Shown here: positions 1 through 64,000 of the stretch, one piece after another
How positions within the stretch are numbered: the stretch's first letter is position 1
How the letters are laid out: every line of letters begins with the position of its first letter
Source of the DNA: Octopus vulgaris
Lineage: Eukaryota
Length of the DNA: 64,000 bases
Direction: 5' to 3'
NCBI GenBank assembly: GCA_951406725.2
Contig: OX597832.1
Location: forward strand, 70,680,001 to 70,744,000
Program-made: the position numbers and the translations under genes
Notes under the pieces: generated by a model
Databases searched by the model: none
Told to the model about the DNA's origin: nothing
Seen by the model: the letters and a program-made list of their open reading frames with translations, nothing else

Positions 1-439
1 TGTTTCTTCAAAATATCAATACACTCGTCTGTCGGTCACAGCCAAACATACGTTCCACTGTTTATTATCTTTACTGCTATTTCTCCGATGCTGATGCTTC
101 TTCTAACTCACGCTAAACTCCCCCACCCAGCGCCACACACACACACTTATATTAACATCTTCCTCCCGATCTTACCACTCTCACCACCACCACCACCGAC
201 AGTAATAAAATCAACATCAATAACAACAATAACCACAACATCATCATTACGCAAACCGTACAACGTTTCATTCATACCTCGTTGTTTGCCTTTTTACTTC
301 CGGTCTATGGAATTTTATTTTTACTCAAGTTTTTGGCAGATTTTTGTGTTTTCTATTACGACGGTGAATGTTTCATTGTTTTTTGTTTCGATTCAGAGAT
401 GGGTCTTATAGAAATATTATATAGAAATGTACAGTTAGA

Positions 440-678
440 CACGTATGTATGCATGTATGGATGGATTTATATACTCACACACATACATATATCACATGTA
501 TGAGTGTGTATATACACATATATACATATATATACATACACATATATGTTTGTATATATATACATATATGTATGTATATATGTATATATATACATACATA
601 TATACATATATGTATGTATACATATATACATATCTGTATGTATATATGTATATATATATATATATATAAGTTTATGTG

Positions 679-766
<88 letters not shown>

Positions 767-822
767 CACACATATATATATATATACATACATATATATA
801 TATATAAACATATATATATATA
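440..822. repeat. (TA)n/(CA)n/(TACA)n microsatellite block
   Basis: Simple repeats are directly visible; the overlapping ORFs are low-complexity artefacts. Confidence 0.95.
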
Positions 823-1199
823 TACTCTTTTACTCTTTTACTTGTTTCAGTCATTTGACTGCGGCCATGCTTGAGCACCGCCTTTAGTCGAGCAAATCGA
901 CCCCGGGACTTATTCTTTGTAAGCCGAGTACTTATTCTATCGGTCTCTTTTGCCGAACCGCTAAGTGATGTGGACGTAAACACACCAGCATCGGTTGTCA
1001 AGCAATGCTAGGGGGACAAACACAGACACACAAACACATACACACACATACATATATACGACAGGCTTTTTTCAGTTTCCGTCTACCAAATCCACTCACA
1101 AGGCATTGGTCGGCCCGGGGCTATAGCAGAAGACACTTGCCCAAGATGCCACGCAGTTGGACTGAACCCGGAACCATGTGGTTGGTTAGCAAGCTACTT
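823..1199 (-). mobile_element. tRNA-derived SINE, body and 3' part of the split host copy 1
   Basis: Minus-strand B-box GGTTCAGTCC at 1159-1168 and a (TAAAAGAG)-type tail at about 823-845. The same family occurs uninterrupted from 36629. Confidence 0.85.
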
Positions 1200-3195
1200 T
1201 ATTTCATATGATTTGCCACTAGGGCAGTACAAAGAGTAGCTGCGGGATGGACAAAAACATTAATGAATGATGGTGATGGACGAAGATGGTGATGGGAGAA
1301 GACGAAAGCGCCCGCCGACTTTCGCTTCTCTAAGACATTGTTCTTTTTTTTCAAAGGTTTTACAAAAATTTCAAATTTTACAAATTTTACCAGAGGCAAT
1401 AAACCTCTTTTTCAATATAATACAATGCTCAGTAAGTCTATGTTACCCGGCCGACCAGCGCTCTTGCCTCAACGAGGCAATCATCGCTGGTCAGTTCGTG
1501 GTCTAGAGGTATAATTTGAAATGAGTCCATCGGGAAGGAACCCGTGATCCCGCCCAGATTACCCCTCCCTATGACCTCCGCAGCCAGCTGCGAAGGCCAC
1601 TCGGGGTCCTCCGTGCAGGACCGAAGTCCCTCCCAATGGCCCCGCTTTCTCATTTTACGTATTTCGCCCTCTACTATTCGTCCTTTAAAAAAGAGGACCA
1701 CAAATTGTTCCACAAATTGTTCCTCAGGCGGCTCACCCGCCTGAGAAGACTTGGGAGACGCTGCCTACGTGTTACAATCCGGCAGCGTCCCGTTTCTCTT
1801 TTTTCTTTTCTTCTTTTTACCTTGGGCCACGGGAGGTTGAGGTTCCGGAGTTGCACACACCGGGTTCTCTTCTTCTCCTGCAGCTTCCGGGTCTTTTGGT
1901 AGGTCGCCATTGCTCCCCACTTTTCTCTTTCTCGTTGAGGAAGTCGTCGCTTCCCTGCTCTGTTTCTCTCCCTCCATTGGGGGGCAGGGAGAGGCTCCGA
2001 TATCAACTGCTCCAGGAACCTACTTTGGTCCCTGGGGCAGTTTTTCTTAATATGGCCGGTCTCCAGGCACAGGTGACACTTGGGGAAGGGCGTCCCTCAA
2101 GCATCACCGGATAACTGTACCCGGCCATCATCAAAAAGTCCGGCAAAACCAGACTTTTGGCTGATTGGGTCCATAGGGTCAAAATAGCTTTTGAACCCTC
2201 CCAATCAGCCGCAGGCTGTACTTTCACATTTAGGAGCTGGGCGCTGCTACCACCCAGAACCCGGCGGATAGAGTCCTCTATCCACTCGGGTTCAACGCCG
2301 GGTGGTAAGCCGCAGATCCAAGCTCTCAACAATTTTTGTCCCTTATAATTAGGGAGGAACAGTATTTCCTTGCCCTCAATGGGCTTGCTTGCAAAGTCGC
2401 AAGCTGCTTTAGGGGAGTCAAACATCAACCAAACCGTTGCGTATTTGACTCCCCGTGAGACGTATTTAACGGCTGGCATATAGTCTGCCAGCTCGTTAAC
2501 AATAGTGGCCTTTGGAAAGACAGCTATGGTGTTGAGCGACTTTGAATAAGTCCTCAACACCACGGTCTTGTCCTCTAGCTCCTTCAGGTATCTTTTGGGA
2601 GGTGTTAACTCCCATATGGTAAATTCCTTTGCCATAACAAAAGTTTAAAACAGTTCAAAGTGACAAAATAAAATAGACAAAAAAAGGAGAATAAAAACAG
2701 AACAGAAGGGAAGAAACAAAATTCGAAACGGCAGTTCAAAAAAGTTTTTAAAAATAAAAATAGCAGAAGAGAGTTCAAAATCCAGGCAAAGGAATTAATT
2801 TTTTTTTTCTTTTTTCCCGGCCAAAAAGGTATTCCAGGCCACTGGTAATCCACTTGTGAAAATAATCCTTGGTACTCCGTTGGTAAATCCGAAGACAAAG
2901 GCAATTACACACGTTGGTTTTTGAGGTGGGGCTACGCCTCCTCAAAAAACACAATTCTCACTACAAAGTGAGTCTTTATACTTGACTACAGGCAGGAAAA
3001 ATGTCCGGAGCAGAGTGAAGTCTATTACCTGCTAAAAAATATTAAATGCTAGAAAACATTAAATGCAAGGCAATAAACCTCACTAAGCCCCCAAAAATAC
3101 AAAACGCCTACCTGTAGTCGAGTCAAAAGTTCAACAATTCACGTTGAAACACGTGACAACTGGAGCAGCAAAAAACCACGTCTGAACACGTCAGA
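1200..3195 (-). mobile_element. Non-autonomous ORF1-only Tx1-like retroelement, copy A
   Basis: About 2.0 kb and collinear with 7337-9320. Bounded by ggttagcaagctactt (1184-1199) and ggttagcgagctactt (3196-3211). No EN or RT coding sequence. Confidence 0.85.
1438..2635 (-). pseudogene. ORF1 (gag-like, CCHC zinc knuckle) of copy A, disrupted
   Basis: ORFs 2003..2635, 1765..1977 and 1438..1713 align consecutively to the 396-aa ORF at 7631..8821. There is a frameshift near 2085, a TAG at 1765-1767 and a 12-bp tandem duplication near 1698-1722. Confidence 0.88.
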
Positions 3196-3439
3196 GGTTA
3201 GCGAGCTACTTTATTTCATATAATTTGCCATTTAGGCATTTACAAAGAGGGGACAAACAAGGACAGACAAATATAAAGGGTGAAGTAGCTTAACACAGTT
3301 AAAATTTTCGAATGAAATTACGGGTAAGATTATAAACAATGAGTTTTACGAAGACAATGTTTAAAAATATTATTAATGATCATGTCGAAGGACGGACACC
3401 CAGCCATCCGGGTAGAACCTTTACTTTCTGATCTGGTCA

Positions 3440-4963
3440 CACTTACCTGGTGCCAAACATACCCAACTTGCATGCCACAAACATATCTCGTGACAGACAC
3501 CTCTTCTCCAGCCTGATTTTGCTACTGAGGTGGTAACTAAAAAAGTTAATCAACCGCTGGCCGGAGACAAAGGTGCCTGTCACTATAACTTTCGTACGCG
3601 TCTTCCATACTGTTTCTTTCAGTATGGCTACTACTCAGAAAAAACAAGCCTTTCTTTCCCTGTTAAGGAAAGGAGGCGGCACAATCTCGATGATAGACTC
3701 AGCTGATAGATGTACTCTTCCCATCACTGACAATAGTTGTTCAGCAAAAGCTATCAGTCCCGATAACTCCGGACACTCCACGAATGCGTGCAAGACGGTC
3801 TCCCTATCCTGCTCACATCGCGGGCATGTCGGCGAGACGGCACTACCGTGCCTTGACAGCTTGTCGCGAACAGGTAAAGCCGCACGGAAACACTGCCAGG
3901 CCAGGGATTTCTGGTAATTATCCAGATACCCCGGCCCGAACGTCCTCCGGAACAGGTTGACCAACTGATTTTCATCGTAGCCCAAGGTCTCCCCCAAGGC
4001 GTCTTCGGACTTAACCTCCACTAACCCGCTATAGAAATCCGTGGTGGAACTCCTGTTGCCGGCGTTGCCCACCCGAGAGAGTAGCTGGAGCGCCTAACGG
4101 CACTCCAAATGCCATTCACTCAGTTTAGGTCTCCGCTTGATCCATGCACCGATGTCCGTTAGGGATGTTAACTGGGGAAGGTAGAACCGGACGTGCGGTG
4201 ACCACACCTGCTCTCCATCCAGGTAAAGCCAGAGGTGCCTCAACCTTAACGCGAGTTTTCGCATCCTCAGCCAAGGCATCCCTAGCCCACCCTTTAGCGG
4301 TTTCTGGCAGCAGACAGAGCGCTTTACAAGTGGCTTTCCTCCTTTCCATAAAAATCGGAAAAGGATTCTCTCCAACTTGTTCAGCCACAAATCGGGGCAA
4401 GGCACCACGGTCAGACGGTAGGTGATTACTGATGCTATAAACATCTGCACCACCTCCGCCTTCCCTAGCAGGGATAACGCCCGCCCAGACCAGGTCTGGG
4501 CTAGAGCGGTCACCTTGTTGGCCACCTCACTCCAATTTTTCTCAATCTGGAGGTCTGGCTCGAACCAGACTCCGAGCAGCTTAACAGGACCTTCCGTCCA
4601 ACGCCCTACGATGTTATTGGACGGCATCGGCTTGCCCCTCCAGGTGCCGAGTTGCAAACCGACCGACTTGTCCTTGTTAACCTTTGCTCCTGCCACCGCC
4701 TCGTAGCTTTTGATGGCCTCTTCCACCACTGGAAGCTGGCCTTCGTCTGCCACGATGATGGAGGTGTCATCCGCATACGCCGTAGCTCCTCTTCCACACC
4801 ATAGATCATGCGGCGCGCCCCCTAGTGCCTCCAACTTCCGCAGCAAAGGCTCAAGAGCCAATACGTATAGGAGCGAGGACAGGGGACACCCTTGACGAAC
4901 TGAACGCTCGATCGTGAACGGCTTCGAAAAGAAACCGTTCACCTTGACTAGAACTGTGGACAA
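3440..4963 (-). pseudogene. ORF2 RT C-terminal half plus zinc-binding domain
   Basis: VKVNG...SVRQGCPLS...AYADD...KLLGV...GGLGMP...CPRCEQDRETVLHAFVEC, with in-frame stops at 4094-4096 and 3635-3637. The end coordinate is approximate. Confidence 0.9.
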
Positions 4964-5595
4964 CTAAAACTAGACCTATCTCTAGTTCTTATCACTATCC
5001 TGTCTAGATAAGACTTGAACCTTCCGTCGCCACTCATCCAGGTCCACTCTGGGACGTTCGGATGGTCAAGTCTGTAACGATCTGCCAGCTGAAACCGCTT
5101 AAGCAGATCCACGAGACGTGAGTTCACTTTCCTATAGATCGAGCCAACGCTATCGATGTGTACGTCAACGATAGCATTAAAGTCCCCTAATATCACTAAA
5201 GTCTTCGACGTCACGAGAAAGCCCTCTAGGCGCCGATAAAAATCAGTTTGGAAACAAGGTGCATAGAGTCCGATCAACCTGAAGGACTTACTGCTGTATG
5301 TCACATCAAGGACGACCAGCCCACCTTCTGGGTCTACATAGACTGTACTTGTCTGCAGAGCCAAGTCTTTACGGATCAGTACCACTACACCCCCTCGCCC
5401 TCCGGTCTGGCCAGGAGACATGATTTTCTCGTAGCCATTCAGGAGAGGCGAGAAGGTTTGTAGGCTGTCCAGCTTGGTCTCTGTAGCAACCATCACATGT
5501 ATATCATGTGATCTGATGTCGTCAAGGAAACAAGCCTGCTTCCACTTCGAACTCAGACCACGCACATTTAAACAACCAAGGTTAAGAGAAGCCAT
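4948..5595 (-). pseudogene. ORF2 apurinic-like endonuclease domain, truncated
   Basis: LNVRGL, ETK, GGVVVL, LYAP, LGDFN, LADRYR and SYLDRI motifs are present; the final SDH motif is lost at the deletion. Confidence 0.92.
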
Positions 5596-5612
5596 TACAA
5601 AAAGTAAAAGTT

Positions 5613-6945
5613 CTACTTACATTTCGTTGGAGAGGTTGGGGCCGACCTCACCACACATTGGTGGGCCCCTTCTTTCTCCTCCTTCTTCAGATAGTCCGGC
5701 AAGTTCGCGATATGCCGGATGGCGTTTGGTTGTCTGTCTTTTAATTGTTTGAACGTTGTTTCCGCGATCCACGCACATCTCTCGTTTCGATCTTTGTATT
5801 TGTTGTACAGTCTTGCTGACTGATGCGGAACCACAATATCGTTTATGTATTTGTTTTGTGTGTCGAATTCAATTAATATGAGTTCATTTTTTTGTCTTCT
5901 TTTTCTGGGCCAGTTGAGCGGGATTTTTTTTTTTCGTGTCTGTGGTGTGTCTTTGTTTTTATTATTTTTTGTAGGGGATGTGGACGGGGATGATGCACGA
6001 ATTCTTTTACGAACTGTTGTAAATCCCGCCTCTGATACCTCCATGGTATCGTCTGGGGTAGCAATAGTTTGTTCAGTAGGCGCCGCAGTTTTTAAGGGGT
6101 GGGAGGTTTTAATAATGTAGGGGTTTGTGAGTGCGAGGGCTGGGTTTTTTCTTCAGTTTGTTTTGGGGTTGGCACCGTAACAGCGGGAGTGGGATTTTTT
6201 GTTTTTGTAGGGGTAGGTGAGTTTGCAAGGGTAGGGATTTTTTTATTATCTGAGGGGCCTGGTGTCTGCGGTTTCTTTTGCTTGTCTGGACAGTCTACAC
6301 GAATATGGCCCTTTTTGCCGCAGGCGTAACAGGTGGGTTTTCGGCCTTCGACTTGTACCCTGAGGGCCACGTTCTCGCCCACGAGCACCCTCTCAGGAAG
6401 GAGCTGCAGGTCCTCCGGTGTTCCTTGAATTATTATATTAATGTCTCGCCCAAGCCAATATAGAGGGGCAGAGCATGTTACTTGTAGTATTTTAATTTTG
6501 TCCGTCCTTTTATATAACAGGGCGGCCACTACCTCTACCGGATCTACTTCCGGCGGGGCTTCTGCAATCCTGACCCGGGACGTCCTGCGTCCCCTATAGC
6601 TTGGGAAAAGTACACAATGTCCTTCCAAATCGGGGACAGGCATTTCTCGATGGTGTTTTTTTCAAAGTGTTTGAACCTTCTGCTTTGTGGACAGAAGGTT
6701 TTAAACACTACGGTCCGCTTCTCGGTCTCCACGATACTGGCGGAGGGTGATATTTTAACATCACCACCCTCCTCTTTCATTCTTTTAAATAGCTCGACGA
6801 GCTGATTGACATTGATGTCAATGTTCTCGGTAGCCACTGCGGCTACCGCAGAAAATTTTTTACTACAGTTAATATTGCTCTCCTCAAGAGCACTATTTTC
6901 GTGAATAATCTCAATAGACATTATTCTGTTGAAATTAGACAACAC
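5613..6945 (-). pseudogene. ORF1 of copy B, frameshifted
   Basis: Three overlapping frames (6544..6945, 6092..6643, 5613..6044) with a CYACGKKGHIRVDC knuckle and a Pro/Thr linker. Homologous by eye to ORF1 of copy C (EKRTVVFKTF vs EDKTVVLRTY; EGRKPTC vs EGRPPKC). Confidence 0.85.
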
Positions 6946-7336
6946 AAAAATTACGAATATTGGTTTCCCACAAAACTGGGAAACCTATAGAAAGTTTTTC
7001 TTCCAAAGCAGTTCAATAAGTGGTAAAAAGCAGTTCAAAAAATTTCATTTCCCACCCCCATTCGGGGGAGGGGCACGTAAATAGTCTGGCAAGACTATAT
7101 ATAGTCACGTAGATAAAAAAGCCACAATGGCTAACAGTTCAACAGTAACAAATTATCCAATTATTCCCCGGTAAAACCGGAGAACAAGACAGTTCAACAA
7201 CGTTCAAAAACAAATTTTCAGTAGTAAAATTCAACAATTAACAACACAGCAAAACTCTTACCGGGAAGAAAACGCGTCCAAACCGTAGTAAGGTAAGCAA
7301 AGTCACTCTTCAGTCAGTGAGGTAAGCGAGCTACTT

Positions 7337-9320
7337 TATTTCAACAATTTTGCCACTAGGGCAGCACACAGAGTAGCTACGGGCTGGACAAAGACATTAA
7401 TGGATGATGGTGGTGGTGGATGAAGATGGTGATGGGAGAAGTCAAAAAGCGCCCGCCGACTCTTGCTTCTCTAAAACAATGTTCTTTTTTTTTCCAATAA
7501 TTTTACAAAATTTCCAAAATTTTACAAAAATTCAAAAATTTCAAAACAAATTCCAAATTTTACAATTTACAATTTCAAAAGTTTTTCCAGAGGCAATAAA
7601 CCTCTATCGCAATATAACCCAAATACAGGTTCACGTTACCTGACCGATGAACGCTCTTGCTTTAATGACGCAATCGTTCTTCGTCAGGCCCCCGCATATA
7701 GGTATAACTTGCAAGAGATCCTCCGGGAAATAATTCTCGATCCTGCACATATCATTTTCGAGTAGGACCTCCGCAGCCAGCTGCGAAGGCCACTCGGGAT
7801 ACTCCATGCAGGACCGAAGTCCCTCCCATTGGTTTCTCTTCCTCATCTTACCTATTTCATTCTCTAGTGTACCTCCTTTGTGGAAGAGGACCACATAATA
7901 TTTCTCCGGCCCCACAACCGCCGGAGGACACATGGGAGACGCCGTCTGCGTGTTACAATCCGCTGGCGGCGTCCCGTTTCTTTTCTTTCTTTTTTTCTTT
8001 TTACCCTGGGCCACGGGAGGTTGAGGTACCGGCGTTGCACACGCCGGGTCCACTCTTTCTCCCGTAGCTTCCGGGTCTTTTAGTGGGTCACCATTGTTTC
8101 CCACTTTTCGTTTTCTTGTTGAGGAAGCCACCGCTTCCTCGTTCTGTTTCTCTCCCTCCATTGGTGGGACAGGGAGAGGCTCTGATATTAACTTCTCCAG
8201 GATCCTACTCTGGTCCCTGGGGCAGTTCTTCTTAATGTGGCCGGTCTCCAAACACAGGTGACACTTGGGGGGACGTCCCTCAAGCATCACCGGATACTTG
8301 AACCCGGCCATCCTCAAAAAGTCCGGCAAAACCAGATTCTTGGTTGACTGGGTCCATAGAGTCAAAGTAGCCTTTGACCCCTCCCAATCAGCCGCAGGCT
8401 GCATTCTTACGTTCAGGATCTTGGCGCTACCACCACTCAGACCCCGGCGGATAGAATCTTCCACCCACTCGGGCTCAAAGCCGGGTGGCAGGCCGCAGAC
8501 CCATAATCTTATTAATTTTTCTCCCTTGTAGCTTGGGAGAAACAAAATCTCTTCGCCCTCAATGGGCTTGCTTGCGAAATTGCAAGCTGCTTTAGGGGAG
8601 TCAAAAAGCAACCAAATCGTTGCGTATTTGGCTCCCCGTTGAATGTATTTAACGGCTGGCATATAGTCTGCCAGCTCGTTCATAATAGTGGCTTTCGGAA
8701 AAACCATTATGGTGTTGAGTGACTTTGAATACGTCCTCAACACCACGGTTTTGTCCTCCAGCTCCTTCAGGTAACCCTTCGGAGGTGTTAACTCCCATAT
8801 GGTTAACTCCTTTTTTGCCATAACAAAAGTCCAATAAAAAACACAATGACAGAACAGAAAGACAGAGCAGAGAAAAGGACGAAGGAAGACAGTTCAAATA
8901 ATGGCAACACTGTTCTGCAACTGGTAATCCTCACGAAACAGGGTACTCCAGTTGCAGCACACTTGGTTCTCCGTGGTAAATCCAAGCACAATTGGTTCTC
9001 CGTGTTAAATCCAAGCGAACAAATTAATTTTTGAGGAGGGGCTATGCCTCTCAAAACACACAATTCTCACTAAAAGGTGAGACAATAAATATGCCAACAG
9101 GCAGAACAAATACCTCCGAAGCAAAGTGAAGCCTGTTACGGGCAGAAAAGTGTTAACACTAATTAACATTAATGCCAAAAAGTATTAACGGCAAGCAACA
9201 AACCTCACTATGCTTCCAAAATATCCAAAATGTCCTACCTGTTTGCCGTAAATGTTCAATATTTCACGTTAACACGTGACATCTGAAGCAGCTCCAAAAA
9301 ACACGTCTAACTCAGACGAA
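7337..9320 (-). mobile_element. Non-autonomous ORF1-only Tx1-like retroelement, copy C
   Basis: About 2.0 kb between target copies at 7321-7336 and 9321-9336. It has one intact ORF and the same 3' end as copies A and B. Confidence 0.88.
7631..8821 (-). CDS. ORF1p-like nucleic-acid-binding protein, 396 aa (putative RRM-like region, CCHC knuckle, basic KKKKRKKR tract)
   Basis: Uninterrupted ORF with CHLCLETGHIKKNC; homologous to ORF1 of the adjacent Tx1 element. Confidence 0.85.
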   Translation of the reverse strand: MAKKELTIWELTPPKGYLKELEDKTVVLRTYSKSLNTIMVFPKATIMNELADYMPAVKYIQRGAKYATIWLLFDSPKAACNFASKPIEGEEILFLPSYKGEKLIRLWVCGLPPGFEPEWVEDSIRRGLSGGSAKILNVRMQPAADWEGSKATLTLWTQSTKNLVLPDFLRMAGFKYPVMLEGRPPKCHLCLETGHIKKNCPRDQSRILEKLISEPLPVPPMEGEKQNEEAVASSTRKRKVGNNGDPLKDPEATGERVDPACATPVPQPPVAQGKKKKRKKRNGTPPADCNTQTASPMCPPAVVGPEKYYVVLFHKGGTLENEIGKMRKRNQWEGLRSCMEYPEWPSQLAAEVLLENDMCRIENYFPEDLLQVIPICGGLTKNDCVIKARAFIGQVT

Positions 9321-9360
9321 GGTGAGAAAGCTACTTAGCACACAGCCACTCCTGCGCCTA
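9321..9360 (-). mobile_element. 5' head (A-box) of the split SINE copy 1
   Basis: Minus strand reads TAGGCGCAGGAGTGGCTGTGTGCTAAGTAG, matching the head of the uninterrupted copy at 36629 (TAGGTGCAGGTGTGGCTGTGTGGTAA). It continues the SINE broken at 1199. Confidence 0.85.
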
Positions 9361-9394
9361 CATATATATATTTATATAAATGTATATGTATATA

Positions 9395-9951
9395 TAAGTT
9401 CTTTGTCTGTTTCCTATGCATTCCTATGCATTCTCAAATAGCTCGACCAAGTCAAATCAAATTTTACAAGGTAATAGTATCAGACACTGTGAGTGTCAAC
9501 ATGTATTTTTTTTTCTTTGGGATTAAAATACATCATTGGCACCGATTCGGTATTACGTGTGAAAAGTGAAAGAATAAGATCTATATTGTAATGAGATATA
9601 TATTGCTTCACTTTCAGTCTTTCACTTTAATACGAATGTGATAACACTAACATCATCTTATTTCTATTATATTTGAAATAAATGAATAATTTACATCCTA
9701 ATGTGAACAACATTACGCAACGGTAACATTCCGTCTTTATGGCCATGACAGCGGAATGGTGGTTTGTCAGTGTATGAGTGTTGACTGACATAACGAACGA
9801 CTGGAGGTGAAAGTTATAACAAAAAAAAATGAGGTCGCCGGTTCAAGGTATATAAAAATACACATTTACCGTCCAATTACCAATTATCGCAGTAATTGCA
9901 AGGCATTTACAGTTATATATTTACTCCTAAAATAACATTTAATACATGTGC

Positions 9952-10030
<79 letters not shown>

Positions 10031-11211
10031 GTATCTTAAGAAATTTATCTATAATAATAATAATAGTGGTATTTACCGTTAAATTAGCATTTCATACCTG
10101 TGCTCCTGTTTGGTTAATTGGCATATATTTGGTTAATTTACACTGCATACAAAAATAATGACATACTGCAAACATATAAAAATAGAGATTAATCTATAAC
10201 ATTTTCTATGTTCATAATTTTTTCTTTACAATATTGAAAAAAATGCTACCAAAATGTAGACGTAATCTCTCCAGAAACAAGTATAAAGCAAGGACTGTAT
10301 AAAACCGAAGTGGGGAGTCTTAAGACAGAAGAGAGATAAGACTTTCCCAAGATCAGCAAAGGCATGCTGCAGTACTTAAAGCTGAATCATTAAAACCACG
10401 TTTTAATGATTCCAATAGAATAGCTCTCAGCAACAGAACACGTACAAATTCTTTCTAAACAACTCCTGGAGCTGCTTTTAGATATGACTCATCCCATTCT
10501 TATCAAAATGATAATTCTGTCCAAATTGGTGTGCTAAACTCAAATTGTCGCTTATGCAAAGCTTTAAAATTTCCAAATGAAACTAATGGCAAGTACTGCG
10601 CAGGCAGTAAGGTAAGATTGCTAGCACTACCAGCTCTTCTTCAACCTCTTAAGGATCTTCTGGAAGACACTTGCACCCAGTCAAAAGATTTTCTGAGCAA
10701 CATCAGGCAGTACAACTCTCCATTTCAAATAACACTGTTTGGTGCATCTTAAGGAGATAGTTGACCATGCATTTATGCCGACGTTCAAAGTTCAAGTGCA
10801 AGTCTATCACTTCATTGGTTCCTTGTTACCCACAAATGAACAGCCTAAGTTCCTCCAGATTTACTTTCTGAGTGATGTAGAACAACAAACCCGAAAGAAG
10901 TGCCAAAACATCAAACGATGGGTTGTGTTAGACGCAGCACAGACGACCGCAAAAGAGAGTATATCCACTGACAGCTTTCGCAGTGCGTTCAACCATCACA
11001 TACTCCCCCCAACCCTAATTTTCCATGACAGGTTAGGGCCTAGAATCCTGCAAATGGACACATGACATGTCGCTTAGTCGAATTAGCCCACCATTTACTC
11101 CACAAATGATTTGTGGTCAATGCTGCACTTCCCCGTATTACCTGTTTCAACATAACTCTGATATATATACAAACTATGCCATTTAATCCAGAGCAACGCC
11201 GGGTATCTCTG

Positions 11212-11215
<4 letters not shown>
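9395..11215 (+). mobile_element. Decayed Helitron with RepHel N-terminal remnants
   Basis: 3' end CCAGAGCAACGCCGGG...CTAG|T at 11188-11216 plus coding remnants at 10520-10910. The 5' boundary is approximate. Confidence 0.75.
10520..10910 (+). pseudogene. Helitron RepHel N-terminal fragment
   Basis: CRLCKALKFPNE...FLSNIRQYNSPFQITLFGA and FMPTFKVQVQVYHFIGSLLP...PKFLQIYF resemble the animal Helitron N-terminal motifs. Confidence 0.85.
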
Positions 11216-11247
<32 letters not shown>

Positions 11248-11366
11248 CGTATATAGTATATGGACATATATAAACATACATAGAGAGGCAGGGAAGTATT
11301 AATGGATGAAAATGTTATCGACTATGTATATAAGTATACATATATATAATATATATATATATATAC

Positions 11367-11410
<44 letters not shown>

Positions 11411-12388
11411 TTACATATATATGTACATGCATATATATATATGTATATATGTGTGGGTGTGTGTATGCGTGTGTGTAAATAGAGACAGAGAGAAAGGGAG
11501 TGAGTGTTTCACATATATATATATATGCACATAAACATAAATACATATTTTCGCTCCTTCATCCATATATCAATATTCACCCGCTATTTCACTGTCTTTT
11601 CCCTCTCTATCTATCTCTCTTTTCCTCTCTGGACCTTTCTCTTTTTCTCTCACCCTCTCTCTTTATCTCTCTCTATCTTCATATTCGGTTATCTCTCTAT
11701 CCTGCTCTCTGAACCTCTTTCTCTTTCCATTCACTCCCCACTCAACCCATTGCTCTATCATCTCTTCCTTCATCTCTTTCAATAACATAATACTAATGAC
11801 ATAATATATCGTAAGGTAAATATAGATTTAGTGGCAGCGTGTCTAAGCCAACATCAGTGGGGTGGATCATGCGTGACAGGTGGACTGGGTAGAAGGAAAC
11901 AAAAACAATATAGATAGAACAAAGGAACAAACAAATCATATTCAGTACTTTTGTATTGCTATAACAATCAATATATATATATACATATACATATGTTTGC
12001 GTATGTGTGTGTATGCATACATACATATGTATAAATATATATGTATGCATGTATGTACACCATTATCTATGTGAATGTATATTAGTATACATATACACAT
12101 ACGCACACACAGACAAAGAGATACCATTACTTCAAAACAAACATGTGTGTCCATGTGTGCTTCCATGTGAGTGTGTCCACGTGTGTGCCTCTATTTGTGA
12201 GAGTGTTTGCTTGTGTTGTTGTGTCTAAGTGTGTCTGTGTGTCTGTGTGTGTACTTCTATGTGAAACACAAATATTTACATTTGTATGTAAACACAAGTC
12301 AGGTGGTATTTCGCCTTTAGATGTTGATATATGTTTCTGCCCTTGAAATTACACACATATTCACACATACACACACACACATGCACAC

Positions 12389-12421
<33 letters not shown>

Positions 12422-12588
12422 CACAGAGGCATACACACGCACACATCTATTTCAGAGCATATCGGTCTCTCTCACAGACTTATCTCTGACGAAATAATTT
12501 CCAAATAGTATTGAGTACTGCCTTATACATTTCCAATTTACACTAGTGTGAACTCATATATATATATATATTATCATTATCATCATCA

Positions 12589-12638
<50 letters not shown>

Positions 12639-12654
12639 GTTATTGTTATTGTTA

Positions 12655-12698
<44 letters not shown>

Positions 12699-12774
12699 TA
12701 CCTACACATATATGTGAGTCTTTCATATATATATATATACGCATACATATGTATCCTCATATATGTGCATGTGC

Positions 12775-12815
<41 letters not shown>

Positions 12816-14104
12816 TGTGTGTCTTGTAATATTAAACATCTTCAAGTAATCGATTGTGGTTATTTTTGGCACCGCACCGCTGCCAAATCAAACAACGAAA
12901 ACAAGGAAGAAAACCGAAGCCACAAAACTCACCCGAGAATATCTAATACACTTAGATGTGTCTTATATGAATTATTGATATATTTATTGAAGATTAGCAA
13001 TGAAATTGCTAAAGACATTGTTGTTTTAGCCGTCTTATTTTATCTGCAATTTTAATATATCTTTTGTTTGAAATCTATTTCTTAACTGTGTAATATCGAT
13101 TTCTCATTCGTTGGCTCAAGGCCACCATGTCTCTAGTAGTGCGCATCGTTAAGTTAATAGAGAAAGCCGACCAAACTTTTATTCCAAGTTATGACATTAG
13201 AAAATTTTCCTGGACTACTTTCTGCATGAAGAATATATAGTTTTAGGAGTGGCTGATGTATTGGTGTGTAATGAACCGAGAAGAATATTAAATCAATCGA
13301 AATTATAGCCGTGACGAAAAGTTATTAATTAGCGTTAATGACAATCCTTGTCAAAGAATAGCATGGGAGAGAACTCTCTAACGTTTAATTTTTTATAACA
13401 CTAATTGGAACGTACAGTCTGTTGTGTCCCTCTCCTTATTGGCTGGAGTTATTGTTTAACCCCGGGATTGTAAAGATTGAATAGATTCAGATGGAGTATG
13501 GAAGTAGCAAATTTATCGCAATCTGGCGTTTAACGTTTTGCTGATGCTGTTTCAGCTGTTGTTGTTTTAGTTTTCAAATTCTTCCAGTCAACTTTGGATG
13601 AACAAAGACCTAGTAATGAGAATAATTCTTTACTTTCGATATTATGTGTCAAACTATGAACTAAGTCATTTTGTTTCCTTTTCTTTTTTTTTTTTCTTTT
13701 TTTTAATCAGAATGTTACTGTTTGAGTTTTAAGCAATTTTAACAGCTATTTCTAGCAAGTAATGTGGCCTGTCAAATAAAGGCGGCCTTGTTTTATTATT
13801 AATACTGTTAATATTGTTATAGTTTTTAGGAGGGAAATCTGTCAGAAACGTTAACGCGTCAAACAAGATGCCTCTAAGTATTTCTTACAGCTCTTTACGT
13901 TCTGAGTTCAAATACCGCGAGGTCAACTTTTCCCTGCAAACTTTTCGGATGAATTTAATTGTCCGTCGCGTATTAAGAGATAATTTATCCTGCCCACAAA
14001 ATTGCTATCCTTATGTGAAAATTAGAGGGAATCATTATTATATAAATAGTTTCTGATGTTGTTATGTAATTTTACTTTATTATTATTATTATTATTATTA
14101 TAAG

Positions 14105-14565
14105 CCGAATACACCCTTCATGACCACCCGTCCGATAAGGGTACACCAGGTGCATGCATCACAACGATGTATGCGTGACATGGTGATCTCTTATCAAGAC
14201 AAACACCACATGATCTTGCAGGTGGGGCCCAGTCAGAGTTTTCTTCAGGTCGAGTCGCCCGTCCTGCTCAAAACGTTCTTGAATAAAAGTTATTTTTGGA
14301 TGATGGATGAAACAGCTATGTTTTTCAGGGTCCAATATTACAAACTCCAAAGAATTCCTTTCAACACATGACTACGAGGCCTCCCCACTCCTTCTGGTTG
14401 TGATTCAGTGATGCACATATCCTCAACCAGGAAGAGGCATGCTCAATTTGTTATGGTCACGCAACTAACAAGCAAATCTATGGTACAGAGTAGAATATTT
14501 GCGGTAGTTAAGATCATTTTAAATCAGAAGTCACGAGAGCCATTGCCTGGTACAGCATTGGGGCA
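14105..14565. repeat. Interspersed ~500-bp repeat between (TTA)n tracts
   Basis: Collinear with 28468-29005 (gataagggtacaccag...tcagaag.cacgagagcca...). Confidence 0.8.
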
Positions 14566-14621
14566 TTTATTATTGTTATCATTATTATTATTATTATCAT
14601 TATTATTATTATTATTATTAA

Positions 14622-14670
<49 letters not shown>

Positions 14671-14674
14671 GTTA

Positions 14675-14785
<111 letters not shown>

Positions 14786-15010
14786 AGGTGGGGAGCTGGA
14801 AGAATCGTTAGCACGCTGAACGAAATGCTTCATAGCATTTTGTCCGTCGCAACGTTCTAAGTTCAAATTCCACCGAAGTTGACTTTGCATTTCATCCTTT
14901 TGAGATCAATAAATCAAGTACCAATGAAACACTGGGGTCGATATAATCGACTATCTCCCTCGCTCAAATTCCAGGCCTTGTGCCTATAGTAGGAAGGATT
15001 ATTATTATTA
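14786..15010 (+). mobile_element. SINE family 2 (core gactttgcctttcatcctttcggggtcgataaa...agtacc)
   Basis: A/B-box-like head (agctgg.agaa...gttcaaattcc). Related copies at about 13835, 31345, 40326, 42345, 47530 and 48952. Confidence 0.8.
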
Positions 15011-16187
15011 TGAATAGAGGGTTGAAACATTCTCCACACGGTTATAGACATGAAAGTTTGCCGTTTTCAAACACATTTCTACTCCGAACAATTAAGCGTA
15101 AATTTCAGACATGATAATTATTCATTAGAATGTACTATGAAAACACGTGTAGTGTTATTTCACTCGATATATTTAGAAATATCACTCTGAAAGGTTAAGA
15201 AAACAAGGGACATGTGTAAATTGGAAACTACATTCGTAAATACGAAATGGTTTGTCATACTAGAAACGATTAATGCTTTGCGATATCAACTGAGTTACGG
15301 AATCGTAATGGGAAATACATGATGATATCAACCGTCTTCGGAAATACGAGAATACTTCGACCAAGGTACCATGAAGCGTAAAAATACTGAAGCAACAGGG
15401 TATCGCTAGAGGCGCAAAATTACATTCTGGGCCAGCAACGTATAGCATTTTAAAGAGGAGGGTATGCCTTACTAAGTTAAATGAACGTTCCTAGAACAAC
15501 AGCAGCAAACTACGAAAGATTTGCTTGGCCGAGAGAGTAAGTATCCTGAAAAGCTCGCTCTACCCAGGTACCATCTTAAACTCAAAAAAAGGTGTGTTTA
15601 ATCGGAATAATGCTGTTTCATTAGATGAAAGTAATAATGAAAAATAAAGTACTCAAGTAGTCATTGTCTGATTATCTAAAAGAACAAAGTAAATTTGTTT
15701 CCCCTGATATGTAACTTAAAAGCAAAATTAATAAAAATATTAATATAATACAATCTTAGCAGACGGCAGGAGAAGTCAGATGACTCTTCATAAAGCCTGT
15801 GATAAGAAACAGAAAATAAGAAGTAGACAAACAATTTAAAAAGTCAGAAAAAATAATTAAAAAATATATAATCAGAGATAAGTAATGTAAAACCCCATTA
15901 AAGTGGCATTTAGTCTATGTGTAAGGTCAATATTTACTTAAACAGATAATTGTAGATAATTAATATTCAGAGAAAAAATTATTTTATTAAAAGTTTCCGC
16001 ATCAAAGGCAATTCGATTTTTAAACTTTCAGCGTTGAAAGCATTTAGAAAAAATTTAATGAAAACTTCAAGGTTACTAAGCAACGAAGAAGAAAATAAAC
16101 AACAAACAGTGATTACAGAAGATATGAAGCAGTTTATAAATTAGAACGTAGATTAAAAAAAATTTTCACTGATACCTATAGATATAC

Positions 16188-16229
<42 letters not shown>

Positions 16230-16352
16230 GGAGGGAGGGAGAGAGATCGACTAACCAGCGAGGTGACATCGTTGGGAGGCTATAAAGAAGCGAAAGAGCG
16301 TATTGCGACCAGCAGTGCATAACCACAAACGATAGTCTGGTTAATAGAGTGT

Positions 16353-16388
<36 letters not shown>

Positions 16389-17199
16389 TGTGTATGTGTG
16401 TATGTCTGTCTGTCTGTCTGTCTGTCTGTGTGTGTGTGTGTGTGTGTGTGTGCGTGCGTGTGTGTGTGTGCGCGCGCGTGTGTGTGTGTGAATGTACATT
16501 GATGAAGAGACATCATAAACAGCATTTAGGAGCTCCATTAATAACACTTTGACTTCGGTTCACTGTTACGTTTTCGTCGAAGGCAGGCCATGAAGCGAGT
16601 AGAGAGTTACGGGTCGCTGAAAATGTTGCGAACAGCAGCGAGAGGACTTTGACGGACAAACAAACGATTAATCGCTTAAGCAAAACATTAAACAAACAAT
16701 CGACTGGTTGGTTGGTTGGTTGGTTGGTTGGTTGGTTGGTTGGTTGGTTGGTTGGTTGGTTAGATATTTGACCAATTGACTAGCAGTAAAGAAGTGGAAT
16801 TGAACCTGTGAGTGTGTGATTATTATCGGCGTAATGGCCCCTCCTCGGACAACAAAACTGTTTCCACACACGATTTCATATCAACAATCTTGCAACTCAA
16901 ATACAAAAACCAAAATTGATTATAAATATATTTTATTGAAATAGCTGTAGAGCCCATTAAAATTATTAACTTTATATGAAATGTATGCATGCCTGCCTCT
17001 TATTCAATACAATACATACAGGCGTCGCTGTTCCCTGTCTGTTCGAAGGTTTATATATATTCAGTGGAACACATCCACTGGTTTCCAAAAATAGAAATAC
17101 TATTATTTTTAAATCTCTATAAGGAGACTACGACAGCACTACTGGGTATAAATTGTTATCGCCAAGCTAACTTAGAAGGAACGTGTATAGGGTGTGATT

Positions 17200-17885
17200 G
17201 TCGCGTTGACTATGACAGAGAAAGTTGTCATGGCGATACCTGCTCATTGGCCAACGCAAAGTTGCAGAGAGTGTATGGAGAGGAGTGTATGAGCCTCACA
17301 CAAGTGTACGAGTGGTACAGACGTTTCGAAGATGGCCGAAAAAATATCCATATTGACGAATGTTCTCAGAGACACGTAATCAGCAAAAATGAGAAAATCA
17401 TCACAGATGTGCGTGCAACTGTGAGAGGAAATCGTCGAATCACCATCCGCGAGTTATCAAAAGAAGAGCAGATTGGTTACGGTTTAGTTCAGTCCATTAT
17501 CTACCAAGTTTGTACCAAATCTGCTTTCAGCTGACCAAGCAGAGAGTCGGGTTTGAGATGCACAAGATCTGCTTGATGGTATAGAGGACGATGAAAAGTT
17601 TTGAAAACTTTGCATAGACCTCTGAGCAAGAATCACCAAGATTTCAGCAAAATTTGATGCATAATCTCTGCTCAACTCTCTCTGCCATGTTCAATGCGAT
17701 GATGACATGTTACTCACGTTTTCCAAGCAATGATGCAAACAGCAGAAGTTCACGAGGACGTTAGAACAACTTAGTGCACCTGCACTGCAGAGTTCAGGGT
17801 CAATCTCTACAAAGCAACTCCACTCTCCATGCATTAGCTTCGTTACTATAGTAACAGTCTAGATACTTATTGATCAGACCACGTA
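17200..17885 (+). mobile_element. Mariner-type DNA transposon remnant
   Basis: KLQRVYGEECMSLTQVYEWYRRFEDGR...NRRITIRELS is the mariner HTH N-terminus. A TIR-like end tgatcagaccacgTA lies at about 17871-17885. Confidence 0.85.
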
Positions 17886-17915
17886 CATACATACATACAT
17901 ACATACATACATACA

Positions 17916-17976
<61 letters not shown>

Positions 17977-17982
<6 letters not shown>

Positions 17983-18230
17983 GTATCAAGGGAGATCGGG
18001 CGAAAACGACTTTTCTCCAGATTGCTTGTATTGTTAATACCTTCAAAAACTACCAAAACCTCCAGCTAAAATACACACAATTAAGGTAGGGTCTTTTTAT
18101 TTTCCCTCACCAAACCGCTTTCAGCCAAATGTATATTTTAGCTGGAGTTTTTGGTAGTTTTTGAAGGTATCGGCACTTGAAGCATGCTGAAGAAATGTAG
18201 TTTTCGTTCTATTTCCCTTGTTATAATTAG
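17977..18230. repeat. Imperfect foldback / MITE-like inverted repeat
   Basis: ataccttcaaaaactaccaaaacctccagctaaaata (about 18037-18073) is mirrored by tattttagctggagtttttggtagtttttgaaggtat (about 18134-18170); the outer arms are more diverged. Confidence 0.75.
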
Positions 18231-18327
18231 ATACATATCTACATTATTATTAAATTAATGTATTTATTGCCAATAAATTCTTATAGCATGCTGACCACTG
18301 GATAAAAATCATTAACGTGATTTTTAT

Positions 18328-18398
<71 letters not shown>

Positions 18399-18432
18399 TA
18401 TATGTATATGTTCACAAAAACCTATATATACA

Positions 18433-18504
<72 letters not shown>

Positions 18505-19155
18505 TATGTATGTATACATGTATGCATATGTATACATGTATGCATATGTATACATGTATGGATATGTATGCATATGTATGAGTGTGCGTATGTGTGTGCG
18601 TGTGTGTGTGTGTATATGCTTTTGAAAAATTACAAGACATTTTTACGAAACTGGGAATTTAATCAGATATAGGTTTTGAATTTTGGCACAAAGCCACCAA
18701 TTTCGTAGGAGGGGAAGTGTCGATTACATCAACCCCAGGAATCAACTGGGGTTTATATAGATATATATATTTAGATATATCTGGGATACTTATATGTACT
18801 CATGATTTTTGCTTCGGCTTTTTTTTCATGGGCGCATGTAGGTATTTCATTTATTTCTATTCGTATTTTCTACTGAAGAGGAAAAAATCTATTATGAGAT
18901 TAATTTCGAAATTGATTCAATATAGAAATAACGAAGTTTTTCAAAAATTCTGTTGGTTAGCTTTCCTCTATTTCAGCACAACTTATTTCTGTAGTGGGTA
19001 TAATAATATGTGGAAATTGACGATTGAAAAGTCTGTTATCAGCATATTGGTATAGAAATAATTTTCTTTTGCCCTTATTTATAAGTTGTTTATAATTTTA
19101 ACCTTTAAAAGTATTTTAATATGCTGCCACTTTTTTGATGAAATTTTTTCTGTAA

Positions 19156-19211
<56 letters not shown>

Positions 19212-19599
19212 CACGCACATACACGCACACGCACACACACACACACATAAATGGTGTGCATGTACAACATGCAAAATTCACGACGTTAATGCACTCCCAA
19301 ACATAGAATTGGCACACAAACCAAATGCACACACTTCCTGACTGATATTCTATAACATTTTACCAACTTTTTCCCAAGTAACTCATCAAATTCTTTCATT
19401 ACATAACTGCTGATCAAAAATACTTTTATTAATTGTCTTTGTTTCTCTTGTTTGTAATTTAAATTTTTATTGCAATTACGTTTATATCTTCTGATCGATT
19501 TTTAGGATTTATCGATATCTTAATATTGTCATTCACGAGTAGAACATTTTGAACAGGTTCACAGGTATTCGGGTGCATATAATCATAGAAATCCATCCC

Positions 19600-19691
<92 letters not shown>

Positions 19692-19780
19692 GCTAGCTAG
19701 CTAGCTATCTATCTATCTATCTATTTATTTATCTATCTATCTATCTATCTAGATAGATAGATAGATAGATAGATAAATAA

Positions 19781-19827
<47 letters not shown>

Positions 19828-20282
19828 TACATTCTTGTCGGTATAATTAGATATGTCAATGAGCGTAAAAACGAAACCATAACAAAACCAAAGGACGATA
19901 GATTAGAACAGATTAAATTGCTTCTTTTCAAGGCAGCATTGTTTCTATGGCTCTATGACTGACCTCTCCTGTTTGTCTCTATGCCTGACCTCTCTGCCAT
20001 CTGCCGAATCTATTCATAGACCTGTAGAATATGATCCATTCACGAATCTGATTCCCATCTACAATGGTTGTGGTGTTGATGGTGATAATGAAATAAATAA
20101 AAATAATGATAATATGCTACAGCTGTTGATACTAAATACTACTAATACTACAACTATTACTATTATGATAGCACAGGAATCTGAGGTCCAACTACCGCCC
20201 TTACCACTACCCTCAACTGTTACTGCAACCACTGCTACTACTACACATAAAAACAATAATACCAGTGATATCAGTGATGATG

Positions 20283-20362
<80 letters not shown>

Positions 20363-20364
<2 letters not shown>

Positions 20365-21842
20365 AAGGAAATGAGTGGAGTCTCCTTATGAGCTCATAAT
20401 GATACATCTAGTCATGGTGTCACAATAAAAACACTGGTAATAATTGGCAACCTAATAATCGCTACCTCATATGAGTGGCAATGAAAAAAAATATTGTGAA
20501 TAACTGTGGTAATGAAACTGAAGCCAATGATGGTGACAGTGTTGCACCCTGTAGGCTCAGAGATTTTGGTCCGGCTCCAGCCTGTCGATACCCAGAAAGG
20601 GACCACCACACACGGTGTAGATGGAACAAACAAATTAGTGCTGTGGCCATGGAATGTTACTACCTGAACAACTCGGTAGATGAAAATGTATGATCATTGG
20701 AGAGAAAAGGGATTGTTTCATCTCACCGAACAGAGACTATATGATCAAGCTAGAGTAATAAGAAAAAATGTTGGTTCACAGTAGAGCTCGAAACTATCAA
20801 AACACGGGTCATGGACAATAGCACCATAGATAAGAATGAAAATGCAGTTCTTACTAATAAGAGTAATCTCATAGCACAGGAAAACAACATAGCACGGTAT
20901 GTAAAAAATGACACAGAACCGCTTATATTAGAAGTGGGAACGTCAGGTTTGTGCAGGATGAAAGATTGCAAAGACAAAGCACCATACAAGAAATTGAAAA
21001 CGAATGAAACTGAAAATAGGTGAGTAAAGAAAAGAATGCATGGTCAATTTCATAGGGATGTTGAAGATAAGACGGACAGAGAAAAAAGATGGCTGTGGAT
21101 GACTAAAAGTGATGATTAAAAGATGACTAAAAACCGGAAACAAAGGCTCTAATCTGTGCTGCCCAAGAGCAAGTACTAAGAACAAACTACATAAAATACA
21201 GAACAGACAACACAGTAGAAAGTGCTAAGTGCAGAATCCCGAGATAAAACGGTGAAACCGTATGGCATATTACCAGCCAATGTACGCCAATATCGCCAGG
21301 CTTGTCCATTGGACACTTTGCTACAAGTATGGACTTGGCAGATCAAAAAATTGGTACGGACCACAAACCCGAAGTCATCATCGAATATGATAATGGAAAG
21401 ATCCTGTGGTATTTTATGATTCAGTGCGATCAAGAGATTGGGAATAGGAAGCCGGACATAATCTTAATTGAGAAAGAAAACCAACTATGCTGGACATAGA
21501 CATAGCATGCCCAGCAGACAACAAGGTATGCGATAATGAAGAAAGAAAAGTCGAGAGATGTGACAGGTTAGCCTGGGAAGTTAAGCATTTGTGGTCGATG
21601 AAAAAGATAGCAGTAGTACCAATAATTGTCGGAGCCCTGGGGACAGTAAGCAAAAATCTTGAGAAGTACGTGGGACAAATATGGGCTGCAATAAGGCAGG
21701 AGCACTTGCAGAAAACAGCACTGCTTGGAAACTCTCGAATACTCCGGAAGGTGCTCGAAAAATAAGAGGTGTTACCTTAGTTCACTCATAGTGAACAGCT
21801 GACACCGTAGTACATCTCCAGCGTAAGAAGCTATGCAAAGGC
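20363..21842 (+). mobile_element. R4/Dong-like RLE non-LTR element, internally deleted (no RT), embedded in (TAA)n
   Basis: Remnants MHGQF, QEQ.LRTNY, KCR, HKPE, RKPDIILIEK, IDIACPAD and VVPIIVGALGT; both ends abut (TAA)n. Confidence 0.8.
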
Positions 21843-21918
<76 letters not shown>

Positions 21919-22736
21919 TAAACTTCACAACATTTTGAACTAGTTCACACACATTTCATTTGCTACACACACACACGCACGCACACACACACATATACAT
22001 ACATACATGCATACATATATATATATAGACATATATATATACGTAAAACCAAAAATATATTGCGTGTATATGCTGATATGTAAATGTATATAATTAGATT
22101 TTCATATGAATAAATCTGTGTGCATGTTTCTGTATACATACACTTCCATGTATTATATGCGACGAGATATATATTTTTATCCGCGTATATATGTAATATA
22201 TGTATATATAAACATAAAATACGCATAACACGCACACACACACACACTTACAAACACACACACAAACGCATGTTCTCAAACACACAAACACACACAGTCA
22301 CATATACAGAGACCCCATAGAAGGAACCATAATTATAGCGCTGACAAAAAAAACAAACGAAATGTTCAGACTCCATCAACCTGATGACATATTTTCCGAC
22401 ATTTTACTGCCATTTGTTTCTATTGGCCTCATCAATTTCATTTATTACGGTTGAATCCGGAATTGAACTTTTTTACTAATTAAATTTATTTCGGCATTAT
22501 TCATTTATTTTATTTCAATTAGTTTATATGTTATTGGTGGTTTAGCTATTTATCGACATTTGAATTTTTTGGTATTCAGGATTCGAAAATGTTGACATAG
22601 TTTCATGAGGGGGCAAGCACACAACACACATAAATACATACATACATACACACATACATACATACATACATACATACATACATACATACACATATGCCCG
22701 CACGCACACACACATACATACATACATGATATATAC

Positions 22737-22791
<55 letters not shown>

Positions 22792-22799
22792 AAATATAC

Positions 22800-23052
22800 T
22801 GCAATATATATATACTTTATTTAAAGCAGCAGAAAATTCAACAAAATCTGTTACTCTGAGTTTCTCGTTGCCGTTCATCAAACAGTTTTTGCTAGAATGG
22901 AACCGATATATCAATTCAATCTAGACTCTTACAAACGCTACACCTTTAAAAAGAAATGGACTTGTTTGATTGTTTAAATAAAGCATATTACTCTACCACT
23001 GGTATTTGAGTACTCTTTTTCCACCTTGTTTCACATTTATGTGTTTACTCCG

Positions 23053-23109
<57 letters not shown>

Positions 23110-23270
23110 TAGATAAATGGTACAACAAGGCACCAATATTTACTGGAATATTACCTAGAGGTAAGACAAATTTTCTTCATGTTTCACGTTGCCGTTCGTC
23201 GGACAGTTTTTGCTAGAATAGAACCGATATGTCAATATATATATCCAGATGAATGGAATATATTTACCTG
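22800..23270 (-). repeat. Penelope-like LTR-type repeat fragments with hammerhead-like motif (family also at 30920-31130)
   Basis: Shared sequence gtttcacgttgccgttcgtcggacagtttttgctagaat at about 22860, 23182 and 31036. Confidence 0.6.
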
Positions 23271-25055
23271 ACATAGTTTTGGATGATCCCAGGACATTTT
23301 GCATATAGAGAAGGAAACGAAATCCTTCAGAGTACCTTCCTATTTGGAAAGAAGTTATCATGGTGACATGTCCTGCTGAGATCGGAAACCCTGTCCTGCT
23401 TTTTGTAGTGGAGATGCTTTTGACCCTCAGATAACTGGTCACGCAAAGAAGAATTGAACAGACGGCAAGAATAGCAAGAAGACATTCGCCAACAAGAAAT
23501 TGTACAATTACTGATTTAACAGGAGTTTCCCGGGAACTTCACTTCAGTAACATAGACATATCTAAGCGGAAAGTAAAACCACAATATACTGCAATAAATT
23601 GCGGACTCAACAAGCAGAAAGTTAGCTAAAATGAAAACCTTAAATCTGTTAGTTAAAAACAGCATAGAACTGTGGATGTATCTATTTATTTATTATAATT
23701 AATTCTAAACATTGGACTATGGCTATACTTAATTAAAATTATAATAATTTTAAATTTCATATATTTCTCATTACAAGTAAAATTGTTTTCTATGACCTTC
23801 ACACATCAAAAAATTTCTGTTCCTCTCACCTATGTTACCAAATTAAAATTTCCCCTCGTATTTTCTATAAATATATTTAATGAGGACACTTCAACGTCAG
23901 CAATTCACATACCACTGACACCTACTTATCCCGATTCATTTCAATGCAAAACATCTTAATCGTCTGTTTAGAAAAGTCACTTATTAAATATTCCACTCCA
24001 TTCTTTACTATATATTCCACAAATCGAACTGATACGCCATTCGTTTCAAAATGCTTTGTTCGAACAGACCAAAACATATGGCCAAGTGTAACGAATCATA
24101 TATATTCAAGCGTCATACCGCATATGCATACATACGTACACACACTTACATATACACACATGTATGAGATTTATGTGTTTTTACGTGTTTGGGTGTGTGT
24201 ATGCTTGTGTACCTGGAATGTGCCGGAGTAGATAACATTGTGTAAACATTCAGCCGACTCCTGCTTTACTGTCAAATTATTCTATAACACACTCCGAAAA
24301 GATCCGTAAGGCATCGTTCTCAGCAGACTTTTTGCTTCAGCGGCGTTTACTAAAATGAATATGATATATGGAGAGGTCTAGCTAATGTCACGTATTCTTT
24401 TCTAATATACTTTCCGTATCTCTCTCGCCCAAAGCATACGATATTTGCTTCAAACAGCAGGACATCTGCAACGTCGACAGAGAAAATGGCGAAGTTGTAT
24501 CACAATGAATAAGCCAGTAGCGTCGCCATAGATTCCGTGTATTTAGCTACAAGGTAAAAGGGGGGGGCATTGTTTCTTTCAACCTTTTTGTTTTTGGAAA
24601 ATTGCAAGAAATTCCGACAGACAAAGCAAAGAATAATTGAGTCCCTTGTGGAGTTCGTTCGAATTAGATTAAACAAAATGTATTGATTTGATGTATACTT
24701 ATGTATCATTGTGTGTGTGTGCGCAGGTGTGTGTGTCTGTGCATGTGTATGTGTGTGGTGTGTGTGTGTGTGTGTGTGTGTGTGCATGTGTGTGGTCTGT
24801 ACACGTGCAAGTATATTCATATATATATATATACACACATATATGTATGTATAAATATATATAAATCAGATATTGCTATAACAATCAATGTTAAGTAAGT
24901 TATATAACTGTTCAAAATTTATGACGATACAACGTAAATATTTGAGTGTGCATGAATATATCTGAATATATACACTGGTATATGTATGTGTCTGCGTTTG
25001 TACTCATATGTACATTCCTATACACACACATACATACATATATATATGTATATAT

Positions 25056-25125
<70 letters not shown>

Positions 25126-26379
25126 GTGTGTGTGTGTAGGTAGACTTGCATACATACACCTCAATATATGCACATATATACACATCAATCCACACACAAG
25201 TCCTTATATTGTCAACATATGTGTTAAGCTTTCGTTACTACTCTACATAACGACGTTGCATCACACAATATTCAATGTAATCGATATAGATACGGTGTGG
25301 CCAACTGGTTCAGTTTGTTTTGCAATCACGAGTTCTCGGTTTCAATACCACTGTGTAATCTTCTATGATGTCCAGTTGACCTTAACTTATGAATGGAACT
25401 GGATAGATGGAAACTATAAAACAGCCCTTTAATGGGATTATATAACTGAAAATGTATAGCCATGTCACGCACGCACGCACACACACACACACGCTCTGTC
25501 ACGTAGGTTCTGACTGAGAATCACGTTATGGCTACACATCTCTTTGGAATATTCAGCCACTTAGATGTTAATTCAGAGGCAGGTAACTCAACTGATTGAC
25601 AAGGGAATTTTCATCGTTAAATGACGGAAGTTCATCGTCAACGTAAATTGAAAAATACGCGATTGATAACGATTTCTTTGCTATTACAGCGACTACAGTT
25701 CCTATCGCTACTCTTAATACAATGATAAGAAGTAATAACGATTTTGGATTTTGGATTTTGGTTCCGAGCCAAAGATTTTGACGGGTAACCGATAGTAAAT
25801 TACTCCAATACTTGACTGGTATTCTATTTTATCCATCACAGAGGGATGAATGTCAAAGTCGACCTCCGTGGGATACCAGAATGAGAGGAGTATTTCAAAG
25901 ACAAGCTCCAATTCCCATGAGGAAACCTTGAGTGTGGGGAAATTTATGGGGGAGAATGATCTCTAAATTATACACAATATACAACATATACGAATATATG
26001 AACATTAGATACCTCGTCATAGAGGATAACCTTCAATTAGGGCCAGTAATAGAAGCCCACACATCCAAGGGCACTCTGAGCACCAAGAACATGAAGGTTC
26101 TCCAGTCTGCAGGCGTAGTTCCATTCACCCTTTCTCTAATGTCACTCGCCAGTTCAAAATTCACTGGAGAGATCATCTTTCTACAGCCTTATTTTCCATT
26201 TCAAGATGAACTTGAAAAAGATGATGGAAGCTTGATCGAAGGATAAGGTGCCTATCTACAATTCTTTCAAGCTCATCCAGCGCAGAACGTCATTCACCTT
26301 ACAAAGAGAAGAACTTCCTGTCCATCCCTGTCAAAGAAAAGCGGTAGAGCGATTTCCCCGCTGAACTCGGTAATAGCCA

Positions 26380-26618
26380 AATTTAGCGTAGATGAGACAA
26401 CAGCCATTCGACATAAATCCTGAGGTCAGAAACCCTAGATTTTGTGCCGCCCAGCACTACGTTGTATCATCGCATGAGATGAAGGTTGTCATCTAACGCG
26501 AATCGTAAACGTTTGTGAATCGAGAAGATTGGTATAGTCAGTACCAATCTTTTGGTAAATACCCTTACCAAAATCTTTAACTCTGTGCCGAGAATGATGC
26601 ATTTAGTCCCAGAACTCT

Positions 26619-26620
<2 letters not shown>
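26380..26620 (-). pseudogene. Decayed L1/Tx1-type RT N-terminal fragment
   Basis: IILGTELKILVRVFTKRL...DNLHLMR resembles the ITLLNxDxKILxKxLxxRL...DN segment of L1-clade RTs. Confidence 0.5.
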
Positions 26621-26652
<32 letters not shown>

Positions 26653-27795
26653 ATTTTACAAACTTTCTCTTGTCTACTTCTATATCATCCCTCTGTACAT
26701 ATTCCGGTCGCCTACTTGAGATGAGAATCACCAAGGCATCCAACTACCACCTACTACGGAAGCACTATCGGCGACAAATCTGAAAGCGCTCCTACTTCCA
26801 CATCTGCTCATGTCTTGGCTCACTGAATTTCCAGCTTAAAGAGTATCGTATTTATTGTCTTTCCAAAACAAACCGCTTTCGAGGGAAGTCAGGGACTTTC
26901 CAAAGGTTATGTGATCATTGTTGTATGAAAGGGGTTTTGATATCATATTCAACCAGGAGGAGAATGATTGAAGGCGTCTCATGTTATGTGACATCGTGAT
27001 TTTGAGCTGAAGTAGTGTTCCCTAGTTTCCCATCAATTCAAGCTATGTTTATCTCTTTAAAGATAGTAAAGTCCCTTTATCTTGGTTTTAGCTGCTGGTA
27101 ATACGGGCTTTATAACTAACCTTTAAGTATCTTCAATTTGTAAGTTTTCCCACATTACCCGCACCATACCACTTGAAAACCATTTTAAGGAGATCATCGC
27201 AGATCTTTATACTCTTTATATCAACAGCTTACTTTATTTTATTAATTCTTCAAAACGTTTGTCTTTGAGATGAATCCGTTTCTTTCCGATTTTTCTATTG
27301 TTACACTTTTGTCTTTCCGTACAAACTCTTCAACTTCTCGGTTGTCTTTACAAACTGCAGTGACAACACAGACATTGAAATGTTGTTGCTGTTGTTGTTA
27401 TTGGGGTGGTGGTGGTGGTTGAAGTGGTGACGGTGGTGTATGTTGTAGTTTCGGAAGCTGCTACAGCTGCTGCTGTTGTTGACTTTTCGGTAAGAAAACT
27501 AAGTACAAAACAAGGTATTTATAAATACAGTAAATCAAAATGTCATTATTAAAACAATTTCTTAAATTGAATCTGTTTAACCATGTGTTCTGACTGTTGG
27601 TTGGTAGGGAAGGTTAGAATTAGGGTGAGAGGGTTGGTAATGAAGGTAGTAGTAGGAGGAGAGATGATGATTGGTGGCGGTGGTGGTGATCTCTGGTAAT
27701 GATGGAACTCAGGGTTAGTGAGGAATCTTGAAATTGAAAAACTAATTAAATCTGCAGTAAATTTACAAACTGGATTTTGATGATGATGTCGACGA

Positions 27796-27882
<87 letters not shown>

Positions 27883-27929
27883 TATTATTATTGTTGTTGT
27901 TGTTGTTATTCAGTAGTCTTATTTTTATC

Positions 27930-28335
27930 ACATGTTTTGGTTACACTACCGAGCGCAGCTCTGTGTGCGTTGGGTATGTGATGTGGTTTGTTGTGATGCT
28001 CTTAGTTTTTACTGTATAAAAAGTGCTACATGTAGGATGTGCTCGGTGCTATGTAATGCTATTTTCTGTATGTTATTTACATTCGTAAGTCCTGCTACTT
28101 TGGTTACGTATATGCTCTTTGTAGGCCATGATTTCCACAGCATTCCGAATGGAGCATTCTTGCCACATTGTCTTTTGTATTTGCAATGTGCCAAGTTCGG
28201 CATTCGTTAACGATGTGCCATACCGTTTCACCCCTCTCGCCACATATTCTGCATTTGTCGCTATCGGTAGTGTTGTCTATTCTACTTCATATAGTTGGTA
28301 CCTAACTCTTGTTCTTGAGCTGCGCATATGAGTGC
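27930..28335 (-). mobile_element. R4/Dong-like C-terminal fragment
   Basis: Minus-strand translation CAAQEQELGTNY...DSDKCRICGERGETVWHIVNEC, adjacent to (TAA)n. Confidence 0.7.
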
Positions 28336-28342
28336 TTCTCTC

Positions 28343-28421
<79 letters not shown>

Positions 28422-28467
28422 GTTCTTGTTATTGTTATTATTATTATTGTTGTCGTTGTTGTTATTG

Positions 28468-29005
28468 AGTGCATGCCTTCAAAGTGACACTGGGTTAAAA
28501 TATACGAAGCCCAGTATACTCATCATGATTACTCATTGGATAAGGGTACACCAGCACATCCATCACAACGATATGTGTGCGACAGTGCGACATGGAGATC
28601 TCATCATATCTTGATAAACAGCGCATGACCCTGCAGGTGGGACCTAGTTAGAATTTTGTTCATGCTGATCAGCCCATCACGCTCGAACGGTCCTTGAATA
28701 AAGGCTATTTAAAGATATTAAACGAAACACCCATGTTTCCAGAAGTGAATTATCCAAATTCCAAAGGATTCCCCTCAACACATGGCAGTCATGCTCTCCC
28801 ATTACTTCTGCTCGTGATCAGAGATGCACATATCGTCAGCCACTAAGGGACATGCTCAACTGGATAAGGTTAAGCAACTGACAAGCAAATCTGTGGTATT
28901 GAGCAGAATATTTACTGTGACCCAGACAAAACAATGTACATGATAACACTTCCAATAAGTTAAGATCAGAAGCCACGAGAGCCACCGCCTGGTTCTGCAT
29001 CAGGA
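28468..29005. repeat. Second copy of the ~500-bp (TTA)n-associated repeat
   Basis: Collinear with 14105-14565. Confidence 0.8.
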
Positions 29006-29289
29006 AATATCTTTGTTATTACCGTCATCATCTTCCTCATTGCTATTCTCATTATCGACGTTGTTATGATGATAATGATGATGATGACGTGATGGCTATG
29101 ATGATGCAGATGCTGAGACTTTTCCGCTCCACCCATATCCACCTGTTTACCTCGATGTCTACTTCCCATTCTTTGTTTTCTTATTGTTCTCAAGATTCGG
29201 TCTTCTAGTTTTCCGTATATCTCGACTTTCCTCCTTCCTTTCTCCTTTTCCATTTTCATTAATAGTAGCTCCTCCTCCTCCTCCTCAGC

Positions 29290-29342
<53 letters not shown>

Positions 29343-29364
29343 GCGACGACAACGACAAAGGCTG

Positions 29365-29447
<83 letters not shown>

Positions 29448-29789
29448 ACGTCGTGCGATACTAATATATACATAAATTCCCCTGTCTCCGATATCCAAAG
29501 AAGGAAAAAAATTCGTGTTTGAAAACATACCACAGCTACGTTGTTGATGCTCGTGAAAAACATAAGCAGGTTCTGTGAATGTGTGTGTGTGTTTGCCTGT
29601 TTGTGTTTGTTTGTGTGCTTGTGTCTGTGTGTATATATGTGTGTGTGTGTGTATGTGTGTGTATTTTATGTATACATATTTATGCTTGTGTATATATTGA
29701 TGTTGATATATAGATATATGCACACGCAATTACACATATTGAATATATATATATATATATATATACACATATTGAATATATATATATAA

Positions 29790-29993
29790 TGTGACCTCGT
29801 GTGTACCGTTGGCGATTCTTTCCTCTGTCTTCCCTTCTCTGGATCTTTCGTTCTCCTATGTTTCCGACGAAGAGCTCCGCTCGAAACGTTAAACCCTCCT
29901 TCTTTCCTTCTTTCCTGAGCGTCCAATAATACTATATTTGTTCCACGTCCTCGCGTTGTTGTGTTTTTTTGTGCTTTCTTGTTTGGATTAACT
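29790..29993 (+). repeat. ~200-bp dispersed repeat with minimal hammerhead motif, copy 1
   Basis: Reverse-complement copies at 33780-33987 and 43570-43710. Motif GTTT-CCGACGA-A-GAGCTCCGCTC-GAAAC-GTT-AAAC at 29860-29894. Confidence 0.8.
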
Positions 29994-30608
29994 ATATATA
30001 TATATATATATATATACATAAATATAGGGATGGTATTATTAAAATACCATCACAAGTGGTAAGCGAACTATCAGCCGTACAGGCAAATTGATAAAATATG
30101 TACATGCAATATTAGATATGTGCATATATACACAACGGTACTACATAAGTACTTATATCGCTAACGATAAAAGTCAAAAAATACTTCTGTACCACCGAAT
30201 AGTCACAAATCTATAACAGGCAAGATAGAAAAAAAAATCAGTGAACAATAATAATGTCTTACCTCAAATGGGTCAGAACAAGTAAATGCTGGTCAACCTG
30301 GTACCGGTTTCGAAATTTAGCGCCAAATAGGCGCGTGATTTCTCACCAGCCAAAGTCCGCCAGCTAAATAACTACAAACATATACATACATACATATATA
30401 GGAGTATTTAAGTAGGTGAATGAATTATCCTAGTATGGACAATTCGGTTAACCAATACCCGGGTAGCAAATTCACGTCAGAAAACACGGTTGAAGCTACA
30501 TGCCAGGGGCAGAAATCACGTGTTTTCGTGTGGAAATTTGTGTGTTTTTTTAACAATAAATAAGTGAAAGAATGGAGTCGAACGACGATTTTAACAAAAT
30601 TCCTTTAT

Positions 30609-30689
30609 TCTCGACATATGTTTCGAAGACTGCATATTCTTAATTTCGAAGGAATAAAGGGTGCATTATGCCGCCTTCTCATCAGGAAA
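30609..30689 (-). ncRNA. Type I hammerhead ribozyme (left arm)
   Basis: Mirror image of 30757-30837 with an intact CUGAUGA/GAAA/GUC core. Confidence 0.75.
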
Positions 30690-30756
30690 GACAAGGAACT
30701 TAGACAAGTCATCTAAAAGTTTTTGTTCGTCATGATGCTGACATAGGTTCCTTGTC

Positions 30757-30837
30757 TTTCCTGATGAGAAGGCGGCATAATGCACCCTATATTCCTTCGG
30801 AATTAAGAATATGCAGTCTTCGAAACATATGTCGAGA
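30757..30837 (+). ncRNA. Type I hammerhead ribozyme (right arm)
   Basis: TTTC-CTGATGA-GAAGGCGGCATA...TATGCAGTCTTC-GAAAC-ATAT-GTC-GAGA, with palindromic stem III ACATATGT. Confidence 0.75.
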
Positions 30838-30884
30838 ATAAAGGAATTTTGTTAAAATCGTCGTTCGACTCCATTCTTTCACTT

Positions 30885-30919
<35 letters not shown>

Positions 30920-32446
30920 CCGGAGTAAACACATAAATGTGAAACAAGGCGGAAAAAAGAGTACTCAAATACCAGTGGTAGAGTAATATACTTTATTTAA
31001 AGCAGCAGAAAATTCAACAAAACATGTTACTCTGAGTTTCACGTTGCCGTTCGTCGGACAGTTTTTGCTAGAATAGAACCGATATGTCAATATATATATC
31101 CAGATGAATGGAATATATTTACCTGACGAAGTACAGTAATTAAGCACCAAATTCATTCCTCCAGTTGGCATCGATTTATAATGTCAAAAAAGTTTCAATG
31201 TGCTCGTCTTAGTAAAATTATCTCATTTGGTTTTAAACATCCTTGGAGGGAGTTTCATCGTATTATCAATTGCTTGGACAATCTGAGGTAATCGAAACTC
31301 TTCAACTCACAATGTAACATTTACTGTTCGTGGTCCTGTTTCGTCTGAGTTCAAATTCAGCTGAGGTCAACTTTGCCTTTCATCCTTTCGGGGTCGATAA
31401 AGTAATTACCTGTTGCGAACTGGGATCAATCTAATCGACAGGACCCCACCAAAAAAAGTTCGGGCCTTATGCCTAGAGTAGAAAAGAATATATTGATCGT
31501 GGTCCTGTCAATTACATTTCGGCATACTGATCTTGTTAAAATTATCTCCCTTGCTTCCTGTTTCTAGGGTTTAAACATATTAGGAGGGAGTTTCATTGAA
31601 TTATCAATTGCGTGGATAATCTGAGGTGACTGAATCTATTCAACACACGTTTTAACGTATGTGTGTGTTGGTGTCGTTTGTGCATTTTATATAGAGAATG
31701 CCTCTCCACCGCCTCCGATATTATTTCGCCTTCGGCCATTTTGTTATCGTTACTATTCATAATCAATGTTGCCGACACATGTGGAACGCTTCTGTATTTG
31801 AAACCGTTGAATTGTGTGTGTGTGTCTGTATGTGTATGTGTGTTTGCGTATGTGCGTGTGCATGTGTGCGTGTGTGTATGTGTGTGTGTTTTGTTGATGT
31901 GTTTACGTGCCTCTGTGAGTGTATATGGACATGTGTGCGTATGTATATATGTGTATGCGTAAGTGCATTGTGTGTAGATTACGGAGAGCGTGTGTGTGTG
32001 TGTTTTGTAGATTTGATTATCTGGCATCCGCGCGTGTGTGTGTGTGAAGGGGAGGGCGTATTTGTGCGCAGGTAAGCGTGTGTTAATTCATGCATTCGCA
32101 TGTGTTTGTGTAAATACCTGTGTGTGTGTCTTTTCGCACAGATGTACGTGCTTATACCGACGTGTGTGATTGTGTTTAGGAGAATGCAGCTTTATGTTAA
32201 TGTGCGTGATTGTATAACCATAGGTAAGATTGTCGTTGTGTGTGTGCTCGTGTTGTTTACGTACATGTGTGTGTGTGGGGGGGGGGGGGGGGTTCGTGCG
32301 TGCGTTGAAAATATTTATCTTTCTGGATAAGGAATTAATTATTATTCCGATCAAATTTCTGCTTCCTTACATCACACAATTGTGGAGATATAAAATATTC
32401 GCGTAAACACACACACACATACACACACAGACACACACACACACAC

Positions 32447-32485
<39 letters not shown>

Positions 32486-33035
32486 TGCACGCACGCATTC
32501 GCACACACATGTATGCACATCTACATACGAACATGAATTTGTCACAGTTGACAGTTTGGACTCTGTTTTACTTAGGCGATAGTCATGGTGTAGATAAGAC
32601 AATATTCATCTCCTTGTAATGTAGTGGGATAATTTGCGTCCCCCCCTCTCTCTCTCTCTCTCTGCGTTAGTGTTTGTGGTAGAGTAATACTCCTTGGAAA
32701 ACCTATTAGTTTCACGACCACAATTATCTCTATGTGGCTGGTCGCTCGTCCAACAAGAAATAACCAGGTTATGTGAGATGAGCTCCCCTCTTAGAGACAA
32801 AACTTACCCCTTCGTTAAAGGTCCACTGGATCATAGATGACCTGGATCTGGACAAAATTAACACAATGTAGTGCGCACGTGCGTGTGTACTACTGTGTAT
32901 GTGTAAGTGTGAATATACTTATGTATATATCTGTATTTTATCACTCTCTCCTTCTCTCTCTCTCATTCTCTCTCTTTTTATGTATATATCTGTGTGTATA
33001 TGTGTTTGTGTGTATCTATTCATATCTATCTATGT

Positions 33036-33417
33036 ACTATCGGGTTTCTTTCGCCCCTTTAGAATTGGAATTTTCGAAAAAATAAAAATTTTGCATTATG
33101 TAGCTTGTTATTCTCTTTAAGTGAACATTTTTCTGGTTGAAATACACCGAAAAATGGCGATACAGTAGTCAAAAAATTGTAAAAAATAGGGATTTTCATA
33201 GAAAAAAAAGCACCTTTTTGATGTAAATAATTTTTGGTGTTAACATGGTCCGATTTGAATTTTTTCTTCTACGGAAGGAAGAGCAAGCCTTCTTCTATCA
33301 TACTCTCAACTTGCTCGCAGGGTCTCGGAGGAGATAGTGTTAGTTGAGGGCTACCAAACCTGCCATACTTCAGCTTTATACATACAGACAACTTCAGCTT
33401 TATACATATATATAGAT
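33036..33417 (-). mobile_element. Non-autonomous Helitron-like element
   Basis: Minus-strand 5' end TCTATATATGTATAAAGCTGAAGTTGTCTG resembles the 5' end at 35411. The 3' boundary is approximate. Confidence 0.5.
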
Positions 33418-33721
33418 AGATATATACACACACACTCACACATATGCCGCGATATAGCTAACATCGAGTCCCGTTTTGGTACGCGATATTAAACACAATT
33501 CACAAAAATGACGAAGCGTCGATGTCTTTCCCTTCTGAATGGGGTCATATGATAGCTATCTCGCCTGCCTATAGTTTCCAGCTGTTTTAAACACCAAGCG
33601 AATTGACGTATTCTCCTACGCCTATAATTACAGCTCGTCCACGAACTGTCAAAATATATATCTTGTATATGAGTGTTCGATATTGCTCATATATATATAT
33701 ATACGTATGTATGTATGTATA

Positions 33722-33752
<31 letters not shown>

Positions 33753-33882
33753 TTTATTTATTTATTTATTTATTTATAAAGTTAATCCAAACATGCAAAC
33801 ACAAAGAGAAAACACAACAACGCGAGGACGTGGAACAAGTATAGCGTTATTGGACGTTCAAGAAAGGAAAGAAAGAAGAAGG

Positions 33883-33917
33883 ATTTAACGTTTCGAGCGG
33901 AGCTCTTCGTCAGAAAC
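33883..33917 (-). ncRNA. Minimal hammerhead ribozyme motif (copy 2, canonical core)
   Basis: GTTT-CTGACGA-A-GAGC-TCC-GCTC-GAAAC-GTT-AAAT; stem III is reduced to palindromic ACGT. Confidence 0.65.
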
Positions 33918-34769
33918 ATAGGAAAAGGAAAGATCCAAGGAAGGGAAGGCGAAGGAAAAAAATCGCCAACGATACACACGCGGTCATATATATATCCCAA
34001 GCTTTATTTAATTTCCTTTGCGGGAAGGACTGTTACAATGAAGTCGCGCCTTGTCCTTGCCTTCCAAGGTGGACAACTGAAGAAGGGGAATATCCTTTAT
34101 GTTGTATGTTTCGTTTCTCAGTTTGTTTTTTTCGTTGTTCGAAACAAAGTTTGTTTCTATGTTTTTGTTTTCATGTTTTCGCTTCTCATTGTGTTCAAGG
34201 TTTCTTTATGTCCTGTACCAATATATGCATGTATATATACATACATCTGTAGGTATGTACATATATGTATGTATATATGCAAATATTTATATATCATTTA
34301 TAGTATTGTATATATATATATATCTCTTATTATAAAAGGCAGATTTTATCTGCCTCCCTTTGTCAGTTATAGAAATCTACAATATAGGATTTCTTCAATT
34401 ACAATTTACCTAGCATTTTTAAGAGTAGAGTGCATCGGGTCATGCCAGGTCCAGTTTTTAAAATTTAAACTCCAATTAAGCAAAATTTACAGAAAACTCA
34501 CATTCTGGTGTGTATGTCAAATGCTTTTCTTAATGTGGTTTACACCACACGCAAACGCACACACACACAAACGGAGCGAACTGTTTCACTGACGCTATCA
34601 CCCTTCTCCTCCTTTGTCTTTGCAAGTTTGCAGCTATTAAAGTGAAAACAGTGAATCCGACAGCGATAAAGAAAACGAATTAGCACCTGAATGGAGTGAA
34701 AATTTAAAAACTGTTTCTTTCGGTGATTTTTCTGAAGAAACTGCACCAAGCCACAGACTTTCCCAGAAG

Positions 34770-35302
34770 AGTAAAGCCTTAGACTATTTATTTTTACTTT
34801 TTCGAATGAGCCTATTTGAAATCATTACGGCAGAAACGAACCGTTACGCTAAACGTAAACAAAACGAAAGAAAGGATAGTTTGTTATTTCCCACAACCTT
34901 AAATGAAATTAAGGCCTATTTTGCCATAAATATTATTATGGGTATCAGAAAGTTACCCAGAATAACAAATTCTATCGTAAAATTTTGTTGTATACCCAAT
35001 TGAATATTAGCTAATAACCCATTTTCTATAGCGATGTTTGAACAAAATTTTAATAATTTTATATATTGTTGAATTTACCTGTATCTACCGGCAATTAGAG
35101 TCACTTTGTGACAAAAATTATAGTATAGAATTGGTTGAGGACATTTCATTAAATTATCTTCCAAAATTCACGTTAATATATTGATAAATAAAAAAGTTAT
35201 TGTTGTTTAATGAAACCAGACTAAATTTATGATTACGTTAGAAATTAATTGAAACACATAAGGGGTGTATTTTGGTCAGAAATATAGTAACGAAAGGGTT
35301 AA
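34770..35302 (+). mobile_element. piggyBac-like remnant
   Basis: LFEIITAETNRYA...PTTLNEIKAYFAINIIMGIRKLP resembles piggyBac transposase; the right end is AGGG|TTAA at 35295-35302. Confidence 0.75.
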
Positions 35303-35410
35303 GAAAAACCAAAAAATATTTTATTCTTTATAAATGTTGTATTCAAAATAACATTTTCTTTTAAGAATGTGTATATAACAAAGTATATGTATATAACTAC
35401 GTGACTTATA

Positions 35411-35806
35411 TCTTTATATATAAGAGTGAAGTTGTGTGTCTGTCTCCTACGATTTAGATTCCTAACTACTCCCACATTTTGCGATGCAGTTTAACCAAAA
35501 CCGGGTATCTTATAGTCGTGAGTCATATCGAGCCCTTCTGGGTATTAGCGCGCGTCTATGATGAGTCTACGATTTTAAAAAAATTACCATCATATTTTTC
35601 CATTTTAATGCATTTTTTTCGCTATTATATAAGGGAAGTAACTCTCTAAAAATATCTATGATGTGTCAACGATTTAAAAAGAAATTTACCTTAATTTTTT
35701 TCCATTTTTAATGCATTTTTTTCCTATTTTTTGGCTATAACTCTCTAAAAATGCTTATATAGTTATTTTCCTTACAAACCCGAGCAACGCCGGGCGATAC
35801 TGCTAG
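35411..35806 (+). mobile_element. Non-autonomous Helitron
   Basis: 5' a|TC, 3' CCCGAGCAACGCCGGG hairpin-like motif followed by CTAG|t. The same 3' end occurs at 63796 on the minus strand. Confidence 0.8.
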
Positions 35807-35825
35807 TATATATATATATATATAC

Positions 35826-35879
<54 letters not shown>

Positions 35880-35895
<16 letters not shown>

Positions 35896-36320
35896 AAACT
35901 GAGAATGTGTATGTCTGTCTGTCTGTGTGAATCCCTAAAACTTGACAACTACACAACCAATTTCATTCAAATTTTATACATGCCTTACTTAGGGACCATG
36001 TAGTGTCATGGGCAAAACATTTGTAACTTCTTCCCTGGGCGAGCCCACAGCAATATCATATCTTCTCCACTATTTCAGTATTACGTGTTAAAGTGAAAGA
36101 AAACATCTCTGTTGTAATGTCAGATACTTTCACTTTAATACTGAAACTATTAATTAAAGTGAAACTATTATATAACAGGGATGAACACCCATATATAACA
36201 GGGATGGACACCCATTCTGCTAGAAGAAGATCCGCTATGGTCTTATATGGTACACCACTGGTTTTAAATTCATACTAATCAAATTAATATTCAAGTTTTC
36301 ACCCTTATTATTTTACATTT
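35880..36320 (+). mobile_element. Probable 5' part of another non-autonomous Helitron-like element
   Basis: tataaaactgagaatgtgtatgtctgtctgtc...ccaatttcattcaaatttt resembles the organisation at about 9400 and 35411. Confidence 0.4.
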
Positions 36321-36339
36321 TAATTTACATGTATGTATG

Positions 36340-36433
<94 letters not shown>

Positions 36434-36628
36434 GATGTATACATATAGATGTATACATATAGATGTATATATATATAGATGTATATATATATATATATAT
36501 ATACATGTATATATATGGATGTATATGTATACATGTATATGTATACATTTGTGTGTAGATGTATATATATAGATGTACATGTAATATGTACACATATATA
36601 CACCCATACACACATACACACACATACA

Positions 36629-37000
36629 TAGGTGCAGGTGTGGCTGTGTGGTAACAAACTTGGTTCCAAAACACATGGTCCTCAGTTCAGTCCCACTGTG
36701 TGGTAACTTGGCATGTGTCCTCTGCTATAGCCTCAGACCTACCAGAGCCTTGGCAGTGGATTTTGTAGACAGAAACTGAAAGAAATCAATTGTATATATA
36801 TATGTATGTATATATATAAGTCTATGTGTGTGTTTCTCCCTCATTACAGCTTCACAACTGGTGTTCGCTTATTTACATCCCCATAACTTACTGGTTTCAC
36901 ACGAAGAAACTGATAGAATAAGTACCAGGCTTATCAAAATAAAAAAAAGCACTAGGCAGTGTCTCATAAATTTGTTTGCCCACTCAGTTGTATCTATCAA
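36629..37000 (+). mobile_element. Uninterrupted, diverged copy of the Tx1-targeted tRNA-SINE
   Basis: TAGGTGCAGGTGTGGCTGTGTGGTAACAAACTTGGTTCCAAAACACATGGTCCTCAGTTCAGTCCC has A and B boxes contiguous, and the target segment is mutated. Confidence 0.8.
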
Positions 37001-37035
37001 TTTATATTTGTATGTGTGTATGGGTGTGTGTGCGT

Positions 37036-37065
<30 letters not shown>

Positions 37066-37066
<1 letters not shown>

Positions 37067-37916
37067 GGACAGCTATATGCTAGAAGTAGATCACATGCGA
37101 TCAAAACTACCAAAAATACATGTTCTCCAGAGAAAATTCCACGAACACCAGAACATAGGCGGGCAAGACAGATGAAAATTATATAAAAATCAAGAATTAA
37201 TCGTATACCGATTTCGTCTATTACCGAATAAATTACTTACGTAATCCTTCGTCCGTTGATTCATCAATACGATCGTTCCAAAAACAATATAATTAGTAAA
37301 ACTAACCACCAGTTTTCTGCATAAAAACCAGACACGTGCTTAGTTCTACCGATTACATTGGGGTTAATTTCAAATGTCTGAGTTCTGGCGCGCTAAATTC
37401 CGGAAACAAATTCTGCAGCAAATAATGTACTGCAGTTAATGTTGCCTATTAGAGAATATAATTATTTTAACATTTAAATAATGAGGGAGGTAAATTGAAT
37501 ATCAATTTAAAACCAGTAGCCTAGCATATAAAAATCTGAAAACTCAGAGAAAATTCCAATACATGTGTATATTTAGGGCAAAAAAACCACCATCTGGACA
37601 GCCATATGCTAGAAGTAGATAATATACGATCAAAACTATAAAGAAAAAATGTTCTCCAGAGAAAATTCAACGAACACCAGAGCATAGGCGGGCAAGACAG
37701 ATGAAAATTATATAAAAATCAAGAATTAATCGTATACCGGTTTCGTCTATTACCGAATAAATTACTTACGTAATCCTTCGTCCGTAGATTCATCAGTACG
37801 ATCGTTCCAAAAACAATATGATTTGTAAAACTAACCACCAGTTTTCTGTATAAAAACCACTCACGTGCTTAGTTCTACCGATTACATTGGGATTACTTTC
37901 AAATGTCTGAGTTCTT
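37066..37916 (-). repeat. Direct repeat of ~320 bp (period ~530), Penelope-like pLTR pair
   Basis: 37066-37386 matches 37595-37916, and each copy holds a hammerhead motif. Confidence 0.85.
37729..37802 (-). ncRNA. Type I hammerhead ribozyme
   Basis: ATCGTA-CTGATGA-aTCTA...TAGAc-GAAAC-CG-GTA-TACGAT: 6-bp stem I and palindromic stem III ACCGGT. Confidence 0.72.
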
Positions 37917-38610
37917 ACTGCGATTAAAAATGTGCTCGAAATACATCTAGGCAAGACACTACGTGCCAGTTTGTTTAGCAGGCACATTGCATATAATAGC
38001 CTGCGATATTATATACAAATTTGACATAGATTACAAAGAAAAGGGATGAAATGTGACTGGTAACCATACAGAGAGCCATGGAAAGATCCCTGATTCGGTT
38101 GTTATTGCAGGAGAATATCCAAAACAAGAGCAGAGTCAGGTGAATACTGAAAGTCCAAGGCTCACTTGATTGAACATGGCACAAGGTTCACAGAAACAGG
38201 TGGAGCCGTGCAATTGTGGAATGATAACCGAGAGATTCGAAGAGATCATTCAGTCACACCGCCAAGACATTGGTAAGATGATCTACTCAAACACGGCAGA
38301 TCCAAATTGGGGAAAAGAGGCACAAACAGAGGAGAAATGGAAACGTATTTGGTGCATCGATTTATAAAGACATCTGATAAGATGCGTGCGCAGGTGTGTG
38401 CACGCGCGCGTCTGTGTGTGTATGTGTGTGTATATGTGTGTTTCTGAACTTGTGTGCGCAAATTAATTACTAAAAAGTTTCGATGAAAAATGTCATTATT
38501 CATTAGTGTGTGTATACACCCACACACGTTACGTATATGTATATGAGTGTGTGTTTGTGCGCGCATGTGTGCGTACGTACACACACAAACACTCTCAACC
38601 CCATAATAGT

Positions 38611-38672
<62 letters not shown>

Positions 38673-39169
38673 TGATTTATTGGGTTGAAAGCTATTAGAT
38701 GTTAACGTCCCATTTCCGTGAATCCACGCTTCATCTCCTGAATGTCGTAGCGGAACCAAAGAATAACAAATACTAGATCTTCAATTCACCTTCAACCATT
38801 ATTTCTTCCACTATAACTGCCGTCTGTCGAGGCGTATACTTAAATAAACTCGAAACTGAAAGCAACTAACTTTCAGCCCAATAAATTATTTATACTCTAT
38901 TTCATGTGTTGAGTGTACTTTCTCCCATTCATTATTACTAATATGAACGGGCAAGTACATCACTATTCATCCGTCTATAAAAATTTGTATCGTAATAAAT
39001 GCTCTGCAGTATTTCTTCCGGGATTCTATGTTTTAAGTTCAAATCCCGAAAAGGTTAACCTTATCTTTCGTAAAAGAAAAAATAAAGTAATGCTATACGC
39101 ACAACATATTAGACGGGAAAATATTCCTAACATCAGGCTATAACAAGTAACCTTAGATGCCAAGAGACT

Positions 39170-40310
39170 TCTTAATATCCTGTCTCTAATAGTACTGTTT
39201 TCTGAAGCTGCACTATCTACTTTTTTATGCCTATTTCCTCTCTCTATCTGTTCAAATCTTTAGGGGTAGACACTAATGCACCTATAGGAATACATTTTAC
39301 CCGCACTTTCTATAGTCTCTGTAACTTAATGGCTACGTCCTGATATTTTGCAATTTTTTTTATATCTCTCATATTGACTTTCTCATCATTTGGGACTGTA
39401 AAGTCAACTATCTGACACTTTTATTTTCTTTGTCTACTACTACAAAATAAGGCTTCTAGCTAATATTACTCTATCCATCTGAATGTTAAAATCCCACATC
39501 TTATACTTCTTACTTTAATAGGTTCATGTTCATAATACTTATCAGTATATTATTTTTTTTTAATTTGCAAGTTTGTTACAATCACTTGCTGAGACACACC
39601 CTGCGTCATGGGGCGAGTGAAAGATAAGAGATGTTACAATTTGACTGAAAGTTTGGGGAGAGGATAGCAGCGAAATAACTTCATGTAATGCAACTCAAAC
39701 ATTGAAATGGATAGGGCTTTTCTAAGGATGTGGGCAGTACTTGTTAGCACAATCTTTTGGAGTGCTCTGAGACATGGTTCTCCTGGGATCTTACCTATGT
39801 GTTTCTGACATACCTTTTTCACTATACCTAGGACACCTACAATAACAGGAACAGTTCTCATTTTAAGATGACACATCTCTATTTCAATTTCCAAGTCCTT
39901 ATATTTACTTAATTTGTCAAATACCTTTACAGATATATTTTTATCAGTGAGAAAACTTACATTTATTAGTGTACAAGTATTTTATTTACTCTTTAATAAT
40001 TATGTCTGGTCGATTAGCCTGGATCGTTCTGTCAGTGTTGACTGGAAAATCTCAGAGGATAGTGACATTGTTACCTTTAATGACTGGCTCGGGGTGATGT
40101 TCATACCAGTAAGCAGGAGTGTTGGTTTTGTAGTGTTTACATAGTTTCCAATGTAAATACTCTCTTACCCTATCGTACCGAGTTTTGTATTCGTTCGGTG
40201 TCAGCACAGGACATCCCGTGACGAAATGTTCTATTGTTTCGTCAAATGTGTTGCAGATTCTGCATTTAGTGTAAGAACCGATTTGAATGTTAGCCTGGTA
40301 GTTTTTTGCA
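39170..40310 (-). mobile_element. Two decayed RLE (R4/Dong-like) 3' fragments
   Basis: KCRICNTFDETIEHFVTGCPVL...WYEHHPEPV and VPVIVGVLG...LQKIVLTSTAHILRKAL; a second, more decayed relic lies at about 39170-39540. Confidence 0.75.
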
Positions 40311-40325
40311 TTATTGTTAGTGAAA

Positions 40326-40535
40326 AGGCGGCGTCCTGGCAGAATCGCTAGCGCGCGGGACGAAATACTTAGCGGTATTTGGTCTGCTGCCACGTTCTGA
40401 GTTCAAATTCCGTCCAGGTCGATTTTACCTTTCATCCTTTCTGGGTCGATAAAATAAGTACCTGTTGAACACTGGGTTCGATGTAATCGACTCATCCCCT
40501 CCCCCAAAATTACTGCCCTAGTGGCGAAATTTACC
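40326..40535 (+). mobile_element. SINE family 2 copy
   Basis: Matches 14786-15010 and 48952-49145. Confidence 0.85.
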
Positions 40536-40557
40536 ATTATTATTACTATTATTATTA

Positions 40558-40614
<57 letters not shown>

Positions 40615-40675
40615 CATTATTATTATTATTATTATCATTATTATTATTATTATCATTATTATTATTATTATTATT

Positions 40676-41797
40676 GCCTTTGCACTGCTTCTGACGCTGG
40701 AGATGTACTACGGTGTCAGCTTTTCACTACCAGTGAACTAAGGTAACACCTCTTATTTTTCGAGCACCTTCCCGAGCATTCGAGCGGTTCCATGCAGTGC
40801 TGTTTCTGCAAGTGATCCACCCTTATTGCAGCCCCTATTTATTCCATGTACTTCTCAATAGTTTTACTCACTGTTCCCAGGGCTCCGACAATTATTGGTA
40901 CTACTTCAACCTTTCTCAGCGATCACAACTGCTTAACCTCCCAAGTTAATCTGTCGTATCTATTGACTTTTCTTTCTTCCTTATCGCATACCTTGTTGTC
41001 AGCTGGGCATTGCTTTGTTTCTCAACTAAGACTATGTCTGGCTTCGTATTCTCTATCTCATGGTCGCACTGAATCATAAAATCCCACTGGATCTTTGCAT
41101 TATCATTTTCGATGATACCATCGGGTTTGTGGTCGTACCAATTTTTTTGTTTGGTCAAGTCCATACTTGTTGCAAAGTGTCCAATGAACAAGCCTGGTTA
41201 TATTGTCGTGGCGACTCTTATATTCCTTCTAGGATAGTGGCGTACATTGGCTGGTAATATGCCATACGGTTTCACCATTTCATCTACAAATTCTGCACTT
41301 ATCACTTTCTGGTGTGTTGTCTATTCTGTATTTTATGTAGTTTGTAAAGAATAAAAAGTTTTGATTGGTACAACAATGCACTATAATACAGAAAATGAGC
41401 TATATATCTGTTGTAATTGAGTCATCCATAATCTGATATGACATTTCGGAATAATATTCTTTCTTCAGATATTCTTAGATGTAGTCGCTGCTATAATCGG
41501 TTTTCTAATGGCTTCTCTTTTTTTGTGTGTAAGCATCTCAGCAGTGGTCTCACGATGCTCTTTCCGGAATTCTTCATGAGAAGTGTGTGAGGTCGGCCAT
41601 GTCTCAATCTCGTGTGTGCTGGTACATCCGTAGCGCTGCTTTTAAGTTCTAAGTTCTAAGTTTTGTAGTTTGATCTTAACGCTTGCTGTTGGACAGCACA
41701 GATTATAGCCTCTGTTTCCGGTTTTAAATCACTTTTAGTCATCCACAGCCATCTTTTTCCTCTGTCTGTCTTATCTTCAACAGTTCTATGAATGTGT

Positions 41798-41800
<3 letters not shown>
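40676..41800 (-). mobile_element. R4/Dong-like 3' fragment, same family as 20363-21842, interrupted at about 41346-41660
   Basis: The 3' end gcctttgca...gagatgtactacggtgtcagc is the reverse complement of 21780-21842 and abuts (TAA)n; SDLKPETEAIICAVQQQALRSNY lies at about 41665-41740. Confidence 0.8.
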
Positions 41801-41828
<28 letters not shown>

Positions 41829-41839
41829 TAATAATAATA

Positions 41840-41892
<53 letters not shown>

Positions 41893-42102
41893 CATTATTA
41901 TTATTATTATTATTATCATAAAATTTTAAGCCCCTGGGTATGATGGAAAGTGTCAGCTGTCCACAGCTAGCAGACTAAGGTGACATATTTTCACTGGTCA
42001 TGTCTCAAGAGCTCTACGCAGAATTCTTGCAGTTCCAAGCAATGATGATTTCTGTAGATGTTCTATCCCTACATTTGTATTATCCTTTTATCATCATCAT
42101 CG

Positions 42103-42196
<94 letters not shown>

Positions 42197-43469
42197 TATT
42201 AATACTATTATTAGACTTTATTATTATTATCATTATTACTATTATTATTATTATTATTAGACATTACCTCATTTGCTATGTAAAAGACATGCTTTTTGTA
42301 TTTTTAAACTTCAATCAAAACCTTCTCGCTGCAATCCTGTATTATGCTTTACGTTCTGAGTTCAAATTCCGCCGAGGTCAGTCTTGCCTTTTATCCTTTT
42401 GGAGTCGATAAAAATAAAGTACCAGACTAGTACTTGCTACTATGAGTTAACAAAAATCACTCAGCCCACATTTCAGCCTACTGTAGAAAGGATAACAGAT
42501 AATGTCTTACAGAAACACAGATTACGGTGGATTAAATAGCTTGTGGATTATATCAACCTCCAGTATGTGATTGGTACTTTATTTTATCGCATACCAGACG
42601 TATGAAGAGAAGCCTGGTGGAATTTGGACTTAGAGTGTAAAGAGCTGAGACAAATTGTGCAAGTCAATTCTCAAACATTGTAACGACTCGGTCGAGAAAG
42701 GAAGGAATAGTGGCAAACGCCAATGTTTGGATGATTTCACGGAGACTTAATCATTGTCCGTTGTTTTTACTTATATATATATGTGTGTGTGTGTGTGTGC
42801 GTGTGTGTGTGTACGTGTGTGTATGTATGTGTGTGTAGATATACAAATGGCGGTGCCCCAACATGGCCACAGCTCATGAGCTGAAACTAGAATCAATCAA
42901 TCAATCATACATACACGTTTATATATATACACACATACATACATACATGCACACATACACATATATACACATCTATACGTACAGATAAGATTGGTTGGAA
43001 TTACCTTCAGCGTCCTGATACAGGCTGTCTACATCTCACTAAATCACAAATCTTCATACATGAGGCAGGAGTAAAGCACCTTTCTGTCTCTTCTGTACTG
43101 AAAGAGGACCCCATTAACATTCGCTCAGAGCTGGAGAGAAGCTCACTACACTGAAACATCAACGAGTGTGTTTAGCAGCAAACAACAAATCTCATTAAAG
43201 ACCTAAATTCCCCAGAGAATATCATACCAACGGAACGCCACTCAAGCGGAGGAATGTACTCAGATTCCATTAAACAGCCGATCATTTGAGGACTGACTGT
43301 GACCTGAGATGGACATACGTAGAAGTAGATTAGTCCTGGCTATGTCAACTAAAACTCAATAAGCGAAGGAGTCCGACGTTGAAAGAGTTGACACCTCATA
43401 AAACCGTAGAAATGTCTCTGATGATGCACCCCAGAACTTCTGTGATACGTGTGTGTGTATGATTGTAAA

Positions 43470-43526
<57 letters not shown>

Positions 43527-43708
43527 TATATATATAATATATATACAATATATATATGTATACATATATAGTTAATCCAAACAAGAAAGCACAAAAAAAC
43601 ACAACAACGCGAGGACGTGGAACAAATATAGTATTATTGAACGTTCAGGAAAGAAGGAGAGAAGGAGGGTTTAACGTTTCGAGCGGAGCTCTTCGTCGGA
43701 AACATAGG

Positions 43709-43764
<56 letters not shown>

Positions 43765-43789
43765 ATATATATTATTGTATGTTTAGTAT

Positions 43790-43846
<57 letters not shown>

Positions 43847-43886
43847 ATATTTATCAATTAATCATTTTATTATCCTAGTTTATTTT

Positions 43887-43975
43887 TAACCTGATGAGTG
43901 GCTATATTTATATCGAAGTGATTTTACTACTACTATAATCATTTCTTAAATATAGCCACGAAACACGAGTCGTTA
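43887..43975 (+). ncRNA. Canonical type I hammerhead ribozyme
   Basis: TAAC-CTGATGA-GTGGCTATATTTA...TAAATATAGCCAC-GAAAC-ACGA-GTC-GTTA: perfect 13-bp stem II, 4-bp stem I and a GUC site. Confidence 0.85.
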
Positions 43976-44191
43976 TTCTACCAATTATATACATTATTAT
44001 TTGTTTGCAATTTACTTAATCATTGATACTTTATTGTTATTTTGATTTTAATTACATATATCATATTTTATTTTCTAGATGGTTAATTTAATTGTTCATT
44101 TTGAATTGATCAAAGGTGTTTTTTCTAATTTTTTATATATATATATTATATTATATTATACCTAATATATATATATGTATGTGTATGTGTG

Positions 44192-44246
<55 letters not shown>

Positions 44247-44913
44247 GTGAGCATATATATTCGTGCATATATATACATACACTTACACACACACATGCAT
44301 ACATACGCACGCATATAAATACATCTTTATCTGCACACCGACCCATATACACATATGAATATATACAGATATATGCGTACACATACACATACATACGCGT
44401 ACACGCACACATCTACATAGATGGAATTATTTATTGGATTCAGGAAGAATTTTTCCTTAGTTTTTAATTTTATTTTAATAATACAATTTATGTTACTTCA
44501 TAAAGTATATTTTAAAATAAATTCTTCCTGCAACTTCATCTTTTCGTCTTCTTAATCTATTTTCTTGAAAGGCAGTTCTTTCTTGATTCCTGCAACTACA
44601 GAGAGATGCCCCGATTTTTACACCATCTTGTAATTAGGACATTTTATGATTAGCCATAAATTGTTAAGAGTTGTTTTTATTCTTGTTGGTTTAGATGCTA
44701 TTGTTGTTGTTGTTGTTTTGGTTTTTGTTTAGCCTAAAGTCAATCGTGATTAAGTAGAACTATGGCTACAGGCATTCCAACGTGACATTCTTTAGAGATA
44801 ACTGGGACTACATTATCTACCGTGTCTTTTCCTTCAGATAAGCGCAATGTGTATTGTTAGTGTGTGTGTTTGCGCGCGCTCGCGTGTGTGTGTATGCGCG
44901 CGAGCGCGCGAGC

Positions 44914-44945
<32 letters not shown>

Positions 44946-45149
44946 GTATGCGTGTGTTTATGATTTGAAGAATCTTGCTATTATTTCTAGCTGGCTGAAC
45001 GTCTACTCATAGGATGCTCCATCGTTAGAGCTATTCTGTCATCAGATCGATTTGCAATACTTGGTACAAGAGTTGTAGTTGTTGCTGTCGCTGTTGCTAT
45101 TATTAGATTTGTTATTATTGTTGTTGTCATTGTCGTTGTCGATCCTTGA

Positions 45150-45660
45150 CGTGGTCGTCGGCCCAGATCTTGCTGGTCGCTCGCTGAACAAATATACAAT
45201 GTTGAAAGCAGTAAATCATGGCGAGGACTTCTATGCCATACGGAATGGAATCTTCTGAGTGGTTTCGAGGACTCAGTAGACATCCCAGCATGAACAAAAC
45301 AACCAGAAATTCTGTGGAAGAGTTGTTTGACGCCTGATATCGGATGCCATTCCAGTTCATCAAAACAACTGATTTTTATTGTACTCACCCTGTCGTTTGA
45401 AAGTATAACATAAAAGACTCACGTGTTGAAGGCCGAAAAATACACCAGTCTGGTCAACAACCTGAAGGAAACTTCTGGGTCAAGGTTTTCGCCATAGAGG
45501 TTGGAGCCAGAGGTTTTGTGGGAAAATCTGTTAACGATCTAATGGAACAATTCTCAGTCTCTCGGAAGAAGAAGACCAAAGACCAAAAGGCAATATCCGA
45601 GACAGCGGAGAGATTTTCCGGCAGGGTCTGGTCGAAGAGGAACAAGAACGACCTCCATAT
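45150..45660 (+). mobile_element. Decayed RLE-type (NeSL/HERO-like) C-terminal fragment
   Basis: TPDIG...KQLIFIVLTLSFE...HVLKAEKYTSL...FAIEVGARGFVGKS resembles a PD-(D/E)xK RLE domain. Confidence 0.6.
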
Positions 45661-46260
45661 CGTTTAAAGACAATATTTCAGTATTTTAGCGTTAAGAGAA
45701 GTAACTGTGAAGGAATTATTTTGGTAGCGTGACGTTTCGCTGTTACCTTGGCAACCAACGTTATTTCTTCTTTAAATTTGATAGCCGAGTCATTGGAGAA
45801 GAACTACAATTAGATGAAATCTCCAAGCACTTTGAATAACAAGTCTCCGATATCCTAGTAGATAAAATTGTCGGCAGAACGGCACCTAGGAATCATGGCC
45901 TGATTATGGCCTGCTTCCTCTTAGAGTGTAAGAAATTAAGGGCCGAAATACTTGCCCGAGTGGGGTTTCTTCTCTGAAGACCTTTCTACTATTCAGCTCT
46001 CTTGACAGTTTCTTATCACTTTCACGTTACATCTAACCATTTTTACTCCAGAAATATAAGACTATATTATCTGTTATCCTTTACTTGTTCCAGTCTGATG
46101 CTTATTCTATCTCTACTCGCTTACCGAACCGCTAAGTTACGGGAAGTCACGGAAACGACATTGCTTATAAAACAGTGGGAGACACACGCACACATACGAA
46201 CACACACACGCACACACACGCACGCGCGCGCGTACACGCACACACACACTTTTATATGTG

Positions 46261-46329
<69 letters not shown>

Positions 46330-46939
46330 GGAGTTTACGAAAAAAACAGGTAGTGTACAAAACAAACAGATGTATTAGTATATCACTCAGGAACAGAGAA
46401 AGTCTTTTACGTTTCGAACCTACGCTCTTCCACAGAAAGGGACACAGAAAAAAGAAGGAGAGAATCAAGTAGAGAAAAAATATGTGTAGTGGCTAACGAT
46501 CTATCATGGCGACTGACTTGGACAGAAGGGTCACACACGAGAAGGAAAGTAGGGGAGATAACAAAGTAAAGATGACCCCCAACACGAAGGTGCGTGTGTG
46601 TATAAGAGAGTATGTATGTGCGTGTGAAAGAGGGCTGGTGGTCTGGACGTTTGCGTGTATGTATGTGTAGGTGTGAAAATGTGGGGATGGGTGTGTGGGT
46701 GGTGTATTGTGATGTGATATGTAATGTTGTATGGTGTAGTGTAGTGTGGTGTGTGGGATAGGATGGAGGAATGGTTGGGGGATGGGAAGGATAGGGAAGT
46801 TGGAGTAGGAATGTGTAGAGGTGGGTGGGCTTACGGGAGGAGGGGAAGGTGGGTATGTGAGGAGAGAGAGGAGGAGAGAAGAGAGAGAGTAAGAGAGAAG
46901 AGAGAAAGAGAGAGTGAAAGAGTAAGAGAGAAGAGAGAA

Positions 46940-46990
<51 letters not shown>

Positions 46991-47759
46991 TGTCCGTCCG
47001 GTACAATAGAAGATAATTACCCAATGTACTGTGCAGTAGGATTGATCCCTGAAATTTTCTAGTTACACTGCGAGCTTCTCTAAAACCCCTTAGTCATTCC
47101 TACGCCTTCGTTATCTAAATTATTCTCCCATTTTCTCCTTTACGGCGGTTTAACATGAAATTCTCTCGTTTCTATTTTCCTTTTAGTCTTTTCTTTCTTT
47201 TCTCTCATTAACCCTCCCCGCCAATATATTACATCATTTGTTCCCCTTTTTGCTAACTTACTTTCTCTCTGTTACTTTCGTCGTTACTCTACTTCAAAAG
47301 AGAAAAAGTTAATTCTTATGAGTCTGTAGCGACTTGTATTAATTTCCCATTATATTTTTCTAGATATATTTCGTAATCTTCCAGTATTTATTTAAGAATT
47401 TCTGACTTTTCGAATCATAAAATTCTCCACGTCTTTGTATTTGCAGCAAATATCAATTTTCTATACCGGATTTTCGGTGATGAATTCTAAATACAGTCAC
47501 CAATATCATTATTGTTTATTCCTGAAGTTAAATCTGCCTCCATCCTTCCGGGGACGAACTTCCATGGTCGATGAATAAAAATATCCGTCATATACTGGGA
47601 TCGAGATATCGTCTATACAGCTACACTCAAAATGGTTGGTTATGAGTCCACAACAGAGGCCATTATTATTGTTGTTCTCTTGACTAATCTAATCCAGATT
47701 ATTCAATCGGTAACCAGAGAGAAGATTGTAATTCTCGGCACAAGCATATCTGTCAGGGT

Positions 47760-48140
47760 AAGATATTAAGTTCGTAACCTCGTCGTTTTGGGATCAATCC
47801 AAATGCACTGCACGTTGAGAAACTGTCTACTTTTATAGCTCCAGGCTGACCGATGCCTTGTGGGAGAATTTGGTAAAGGTAGAAGGAAACTGTAATGAGG
47901 CTTGTCACACATATGCGTGTGTGCGCGCATGCATATTTATGCTAGCATTTATCTCCCAGCACTTGACAAGTGATGTTAGCCCGAACATGTTCCCCTAACT
48001 TAGCGGTTCGGTTAAAAGACCCAATAAAATAAACCCAGGCTTAAAATAATTACTGAAATTAATTTATTCAACTAAAACTGTTCAAGACTGGGCTCCAGCG
48101 TGGCCGCATTCCAATGACTATGACAAAATTATAAAATAAT
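47760..48140 (+). mobile_element. Old degenerate copy of the tRNA-SINE family
   Basis: tagcggttcgg...ccagcgtggccgca...atgact matches the reverse complement of 845-965. Confidence 0.6.
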
Positions 48141-48951
48141 TAATACATTATTACTGTTGGAATATTGATTCCTATCATTGAAATTCCTGTCTTGAATCTC
48201 TTCTATTGTAGAGGTAGAAATGCACGTATTGAGGAAAATGTGACTCATATTTCTTATAGGTTAAGAGACGAGGCGAAGATTTCCTTGTTTTCTCAGTTAT
48301 ATGAAGATCCAGTTAATATTAACTAACGACGCACTCTAAATGTTTAGCTTATATGACTGGCTTACATTGAAGCACAGAAGCGTTGGTCAACAGAGAATAA
48401 ATAATCCCTTCATCAGAGCGAAACACTCCAGAATTTCTTGGACACTTAACTTATTGTTATTTGGGTGTTAACGAATGTTAACAACCAAATTAAGAGAATG
48501 AGCAAAAGATAATTCATTTGATTCAAATGAGCGTATTGACGAGGTAAGCTAGACAAGAAGTCAATGAATAACTTTTAATCAAATCTAGTCAAATCTAGAC
48601 AACTTTGAAATTTATATCAGAATTGTGCATACATGAATTGAGGAAAAGGGAAATATCTTAGAGGCAAAGAGATTTAATATGAGAATTGGTTTAATGCATT
48701 GTGTGCCATTAGAGGAACCTGCTCTGTTGCAAACTTTTAGATTTCGTCTTTGATATGAGGATAATTTCTTATTTAAGTCCAACACTCTTGTGAAATTCTA
48801 AAATAGCATTCACTTCAGGATTCATTATTCTGATTAAGCCATATTTCTTTTAAAAAGTACGGTAGTAATAATGTTGAAGTTTCAGTCTGATAAACGTCCT
48901 CGGTGAAGCTCGGCCCAGCAACTTGTCAGCATTTAATATACAAGGATTGGC

Positions 48952-49145
48952 AAGGCGGTGAGCCCGCCGGGCGAAATGCTTAGCAGTATTTCGTCTGTCT
49001 TTACGATCTGAGTACAAATTCCACCGAGGTCGACTTTGCCTTCTATCCTTTCGGGGTCGATAAATTAAGTACTAGTTGCGTACTGGTATCGATCTAATCG
49101 ACTCCCCAAATATTTCGGGCCTTGTGCTTAGAGCAGAAATGAATA
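48952..49145 (+). mobile_element. SINE family 2 copy
   Basis: Core gtcgactttgccttctatcctttcggggtcgataaattaagtac. Confidence 0.85.
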
Positions 49146-49550
49146 TACAAGGATTGGCGTAACTTACGTTTGATTAGTTTCAGTATAGAGCGCTAAGTTA
49201 AGATAAAATATTTGTCTTTTATTTAGAGTAACAGCAACAGTAAATAATAAGGAAACTTAATGAAGAAAAAATTTCGGCAGATAATTCTGAAGACAAAATC
49301 AAAATGAAAGAACAGAGGAAAAACCAAAGTAGACAAATAACCATAGAATAAGGAAATAAATAAAATAAAAGCACTTTTACAAATCACTTTTGCGAAATTT
49401 CGACAAATCAAATCCCACGTAACTCTTATAATTTTGTTAAAACAACAAACGCTGATTTCTTCAGCGAATTTTTACTTCATTACTTTGTTTTGTTTTTATT
49501 ATTCTTGAAATTGTAGAATTGTTTTGCAGACCTTCCATTTACTGAAGAGA

Positions 49551-49652
<102 letters not shown>

Positions 49653-49786
49653 TTGTGTGTGTGTGTGCGTGTATGCGTATGTATGTTGTATGTTTGTGTG
49701 TATATATATATATATATATATATAGTTATCGCCATACTATACTTGGGAGCGCTGTTGGATAGAAATTCCTTGGATAGAAATACGCA

Positions 49787-49853
<67 letters not shown>

Positions 49854-49855
49854 GC

Positions 49856-49886
<31 letters not shown>

Positions 49887-49887
49887 T

Positions 49888-50031
49888 ATACGACGGTCTT
49901 CTTTCAGTTTCCGTCTACCAAATCTACCCACAAGGCTTTGGTCGGTCCGAGGCTATAGTAGGAGAAACTTGCCAAAGGTGCCACGCAGTGGGACTGATCC
50001 CAGAACCATGTGGTTGGTAAGCAAGCTACTT
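49888..50031 (-). mobile_element. tRNA-SINE host copy 2, B-box side
   Basis: Collinear with 1056-1199. Confidence 0.85.
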
Positions 50032-52082
50032 TATTTCATAATATTCGTCATGTAGACAGTACAAAGATTGTGTAGCTTTGCGGGCCGGACAAACACATTA
50101 ATGAATGAAATTGAAATAAAATGAATAAATGAGAGACGAAACCCAACACTCGCTGATTGGATTTTTCTCGAAAACATATTTTCTTTTTTCTTTAAATCAT
50201 AATGAGGTTTCAAACCTCTTACAAGAAGGAGGCACTAAAACCTCTTACTTAACACGTTTGTTTTAATACACACAAATGATGTAATAAACCACTACAAATA
50301 ATACAATAAGATGAGGTTTCAAACCCTCTAACGAGGCCTTTTCGCTTCCTACTCATTGATATATCCATCGATATATTCCTCATTATTTTCAATGCCGCTT
50401 GAGTTCCTGTATCCTTCCATTTCACATGCTTCACTCATGTAGGACATGTAAGTCGTGTAAGGGCCACCCGGCCATATGCGACACTCTTTCCCAAATCCTT
50501 TAAGCCTTTCTCACAAGGGAAACCTTATGACCTCCACAGCTATCTGCGGAGGCCATTCAGGACCTCGTGTGAATGGCATATCTACTATCTCTTTATGTTC
50601 TTCTACTATTTTTCCACCTCCATACCCTTGTAGAAAAAGATAATTAATTCATCATCTTTAAAAGTGGGGGTCGTTTCTTCCACCGCGGTGACACAACTTC
50701 GGGACATGCAGACGGTACATCATCTCCCCGCTGCGATGACCCGTTCTTCTTTCTTTTTTTCTCTTTTCTTCCTGACTTCGGGAGAGTGGAGCTCTTCCGC
50801 TTTGTCCGGAGTCTCTCCCCCACCTCCCGAAGTCTTAGGGTCCTTCGGCAGGCAACTATTGTTACCCGCCTACTTCCTTTTTTCACATCCACCTCTCCCT
50901 TTGACCGGGTAGGGGAGGTGACAGTTCCGGGACCTTACCATGGTCCTGAGAGCAGTTCTTTTTAATGTGGCCTGGCTGAAGGCACGAGTGGCACTTGGGG
51001 GGACGTCCCTCAAGTATCGCCGAATACCTGCAGCCAGCCATTTAAAAAAATCTGGAAAAACCAGATCTGTTGCGGCCGTCGGGGTCTACAGGGTCAAAAT
51101 CGCTTTTGACCCTTCCCAATCGAACGCTGGCAATACCCTTACATTTAAGAGCCTTGACCCGCTATCCCCCAGTCCCCGTCGGATGGTATCTTCAATCCAA
51201 CCCGCGTCGGTGTCTGGGGGTAACCTACATACCCAGGCTCTTATTAATTTTCTCCCGCACTACGACGAGACGAACAGAATTTTGTTGCACGCTAATGGCT
51301 GACTCGCAAATGTTTGAGCCTTTTCCCGGTCGTCAAACAGCAACCATACGGTTTCATGTTTGACACCTCGGGATATGTATTTCACTGAGGACAAATAGTC
51401 TTTCGGTTCATTTTCTATAACTGGTTTTGGGAAGACGGTGATGGAATCAAGAACTTTAGAATAAGTTCTAACCACCATCGTCCTCTTCTCCATATCTGTT
51501 AACCACTGCTTAGATGGGTTAATTTCCCACTCTAAGACAGAGTTCTTCTTTTTAAGTTCCTTCTCTGCCATGTCCCAAAAAACAGTTAAAAAGTAGTTCA
51601 AAAATCAGTCCGCAAAAAAATTAAAACCGAATAAAAATAGAATTAAAACAAAATAAAAGAGAAGGAAAGGAAACTGAAGTTCAAATAATGAAAAGAATGA
51701 ACCAAAATTTAGAAAGAAAGAAAAAATAGAAGGAGAAAATAAAAGAAAAACCTCACAAATAGAACAGACAGGGAATCCTTTGTATAATACTCCAACAGGT
51801 AATCCAGTAGTGTCGGTTATTCTTGAAGTACTCCAGGTAAATTTCGACTTTTTCTAGTGAGATACGCCCACTAGAATTTACAAATTATTTGGCGAAAAAA
51901 AGCCACACCAAAAATTCTCAATTCTCCGTTATGGTGATGAGAACACAATATTTTTGCTCGCTATAGCGAGCCATAATTGACAATTTTTCTTTTTGTTCTT
52001 TTTTCTATTCACGGAGCCAAAACTCACGTCTTCTCACTGTAACAGTCCAGACCAACTAGTGTTGCATTCTGGGTAACCGGAA
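50032..52082 (-). mobile_element. Non-autonomous ORF1-only Tx1-like retroelement, copy D (diverged subfamily)
   Basis: Flanked by a perfect 15-bp duplication gtaagcaagctactt (50017-50031 and 52083-52097). It carries an ORF1 homologue and the shared 3' end. Confidence 0.88.
50440..51571 (-). pseudogene. ORF1 of copy D, disrupted
   Basis: MAEKEL...MVVRTYSKVLDSITVFPK...VKYISRGVK, a stop at 51260, PKCHSCLQPGHIKKNC at about 50953-51000 and PEWPPQIAVEV at about 50530-50562. The end is approximate. Confidence 0.85.
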
Positions 52083-52122
52083 GTAAGCAAGCTACTTAAT
52101 ACACTGCCACTTCTGCACCTAT
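52083..52122 (-). mobile_element. 5' head (A-box) of split SINE copy 2
   Basis: Minus strand reads ATAGGTGCAGAAGTGGCAGTGTATTAAGTAGCTTGCTTAC. Confidence 0.8.
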
Positions 52123-52481
52123 GTTCTTAAAAATGTTTGCAAACGCCAGCGTGTATGCAATCAAGACAAATGAAAGGTGGCAAAATAAAGCAATTAACTT
52201 CATACCTTAAGATTTCGCTATTAATGATTACTAACGGAATCATCTGTAGCTCATCATTGAAGTCGTTGCAAGGCATATAATCTAGATACAAATGGTATCT
52301 ACGACAGAGAACATGCATATAAAGTTCCGCAAATTAAGTATCGAAAATATCCATCCAAATGTCTTCATGTTGGCGCGCCAAACATTCTGGAATTTGCAAA
52401 AGGTTTTGAGAACATATTCTTCGTTAGGCGATTTGGCGTCTTCTTCTAGCGTATTAGAAATATACCTTGGAGGCTATTCCT

Positions 52482-52526
<45 letters not shown>

Positions 52527-52532
52527 AGAGAG

Positions 52533-52589
<57 letters not shown>

Positions 52590-52607
52590 CATAGATAGAT
52601 AGATACA

Positions 52608-52639
<32 letters not shown>

Positions 52640-52654
52640 TAGATAGATAGATAC

Positions 52655-52725
<71 letters not shown>

Positions 52726-53378
52726 TTCATTTATTTATCAATTTACCTCTCCACCTGTCAACCTATCTATCCATCTATAAATCTGTCTCGGCTTCCTTTC
52801 TCTAAATCTTTATCTACATGCTTCTCTCTCACTTTCTCACTCATTTCTTTCTCTTTTCTCTCTCTCTCTCTCTTTCTCTCTACCTATCATCCAACATAAC
52901 CAGCTGTCAACATACCAACTAGCCCCTCTACCCAAACATCTCCCTAGTTATATATCTATTTGACCATCAATCTGTCTAAATACGTAACTATTTCTGTCAC
53001 CTCATCTATTAGCATTAAAACCGAGAACAGTGTCGTATTTCAACCTTCTAACACGTGATAAATTGTTTCTCTTCCAATTTATGAATGATCCTCCGGATGA
53101 ATATAAAGTATTCACTAGTAATCAGTCGTTTCCTCTTAATCCAGTCAGGATTACAGTCAAGCACAAAGTTAATTGAACATTATAAATTATATAAACATAC
53201 ACATATACAAGGATAAATATATATGTATGTATGTGTATGTAGATATATATGTGTGTGTGTGTGTCTGTGTCTATGTCTGTGTATGTATACATATATGTAT
53301 GCATGACTACGTATCAATGAAAATGTTTAATGCAATATAGACACATATACACATGCTAACATATATATATATGCTTAC

Positions 53379-53413
<35 letters not shown>

Positions 53414-53419
53414 CGTGTG

Positions 53420-53797
53420 TGTGGAAGCACTCCGTCGGTTACGAGGGTTCCGGTTGATCCGAATCAACGGAACAGCCTGCTCGTGAAATTAACGTGTAAG
53501 TGGCTGAGCACTCCACAGACACGTGTACCCTTAACGTAGTTCTCGGGGATATTCAGCGTGACACAGAGAGTGACAAGGCCGGCCCTTTGAAATACAGGTA
53601 CAACAGGAACAGGAAGTAAGAGTGAGAGAAAGTTGTGGTGAAAGAGTACAGCAGGGATCACCACCATCCCCTGTCGGAGCCTCGTGGAGCTTTAGGTGTT
53701 TTCGCTCAATAAACACTCACAACGCCCGGTCTGGGAATCGAAACCGCGATCCTATGACCGCGAGTCCGTTGCCCTAACCACTGGGCCATTGCGCCTC

Positions 53798-53800
<3 letters not shown>
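53420..53800 (-). mobile_element. tRNA-derived SINE family 3 within (TA)n
   Basis: Head GAGGCGCAATGGCCCAGTGGTTAGGG...GGTTTCGATTCCC has A and B boxes; a degenerate relative lies at about 25290-25620. Confidence 0.85.
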
Positions 53801-53852
<52 letters not shown>

Positions 53853-53887
53853 ATAGATAAATTGTTAGCTAGTTAGATAGATAAATT

Positions 53888-53957
<70 letters not shown>

Positions 53958-54074
53958 CAGACAGACGGACGGACGGACAGACGGACGGACGGACGGACGG
54001 ACGGACGGACGGACGGACGGACGGACGGACGGACGGACGGACAGACAGACAGACAGATAGATAGACAGACAGAC

Positions 54075-54157
<83 letters not shown>

Positions 54158-54929
54158 CAGATTGATTTACATATTATAATAGTTAAATATTATTTACATA
54201 TAAATAATAGTTAAATACATGAATGTTAATTAACGGAAGGGGCAATTATCAAACGTTGATCCATCGATGTCACTATACTTCCTGTTATGCAGAATTATGA
54301 CATCCGCTCTAAAAAGACGCGGTGCCGTTTATTTGAAAATCATTAAAACAGACGAGTTCTCAGGATTGAAAAACACAGAAGACTAAAAAAAGAAAAGTAA
54401 GTCGAAGACAAAAACATATGTGTATGGTCGTTGAATTTGTTATCGAAATGACACAGAAAGACATTTGAGAGTGAAAGGAAAGCGTCTTAGAGGAAAGAAA
54501 AGATAATTTAAGTCGCAGTAGGGAAAGAAATGTTGAGATGAAAATTATAGACGCTAAAAAGAGTAATGTAAATAATAGTGAAGGAAGCCAACAATTAACG
54601 GATTGGTCAATAAGCTGACGTGGGTAAATTCGCTTCGCAAGCCGGGTTATTATCAAGAATTATTATGATTTCGGCGCTTGAAAACTCGATATCGCACATC
54701 GTGGACGTGCGAGGGTACAAGAGAGAAAAAAATAAAAGAAGGCTTATAGTATAGTTTATATCATGTAGAAATGGACGTAACTCCAGCCATATGTTACCGA
54801 GAGTAGCTCCATTTATACCGTCCCGAGTCTCCTAAGAAATATCTGTGATATGGAGACACATGAGTAATAATCCTACAGGAAGACTGTGCTTTAAGAGCGA
54901 TTTATTACTTGCCCCTTAGCAAATGCTTT

Positions 54930-55088
54930 TATCTTCACATGTTTCAGTCATGGGAGTGGAGTTATGCTGGGACACCGTTTAAAATATCTGGTCGATGGAC
55001 CGCCATGTTACAGGGATGAAAACAAATCAACACCGGTTGTCAAGAAAGTGGTTCGGCAAAATACAGAGATACACATTCATATACATGA

Positions 55089-55127
<39 letters not shown>

Positions 55128-55280
55128 TGTTAGTTCTGTCTACTATATATTTATTCGCAAAGCATTGGTCGGCTCGAGGCAATAGCAGAAGACACCTTGC
55201 TTTGCAGTGTTTTGCGGTGATCCGGAACCTAAAACTAGTATGCTTCCAAGTGAGCTTCTTAATCACGACCCATACCGACA
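54930..55280 (-). mobile_element. Old degenerate, uninterrupted copy of the tRNA-SINE family
   Basis: tgtttcagtcat...gcattggtcggc...atagcagaagacac matches 843-1140; the target segment has diverged to aagtgagcttctt. Confidence 0.65.
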
Positions 55281-56694
55281 GCCATACGTTTGTGCAGAAA
55301 CATTTTTACAAGTCGCCTGTGAATTCTTAAAACTTTGCTTGAATCCCGCCTCCCTTTCAATTCAAATTACATATTTTATACTTAACAGGTTTTTCTCTCT
55401 TCCAACAGACAAGTTTGGAATGGGTAAATGTGGAATGAATTCTTGGTCTTTAATTCTTTGAGGATGGAGCAGAAACGTACTAACCGTCACAGGAGAGAGG
55501 TATCGGCGCCTGCATTTGAGAACACACAAAGCCAAGTATGGTGGCAGCAAGATGGATTTACTGCACTTGCAGCTCGCCCGACGATGGAACTTTTAATACA
55601 AATTTTTTCAAGGAAGATAATTTCAGGTAACTAAATTCTATTGGCCCTCACGCCCGCCTTACTTAACAGTTTCAGTCATTTCACTGCGGTGGTATCTGAA
55701 AGACCAAATATACCATAGCCACCCTAGTACCATCCAGGAATTAAAGGCCAACATCTGTGAGGAATTTGAAGGAATAAGTCAAGGAAATTAAGAATGGTGA
55801 TGGAACGCTCTTTAGAAGGAGCCCGACATTCTAAAAATAAAGAAAACTGACCATTTGTAGTAATTTTCAAAACTAATTAAAGATGTTCCGTAGAAGTGTA
55901 TTTATCGTTTATAAAAGAATAATTGCGAATATTCAATAGGTAAAAGGGAAATCATAGTTTGCAATGGTCTACACTGTATAGATAAGATTTTTAGAAACAT
56001 GGCAAAATATATCGATGAACGTCTAAATATACACATATCCCCATACACATGCATACATAATTACTCACACACACACACACACACGCACACGCACACACAC
56101 ATAATTTTCAGCTTTTATTTCTTGTATTGAGTAGATTTACGTGCATATGTAGACGAGATAAATTTCCTGAATTTGTAGATTGATATAATTAAAGGACAAA
56201 TTGTGATCGCTAGCTCTAGGATAATCAGTTTGCTACCCGCTTTCACTCGTTATATTTATATTCTCCTGATTCCATGGGCAAATACGTTTTTCTGTATATC
56301 ATGAGAGCATACTATATCATTTCAGGAGGATTTGAACAGTTTTTCTGTTAAAGACGGGCAACCGATTAGTGCCCCCACCCCCCACCCGGTGAGTCCTTTC
56401 TCATTTGATTTAAGACCAAAATGACGATGATAATACACGAATATCTGTCTCTATCATTCATAGGTGATGTCTTTAACAGCAAACACTTCATAACATCGAG
56501 TAGCATAGATGTTGATTCCTTGGGGATAAAATAATTATCGTTCTAACAATTTTAATTATAAAGCAATATCGTTATTGACAAATACACTATATAAGTACAT
56601 CAATGTATATACAGCATATTCATACACACACTCATATATATGAACACACACACACATGTAGACATATATATATATATATATGTATATAACTTAA

Positions 56695-56729
<35 letters not shown>

Positions 56730-56943
56730 GGTGTGTATTTAAGTTTTAACGGAGCTACAGTCACGTACAAACTCGCATACAATGTGCGTATACTTGAATA
56801 TATGCATACATAAACATATACAACAGTTTAGAAATGTATCAATGGACATCTAAACACACACATACGTATTATCCTATGTATATGTGTGTGTATGGTATGT
56901 GAGCGCGTGTTTCAGCATGCGTTTTCTGCTGTATGTATATGTA

Positions 56944-56993
<50 letters not shown>

Positions 56994-57066
56994 GGTATGT
57001 AGATATATGCATTTTATACACACACACACACACAAATACACACATATATACACATATATACATATA

Positions 57067-57099
<33 letters not shown>

Positions 57100-57118
57100 T
57101 CATACATACACATACACA

Positions 57119-57174
<56 letters not shown>

Positions 57175-57829
57175 CATATATTACATATATTACAAATATA
57201 TATATGTGTGTGTGCAAACATACGTACAAAAATGCACGCATGCATGCATACGTACATAAATACATACATATTTACATGCATGCATACATACATACATACA
57301 TACATACACAATACATACATATATTTGCAATCTTTAATACCGCTTAATAGCAATGGGCCATTCTTATGGGAAATCGATCTATAATTTATATATAGTGGAT
57401 ATTGGATTTTATTATAAATTCATCATAAATCTATTTGTACAGTTTAGAATTCTCCGGAGGGTTCCACTTATGGCACCAATATCAAAACAATTCTCTATCA
57501 CTCAGATTGCTTCGGGTCTTTCAATATGGAAACTTGTCCTGAAATTGTAGGAACATAACCTTTTCAGCTAAAAATCATATTATACGTAAAGACATACATA
57601 TAGCCACTCATATAGAACATATATGGTATTGGTATTTATATATACATAAATATATGTATGTTTATGTGTATGTGTGTATGTATAGTGATACAAGCAAGAA
57701 AAATAGAACAAAATATGAGCATATGTATAAAGGACTCAACCGGCAAGAGATCTTGGCACTTGCGTCATTATCTATCTATCTATCTGTCTGCCTGTCTGTC
57801 TGTCTGTCTGCTGTCTCTCTGTTTGTCTG

Positions 57830-57866
<37 letters not shown>

Positions 57867-57874
57867 TTATCTAT

Positions 57875-57925
<51 letters not shown>

Positions 57926-58199
57926 TATATAATAATCGTTACATGGCAGACCCTAGCCGTGCACCCACCCCCAGAGAAAACGCTCCGATAGGTGCTGTAG
58001 TTCACACCGCCCTTCCCTTTAAACGTCAAGACCAAAGTAGGTAACATCTTTAGCTTAGTTGATATACACTTAGATTCAACAAAATATTTAATAGATATAC
58101 CCTGAGATATACCTTTAGATATACCTTTAGCTATGCACCAAGTGTAAAATGGATTTTAGTAAGTAGACTACACCCGAGGCAGAGGCATGATGCTCTTCC

Positions 58200-58500
58200 A
58201 GGGGTAACACGGAGACAGTTTAATACGAGGCAGAGGTAACAGCCACAGGACCCAATGGACAACCGAGTGTGCGGAAGTATGTGGGGGTAACAGAAAGACC
58301 TTTCAGTACTCGATATAACAACCACACGTACTTCTTCAACATCCCAGAGAGATGTAACACCACAACCCTACCGAAGCACGTTTGATCTTTAAAAGAGTAC
58401 AGAATAAAGTGGAAGATACTGGAGAAATGCAGACCGTACTTCAATAACAGCAGGAAGTGCAGGTTATACCTGGCTGAGAAGGGAGCAATTTTAAAGGGTA
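58200..58500 (+). pseudogene. Penelope-like GIY-YIG endonuclease fragment
   Basis: Manual translation YEAEVT...RKYVGVTERPFSTRYNNH...TTLPKHV*SLK...IKWKIL...PY...KCRLYLAEK. Confidence 0.8.
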
Positions 58501-58535
58501 CCCAACACCCGGATGTATCAATACATAGGTGTATG

Positions 58536-58578
<43 letters not shown>

Positions 58579-58579
<1 letters not shown>

Positions 58580-61500
58580 TGGCTCGGCTTCGCGAACGAA
58601 GATCAGGAAGTCTGTCCACGTAGCGTGCATGCGCGTTCATGACTGACAAGTCCAATATAGGAAAGGCAGGTCAGTGAGCAGTGTCCACAGACGAAGGTAA
58701 CATCCGGTGTGGTGTCAGAGGCGGCTCGTACCTTCCTCCTGCGTCTCTTGTCTTTAAGCGCGTCTCTTCTTTGTTCCTCAAACTTGCTGACTGCGTTGAA
58801 GATCGTGTGGCACCAGACATCACAGTCTGCAGCCAGGCCTGACCAGCATTGGTGGTTAATATGACATGCAGTTAGAGACTGCTTGAGGCAGTCTTTGTAG
58901 CGCTTCCTCGGTGGCCGGTGGAGAGTTCACGGTTCTCCATTCTGGAGACATGCCCAGCCCATCGGAGGTGTGACTTCAGTAGCATGGCTTCAATGCTGGG
59001 GATCTTGGCCCACCCAAAGAATTCAATGTATGTTGAGGATGGTGCTGACACATCGTTGGTGGAAGCGCTCGAGGAGACGGATGTGACTGCAGTAAGTGAT
59101 CCAGGTCTCTGAGCCATAGAGAAGAGTGCTGAGAACCACGGCCCTGTAGACACTGATCATTGTTTTGTTCTTCAGGCTATTATTGTGCCAAACACGTTTG
59201 TACATTCTGCCAAAGGACCTATTTGCCTTAGAGAGTCTATTTTCAATTTCTTTGTCGATTCTTGCATCGAATGAGATGATGCAGCCCAGGTATGTAAACT
59301 GCTGAGTTGATTTCAGTTCGGTACCGCAGATAGTGATGTGGGGTGGGCGGTAATCCTCTTGGAGTGTAGGTTGGTGAAGTACCTCCGTCTTCTTGAGGCT
59401 GACCTCCAGGCCAAGGAGCCTCGAGGCGTCTGCAAAGCAGGACGTAATGCGCTGCAGAGCTCGCTCTGCGTGGGCGACAAGGATAGCGTCGTCTGCGAAG
59501 AGAAGGTCTCGAATCAGCCTCTCCTGGGTCTTGGTGTGGGCTTGGAGGCGCCGTAGATTGAAGAGGCTGCCATCCAGACGATACCTAGCATACACCCCAT
59601 CCTCATCCTCCATATCTTCAGTTGCATGCTTGATCATCATGCTGAAGAAGATGCTGAAGAGAGTCGGTGCCAGGACACAACCCTGCTTCATGTCGTTGGA
59701 GATGGGGAAGGGCTCCCACAGGTCACCATTGAGTCTGACCTAACCACGCTGATTCTCGTGCAGCAGGATCACCATCTGTAGAAACTTGGTGGGACAGCCA
59801 AGTCGTTCCAGGATGAGCCATAGTCCTGTCCTGCTCACTGTGTCAAATGCTTTTGTGAGGTCGAGAAAAGTAGCATAGAGTCCCCTGTTTTGTTCTCGGC
59901 ACTTCTCCTGGAGTTGGCGCAGGACGAACACCATATTCGTTGTGCCTTTGTTGGCTCTGAATCCACACTGGCTCCCGGGGAGGTTTTCTTCAGCAATGGT
60001 TGGTACTAGCCTGTTGAACAGGATCCTGGCAAGTTCTTTGCCGGCGATGGAGAGTAGGGTGATTCCCCGGTAGTTGGAGCAGTCAGACTTTTCGCCCTTG
60101 TTCTTGTACAGGGTTATGATGACGGCGTCACGAAGATCCCGTGGCAGCTTGCTCTGCTACCAGCAGCAGACAAGAAAATCATGGTGCTTGTCATGGAGCA
60201 TCGGACCTCCATTCTTCCCGATTTCTGGTGGGATGCCGTCAACTCCTGCTGCTTTGCGACTCTTGAATTGTCCCATGGCTTCAATCGTTTCTTTGAGGGT
60301 GGGTGGTTCGTTGAGCTCCTCTTTGAGTGGAAGGTGAGGAATGCGAAGGATGCCAGCGTCCTGTACGGTACGGTTAGCATTGAAGAGGCTTTGGAAGTGC
60401 TCGGACCAGCGAGCGAGAATGGAGGTGTTATCGATGAGAAGGTCCTGTCTATCTGAACTGCGCAGGGGACTCTGGACCAGGTGGGTGGGAGCATACACTG
60501 CTTTCAGAGCCTCATAGAAGCCTCTATAGTCTCCGAGGTCAGCGCACAGCTGGGTTCTCCACGCCAAGTGGTCCCGCCACACGTTCTGTATTTCTCTGAG
60601 TTTTCGCTGTAGAGTGCTGCATGTGCGTCGAAAGGTAGTTTTCTTTACAGGACAGGCTGGTTGTGCGAGGTGGGCCTGATGAGCTGCCCTCTTCCTTGCT
60701 AGTAATTCCTGGATCTCCTTGTCATTTTCATCGAACCAGTCCTTGTTTTTCTTCTTTGTGTTCCCGAGAACTTCCATAGATGTCTTAAGCATGGCTGATT
60801 TCAGGTTCTCCCACAAGGTGTCTGGGGTGGTGTCATCAGTGCAGGGGGATTCGTCTAGTCTTTGCTGCAGGTTTGCTTGGAACTTGATTTTCAGTTCCTC
60901 CCCGAACAAGCTGTCGACATCGAGTTTCTTTGCGGGGTTACCTTTCTTCTTGGGTTTGGGTTTGAACTGCAGTTTGAGCTTGCAGCAAACAAGGATATGG
61001 TCGGTGTGGCACTCGTGTGTAGAACGTCTTTCAGGTCCCGCTGGCGTACAAGCACATAGTCACGTAGATGCCAATGTTTGGACTGGGGATGCACCAAGTT
61101 GTTTTTAGACGGTCTTTCTGTTGGAAGATTGTGTTGGTAATAGCAAGTCGGTGCTCTGTGCAGAACTCGAGCAGGAGGTGCCCGTTGTCATTACAGCCAC
61201 CAATGACGTGTCTTCCAAAGACTCCTTTCCAAGCCTCCGAGTCTCTCCCAACTCTTGCGTTGAAGTTGCCAAGGATCAGGACCTTGTCGTTTGCAGGGGT
61301 GTTATTCAAGCGTCTGCACAGATCAAAATAGCAGCTGCCTTTGTCCACAGGATCTGCCAGTAGAGTTAGAGCATAAACACTGAAGTGCGTGAGATGTTGT
61401 TTGCTCTCCAGTGGTAGGCGCATGGATATGATGCGGTCGAGTGGCCCGTGGCTAACATTTCCAGTTTGAAGGTGATTTTGTAGGACTCACGTTTTTCAGA

Positions 61501-62506
61501 TGATGGTTTTCCGGACCAGAAGAGGGTGTAGCCAGCGTCACGTTCTTTGAGGCCGCTCTCGTCAGCGAAGCAGACCTCGCTGAGAGCTGCTATGTCAATG
61601 TTGAGACGAGAGAGTTCATGAGCTATGAGAGCCGAACGACGTTCCGGGCGGCTGCTGTCAGCCTTGTCAAGCATGGTCCTGATATGCCAGCAGGCAACGT
61701 GAACTTTTCTTCGGTTTTGTTTCCATGTTTGTTCGACCGCGCTGAAGATGCCCGTTGACCGCGGCTAGCCAACTGAGTATAGAGGAGACGAGCTTTGTTT
61801 AGGCGAACCTTTTCTACCGTCCCTCTCCATGTGGAGCAGGCAGTGCTCTCCCTGAATAGGGCTACCTGGTCGCTCAGGATGCTGCCGAGTTGTGTCGTCG
61901 CCTCCGGGTCGACAACCAGGCGACCAAAGTCCTGAGCCGCCTACATGTAGGGTCGAGACTACGGCTTCCAGTGACATCTTCCATCTGCCGCTTTCGCCCC
62001 TTTCCATCGCTGCAGGGCTTTTAGGATGGCTAGTCACAGAACGTGGACATGTCCTTTGGCCTGCGCTGAGGAGTTTTAAGGTGAAGTGCTGTGCGCGCAA
62101 ACTGGCCCCAGCCTTTAAGCACGAGGTCCATCTGCCATGACCTAGCGAGCTGGGACGATGACAGCGAGATCTTCGTGCCGTAGGTTTGAAGTTGGAGTTA
62201 TCCTCTCCTAGTAGGGTTGCCAACCATTGCTGACGAGCCCCTCCTGCCTATGCCATCCAAACCAGGGCGAAAGAGAGACACACACGCACAAAGCACTCCA
62301 CACACACGTTGTTGGATGGCCGTTGACTACGCTGTAGTTCTTCCGCCCTTTGACAGGTCTTATTTTTTGTCCTGCAGGGTGTCCAAAAAACACCCGCCTC
62401 ACCAAGCAAGCCTGGTGCGGTTGCCAGTTTAGTCGCCGACGACCCGATCATGTAACAGGTTGTACTGGACTACATGGTACCAGTAACAGCCAAGTGACCT
62501 GACCTG
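58579..62506 (-). mobile_element. RTE/BovB-clade LINE, near full length, multiply frameshifted, inserted in (TA)n
   Basis: EN (WHIRTM, IDIAALSE, ILGNFNARVG, NDNG) and RT (DLTKAFDTV, KQGCVLAPTLF, LLFADD, FTYLG, LLYGSETW, LRWAGHV), a long 5' UTR and (TA)n on both sides. Confidence 0.95.
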
Positions 62507-62565
<59 letters not shown>

Positions 62566-62568
<3 letters not shown>

Positions 62569-62667
62569 AAAAAATTGTCGATAACCATTAAATTTATGCG
62601 TCTCGGTTTATTTCTATCGGTTTATTTCGAGACGCATAAATTTAATGGTTATCGACAATTTTTTTGT
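62566..62667. repeat. Perfect 40-bp-arm inverted repeat
   Basis: 62566-62605 is the reverse complement of 62628-62667, with a 22-bp spacer. Confidence 0.9.
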
Positions 62668-62787
62668 TTCGGCGTATCTGGCATTAGAATTTTTCTTCTG
62701 CCCTTATCTTGTAAATTATGTATAAATTTTACCTTTAAAGGCATTTTTTGATATGCTGGCCATTGATATATATACATATATATCAAT

Positions 62788-62820
<33 letters not shown>

Positions 62821-62821
62821 T

Positions 62822-62852
<31 letters not shown>

Positions 62853-62854
<2 letters not shown>

Positions 62855-63797
62855 TTCAACAATTGAGGGTAAAATTAATTAATTAATCAATTTCACCAAG
62901 TATTCAGTATGCAAAGGGACCATTTAAGGCGAATTCAAATTATTACATTATATAAAAGGGCTTAGTAAAATAAATTACTTTGCCGCATACTGAACTCATT
63001 AGAAATAGCAGCTAAGAAAAACTTTTTTAAAACTATTTCCAATACTTAAAGAAAATCTCTCTCATATAGTGTTTGCTCAACTCAACTCACGAAAGTATGG
63101 GGGTAGAGACATTAAAAAATCAAATGCAAAGGTTATTTGAGAACGTACGTTTCAAGATTAGTCAAACTCGACACTTCTATCATCAGCTCAGAACTCCCTG
63201 GTTTGGATTTGAAAACACTGAAAGTGAGAGCATACCCTTTCGGCTTCCCATCGCTTCTGAAGATCTACTCGAAACTAACAGTGCCAGCAAATTCAAATAT
63301 GCAAGCGAAGAATTTCTGCTCTCCCCTTTCCACCAGCGTGGGTTAAAATCAGTAAACACCATGCTTTTTTTCGGTAAAATCCGAGGCATTAAATAGAGAG
63401 AGATGAATTATAATTTCAACAATTGAGGGTAAAATTAATTAATTAATCAATTTCACCAAGTATTCAGTATGCAAAGGGACCATTTAAGGCGAATTCAAAT
63501 TATTACATTATATAAAAGGGCTTAGTAAAATAAATTACTTTGCCGCATACTGAACTCATTAGAAATAGCAGCTAAGAAAAACTTTTTTAAAACTATTTCC
63601 AATACTTAAAGAAAATCTCTCTCATATAGTGTTTGCTCAACTCAACTCACGAAAGTATGGGGGTAGAGACATTAAAAAATCAAATGCAAAGGTTATTTGA
63701 GAACGTACGTTTCAAGATTAGTCAAACTCGATTTTGACTAATCTTGAAACGTACGTTCTCAAATAACCTTTGCATTTGATTTTTTAATGTCTCTACT
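62853..63797 (-). repeat. Direct repeat (period 560) followed by an inverted partial copy, Penelope-like pLTR arrangement
   Basis: 62853-63171 matches 63413-63731; 63733-63797 is the reverse complement of about 63663-63726. Confidence 0.88.
63138..63190 (-). ncRNA. Type I hammerhead ribozyme
   Basis: TGAG-CTGATGA-tAGA...TCTt-GAAAC-GTAC-GTT-CTCA, with palindromic stem III ACGTACGT. Confidence 0.7.
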
Positions 63798-64000
63798 AGC
63801 AGTATCGCCCGGCGTTGCTCGGGTTTGTAAGGGAAATAACTATATAAGCATTTTTAGAGAGTTACTTCCCTTATAAATTCGGGCTTTCTTAGCCATTTTT
63901 GTTTTGGTGTCTTCAAGCCATGAAGTCGTTGTTCTAAAAGAACGCTGGTTTCCTTCACAACGCATTACGACGTTTATTTCTTTACACTCCCTTCCCCACA
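63796..64000 (-). mobile_element. Non-autonomous Helitron 3' end
   Basis: ctagcagtatcgcccggcgttgctcgggtttgtaag is the reverse complement of 35771-35806. Confidence 0.8.

Follow-up and report, generated by a model that had tools for sequence, protein, structure and literature searches.

A young LINE of the L1/Tx1 type in Octopus vulgaris, here called family A, and partner elements that encode only ORF1 very probably insert at one position of a tRNA-like SINE, in the orientation of the SINE, with the 16-base target site likely rebuilt from a copy at the 5′ tip of the element RNA. Target choice, co-orientation and arrays of mixed families are directly visible in the genomic copies.

Two interrupted SINEs and their contents

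The window, meaning the whole 64,000-nucleotide stretch of DNA that was analysed, contains a SINE whose B-box (1159-1168) and A-box-like stretch (9338-9348), both on the minus strand, are separated by three elements, E1, E2 and E3, that share the strand of the SINE (Table 1). The initial annotation had described such a split, and it is seen as described. The 16-mers placed at the four junctions were located with the letters given, at 1184, 3196, 7321 and 9321, although they are not one and the same sequence, differing by 1-3 bases in pairwise comparison. At up to three mismatches, the window has six matches to the 16-mer, versus 0.28 expected from shuffles. The last letters of junction 3 are those of the family-A tip except for one. 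A second SINE, absent from the initial annotation, is interrupted at the identical position by a further ORF1-only element (50016-52097). A repeat finder applied to the entire window gave output swamped by microsatellites.

Table 1. Positions of the two interrupted SINEs, their junctions and the inserted elements
Feature	Position	Strand	Basis
SINE 3′ part: B-box, body and short-repeat tail, inside an (AT)n tract	820..1183	-	sequence and other window copies
Junction 1: the SINE's own 16-mer, unbroken into its 3′ part	1184..1199	-	
E1, ORF1-only, non-autonomous, 1,996 bp	1200..3195	-	
Junction 2: 16-mer variant that E1-type copies elsewhere (L123, L131, L140) also have as their 5′ end	3196..3211	-	
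E2, a copy of family A (the autonomous family)	3212..7320	-	
Junction 3: 16-mer, first 12 letters as in junction 2	7321..7336	-	
E3, ORF1-only, 1,984 bp	7337..9320	-	
Junction 4: 16-mer variant found three times in one C7 array	9321..9336	-	
SINE 5′ head including the A-box-like stretch (9338-9348)	9337..9360	-	aligns colinearly with tRNA genes
Second split SINE, 3′ part and own 16-mer (50016-50031)	49884..50031	-	
E4, ORF1-only, different subfamily, 2,050 bp, ORF1 broken	50032..52081	-	
Second split SINE, 5′ 16-mer (52082-52097; 15/16 match to the 3′ one) and head	52082..52121	-	

The target SINE is about 400 bp long and non-coding, with a simple-repeat tail and 89,215 exact sites. Its head has an A- and a B-box, and its best alignments to the tRNA genes of this genome reach z values of 4-5 over shuffles; neither Rfam nor ARAGORN called it as a tRNA. 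Named octopus SINEs include OK, OR1, OR2 and Twinkle.

The reading of the insert as a three-element array stands, with the amendment that endonuclease and reverse transcriptase (RT) are confined to the middle element and the outer two are ORF1-only partners. Matches to Pfam Exo_endo_phos (5595-4948), RVT_1 (4963-4094) and zf-RVT (4093-3635) occur only in E2. This copy is damaged: its ORF1, beginning at 6921, is spread over three frames, and it has a 1.2-kb internal deletion near 4940-4950 as well as frame breaks. A whole family A element measures 5.44 kb. Elsewhere in the genome the family is intact, with many copies at 97-99% identity that have an open ORF2 of 1,140-1,150 amino acids. For example, L082 has an open ORF2 of 1,133 amino acids, and L081 has a separate ORF1 of 467 amino acids with a zf-CCHC knuckle. 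E1 and E3 are 78% alike, and E2 is unrelated to both apart from the tail. Each of the two encodes an ORF1 with one CCHC knuckle; that of E1 starts at 2635 and has a frameshift near 2000-2096, and that of E3 is open (8821-7631, 396 amino acids).

A search for a remnant of ORF2 in the ORF1-only elements found none. Copies of about 2 kb with both ends present occur at many loci, indicating that they moved as such units. The ORF1 of the outer two elements is under purifying selection; among three open ORF1-only copies, dN/dS is 0.16-0.24 up to the knuckle and 0.47-0.60 beyond it. These elements have a CCHC-type ORF1 that is 26-27% identical to those of octopod families A and B. Because the identity to family A, the likely driver, is only 26%, the ORF1-only elements are not recent deletion products of it. 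In this genome, family A has its nearest relative in family B (ORF2 67% identical), which is located in (TC)n tracts.

One SINE position is the target

That this family uses a SINE as its target had been proposed from the window, and the flanks of genomic copies bear it out. Fifty family A loci were located by 3′ end or RT protein, and all 44 distinct copies (44/44) lie on the SINE target. A query with the 3′ end of E1, without flank, placed 29 of its 30 best matches, all ORF1-only, at the same position; the next feature downstream is the SINE in 20 and another element in 8. Among exact tail matches on C1-C3 (n = 41), 38 are on target, one is inverted at the same site and two are without an upstream element. 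Exact junctions of tail plus target number 1,015, versus 0 for the reversed control. Genome-wide, there are approximately 1,000-1,300 occupied junctions, versus 89,215 empty exact SINE sites. One locus, L012, has 12 target letters with unrelated sequence beyond them. Another, L023, was considered as off-target and rejected, as the SINE head is present at its 5′ end. The tRNA genes themselves do not appear to be targets: in 20 sampled of 34 listed (Lys, Thr, Arg, Ala, Cys, Glu and one unlabelled, with no Gly gene among them), the 16-mer was absent at up to four mismatches. None of these 20 was identified as the parent of the SINE head.

Family A sits in the SINE variant equal to its own tip at 34/50 loci, versus 31,728/89,215 sites overall, with the copies counted being non-independent. 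SINE age, chromatin or the endonuclease could be other causes of this preference.

Origin of the 5′ 16-mer and of the arrays

Where does the 16-mer at the 5′ end come from? The site is probably rebuilt, as the initial annotation had supposed, but a plain duplication of 16 bp does not account for this: in the 5′ copy, the distal part is carried by the element. Full-length family A copies have the same four final letters at their 5′ junctions in 37/37 cases. At solo loci with a differing 3′ copy, the 5′ copy has the element's letters in 11/11 and those of the local SINE in 0, and 10/28 solo junctions are 17 long. Family-specific 5′ tips reappear at unrelated loci, including one 15-base tip at 7/18 E3-type 5′ ends, and 3′ 16-mers co-vary with the subfamily letters of the downstream SINE. 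It would be improbable, then, that the 16-mers are all ordinary target-site duplications with later point changes behind their differences, even though the final four letters are equal at both ends in 17/28 solo family A copies and a truncated copy, L133, duplicates 14 local bases. The rebuilt site is lost in 5′-truncated copies, whose duplications are only about 1-14 bases (n = 8), the seven other than L133 having 10 or fewer. At L136, L128 and L111, rare letters of the local target occur early in the 16-mer and are copied to both ends. For a possible replacement of the 3′ 16-mer by read-through RNA, the counts are 8/33 versus 1/6. Searches for ribozyme families at the 5′ ends of L083, L132 and L103 (E up to 5) gave no match, a result that diverged ribozymes can escape. 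A still less probable explanation is that the SINE halves belong to the elements and travel along with them, with no targeting at all. Almost all copies do have the SINE head upstream and the SINE body downstream, and of 12 E3-type copies two have a rare head letter in common, so that part of the upstream flank may also be carried along. Against this, 5′-truncated copies of 55-750 bp directly adjoin the SINE head (L102, L133, L143, L157), and hence the halves are not fixed ends of the element. Moreover, the heads vary, and the flanking SINE parts come from different subfamilies and are more divergent than the elements. To judge by these junctions, each element likely brings along a copy of the target sequence, which would restore the site for the next arrival.

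Stacking by regeneration of the site had also been proposed, and recurrent arrays elsewhere agree with it: arrays with mixed families are also present on other chromosomes, and the largest count is 17 junctions in 42 kb. For one large array, on C7, the 3′ SINE half was not found in the stretch examined, down to 13,433,500. The least probable of the alternatives is that misassembly produced the array in the window. Of 24 listed runs, all of short contigs and none recorded as RNA, four were compared with the stretch; none crosses it, and no listed joint skips the array. However, the three units differ in sequence, with E1 and E3 only 78% alike and E2 unrelated past the tail; the junctions differ among themselves; and similar arrays exist on other chromosomes. 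Regeneration is nevertheless not a sufficient cause of arrays. Together with random site choice it predicts almost no loci with four or more units (0.005-0.2), whereas at least three were seen, so regeneration alone cannot explain them. Likewise, the 8/30 ORF1-only copies with an element downstream compare with 3-10% expected. A looser junction search on C1 shows another element next in only about 2-4 of its first 100 matches; the stacking excess is therefore a trait of full-length, mostly ORF1-only copies rather than of all insertions. Both excesses, as well as the recombinant middle copy of a trimer on C9, would fit an origin of arrays mainly from single events, either RT jumps from one 5′ tip to the 3′ end of the next RNA or two-unit read-through RNAs, with unequal crossover. 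We regard this as a possibility to be taken seriously but not the favored one. Internal junctions at L136 and L128 contain rare local target letters, which require insertion at that locus, and neighboring units differ in family and age. A similar pair is found at L137 and L139, but the upstream copies are 91% and 78% identical to E1. Single events and repeated insertion at a rebuilt site are mutually compatible, and both re-targeting and unequal crossover are seen to contribute to the arrays.

Proposed mechanism and implications

For insertion into a SINE site that is rebuilt from the element, the following steps can be proposed. The family A endonuclease would nick the bottom strand immediately ahead of the 16-mer, and reverse transcription would be primed there. 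The element RNA probably extends into the downstream 16-mer, because AATAAA lies across tail and target and there is no poly(A) at the junction; such an RNA could base-pair with the primer. Top-strand cleavage would follow, up to about 14-16 bases further along, and the cDNA end, a copy of the RNA 5′ tip, would anneal to the top-strand overhang. After replacement of mismatched end bases, second-strand synthesis would be primed, along the lines suggested for R2. Both the 5′ tip and the read-through of the RNA are inferred from DNA junctions. The ORF1-only elements have the 3′ tail in common with family A and are likely mobilized in trans by an ORF2 of the family A type. Further insertions at junctions already present, together with unequal crossover, would enlarge the arrays, with occupied sites likely preferred over empty ones. 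A broader scheme is more tentative and, in our judgment, rather doubtful. With the target 16-mer at both ends of the RNA, base pairing, and not the endonuclease alone, might pick the SINE variant and seal both junctions, and the same redundancy might lead to RT jumps between RNAs. The ORF1-only elements might then be HeT-A-like partners on the arrays, in which case a dead SINE would house interstitial head-to-tail arrays, tens of kb long, built by a parasite of a parasite.

What are the implications? A tRNA-like SINE is a new target class for sequence-specific LINEs, offering some 90,000 dispensable sites, and the target has switched between the SINE site and (TC)n within a single octopod radiation. 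The copies provide natural-experiment evidence on 5′-end joining and second-strand priming, an open step for LINEs, in an APE-type element; target variants serve as markers, so that RNA-derived letters can be recognized. Open ORF1 and ORF2 frames exist in copies that are 98-99% identical, which puts tests of the endonuclease and of the joining step within reach. The system is also a candidate where insertion at a repeated site has to be precise and full-length. There is also a caution, namely that apparent target duplications may be partly element-borne.

Classification and comparison with known systems

Family A belongs to the L1/Tx1 group. Its ORF2 has an N-terminal APE endonuclease, an RT and a C-terminal CCHC finger, and among characterized non-LTR proteins it is closest to L1, matching human L1 ORF2p at E 5.5e-67 and R2 at 7e-20. 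The only retroelement endonucleases matched were L1 and L1 chimeras. Homologue searches and a cluster look-up for a named Tx1 protein brought up none, and Atlas matches carry only the names of domain families. An RT tree, built without named reference families, gives an octopod group including an Argonauta protein with support of 100/99. Membership of the Tx1 clade is likely, a label drawn from architecture. Oriented, sequence-specific insertion into a multicopy target, which is typical of Tx1 but not universal in it, is found here (44/44, 29/30, 38/41). The elements also inherit target sequence at their 5′ end, a trait of R2-type 5′ joining (11/11 informative loci).

It is already known that Tx1 elements aim at other transposons and stack. 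Tx1-Mar and SINEU-3 of crocodilians and Tx1L of Xenopus are described as Tx1-type LINEs and non-autonomous partners with an abundant transposon as target, and SINEU-3 has a 16-base duplication and tandem copies that sandwich it, interpreted as sequential insertion (PMC4494074). Those elements aim at DNA transposons or LTR elements, whereas the target in octopus is a tRNA-like SINE cut between the A- and B-box, and the octopus non-autonomous partners, unlike those, encode ORF1. The available portion of PMC4494074 mentions no element-borne 5′ target copy for these systems. A literature search found no precedent for such a copy or for a SINE target, although the supplement of that paper may hold further Tx1 targets. 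Kibi, Koshi, Keno and Dewa are sequence-specific Tx1 families with multicopy targets (PMC4494074, PMC3706591), and these are microsatellites, U2 genes and tRNA-array spacers, rather than the SINE of family A; octopus family B, in (TC)n tracts, resembles Kibi.

For R2, RNA with upstream 28S sequence is proposed to anneal to the target, giving uniform 5′ junctions, which are variable without such sequence (PMC3774820). Full-length and truncated copies in octopus show the same contrast. Differences are that R2 has a single ORF, an endonuclease of the restriction-like type and an HDV-like ribozyme, whereas family A has two ORFs, an APE endonuclease, dispersed SINE targets and no match to a ribozyme. 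In HAL1 (half-L1), a non-autonomous element, ORF1 is the sole product (PMC5753468). The octopus ORF1-only elements, with an ORF1 that stands alone, is kept by selection and moved as such, work like HAL1. They are not HAL1 proper, which is mammalian and L1-derived, as theirs is a CCHC-type ORF1 with relatives in octopod families A and B; they also differ from it in being site-specific and array-forming. Dada elements occupy fixed sites in tRNA and snRNA genes and form tandems, and Dada-tA swaps target letters upon insertion (PMC3706591); they differ from the octopus elements in being DNA transposons, in entering real RNA genes and in having 6-7-base duplications. At Drosophila telomeres, the Gag-only HeT-A and the autonomous TART/TAHRE form head-to-tail arrays, and their 5′ ends have tags of upstream sequence (bioRxiv 10.1101/782904). 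These elements are of the Jockey clade, at chromosome ends, with a host function, whereas the octopus arrays are interstitial, with endonuclease-type junctions and no host function shown.

A SINE as the target of a LINE family

The insertion system is real, genome-wide and site-specific. In the 2.8-Gb genome searched (227 contigs; the window sits on C19), a query of 131 bases of the 3′ end of the window element E1, without flank, gave 40 scored matches. Thirty were fetched: the target comes next in 29, leading on to the SINE body in 20 and to another element's 5′ end in eight; in the single exception, a SINE head lies at the 5′ end. The autonomous family A, sought through its 3′ end (30 loci) and its RT protein (20 loci), is on target at all 44 distinct loci, with the SINE next in 38. 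These counts bear out the proposal of the initial annotation that elements insert at one SINE position. Genome-wide, 181 sites match an 18-base tail pattern (control 4); all 41 on C1–C3 were traced, with 38 on target, one inverted at the same near-palindromic site and two with no element sequence upstream. Inverted element tails at this near-palindrome were noted at L155 and L142. The tail-plus-target junction occurs in exact form 1,015 times (control 0), and 1,721 matches fit a looser pattern (control 468). Set against 89,215 intact sites genome-wide (27-base pattern spanning the site; control 0), this means that ~1%–2% of sites are filled. ORF2 is open over 1,140–1,150 codons in many family A copies, at 97%–99% identity, and the family is therefore young.

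The insertion point lies between the A-box and B-box of the SINE, whose head is colinear with the genome's own tRNA genes (alignment z 4–5). True tRNA genes, suggested as possible carriers of the 16-mer, lack it in all 20 sampled (of 34 listed; no Gly).

The window locus

The 16-mer matches six times in the window versus 0.28 by chance. The array had been described as three Tx1 elements splitting one SINE, with an identical 16-mer at all four junctions. The order and the shared orientation with the SINE stand. Endonuclease and RT plus zf-RVT matches occur in E2 only, which is damaged (1.2 kb missing, frame breaks), and the four 16-mers differ from one another by 1–3 bases. In E1, E3 and E4 the sole ORF is an ORF1 that bears a single CCHC knuckle, and none of the three shows any trace of ORF2. 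As a lead only, Atlas look-alikes of the E3 ORF1 (7634–8821) include ZCCHC3-like proteins (score 0.90).

Target-site features in the window and arrays in a small sample
Feature	Location	Strand	Length or elements	Remarks
SINE head	9360–9337	minus		array start
16-mer, junction 4	9321	minus		
E3	7337–9320	minus	1,984 bp	
16-mer, junction 3	7321	minus		
E2	3212–7320	minus	4,109 bp	
16-mer, junction 2	3196	minus		
E1	1200–3195	minus	1,996 bp	
16-mer, junction 1	1184	minus		then SINE 3′ part
Second split SINE	50016–52097			holds E4, flanked by the two extra 16-mer matches
Array	window		3	
Array	C9		3	
Array	C13		at least 3	
Array	C16		4	
Array	C7 at 72.87 Mb		at least 4	
Array	C7:13.456–13.498 Mb			one SINE head followed by 17 target junctions; families mixed, with deletions and other RT lineages

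That the SINE halves belong to the element ends, a reading that the initial annotation had left open, does not hold. Truncated copies of ~55, 160, 740 and 745 bp abut the SINE head with their 5′ ends (L143, L133, L157, L102), and the flanking SINE parts fall into several subfamilies. The 3′ 16-mer co-varies with subfamily letters downstream (11 + 14 concordant, six mixed one way, none the other way, one unread). Of 12 E3-type copies preceded by a SINE head, two (window 9337–9339; C7:13,498,283) have in common a rare head letter, present in just 477 heads across the genome; upstream flank may at times move with the element. At L103, an antisense tRNA-Ser copy (5834–5915; Rfam 59 bits) lies at the 5′ junction of a family A element, and the whole target SINE is apparently doubled, with a copy on either side.

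Origin of the 5′ site copy

Does each insertion regenerate the site, as was proposed? Full-length copies restore it; truncated copies fail to, and the 5′ copy is partly element-borne. Judged from the DNA junctions, the 16-mers are more than plain duplications. Among 39 family A copies with both ends, 37 were parsed (the pattern dropped L144 and L154), and all 37 have identical last four letters at the 5′ junction. The 3′ 16-mer differs there in 11 of 28 solo copies, and the 5′ copy matches the element at all 11; 15 of the loci drawn on had been picked for variant 3′ sites. Ten of the 28 solo junctions are one base too long, as would result from out-of-register annealing. The tips of ORF1-only subfamilies are distinct: one form, of 15 bases, occurs at seven of 18 E3-type 5′ ends, and at L122, L124, L129 and L134 regardless of the local SINE; the junction 2 form recurs at the 5′ ends of L123, L131 and L140, and the junction 4 form three times on C7. 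Counting against an element-borne tip, junction 3 in the window is one letter off that of family A, and no ribozyme match was found at element 5′ ends (L083, L132, L103; E up to 5). The 16-mer can begin with letters of local origin: at L136, L128 and L111, rare local letters stand at both ends. Eight truncated copies duplicate about 1, 1, 1, 3, 3, 10, 10 and 14 bases; thus, complete restoration of the site requires arrival of the element's 5′ end. Family A prefers the SINE variant equal to its own tip (34/50 versus 35.6%; p 3e-6 if copies were independent). A second, decayed target copy lies just inside the element 5′ end at L160 (C7:13,456,212 and 13,460,470), L148 and L118, as though successive tips had been layered on.

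Stacking

If sites were chosen at random, each insertion adding one, 0.25–4 loci with at least three elements would be expected, and 0.005–0.2 with at least four. At least three of the latter were seen; several arrays were examined because a tandem was already visible. The idea that regeneration allows stacking holds for the existence of arrays and repeat insertion, but random re-use does not account for their number. ORF1-only partners stack far above chance: another element lies downstream of eight of 30 copies (p 1e-6 to 8e-3, depending on the null), but of only ~2–4 of the first 100 matches to the looser junction pattern on C1. Repeat insertion is shown by a rare local letter copied into an internal junction (L136, L128), and unequal crossover by the recombinant middle copy of the C9 trimer, whose 5′ end is 99.3% identical to the third copy and whose 3′ end is 99.2% identical to the first. 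A preference for filled sites might stem from template jumps, from co-transcription, or from tail-plus-site being the better substrate. Separately, L1/Tx1-type elements from many families, all in one orientation, occupy ~70 kb (G000:C7:13,433,500–13,502,499; L159–L164, L123) within and beyond the 17-junction array; this stretch could be a trap or piRNA-cluster-like locus.

Partners and relatives

Three open partner ORF1 copies have dN/dS of 0.16–0.24 up to the knuckle. Partner and family A ORF1 are just 26% identical, which marks the partners as an old lineage. The partners have the family A 3′ tail, and we infer that A-type ORF2 moves them in trans. Human L1 ORF2p is nearest to family A ORF2 among solved structures, and an Argonauta hians protein is its nearest named relative, which, together with the repeat landscape, points to an octopus genome. 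In a tree with no named Tx1, families A and B and four more RTs from the genome group with the Argonauta protein (100/99); from its ORF architecture, we take family A to be likely of the Tx1 clade. Family B, a close relative (67% ORF2 identity), inserts in (TC)n tracts (L096–L100; five loci read, three being one duplicated region). The three, on C29, share flanks, as segmental duplicates beside a ~100-bp satellite.

A second abundant SINE-like repeat (L023, L089, L126, L128, L133, L137 and others) has a 26-base stretch in common with the family A 3′ UTR, and its last 24 bases in common with other RT families here; it was thus likely moved by these families. Often, the same 11 letters of its own kind come next, a hint of a second site preference.

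Relation to known systems

We found no account in the literature of a LINE targeting a SINE, nor of the present system in cephalopods; Repbase, Dfam, most subscription papers and the PMC4494074 supplement fall outside that scope and may hold the target. Mollusc and octopus repeat papers list L1-Tx1 families or SINEs, with no target in the portions consulted (PMC13282606, which counts 13 recently active L1-Tx1 families; PMC8967140; PMC4758252). HAL1 is defined in PMC5753468 and Dada described in PMC3706591. What appears new is the SINE as target, the presence in an APE-type LINE of an element-borne 5′ site copy, and the stacking of ORF1-only partners well beyond chance expectation. Comparable systems include Tx1 families that aim at transposons and SINEU-3 in tandem around a 16-base duplication (PMC4494074), the R2 model for 5′ joining (PMC3774820), and the arrays and tags of HeT-A (10.1101/782904).

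Follow-up and report, generated by a model that had tools for sequence, protein, structure and literature searches.

Putative site-preferring L1/Tx1-group retroelements stacked in an octopus tRNA-type SINE, with a DPE-like motif near their 5' ends

Results

Four elements interrupt a tRNA-type SINE at one base

The window analyzed here (the whole stretch of DNA, 64,000 nucleotides) carries on its minus strand two copies of a tRNA-type SINE, each interrupted at one 16-nt site. Read along that strand, the first site comprises the SINE head, J1, element C, J2, element B, J3, element A, J4, and the SINE remainder, and the second comprises the SINE head, J5, element D, J6, and the SINE remainder, where J1 to J6 are the junction copies of the 16-mer. 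All four elements were inserted at the identical base, three of them stacked and one solo, and 16-nt copies were found at 6/6 junctions. The features are as follows.

9337..9360, minus: SINE head upstream of the stack, tRNA-like
9321..9336, minus: J1, the 16-mer 5' of C, off the majority at positions 10 and 13
7337..9320, minus: element C, non-autonomous, one intact ORF1-like frame and no RT
7321..7336, minus: J2, C/B junction, off the majority at position 9
3212..7320, minus: element B, decayed, of autonomous type
3196..3211, minus: J3, B/A junction, off the majority at positions 9 and 13
1200..3195, minus: element A, non-autonomous paralog of C, ORF frameshifted
1184..1199, minus: J4, junction of A with the SINE remainder, off the majority at position 13
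1053..1183, minus: SINE remainder of site 1, identical to that of site 2 at 112/128 bases
52082..52097, minus: J5, 5' of D in the second SINE copy
50032..52081, minus: element D, decayed ORF1-only relative
50016..50031, minus: J6, junction of D with the SINE remainder, equal to the majority 16-mer

We take the SINE head to be A-box-like and the SINE remainder to be B-box-like. ARAGORN reported no tRNA gene at the target when run on the window, and Rfam returned no family at its gathering score among 150 listed of 242 window matches, nor in five loci of the relatives described below. One uninterrupted SINE copy was examined (36630-36800, plus strand), and its target region departs from the 16-mer at 6/16 positions. 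A search for the exact junction motif in a set of bacterial and archaeal genomes gave 0 matches. Elsewhere in the window, an unrelated decayed LINE with an RT (about 58600-62400, minus), presumably RTE-like by its motifs, is flanked by AT microsatellites and has no 16-mer. Near-identical local duplications at 62855-63796 and 37067-37915 (317 nt at 100% and 320 nt at 93%, plus an inverted piece) may represent recent duplication or an assembly artefact.

Coding content places the elements in the L1/Tx1 group

Element B encodes an ORF1 with a CCHC knuckle and an ORF2 with APE, RT, and zf-RVT domains (domain matches PF03372, PF00078, PF13966, and PF00098); ORF2 has lost about 400 codons at about 4951, carries 2 stops, and has L1 ORF2 proteins as its nearest solved structures. 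Elements A, C, and D are 2-kb ORF1-only partners. The frame of C runs stop to stop from 8893 to 7631 (420 codons) and is homologous to ORF1 of the intact relatives (E = 2e-9). A and C form one family, with 81% identity over 1255 nt and 73% over 316 nt at the 5' end, and ORF1 of D is 43% identical to that of C at the amino acid level and has 3 stops. The best named protein matches were from Argonauta hians (59%) and Octopus sinensis (61%), which makes an octopod origin of the window very likely.

An ORF2 with APE, RT, and a C-terminal zinc finger together with a knuckle in ORF1, as found in B, is the arrangement of the L1/Tx1 group, and the 16-nt copies at 6/6 junctions fall within the 10 to 20 nt given for target-site duplications of such elements in sections of PMC6895275. 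Excerpts of PMC4494074 describe as target specific an element with a common flanking target in >20% of its genomic copies; the same target flanks 4/4 elements of the window, at two sites only. We classify A to D as putative site-preferring retroelements of the L1/Tx1 group, a label kept at group level because no labelled Tx1 element was among the protein matches.

Junction mismatches and stacking are compatible with ordinary duplication

Positions 1 to 8 are invariant in 6/6 junction copies of the window, and differences are confined to positions 9 to 16, a distal clustering that is borderline (p = 0.06). The stacked site requires a minimum of 4 changes in 64 nt. The probability under decay is 0.04 at 2% divergence, 0.13 at 3%, and 0.57 at 6.25%, where the SINE's own figure is 6%; the two SINE remainders differ at 16/128 bases. 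Because these counts fit neutral decay, copies derived from a donor element are not called for. In target-primed reverse transcription (TPRT), a staggered cut duplicates the site, and since the duplication leaves two usable targets, stacks can arise without a target-overlapping RNA. The initial annotation had invoked a transcription start within the target to explain both the mismatches and the stacking, and neither observation needs one.

A DPE-like motif lies near the 5' ends, without a canonical Inr

That proposal rested on an Inr/DPE pair that would fix +1 at the A of an AGT within the 16-mer, with the DPE at +28, and all of its coordinates are correct on the minus strand. In A, AGT lies at 3210 and AGACGTG at 3183-3177; in C, the corresponding positions are 9335 and 9308; the spacing is +28 in both. 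In B, GGACGCG at 7279 is +29 from an AGT within an inner target copy (7307-7292). In D, AGACGTG at 52031 is indeed +27 from an AGT at 52057, but that AGT lies outside any target-like copy: scored as one, its region reaches 10, as do 1097/1828 tiles.

9301..9308, minus: DPE-like motif of C, matching RGWCGTKY at 8/8 and following J1 by 12 nt
7292..7307, minus: degenerate target copy inside B, following J2 by 13 nt and matching the target exactly over its final 9 nt
7272..7279, minus: DPE-like motif of B, a 7/8 match that follows the inner copy by 12 nt
3176..3183, minus: DPE-like motif of A, 7/8, 12 nt after J3

The motif of D (52031, 7/8) lies 50 nt after J5, and A has a second, imperfect copy at 3193. 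Against RGWCGTKY, the extended DPE of Drosophila LINEs in the portions of PMC1636488 that define it, the match is thus 8/8 in C and 7/8 in A, B, and D. With 14 occurrences in 128,000 positions, RGWCGTG is rarer than expected by chance, and 3 of the 14 are at the 5' ends described here (P about 0.008 per 70 nt); its presence there is not due to chance. The loose form RGWYV, found in 72% of 70-nt stretches, is uninformative. In A, in C, and in B (counted from its inner copy), 12 nt separate the end of the target copy from the motif, and these three spacers, with only 4, 4, and 6 of 12 bases in common, cannot be aligned.

The spacing carries less weight than it first seems to. Because A and C are paralogs inserted at one base, their equal +28 is expected and counts as one observation; exact spacing is found in 2/4 window copies, both of that family, and B and D are each off by one. 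The proposed +1 has A rather than C at -1, with 3/6 mismatches to TCAGTY in A, 2/6 in C, and 4 to 6 in B and D, and neither TCA+1GTY nor the CA core of BBCABW is present at that position of the 16-mer. The Inr consensus and the finding that a one-base shift of spacing lowers DPE activity several-fold are both taken from parts of PMC5580651. The notion of an Inr/DPE pair that sets +1 in the 16-mer is consequently not supported, for want of an Inr and with exact spacing in two non-independent copies of four. DPE use in a cephalopod was the subject of none of the best 15 of 500 literature matches listed.

Several ACGT cores, the motif among them, lie in the first 110 nt, 4 in A and 3 in C (expected, 0.33); such a core could be a factor site of the bZIP/bHLH type. 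This excess favors a plainer account, pure target-site duplication, in which the RNA would start at or just after the first base of the element, AGACGTG would be a position-flexible factor site, and junction differences would stem from decay and sloppy 5' joining. The lack of an Inr, mismatch counts that are not in excess, and a +28 spacing that follows from two paralogs at one site agree with it.

Other motifs were observed in the 5' UTRs. TGAAC is repeated 4 times in A, 5 in B, 2 in C, and 2 in D (expected, 0.5 per 500 nt), and GGANTAC-type motifs number 4, 0, 4, and 2 in A, B, C, and D, respectively (expected, 0.1). Splice-donor-like sites occur early in the 5' UTR at 7261 (B), 3111 (A), 9238 (C), and 52027 (D), as well as in 12/13 5' types of the relatives; in groups F3, F5, and F6, the donor-like site lies within a long inverted repeat, with an acceptor-like site farther on. 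From such signals, a 5' UTR intron controlling ORF1 is possible.

Relatives in tandem arrays lack the motif and differ in junction behavior

A scan of prokaryotic genome records yielded 39 loci, of which 35 (L001-L035) are in one record, CAXXMW01, labelled as a bacterial MAG; four distant loci (29 to 32%) were left out of the relative set. L001-L035 are head-to-tail arrays of intact two-ORF relatives, 46 to 48% identical to the RT segment of B, with microsatellite-rich flanks, and are probably carry-over from a eukaryotic host. They provided 63 junctions in 9 groups, in which AATAAA is present by construction, having been the search anchor. The arrays end like the window elements, and their junction sequences differ. 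Motifs were counted at 55 junctions with a full 5' end or host DNA after them, a filter that removed 8/63.

RGWCGTG or RGACGYG was found within 120 nt at 0/55 of these junctions, and an Inr with a DPE at +28 in 0/13 5' types, so the conservation of spacing expected by the initial annotation did not extend to the relatives. These counts weigh against a strict Inr-plus-DPE promoter, in which TFIID would read an Inr in the 16-mer, with the second A as +1, and a DPE at +28. In its favor are a rare motif (14 per 128,000) that matches the Drosophila LINE DPE, at 8/8 in C, exact spacing in A and C, and a spacer whose length is kept when its sequence is not. It is hard to square with the missing C at -1, with 2 to 3 mismatches to TCAGTY, and with +29 in B and +27 in D under a spacing requirement that is single-base in the cited parts of PMC5580651, and we regard it as improbable. 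RGWYV at +27 or +28 from a junction CA in F1 (22/25) was set aside as a loose motif in one family with homopolymer noise.

Several observations in the relatives accord with pure duplication. ACGT is present in 5/13 5' types at variable positions from 18 to 94, and in F4 an Inr-like match (0 to 1 mismatch) coincides with the beginning of the group's own 5' UTR, at junction position 21. Copies truncated at the 5' end lie between identical junctions of 19 to 20 nt, and four F1a copies start after the junction, two beside host DNA and two with extra bases before the 5' UTR. At L020:13454 and L020:7010, the extra bases that separate a complete junction from the 5' UTR are an inverted copy of the junction end in one and a repeated T-rich start in the other.

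Other observations speak for an RNA that overlaps the junction. In F1, diversity is 0 at junction positions 1 to 7, 0.19 at positions 8 to 17, and 0.007 in the upstream 700 nt. A Mantel test over 22/30 F1 junctions linked the variants to the 5' type found downstream (rho = 0.53, p = 0.0005) and gave no link to the 3' UTR found upstream (rho = 0.05, p = 0.38). Variant junctions precede 5/5 type-b versus 4/19 type-a copies (Fisher p = 0.003), counts that amount to about 3 type-b events, as F1 copies are non-independent; their upstream and downstream haplotypes are themselves correlated (rho = 0.4). Applied to F2 (n = 5) and F4 (n = 7), the Mantel test gave no significant result, and F3 and F6 are without the variation that it needs. 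Tracking of the element type by the junction variant was thus seen in F1 and not in F2 or F4, and the linkage in F1 could also come from unequal crossing-over or recombination or from error-prone joining. In addition, one F5 copy restarts at junction position 3 behind 24 extra bases, a signature as in B. The first F4 copy adjoining host DNA retains the last 15 nt of the junction, which is equally an ordinary 15-nt duplication.

At the other end, 4/4 array 3' ends retain 14 to 20 junction bases, and F1 junction sequence precedes two unrelated host flanks; both suggest a read-through RNA that carries the junction. The arrays may contain chimeric assembly. Two 5'-truncated copies with the same breakpoint stand in tandem at an array end (L016:7178-13457), and their arrangement points to possible unequal crossing-over within arrays. 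Host flanks where two of the arrays begin were compared with the F1 junction, and a resemblance was rejected (p = 0.18 and 0.20).

An inner target copy in B keeps the same spacer

The inner copy of B matches the target at 9/9 bases, and its score was reached by 14/1828 tiles, 5 of them true junctions. We conclude that the inner copy is real and that its coincidence with a 12-nt spacer survives scrutiny of the spacing argument. A tandem degenerate target copy at a 5' junction was found in B within the window and at L002:12304 among the relatives. The target is semi-palindromic, and a stretch resembling the inner copy is present in F6, so the copy could in part be a 5' UTR motif. Homology of the B 5' end to F6 was considered and dropped, as the alignment was not significant (p = 0.15). 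Pure duplication leaves the inner copy and its equal spacer as a coincidence, and it predicts neither the variant junctions that track the downstream type nor the F5 restart at position 3; overall, we view it as a close rival that is itself less likely than not.

The 3' ends contain antisense matches to the target

Each of A to D terminates in a small hairpin, of 4 pairs and with one compensatory change, followed by GAAATA, with no poly(A). Together with the first two target bases, GAAATA forms AATAAA across the 3' junction (for example, at J3). The last 120 nt of all four elements contain an antisense match to target positions 1 to 9.

1235-1241, minus: 3' UTR antisense match of A, 7 nt, shuffle p = 0.022
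3283-3291, minus: 3' UTR antisense match of B, 9 nt, shuffle p < 0.0005
7372-7378, minus: 3' UTR antisense match of C, 7 nt, shuffle p = 0.031
50072-50078, minus: 3' UTR antisense match of D, 7 nt, shuffle p = 0.0085

These matches were noticed post hoc, and A, C, and D share common ancestry. For each of the four, the cognate junction comes first or second among 10 groups, and with read-through, each 3' end is foldable into a long hairpin closed by the antisense match. Either target RNA made by read-through or the displaced strand of the target could be the pairing partner of the 3' UTR antisense. In the relatives, a folding test placed cognate above permuted combinations in 18/18 settings (p = 0.002 to 0.37, 5/18 below 0.05), and the covariation is suggestive only. 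A duplex test for covariation of junction and antisense gave p = 0.35 and 0.58 for the 5' UTR and 0.09 and 0.27 for the 3' UTR, and that candidate was rejected.

On the 5' side, the 5' UTR of A (3165-3172) and of C (9287-9296, both minus) can pair with the first 7 to 10 bases of the upstream 16-mer, pairings that are not significant against shuffles. The 5'-terminal hairpins, considered as snap-back products or conserved structures, are no more stable than shuffles (p = 0.06 to 0.73), and for the terminal hairpin of the relatives the aligner gave no common structure. By eye, a stretch of the form GAGGTTT..ATTGCCT was seen at about 3065-3080, 1385-1400, and 7590-7605 (minus), which places it in both UTRs of A and in the 3' UTR of C.

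Discussion

The reading that we favor, tentatively and as somewhat short of probable, combines ordinary duplication with an internal Pol II promoter and, in some subfamilies, an RNA whose 5' end overlaps the upstream 16-mer and so allows the cDNA to anneal to the target. Our observations concern anatomy and sequence statistics, and from these we infer all steps of transcription. By the scheme of TPRT, the endonuclease would nick the bottom strand at the 16-mer's left edge and, 16 nt farther along, the top strand; each insertion would duplicate the site and leave two usable targets, from which stacks could form. Pol II would transcribe from an internal promoter that includes the ACGTG cluster, and the RNA would pass AATAAA at the 3' junction into the downstream 16-mer. 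For RNAs of the A/C/B type, the 5' end would lie within the upstream 16-mer at least part of the time, with no canonical Inr. By analogy with R2, annealing of the cDNA end to the target overhang would yield one seamless copy, as in A and C, and where annealing failed, an inner second copy behind extra bases might result, as in B.

A and C have only 12 bases of their own before the promoter-like motif, and B has 12 nt after its inner copy; D, with 50 nt before its motif and no inner copy, runs counter to the overlap. The idea that transcripts start inside the target copy, which was the core of the initial annotation, is thus retained in part: the inner copy of B and the junction behavior of the relatives speak for it, and the four relative copies that start after the junction speak against it. 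A bolder extension, which we consider unlikely, is that the first 15 transcribed bases have been ceded to the target, that the target stands at both RNA ends, and that antisense pairing partly programs site choice and homing to the element's own junctions through RNA, in an APE retrotransposon. Pol II would then start in the upstream 16-mer and read into the downstream one, like the R region of an LTR, and the antisense motifs of the 3' UTR (4/4) and 5' UTR (A and C) would pair with the RNA ends or the displaced strand.

Transcription might instead read through from an upstream element or from the SINE, with the 5' end cut out near the 16-mer as by the R2 ribozyme. Head-to-tail arrays in the window and the relatives would suit such an origin, as would the potential of the 16-mer to pair with the 5' UTR in A and C. 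C and D, however, have no upstream element, which argues against a promoter requirement of the HeT-A type, and AATAAA closes each upstream element. T runs terminate Pol III, and those found 36 to 76 nt after the first base of the 16-mer argue against Pol III read-in from the SINE. The 5' folds are no more stable than shuffles, and the Rfam comparison (150 listed of 242 window matches; five relative loci) gave no gathering-score match to an HDV-like ribozyme at the 5' junction. Precedents are described in parts of PMC1636488 for HeT-A and of PMC3774820 for R2 co-transcripts, and we judge this origin very unlikely here.

Several components of these readings are already known: target sequence at the RNA 5' end in R2, terminal redundancy in HeT-A, DPE promoters in Drosophila LINEs, and transposon or small-RNA targets in Tx1 elements. 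The overlap idea is a variant of R2 and HeT-A logic. Neither an octopus family that targets a SINE nor initiation within a target that is duplicated came up in our searches of mostly open main-text literature.

As with Tx1L, Keno, Kibi, Koshi, and Tx1-Mar in the passages of PMC4494074 devoted to them, A to D occupy one site in a multicopy sequence, include tandem insertions, and have an ORF2 of APE, RT, and zinc finger with L1 nearest among solved structures. They differ in their tRNA-type SINE target, which is absent from the targets named in those passages, and in their 2 kb ORF1-only partners. With the Drosophila LINEs jockey, I, F, G, and Doc, as treated in portions of PMC1636488 and PMC2377424, they share an RGWCGTKY-type motif near the 5' end and, with F, a second, nearer copy of it in A. 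In those portions, the Drosophila elements own a start about 28 nt before the motif, whereas A and C have only 12 bases of their own and no Inr, and the relatives lack the motif. HeT-A, in the relevant parts of PMC1636488, likewise forms head-to-tail arrays and has an RNA whose two ends carry one short sequence. HeT-A as portrayed there needs the 3' end of the upstream element; here, target DNA of the host would make up the redundant piece, and the 5' motif is shared by solo copies.

The closest comparison is with R2. Sections of Eickbush et al. 2013 (PMC3774820) describe R2 RNA with 9 to 36 nt of upstream 28S target, accompanied by uniform junctions and occasional tandem, substituted target duplications split by non-templated bases. 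As there, target sequence at the RNA 5' end would let the cDNA anneal, junction variants could propagate, and B has a tandem substituted target copy at its 5' junction. Unlike A to D, R2 as presented in those sections has a restriction-like endonuclease, rRNA co-transcription, and excision by an HDV-like ribozyme; A to D have an APE-type enzyme and a duplicated site, and initiation by Pol II would be the source of their overlap.

Should the plain reading alone be correct, the window reveals a SINE-targeting family of the L1/Tx1 group. In the excerpted text of PMC6895275, the joining of the 5' end of APE-type LINEs is still an open question. If the overlap is true, variant 16-mers would be a natural marker to distinguish donor from target strands at 5' junctions, for which the relatives, intact and 99% identical in their tandem arrays, offer ready material, and a start in the constant, duplicated target would reach R2-like clean junctions without a ribozyme.

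Follow-up and report, generated by a model that had tools for sequence, protein, structure and literature searches.

In the stretch of Octopus vulgaris DNA analysed here (64,000 nt, hereafter the window), the 2000-nt element designated copy C (7337..9336, minus strand) represents, with a probability that we put at about 0.85, an old, recently copied lineage of LINEs which encode only ORF1, maintain it by purifying selection and likely owe their insertion to the endonuclease (EN) and reverse transcriptase (RT) of the family of the neighbouring copy B. This reading best accounts for the absence of ORF2, the tight length distribution, the selection on ORF1, the identical insertion base, the shared 3' hairpin and the existence of 5'-truncated copies.

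Six minus-strand target motifs (AAGTAGCT) delimit four elements in the window. Copies C, B (3212..7336, minus strand) and A (1200..3211, minus strand) form a head-to-tail chain within one tRNA-derived SINE. The left, A-box side of the SINE head lies upstream of the chain (9337..9365, minus strand), while the B-box side and the body are found downstream (about 830..1199, minus strand). Copy D (50032..52097, minus strand) is an older broken element that sits in another SINE copy, at the identical base. The ~2-kb ORF1-only layout without EN and RT, which the initial annotation had described for A, C and D, is borne out by the target-bounded lengths of 2012, 2000 and 2066 nt, respectively. ORF1 of both A and D is disrupted by frameshifts and stops, and neither has an ORF2 match. 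The three were earlier taken for one family; they do share an ORF1-only lineage, but are members of three subfamilies and not a single close family, nucleotide identity in the core being 86% for C/A and 65% for C/D. Copy B, previously regarded as the ORF2-type element, does carry pieces of ORF1, EN, RT and zf-RVT, but is itself defective, being an internally deleted member of a 5.45-kb autonomous family. Other repeats in the window include a frameshifted EN-RT LINE (59023-62247, minus strand), RTE-like by translation and unrelated to C, and a 324-nt direct repeat (62848-63171 and 63409-63731, 99.7% identity) with a 69-nt inverted copy at 63728-63796. Frames at 16980-17534 and 34641-35003 resemble, by eye, decayed pieces of mariner-type and piggyBac-type transposases.

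All features of copy C lie on the minus strand. The element begins with a 16-nt target-like head (9321..9336), a target duplication which is partly element-borne; the initial annotation had left it out by ending the element at 9320 instead of 9336. It is followed by a 5' UTR of ~500 nt (8822..9320), which varies between subfamilies, and by the 396-aa ORF1 (7631..8821). The ORF was correctly reported as intact, as the frame opened by the ATG at 8821 runs to 7631 with no internal stop. The 3' tail contains the motif AGCTACT (7372..7378), complementary to the target site as read from the sequence, and a hairpin with a 4-bp stem and a 5-nt loop (7351..7363), which is common to the autonomous family.

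The ORF1 product is predicted to be an RNA-binding protein. AlphaFold2 modelling on a 22-sequence alignment (mean pLDDT 64) gave two alpha/beta domains, a knuckle, a low-confidence basic linker and a C-terminal domain. The alpha/beta domains (aa ~18-183, 8273..8770) are predicted RRMs: Foldseek returned 85 matches at E<=0.001, those listed being tandem-RRM proteins, and VIA aligned ORF1 with 5d78_A at Z 8.7 (rmsd 2.1, 75 aligned). The sole Pfam find in C was the zinc knuckle PF00098 (E 0.011, below the curated cut-off), and the corresponding CCHC motif is seen in the alignment at aa 186-201 (8219..8266). The C-terminal alpha/beta domain of ~90 aa (7634..7909, pLDDT 77.7) is conserved between subfamilies. 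Searched alone, it gave nothing at E<=0.001 in Foldseek and at best Z 5.3 in VIA, and a profile comparison with the C-termini of autonomous ORF1s yielded a probability of 0.5%.

The 2.8-Gb host genome was searched with C and with D. As the best 40-150 candidates were scored in these searches, the sample is biased towards full-length copies. At the DNA level, C found five further near full-length copies on five contigs (95-98% identity), as well as many more at ~85-90% identity with different 5' UTRs. The protein search gave at least 150 matches, of which its 30 loci and 60 regions spanning 63-86% identity were taken; together with the DNA-search loci these make up 113 distinct copies. Both junctions were found in 87 copies, 85 of which measure 1.9-2.55 kb (median 2,077), a narrow length distribution. 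ORF2 was found inside none of the 113 C-type copies and none of the 30 D-type loci, the latter taken from at least 150 matches to the N-terminus of D; tail and target were present in 25 of these 30. Two apparent exceptions, an ORF2 fragment at locus L149 and an ORF2 match at L228, were rejected as parts of ORF1-only elements, both lying outside them; the former (L149_3275, one of the five copies mentioned below in which no tail was found) is found 1.2 kb downstream, after a separate autonomous-type ORF1.

All subfamilies, from 46% to 100% amino acid identity to C, have the same short layout, with the tail directly after ORF1. The youngest one comprises 21 copies with a mean distance of 0.023 and a minimum of 0. 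Judging by dispersed copies, fixed ends and 5' truncations, ORF1-only elements have multiplied as a unit of their own. The copies are interstitial and lie in the SINE. The element is not a SINE itself, as it has a 396-aa ORF under selection. Rfam gave one chance-level match and nothing of weight over positions 800-9500. Named protein relatives come from Octopus; one of them, at 67% identity, has a gene annotation in Octopus sinensis. Large parts of C are matched, piece by piece and at 88-99% identity, by contigs from four runs assumed to be RNA, which speaks neither for nor against expression.

Several copies depart from the common plan in detail. The 5' UTRs of L015-L020, L106, L108, L114 and L117 are 200-400 nt longer, and in L015, L018 and L020 the first ~200 nt of the 5' UTR are repeated, resembling promoter monomers. 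A degenerate second tail is located ~250 nt ahead of the true 3' end in L120, L125, L126, L128 and L136, while the mosaic copy L121 combines a core 98% like that of L016 with a C-terminal domain of the L133 type; such tails and mosaic C-terminal domains point to recombination between subfamilies.

Selection on ORF1 was assessed in two ways. An ATG frame of at least 375 aa is kept in 37 of the 113 copies. Among these, dN/dS of the core (aa 4-203) is 0.30, 0.23, 0.23, 0.22 and 0.20 by rising dS bin and stays at ~0.2 out to dS >1, far from the neutral value near 1, although pairwise values share branches and CpG is uncorrected. The linker gives 0.33-0.44 and the C-terminal part 0.57-0.63, the alignment being poorer there. 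The synonymous character of A/C differences pointed out in the initial annotation agrees with this: in the core, 34 synonymous and 31 non-synonymous codon differences are seen despite 130 S versus 455 N sites. Within seven clusters of at least four copies (73 of 108 copies), shared variants number 44 N to 80 S (omega 0.16) with no stops, whereas private variants comprise 168 N, of which 6 are stops, and 114 S (omega 0.43; Fisher p 9e-6 for shared versus private). Low omega of shared variants together with private stops is expected if copying requires ORF1 and single insertions decay afterwards. Private omega is itself less than 1, probably because source lineages were sparsely sampled.

The insertion site was claimed to be specific, and it is: of the 109 copies whose downstream sequence was long enough, 103 end at the SINE site. 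This count is made up of 98 copies with tail and target and five in which the tail is doubled and the real end coincides with the target; the latter belong to six copies with no target after the first tail. In five further copies no tail was found, and four are cut by the end of the locus. Several tRNA SINEs are known in octopus: OK, OR1 and OR2. The empty site resembles the head of a tRNA, in which elements insert at a base lying after the A-box region and before the B-box region, and ARAGORN calls the SINE head tRNA-like only with a relaxed threshold. The empty 33-mer occurs exactly at least 54,138 times, and its AAGAAG variant 3,155 times. Exact filled 3' junctions number at least 467 (AAGTAG) and at least 124 (AAGAAG), the two patterns being of different length. 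Among the first 87 junctions listed, 51 belong to ORF1-only elements of the C lineage with protein evidence and 19 to ORF2-bearing ones, so that the 3:1 excess noticed earlier within the window extends outside it; the exact-junction search is biased towards young copies and towards the final element of a chain. The rest are 12 short elements with a like tail (two on matches <=30 nt), three short ones with the partner's tail and two of another ORF1-only type.

Passenger and partner have the last ~40 nt with the hairpin in common, and the remaining 3' UTR is dissimilar. With a fixed 3'-arm pattern, a 4-bp stem was found near the end of 196 of 228 tails: TGCC/GGCA in 149, TGTC/GACA in 24, GGCC/GGCC in 10, GGCT/AGCC in 6, CGCC/GGCG in 4, and three single others. 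Thus, five compensatory stem types are each represented by at least four copies. The 5'-truncated copies have an exact 3' end and, at the 5' side, a duplication of 0 to ~17 nt or small deletions, as given by target-primed reverse transcription. We suggest that the EN and RT of the 5.45-kb family would insert C-type RNA at the common SINE base, and this family is the likely enzyme donor for the ORF1-only elements. From the sequence data we infer that ORF2p would be borrowed in trans, with ORF1p acting in cis.

Complete copies begin with the 16-nt target-like head. The same head variants recur at unlinked loci, suggesting that the head is partly element-borne; at L093, L156 and L168 a locus-specific variant of the duplicated motif flanks both sides, so the head is also partly a true target duplication. 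Since every inserted element is flanked by the target motif at either end, later elements can stack into chains such as C-B-A. An AATAAA read from the sequence spans the 3' junction and presumably serves as a poly(A) signal. At L175, a 106-nt insert at the site consists of a 5' head apparently joined directly to the final ~45 nt of a tail; mobilisation may require no more than the tail.

Copy B is 92-97% identical to the 5.45-kb family and lacks ~100 nt of ORF1 and ~1.2 kb of ORF2; its gaps were found in none of the 20 fetched regions of this family. ORF2 is intact in eight of these 20 loci and both ORFs in three, and the copies are mostly 97-99% alike: the family is young. All 20 regions have the 3' junction at the same SINE base, whereas PMC4494074 speaks of target-sequence preference when more than 20% of flanks fall in one repeat. 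The partner has two ORFs, an APE endonuclease, an RT and a C-terminal zinc motif, with PF03372, PF00078 and PF13966 detected in ORF2. The best solved match of ORF2 is human L1 ORF2p (E 8e-67 versus 6e-20 for R2), which assigns it by similarity to the L1 group, while its placement in the Tx1 clade is suggested by architecture and targeting; the searches returned no named Tx1 reference.

ORF1 of the partner family is only 25-27% identical to the ORF1-only cores. C matches ORF1 of B at 28% over 121 aa and an intact B-family ORF1 at 26%, and no DNA alignment of C and B was obtained under the settings used; the great distance between the two ORF1 types noted earlier therefore holds. Using a divergent ORF2 piece as a query for a closer parent, we took 20 regions of at least 150 matches. 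ORF1s of other autonomous families proved 20-37% identical, the best being L295 (37%), and the ORF2-bearing element with a near-identical ORF1 whose existence would have suggested a recent deletion origin was not encountered among the loci examined. In an unrooted tree of 43 cores, in which 21 rows are broken copies read with X, a branch with 100/100 support and a length of 1.55 changes per site separates the 25 ORF1-only rows from 13 autonomous ORF1s. There are several SINE-targeted autonomous subfamilies with ORF2 55-99% alike, and the donor for each ORF1-only subfamily is therefore not fixed. Autonomous families were sampled by two ORF2-side searches and one junction sample, and with such sampling a rare or extinct autonomous element with this ORF1 may exist.

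A second ORF1-only lineage (L311-L340; G000:C2:138.77-138.79 Mb and C17:67.74-67.76 Mb) is separate from the C lineage in the tree. Its elements are ~1.7 kb long with an ORF of up to 472 aa and are very young (150 of 150 scored matches are 96-100% alike). They form long head-to-tail arrays with another autonomous family (ORF2 ~1131 aa, ~60% like that of B) and have the 3' tail in common with it. At G000:C4:80.13-80.145 Mb (L124, L328) a C-lineage chain adjoins an array of this lineage. ORF1 of the 1487-nt L277 groups with the second lineage (98/87), yet L277 is located in the SINE site; tails of the L277 type (L348, L370, L371, L375, L378) have the SINE-family hairpin and lack the antisense motif. 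A tail swap between partners is a possible origin of such elements, as judged from these tails.

Several other explanations were considered. The short elements could be recurrent internal deletions of a rare, extinct or unsampled autonomous parent with this ORF1, the selection signal coming from the parent. Internal deletions do occur, B being one, and sampling of autonomous elements is incomplete (the 20 of at least 150 matches). However, the short layout is uniform in all subfamilies, no parent appeared among the matches followed up, with autonomous ORF1s reaching just the 37% of L295, and as the youngest subfamily includes copies identical over the core, any parent would be young and easily found. 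We consider this origin very improbable. Passive spread within a composite SINE or by segmental duplication, with the common site going back to one ancient insertion, would explain why every copy resides in the same SINE family, and unequal recombination could lengthen the chains. It is nevertheless hard to believe, since the same end base is shared by different subfamilies, autonomous elements, truncated copies of 100-1500 nt and mixed chains, and the duplicated motif often has a locus-specific variant on both sides, as in the three loci named above.

Another explanation concerns the function of ORF1, on which selection could act chiefly because its product helps the autonomous LINE in trans or competes with it, as has been proposed for HeT-A Gag, or because it benefits the host, rather than for packaging of its own RNA. 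Such proteins likely multimerise with those of autonomous elements (PMC5786205, in its available part), and the gene annotation of the O. sinensis relative might be taken to agree with a host role. Against this, selection is seen on variants shared by lineages, while single copies gain stops and frameshifts and just a third or so (37 of 113) keep the long ORF; a purely trans-acting ORF1 would presumably be unprotected in the copy encoding it. We therefore regard a mainly trans-acting or host role as improbable and retain the interpretation of C as an ORF1-only LINE whose own copying would depend on ORF1.

The complementarity between the tail motif and the target deserves separate treatment. 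In the loci sampled first, AGCTTC was present at 12 of 14 AAGAAG junctions and AGCTAC at 142 of 198 AAGTAG junctions, one tail having both. Forty AAGAAG junctions taken in list order comprise 12 with TTC, three with TAC and 25 with neither exact hexamer (four rows match an autonomous-type ORF1); among 87 AAGTAG junctions, 53 have TAC and none TTC. An ORF2-bearing copy shows the switch, as do several ORF1-only sublineages. The Fisher p of 6e-11 for the switch is overstated, since copies share ancestry and those at AAGAAG sites have diverged further; other hexamers split the two samples equally strongly, lineage age being a confounder. The motif was rejected as a requirement for targeting, the exact hexamer being absent from 21 of the 40 tails at AAGAAG sites and from 34 of the 87 at AAGTAG sites. 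Some hexamer-less tails carry near-variants, and one ORF1-only tail type is wholly motif-free and still reaches the base, so it is probably the endonuclease that sets the site. The motif position differs between autonomous and ORF1-only tails. When tail and target were folded together as a single strand, pairing of the motif with the read-through target was predicted in the MFE and centroid structures of B and in the centroid of D, and such pairing is not found in C or A (z-scores -0.2 to -1.9). We treat as speculative, and rather unlikely, the idea that the element RNA helps to read the target via this motif, its pairing partner being either the top DNA strand once displaced or target RNA made by read-through, and that ORF1-only passengers with an anciently diverged capsid-like ORF1p of their own long tracked the changing SINE, several independent ORF1-only lineages swapping tails to change partner and target. 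If true, parasites would be nested at three levels here, and site choice would in part be encoded in RNA. In SART1Bm and R1Bm, a short target-matching RNA was proposed to guide the start of reverse transcription (PMC7265360); according to the available text, that RNA has the sequence of the top strand and base-pairs with the bottom strand after cleavage, whereas the octopus tail motif has the opposite sense.

ORF1-present non-autonomous LINEs are represented by HeT-A, HAL1 and Ag-Sponge, which belong to the Jockey, L1 and CR1 clades, respectively (PMC5786205). The octopus elements have the hallmarks of this class: ORF1p without ORF2, multiplication of their own and a 3' end shared with an autonomous LINE. 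Copy C is thus of the functional class of HeT-A and HAL1, yet it is in neither family. HAL1, the mammalian half-L1 of several origins, is likewise a non-autonomous L1-group LINE encoding only ORF1p (PMC5753468, PMC5786205), and the analogy drawn in the initial annotation stands in this sense. Membership in the HAL1 family does not, as the host of C-type elements is a mollusc, their ORF1 has its homologue in the octopus partner LINEs and does not derive from mammalian L1, their ORF1p is predicted to contain two RRMs and a CCHC knuckle, they use one fixed insertion base, the 3' junction is without poly(A), and ORF1 is ~26% identical to that of the likely partner. HeT-A, with its excess of gag-only copies (PMC6581046), resembles the C-type element in being Gag/ORF1-only and site-restricted, in outnumbering the RT-encoding partner and in forming head-to-tail chains with it (PMC5786205, PMC6581046), but HeT-A is Jockey-derived, telomeric and has a host role, whereas the C-type element targets a dispersed SINE. 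Ag-Sponge of Anopheles is likewise an ORF1-present bipartite non-autonomous LINE, but comes from the CR1 clade (PMC5786205).

Among Tx1 LINEs, the known pairs of element and target include Tx1L in Tx1D, Tx1-Mar together with SINEU-3 in Mariner-N4_AMi, and Keno in U2 (PMC4494074). As in octopus, an EN-RT LINE targets a transposon, a non-autonomous passenger uses the same site, and tandem insertions occur around a duplicated target. However, a tRNA-SINE head is absent from the Tx1 targets listed in the available part of PMC4494074, which comprise DNA transposons, LTR elements, small RNA genes and microsatellites, and the SINEU passenger is short, snRNA-derived and does not encode ORF1. ORF1-only LINEs and target-specific Tx1 elements are already known. 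Their combination within a SINE is not described in the literature consulted, including PMC13282606, PMC9115989, PMC12988792 and PMC4758252, while Repbase, Dfam or the supplements of PMC13282606, with an octopus repeat library, may have it.

Overall, the C-type element is a selfish-DNA finding. Besides the three origins of ORF1-coding non-autonomous LINEs described in the available part of PMC5786205, it represents a fourth, and one that is site-specific within a dispersed repeat. The partner is a candidate for a compact, precise, site-specific integrase with cargo carried via a short tail. In practical terms, ORFs of this kind are annotated as host genes in octopus genomes. As young, intact copies are numerous for the passenger as well as for the partner and the empty target is abundant, the questions of why a LINE parasite retains ORF1p and whether this protein works in cis become testable.
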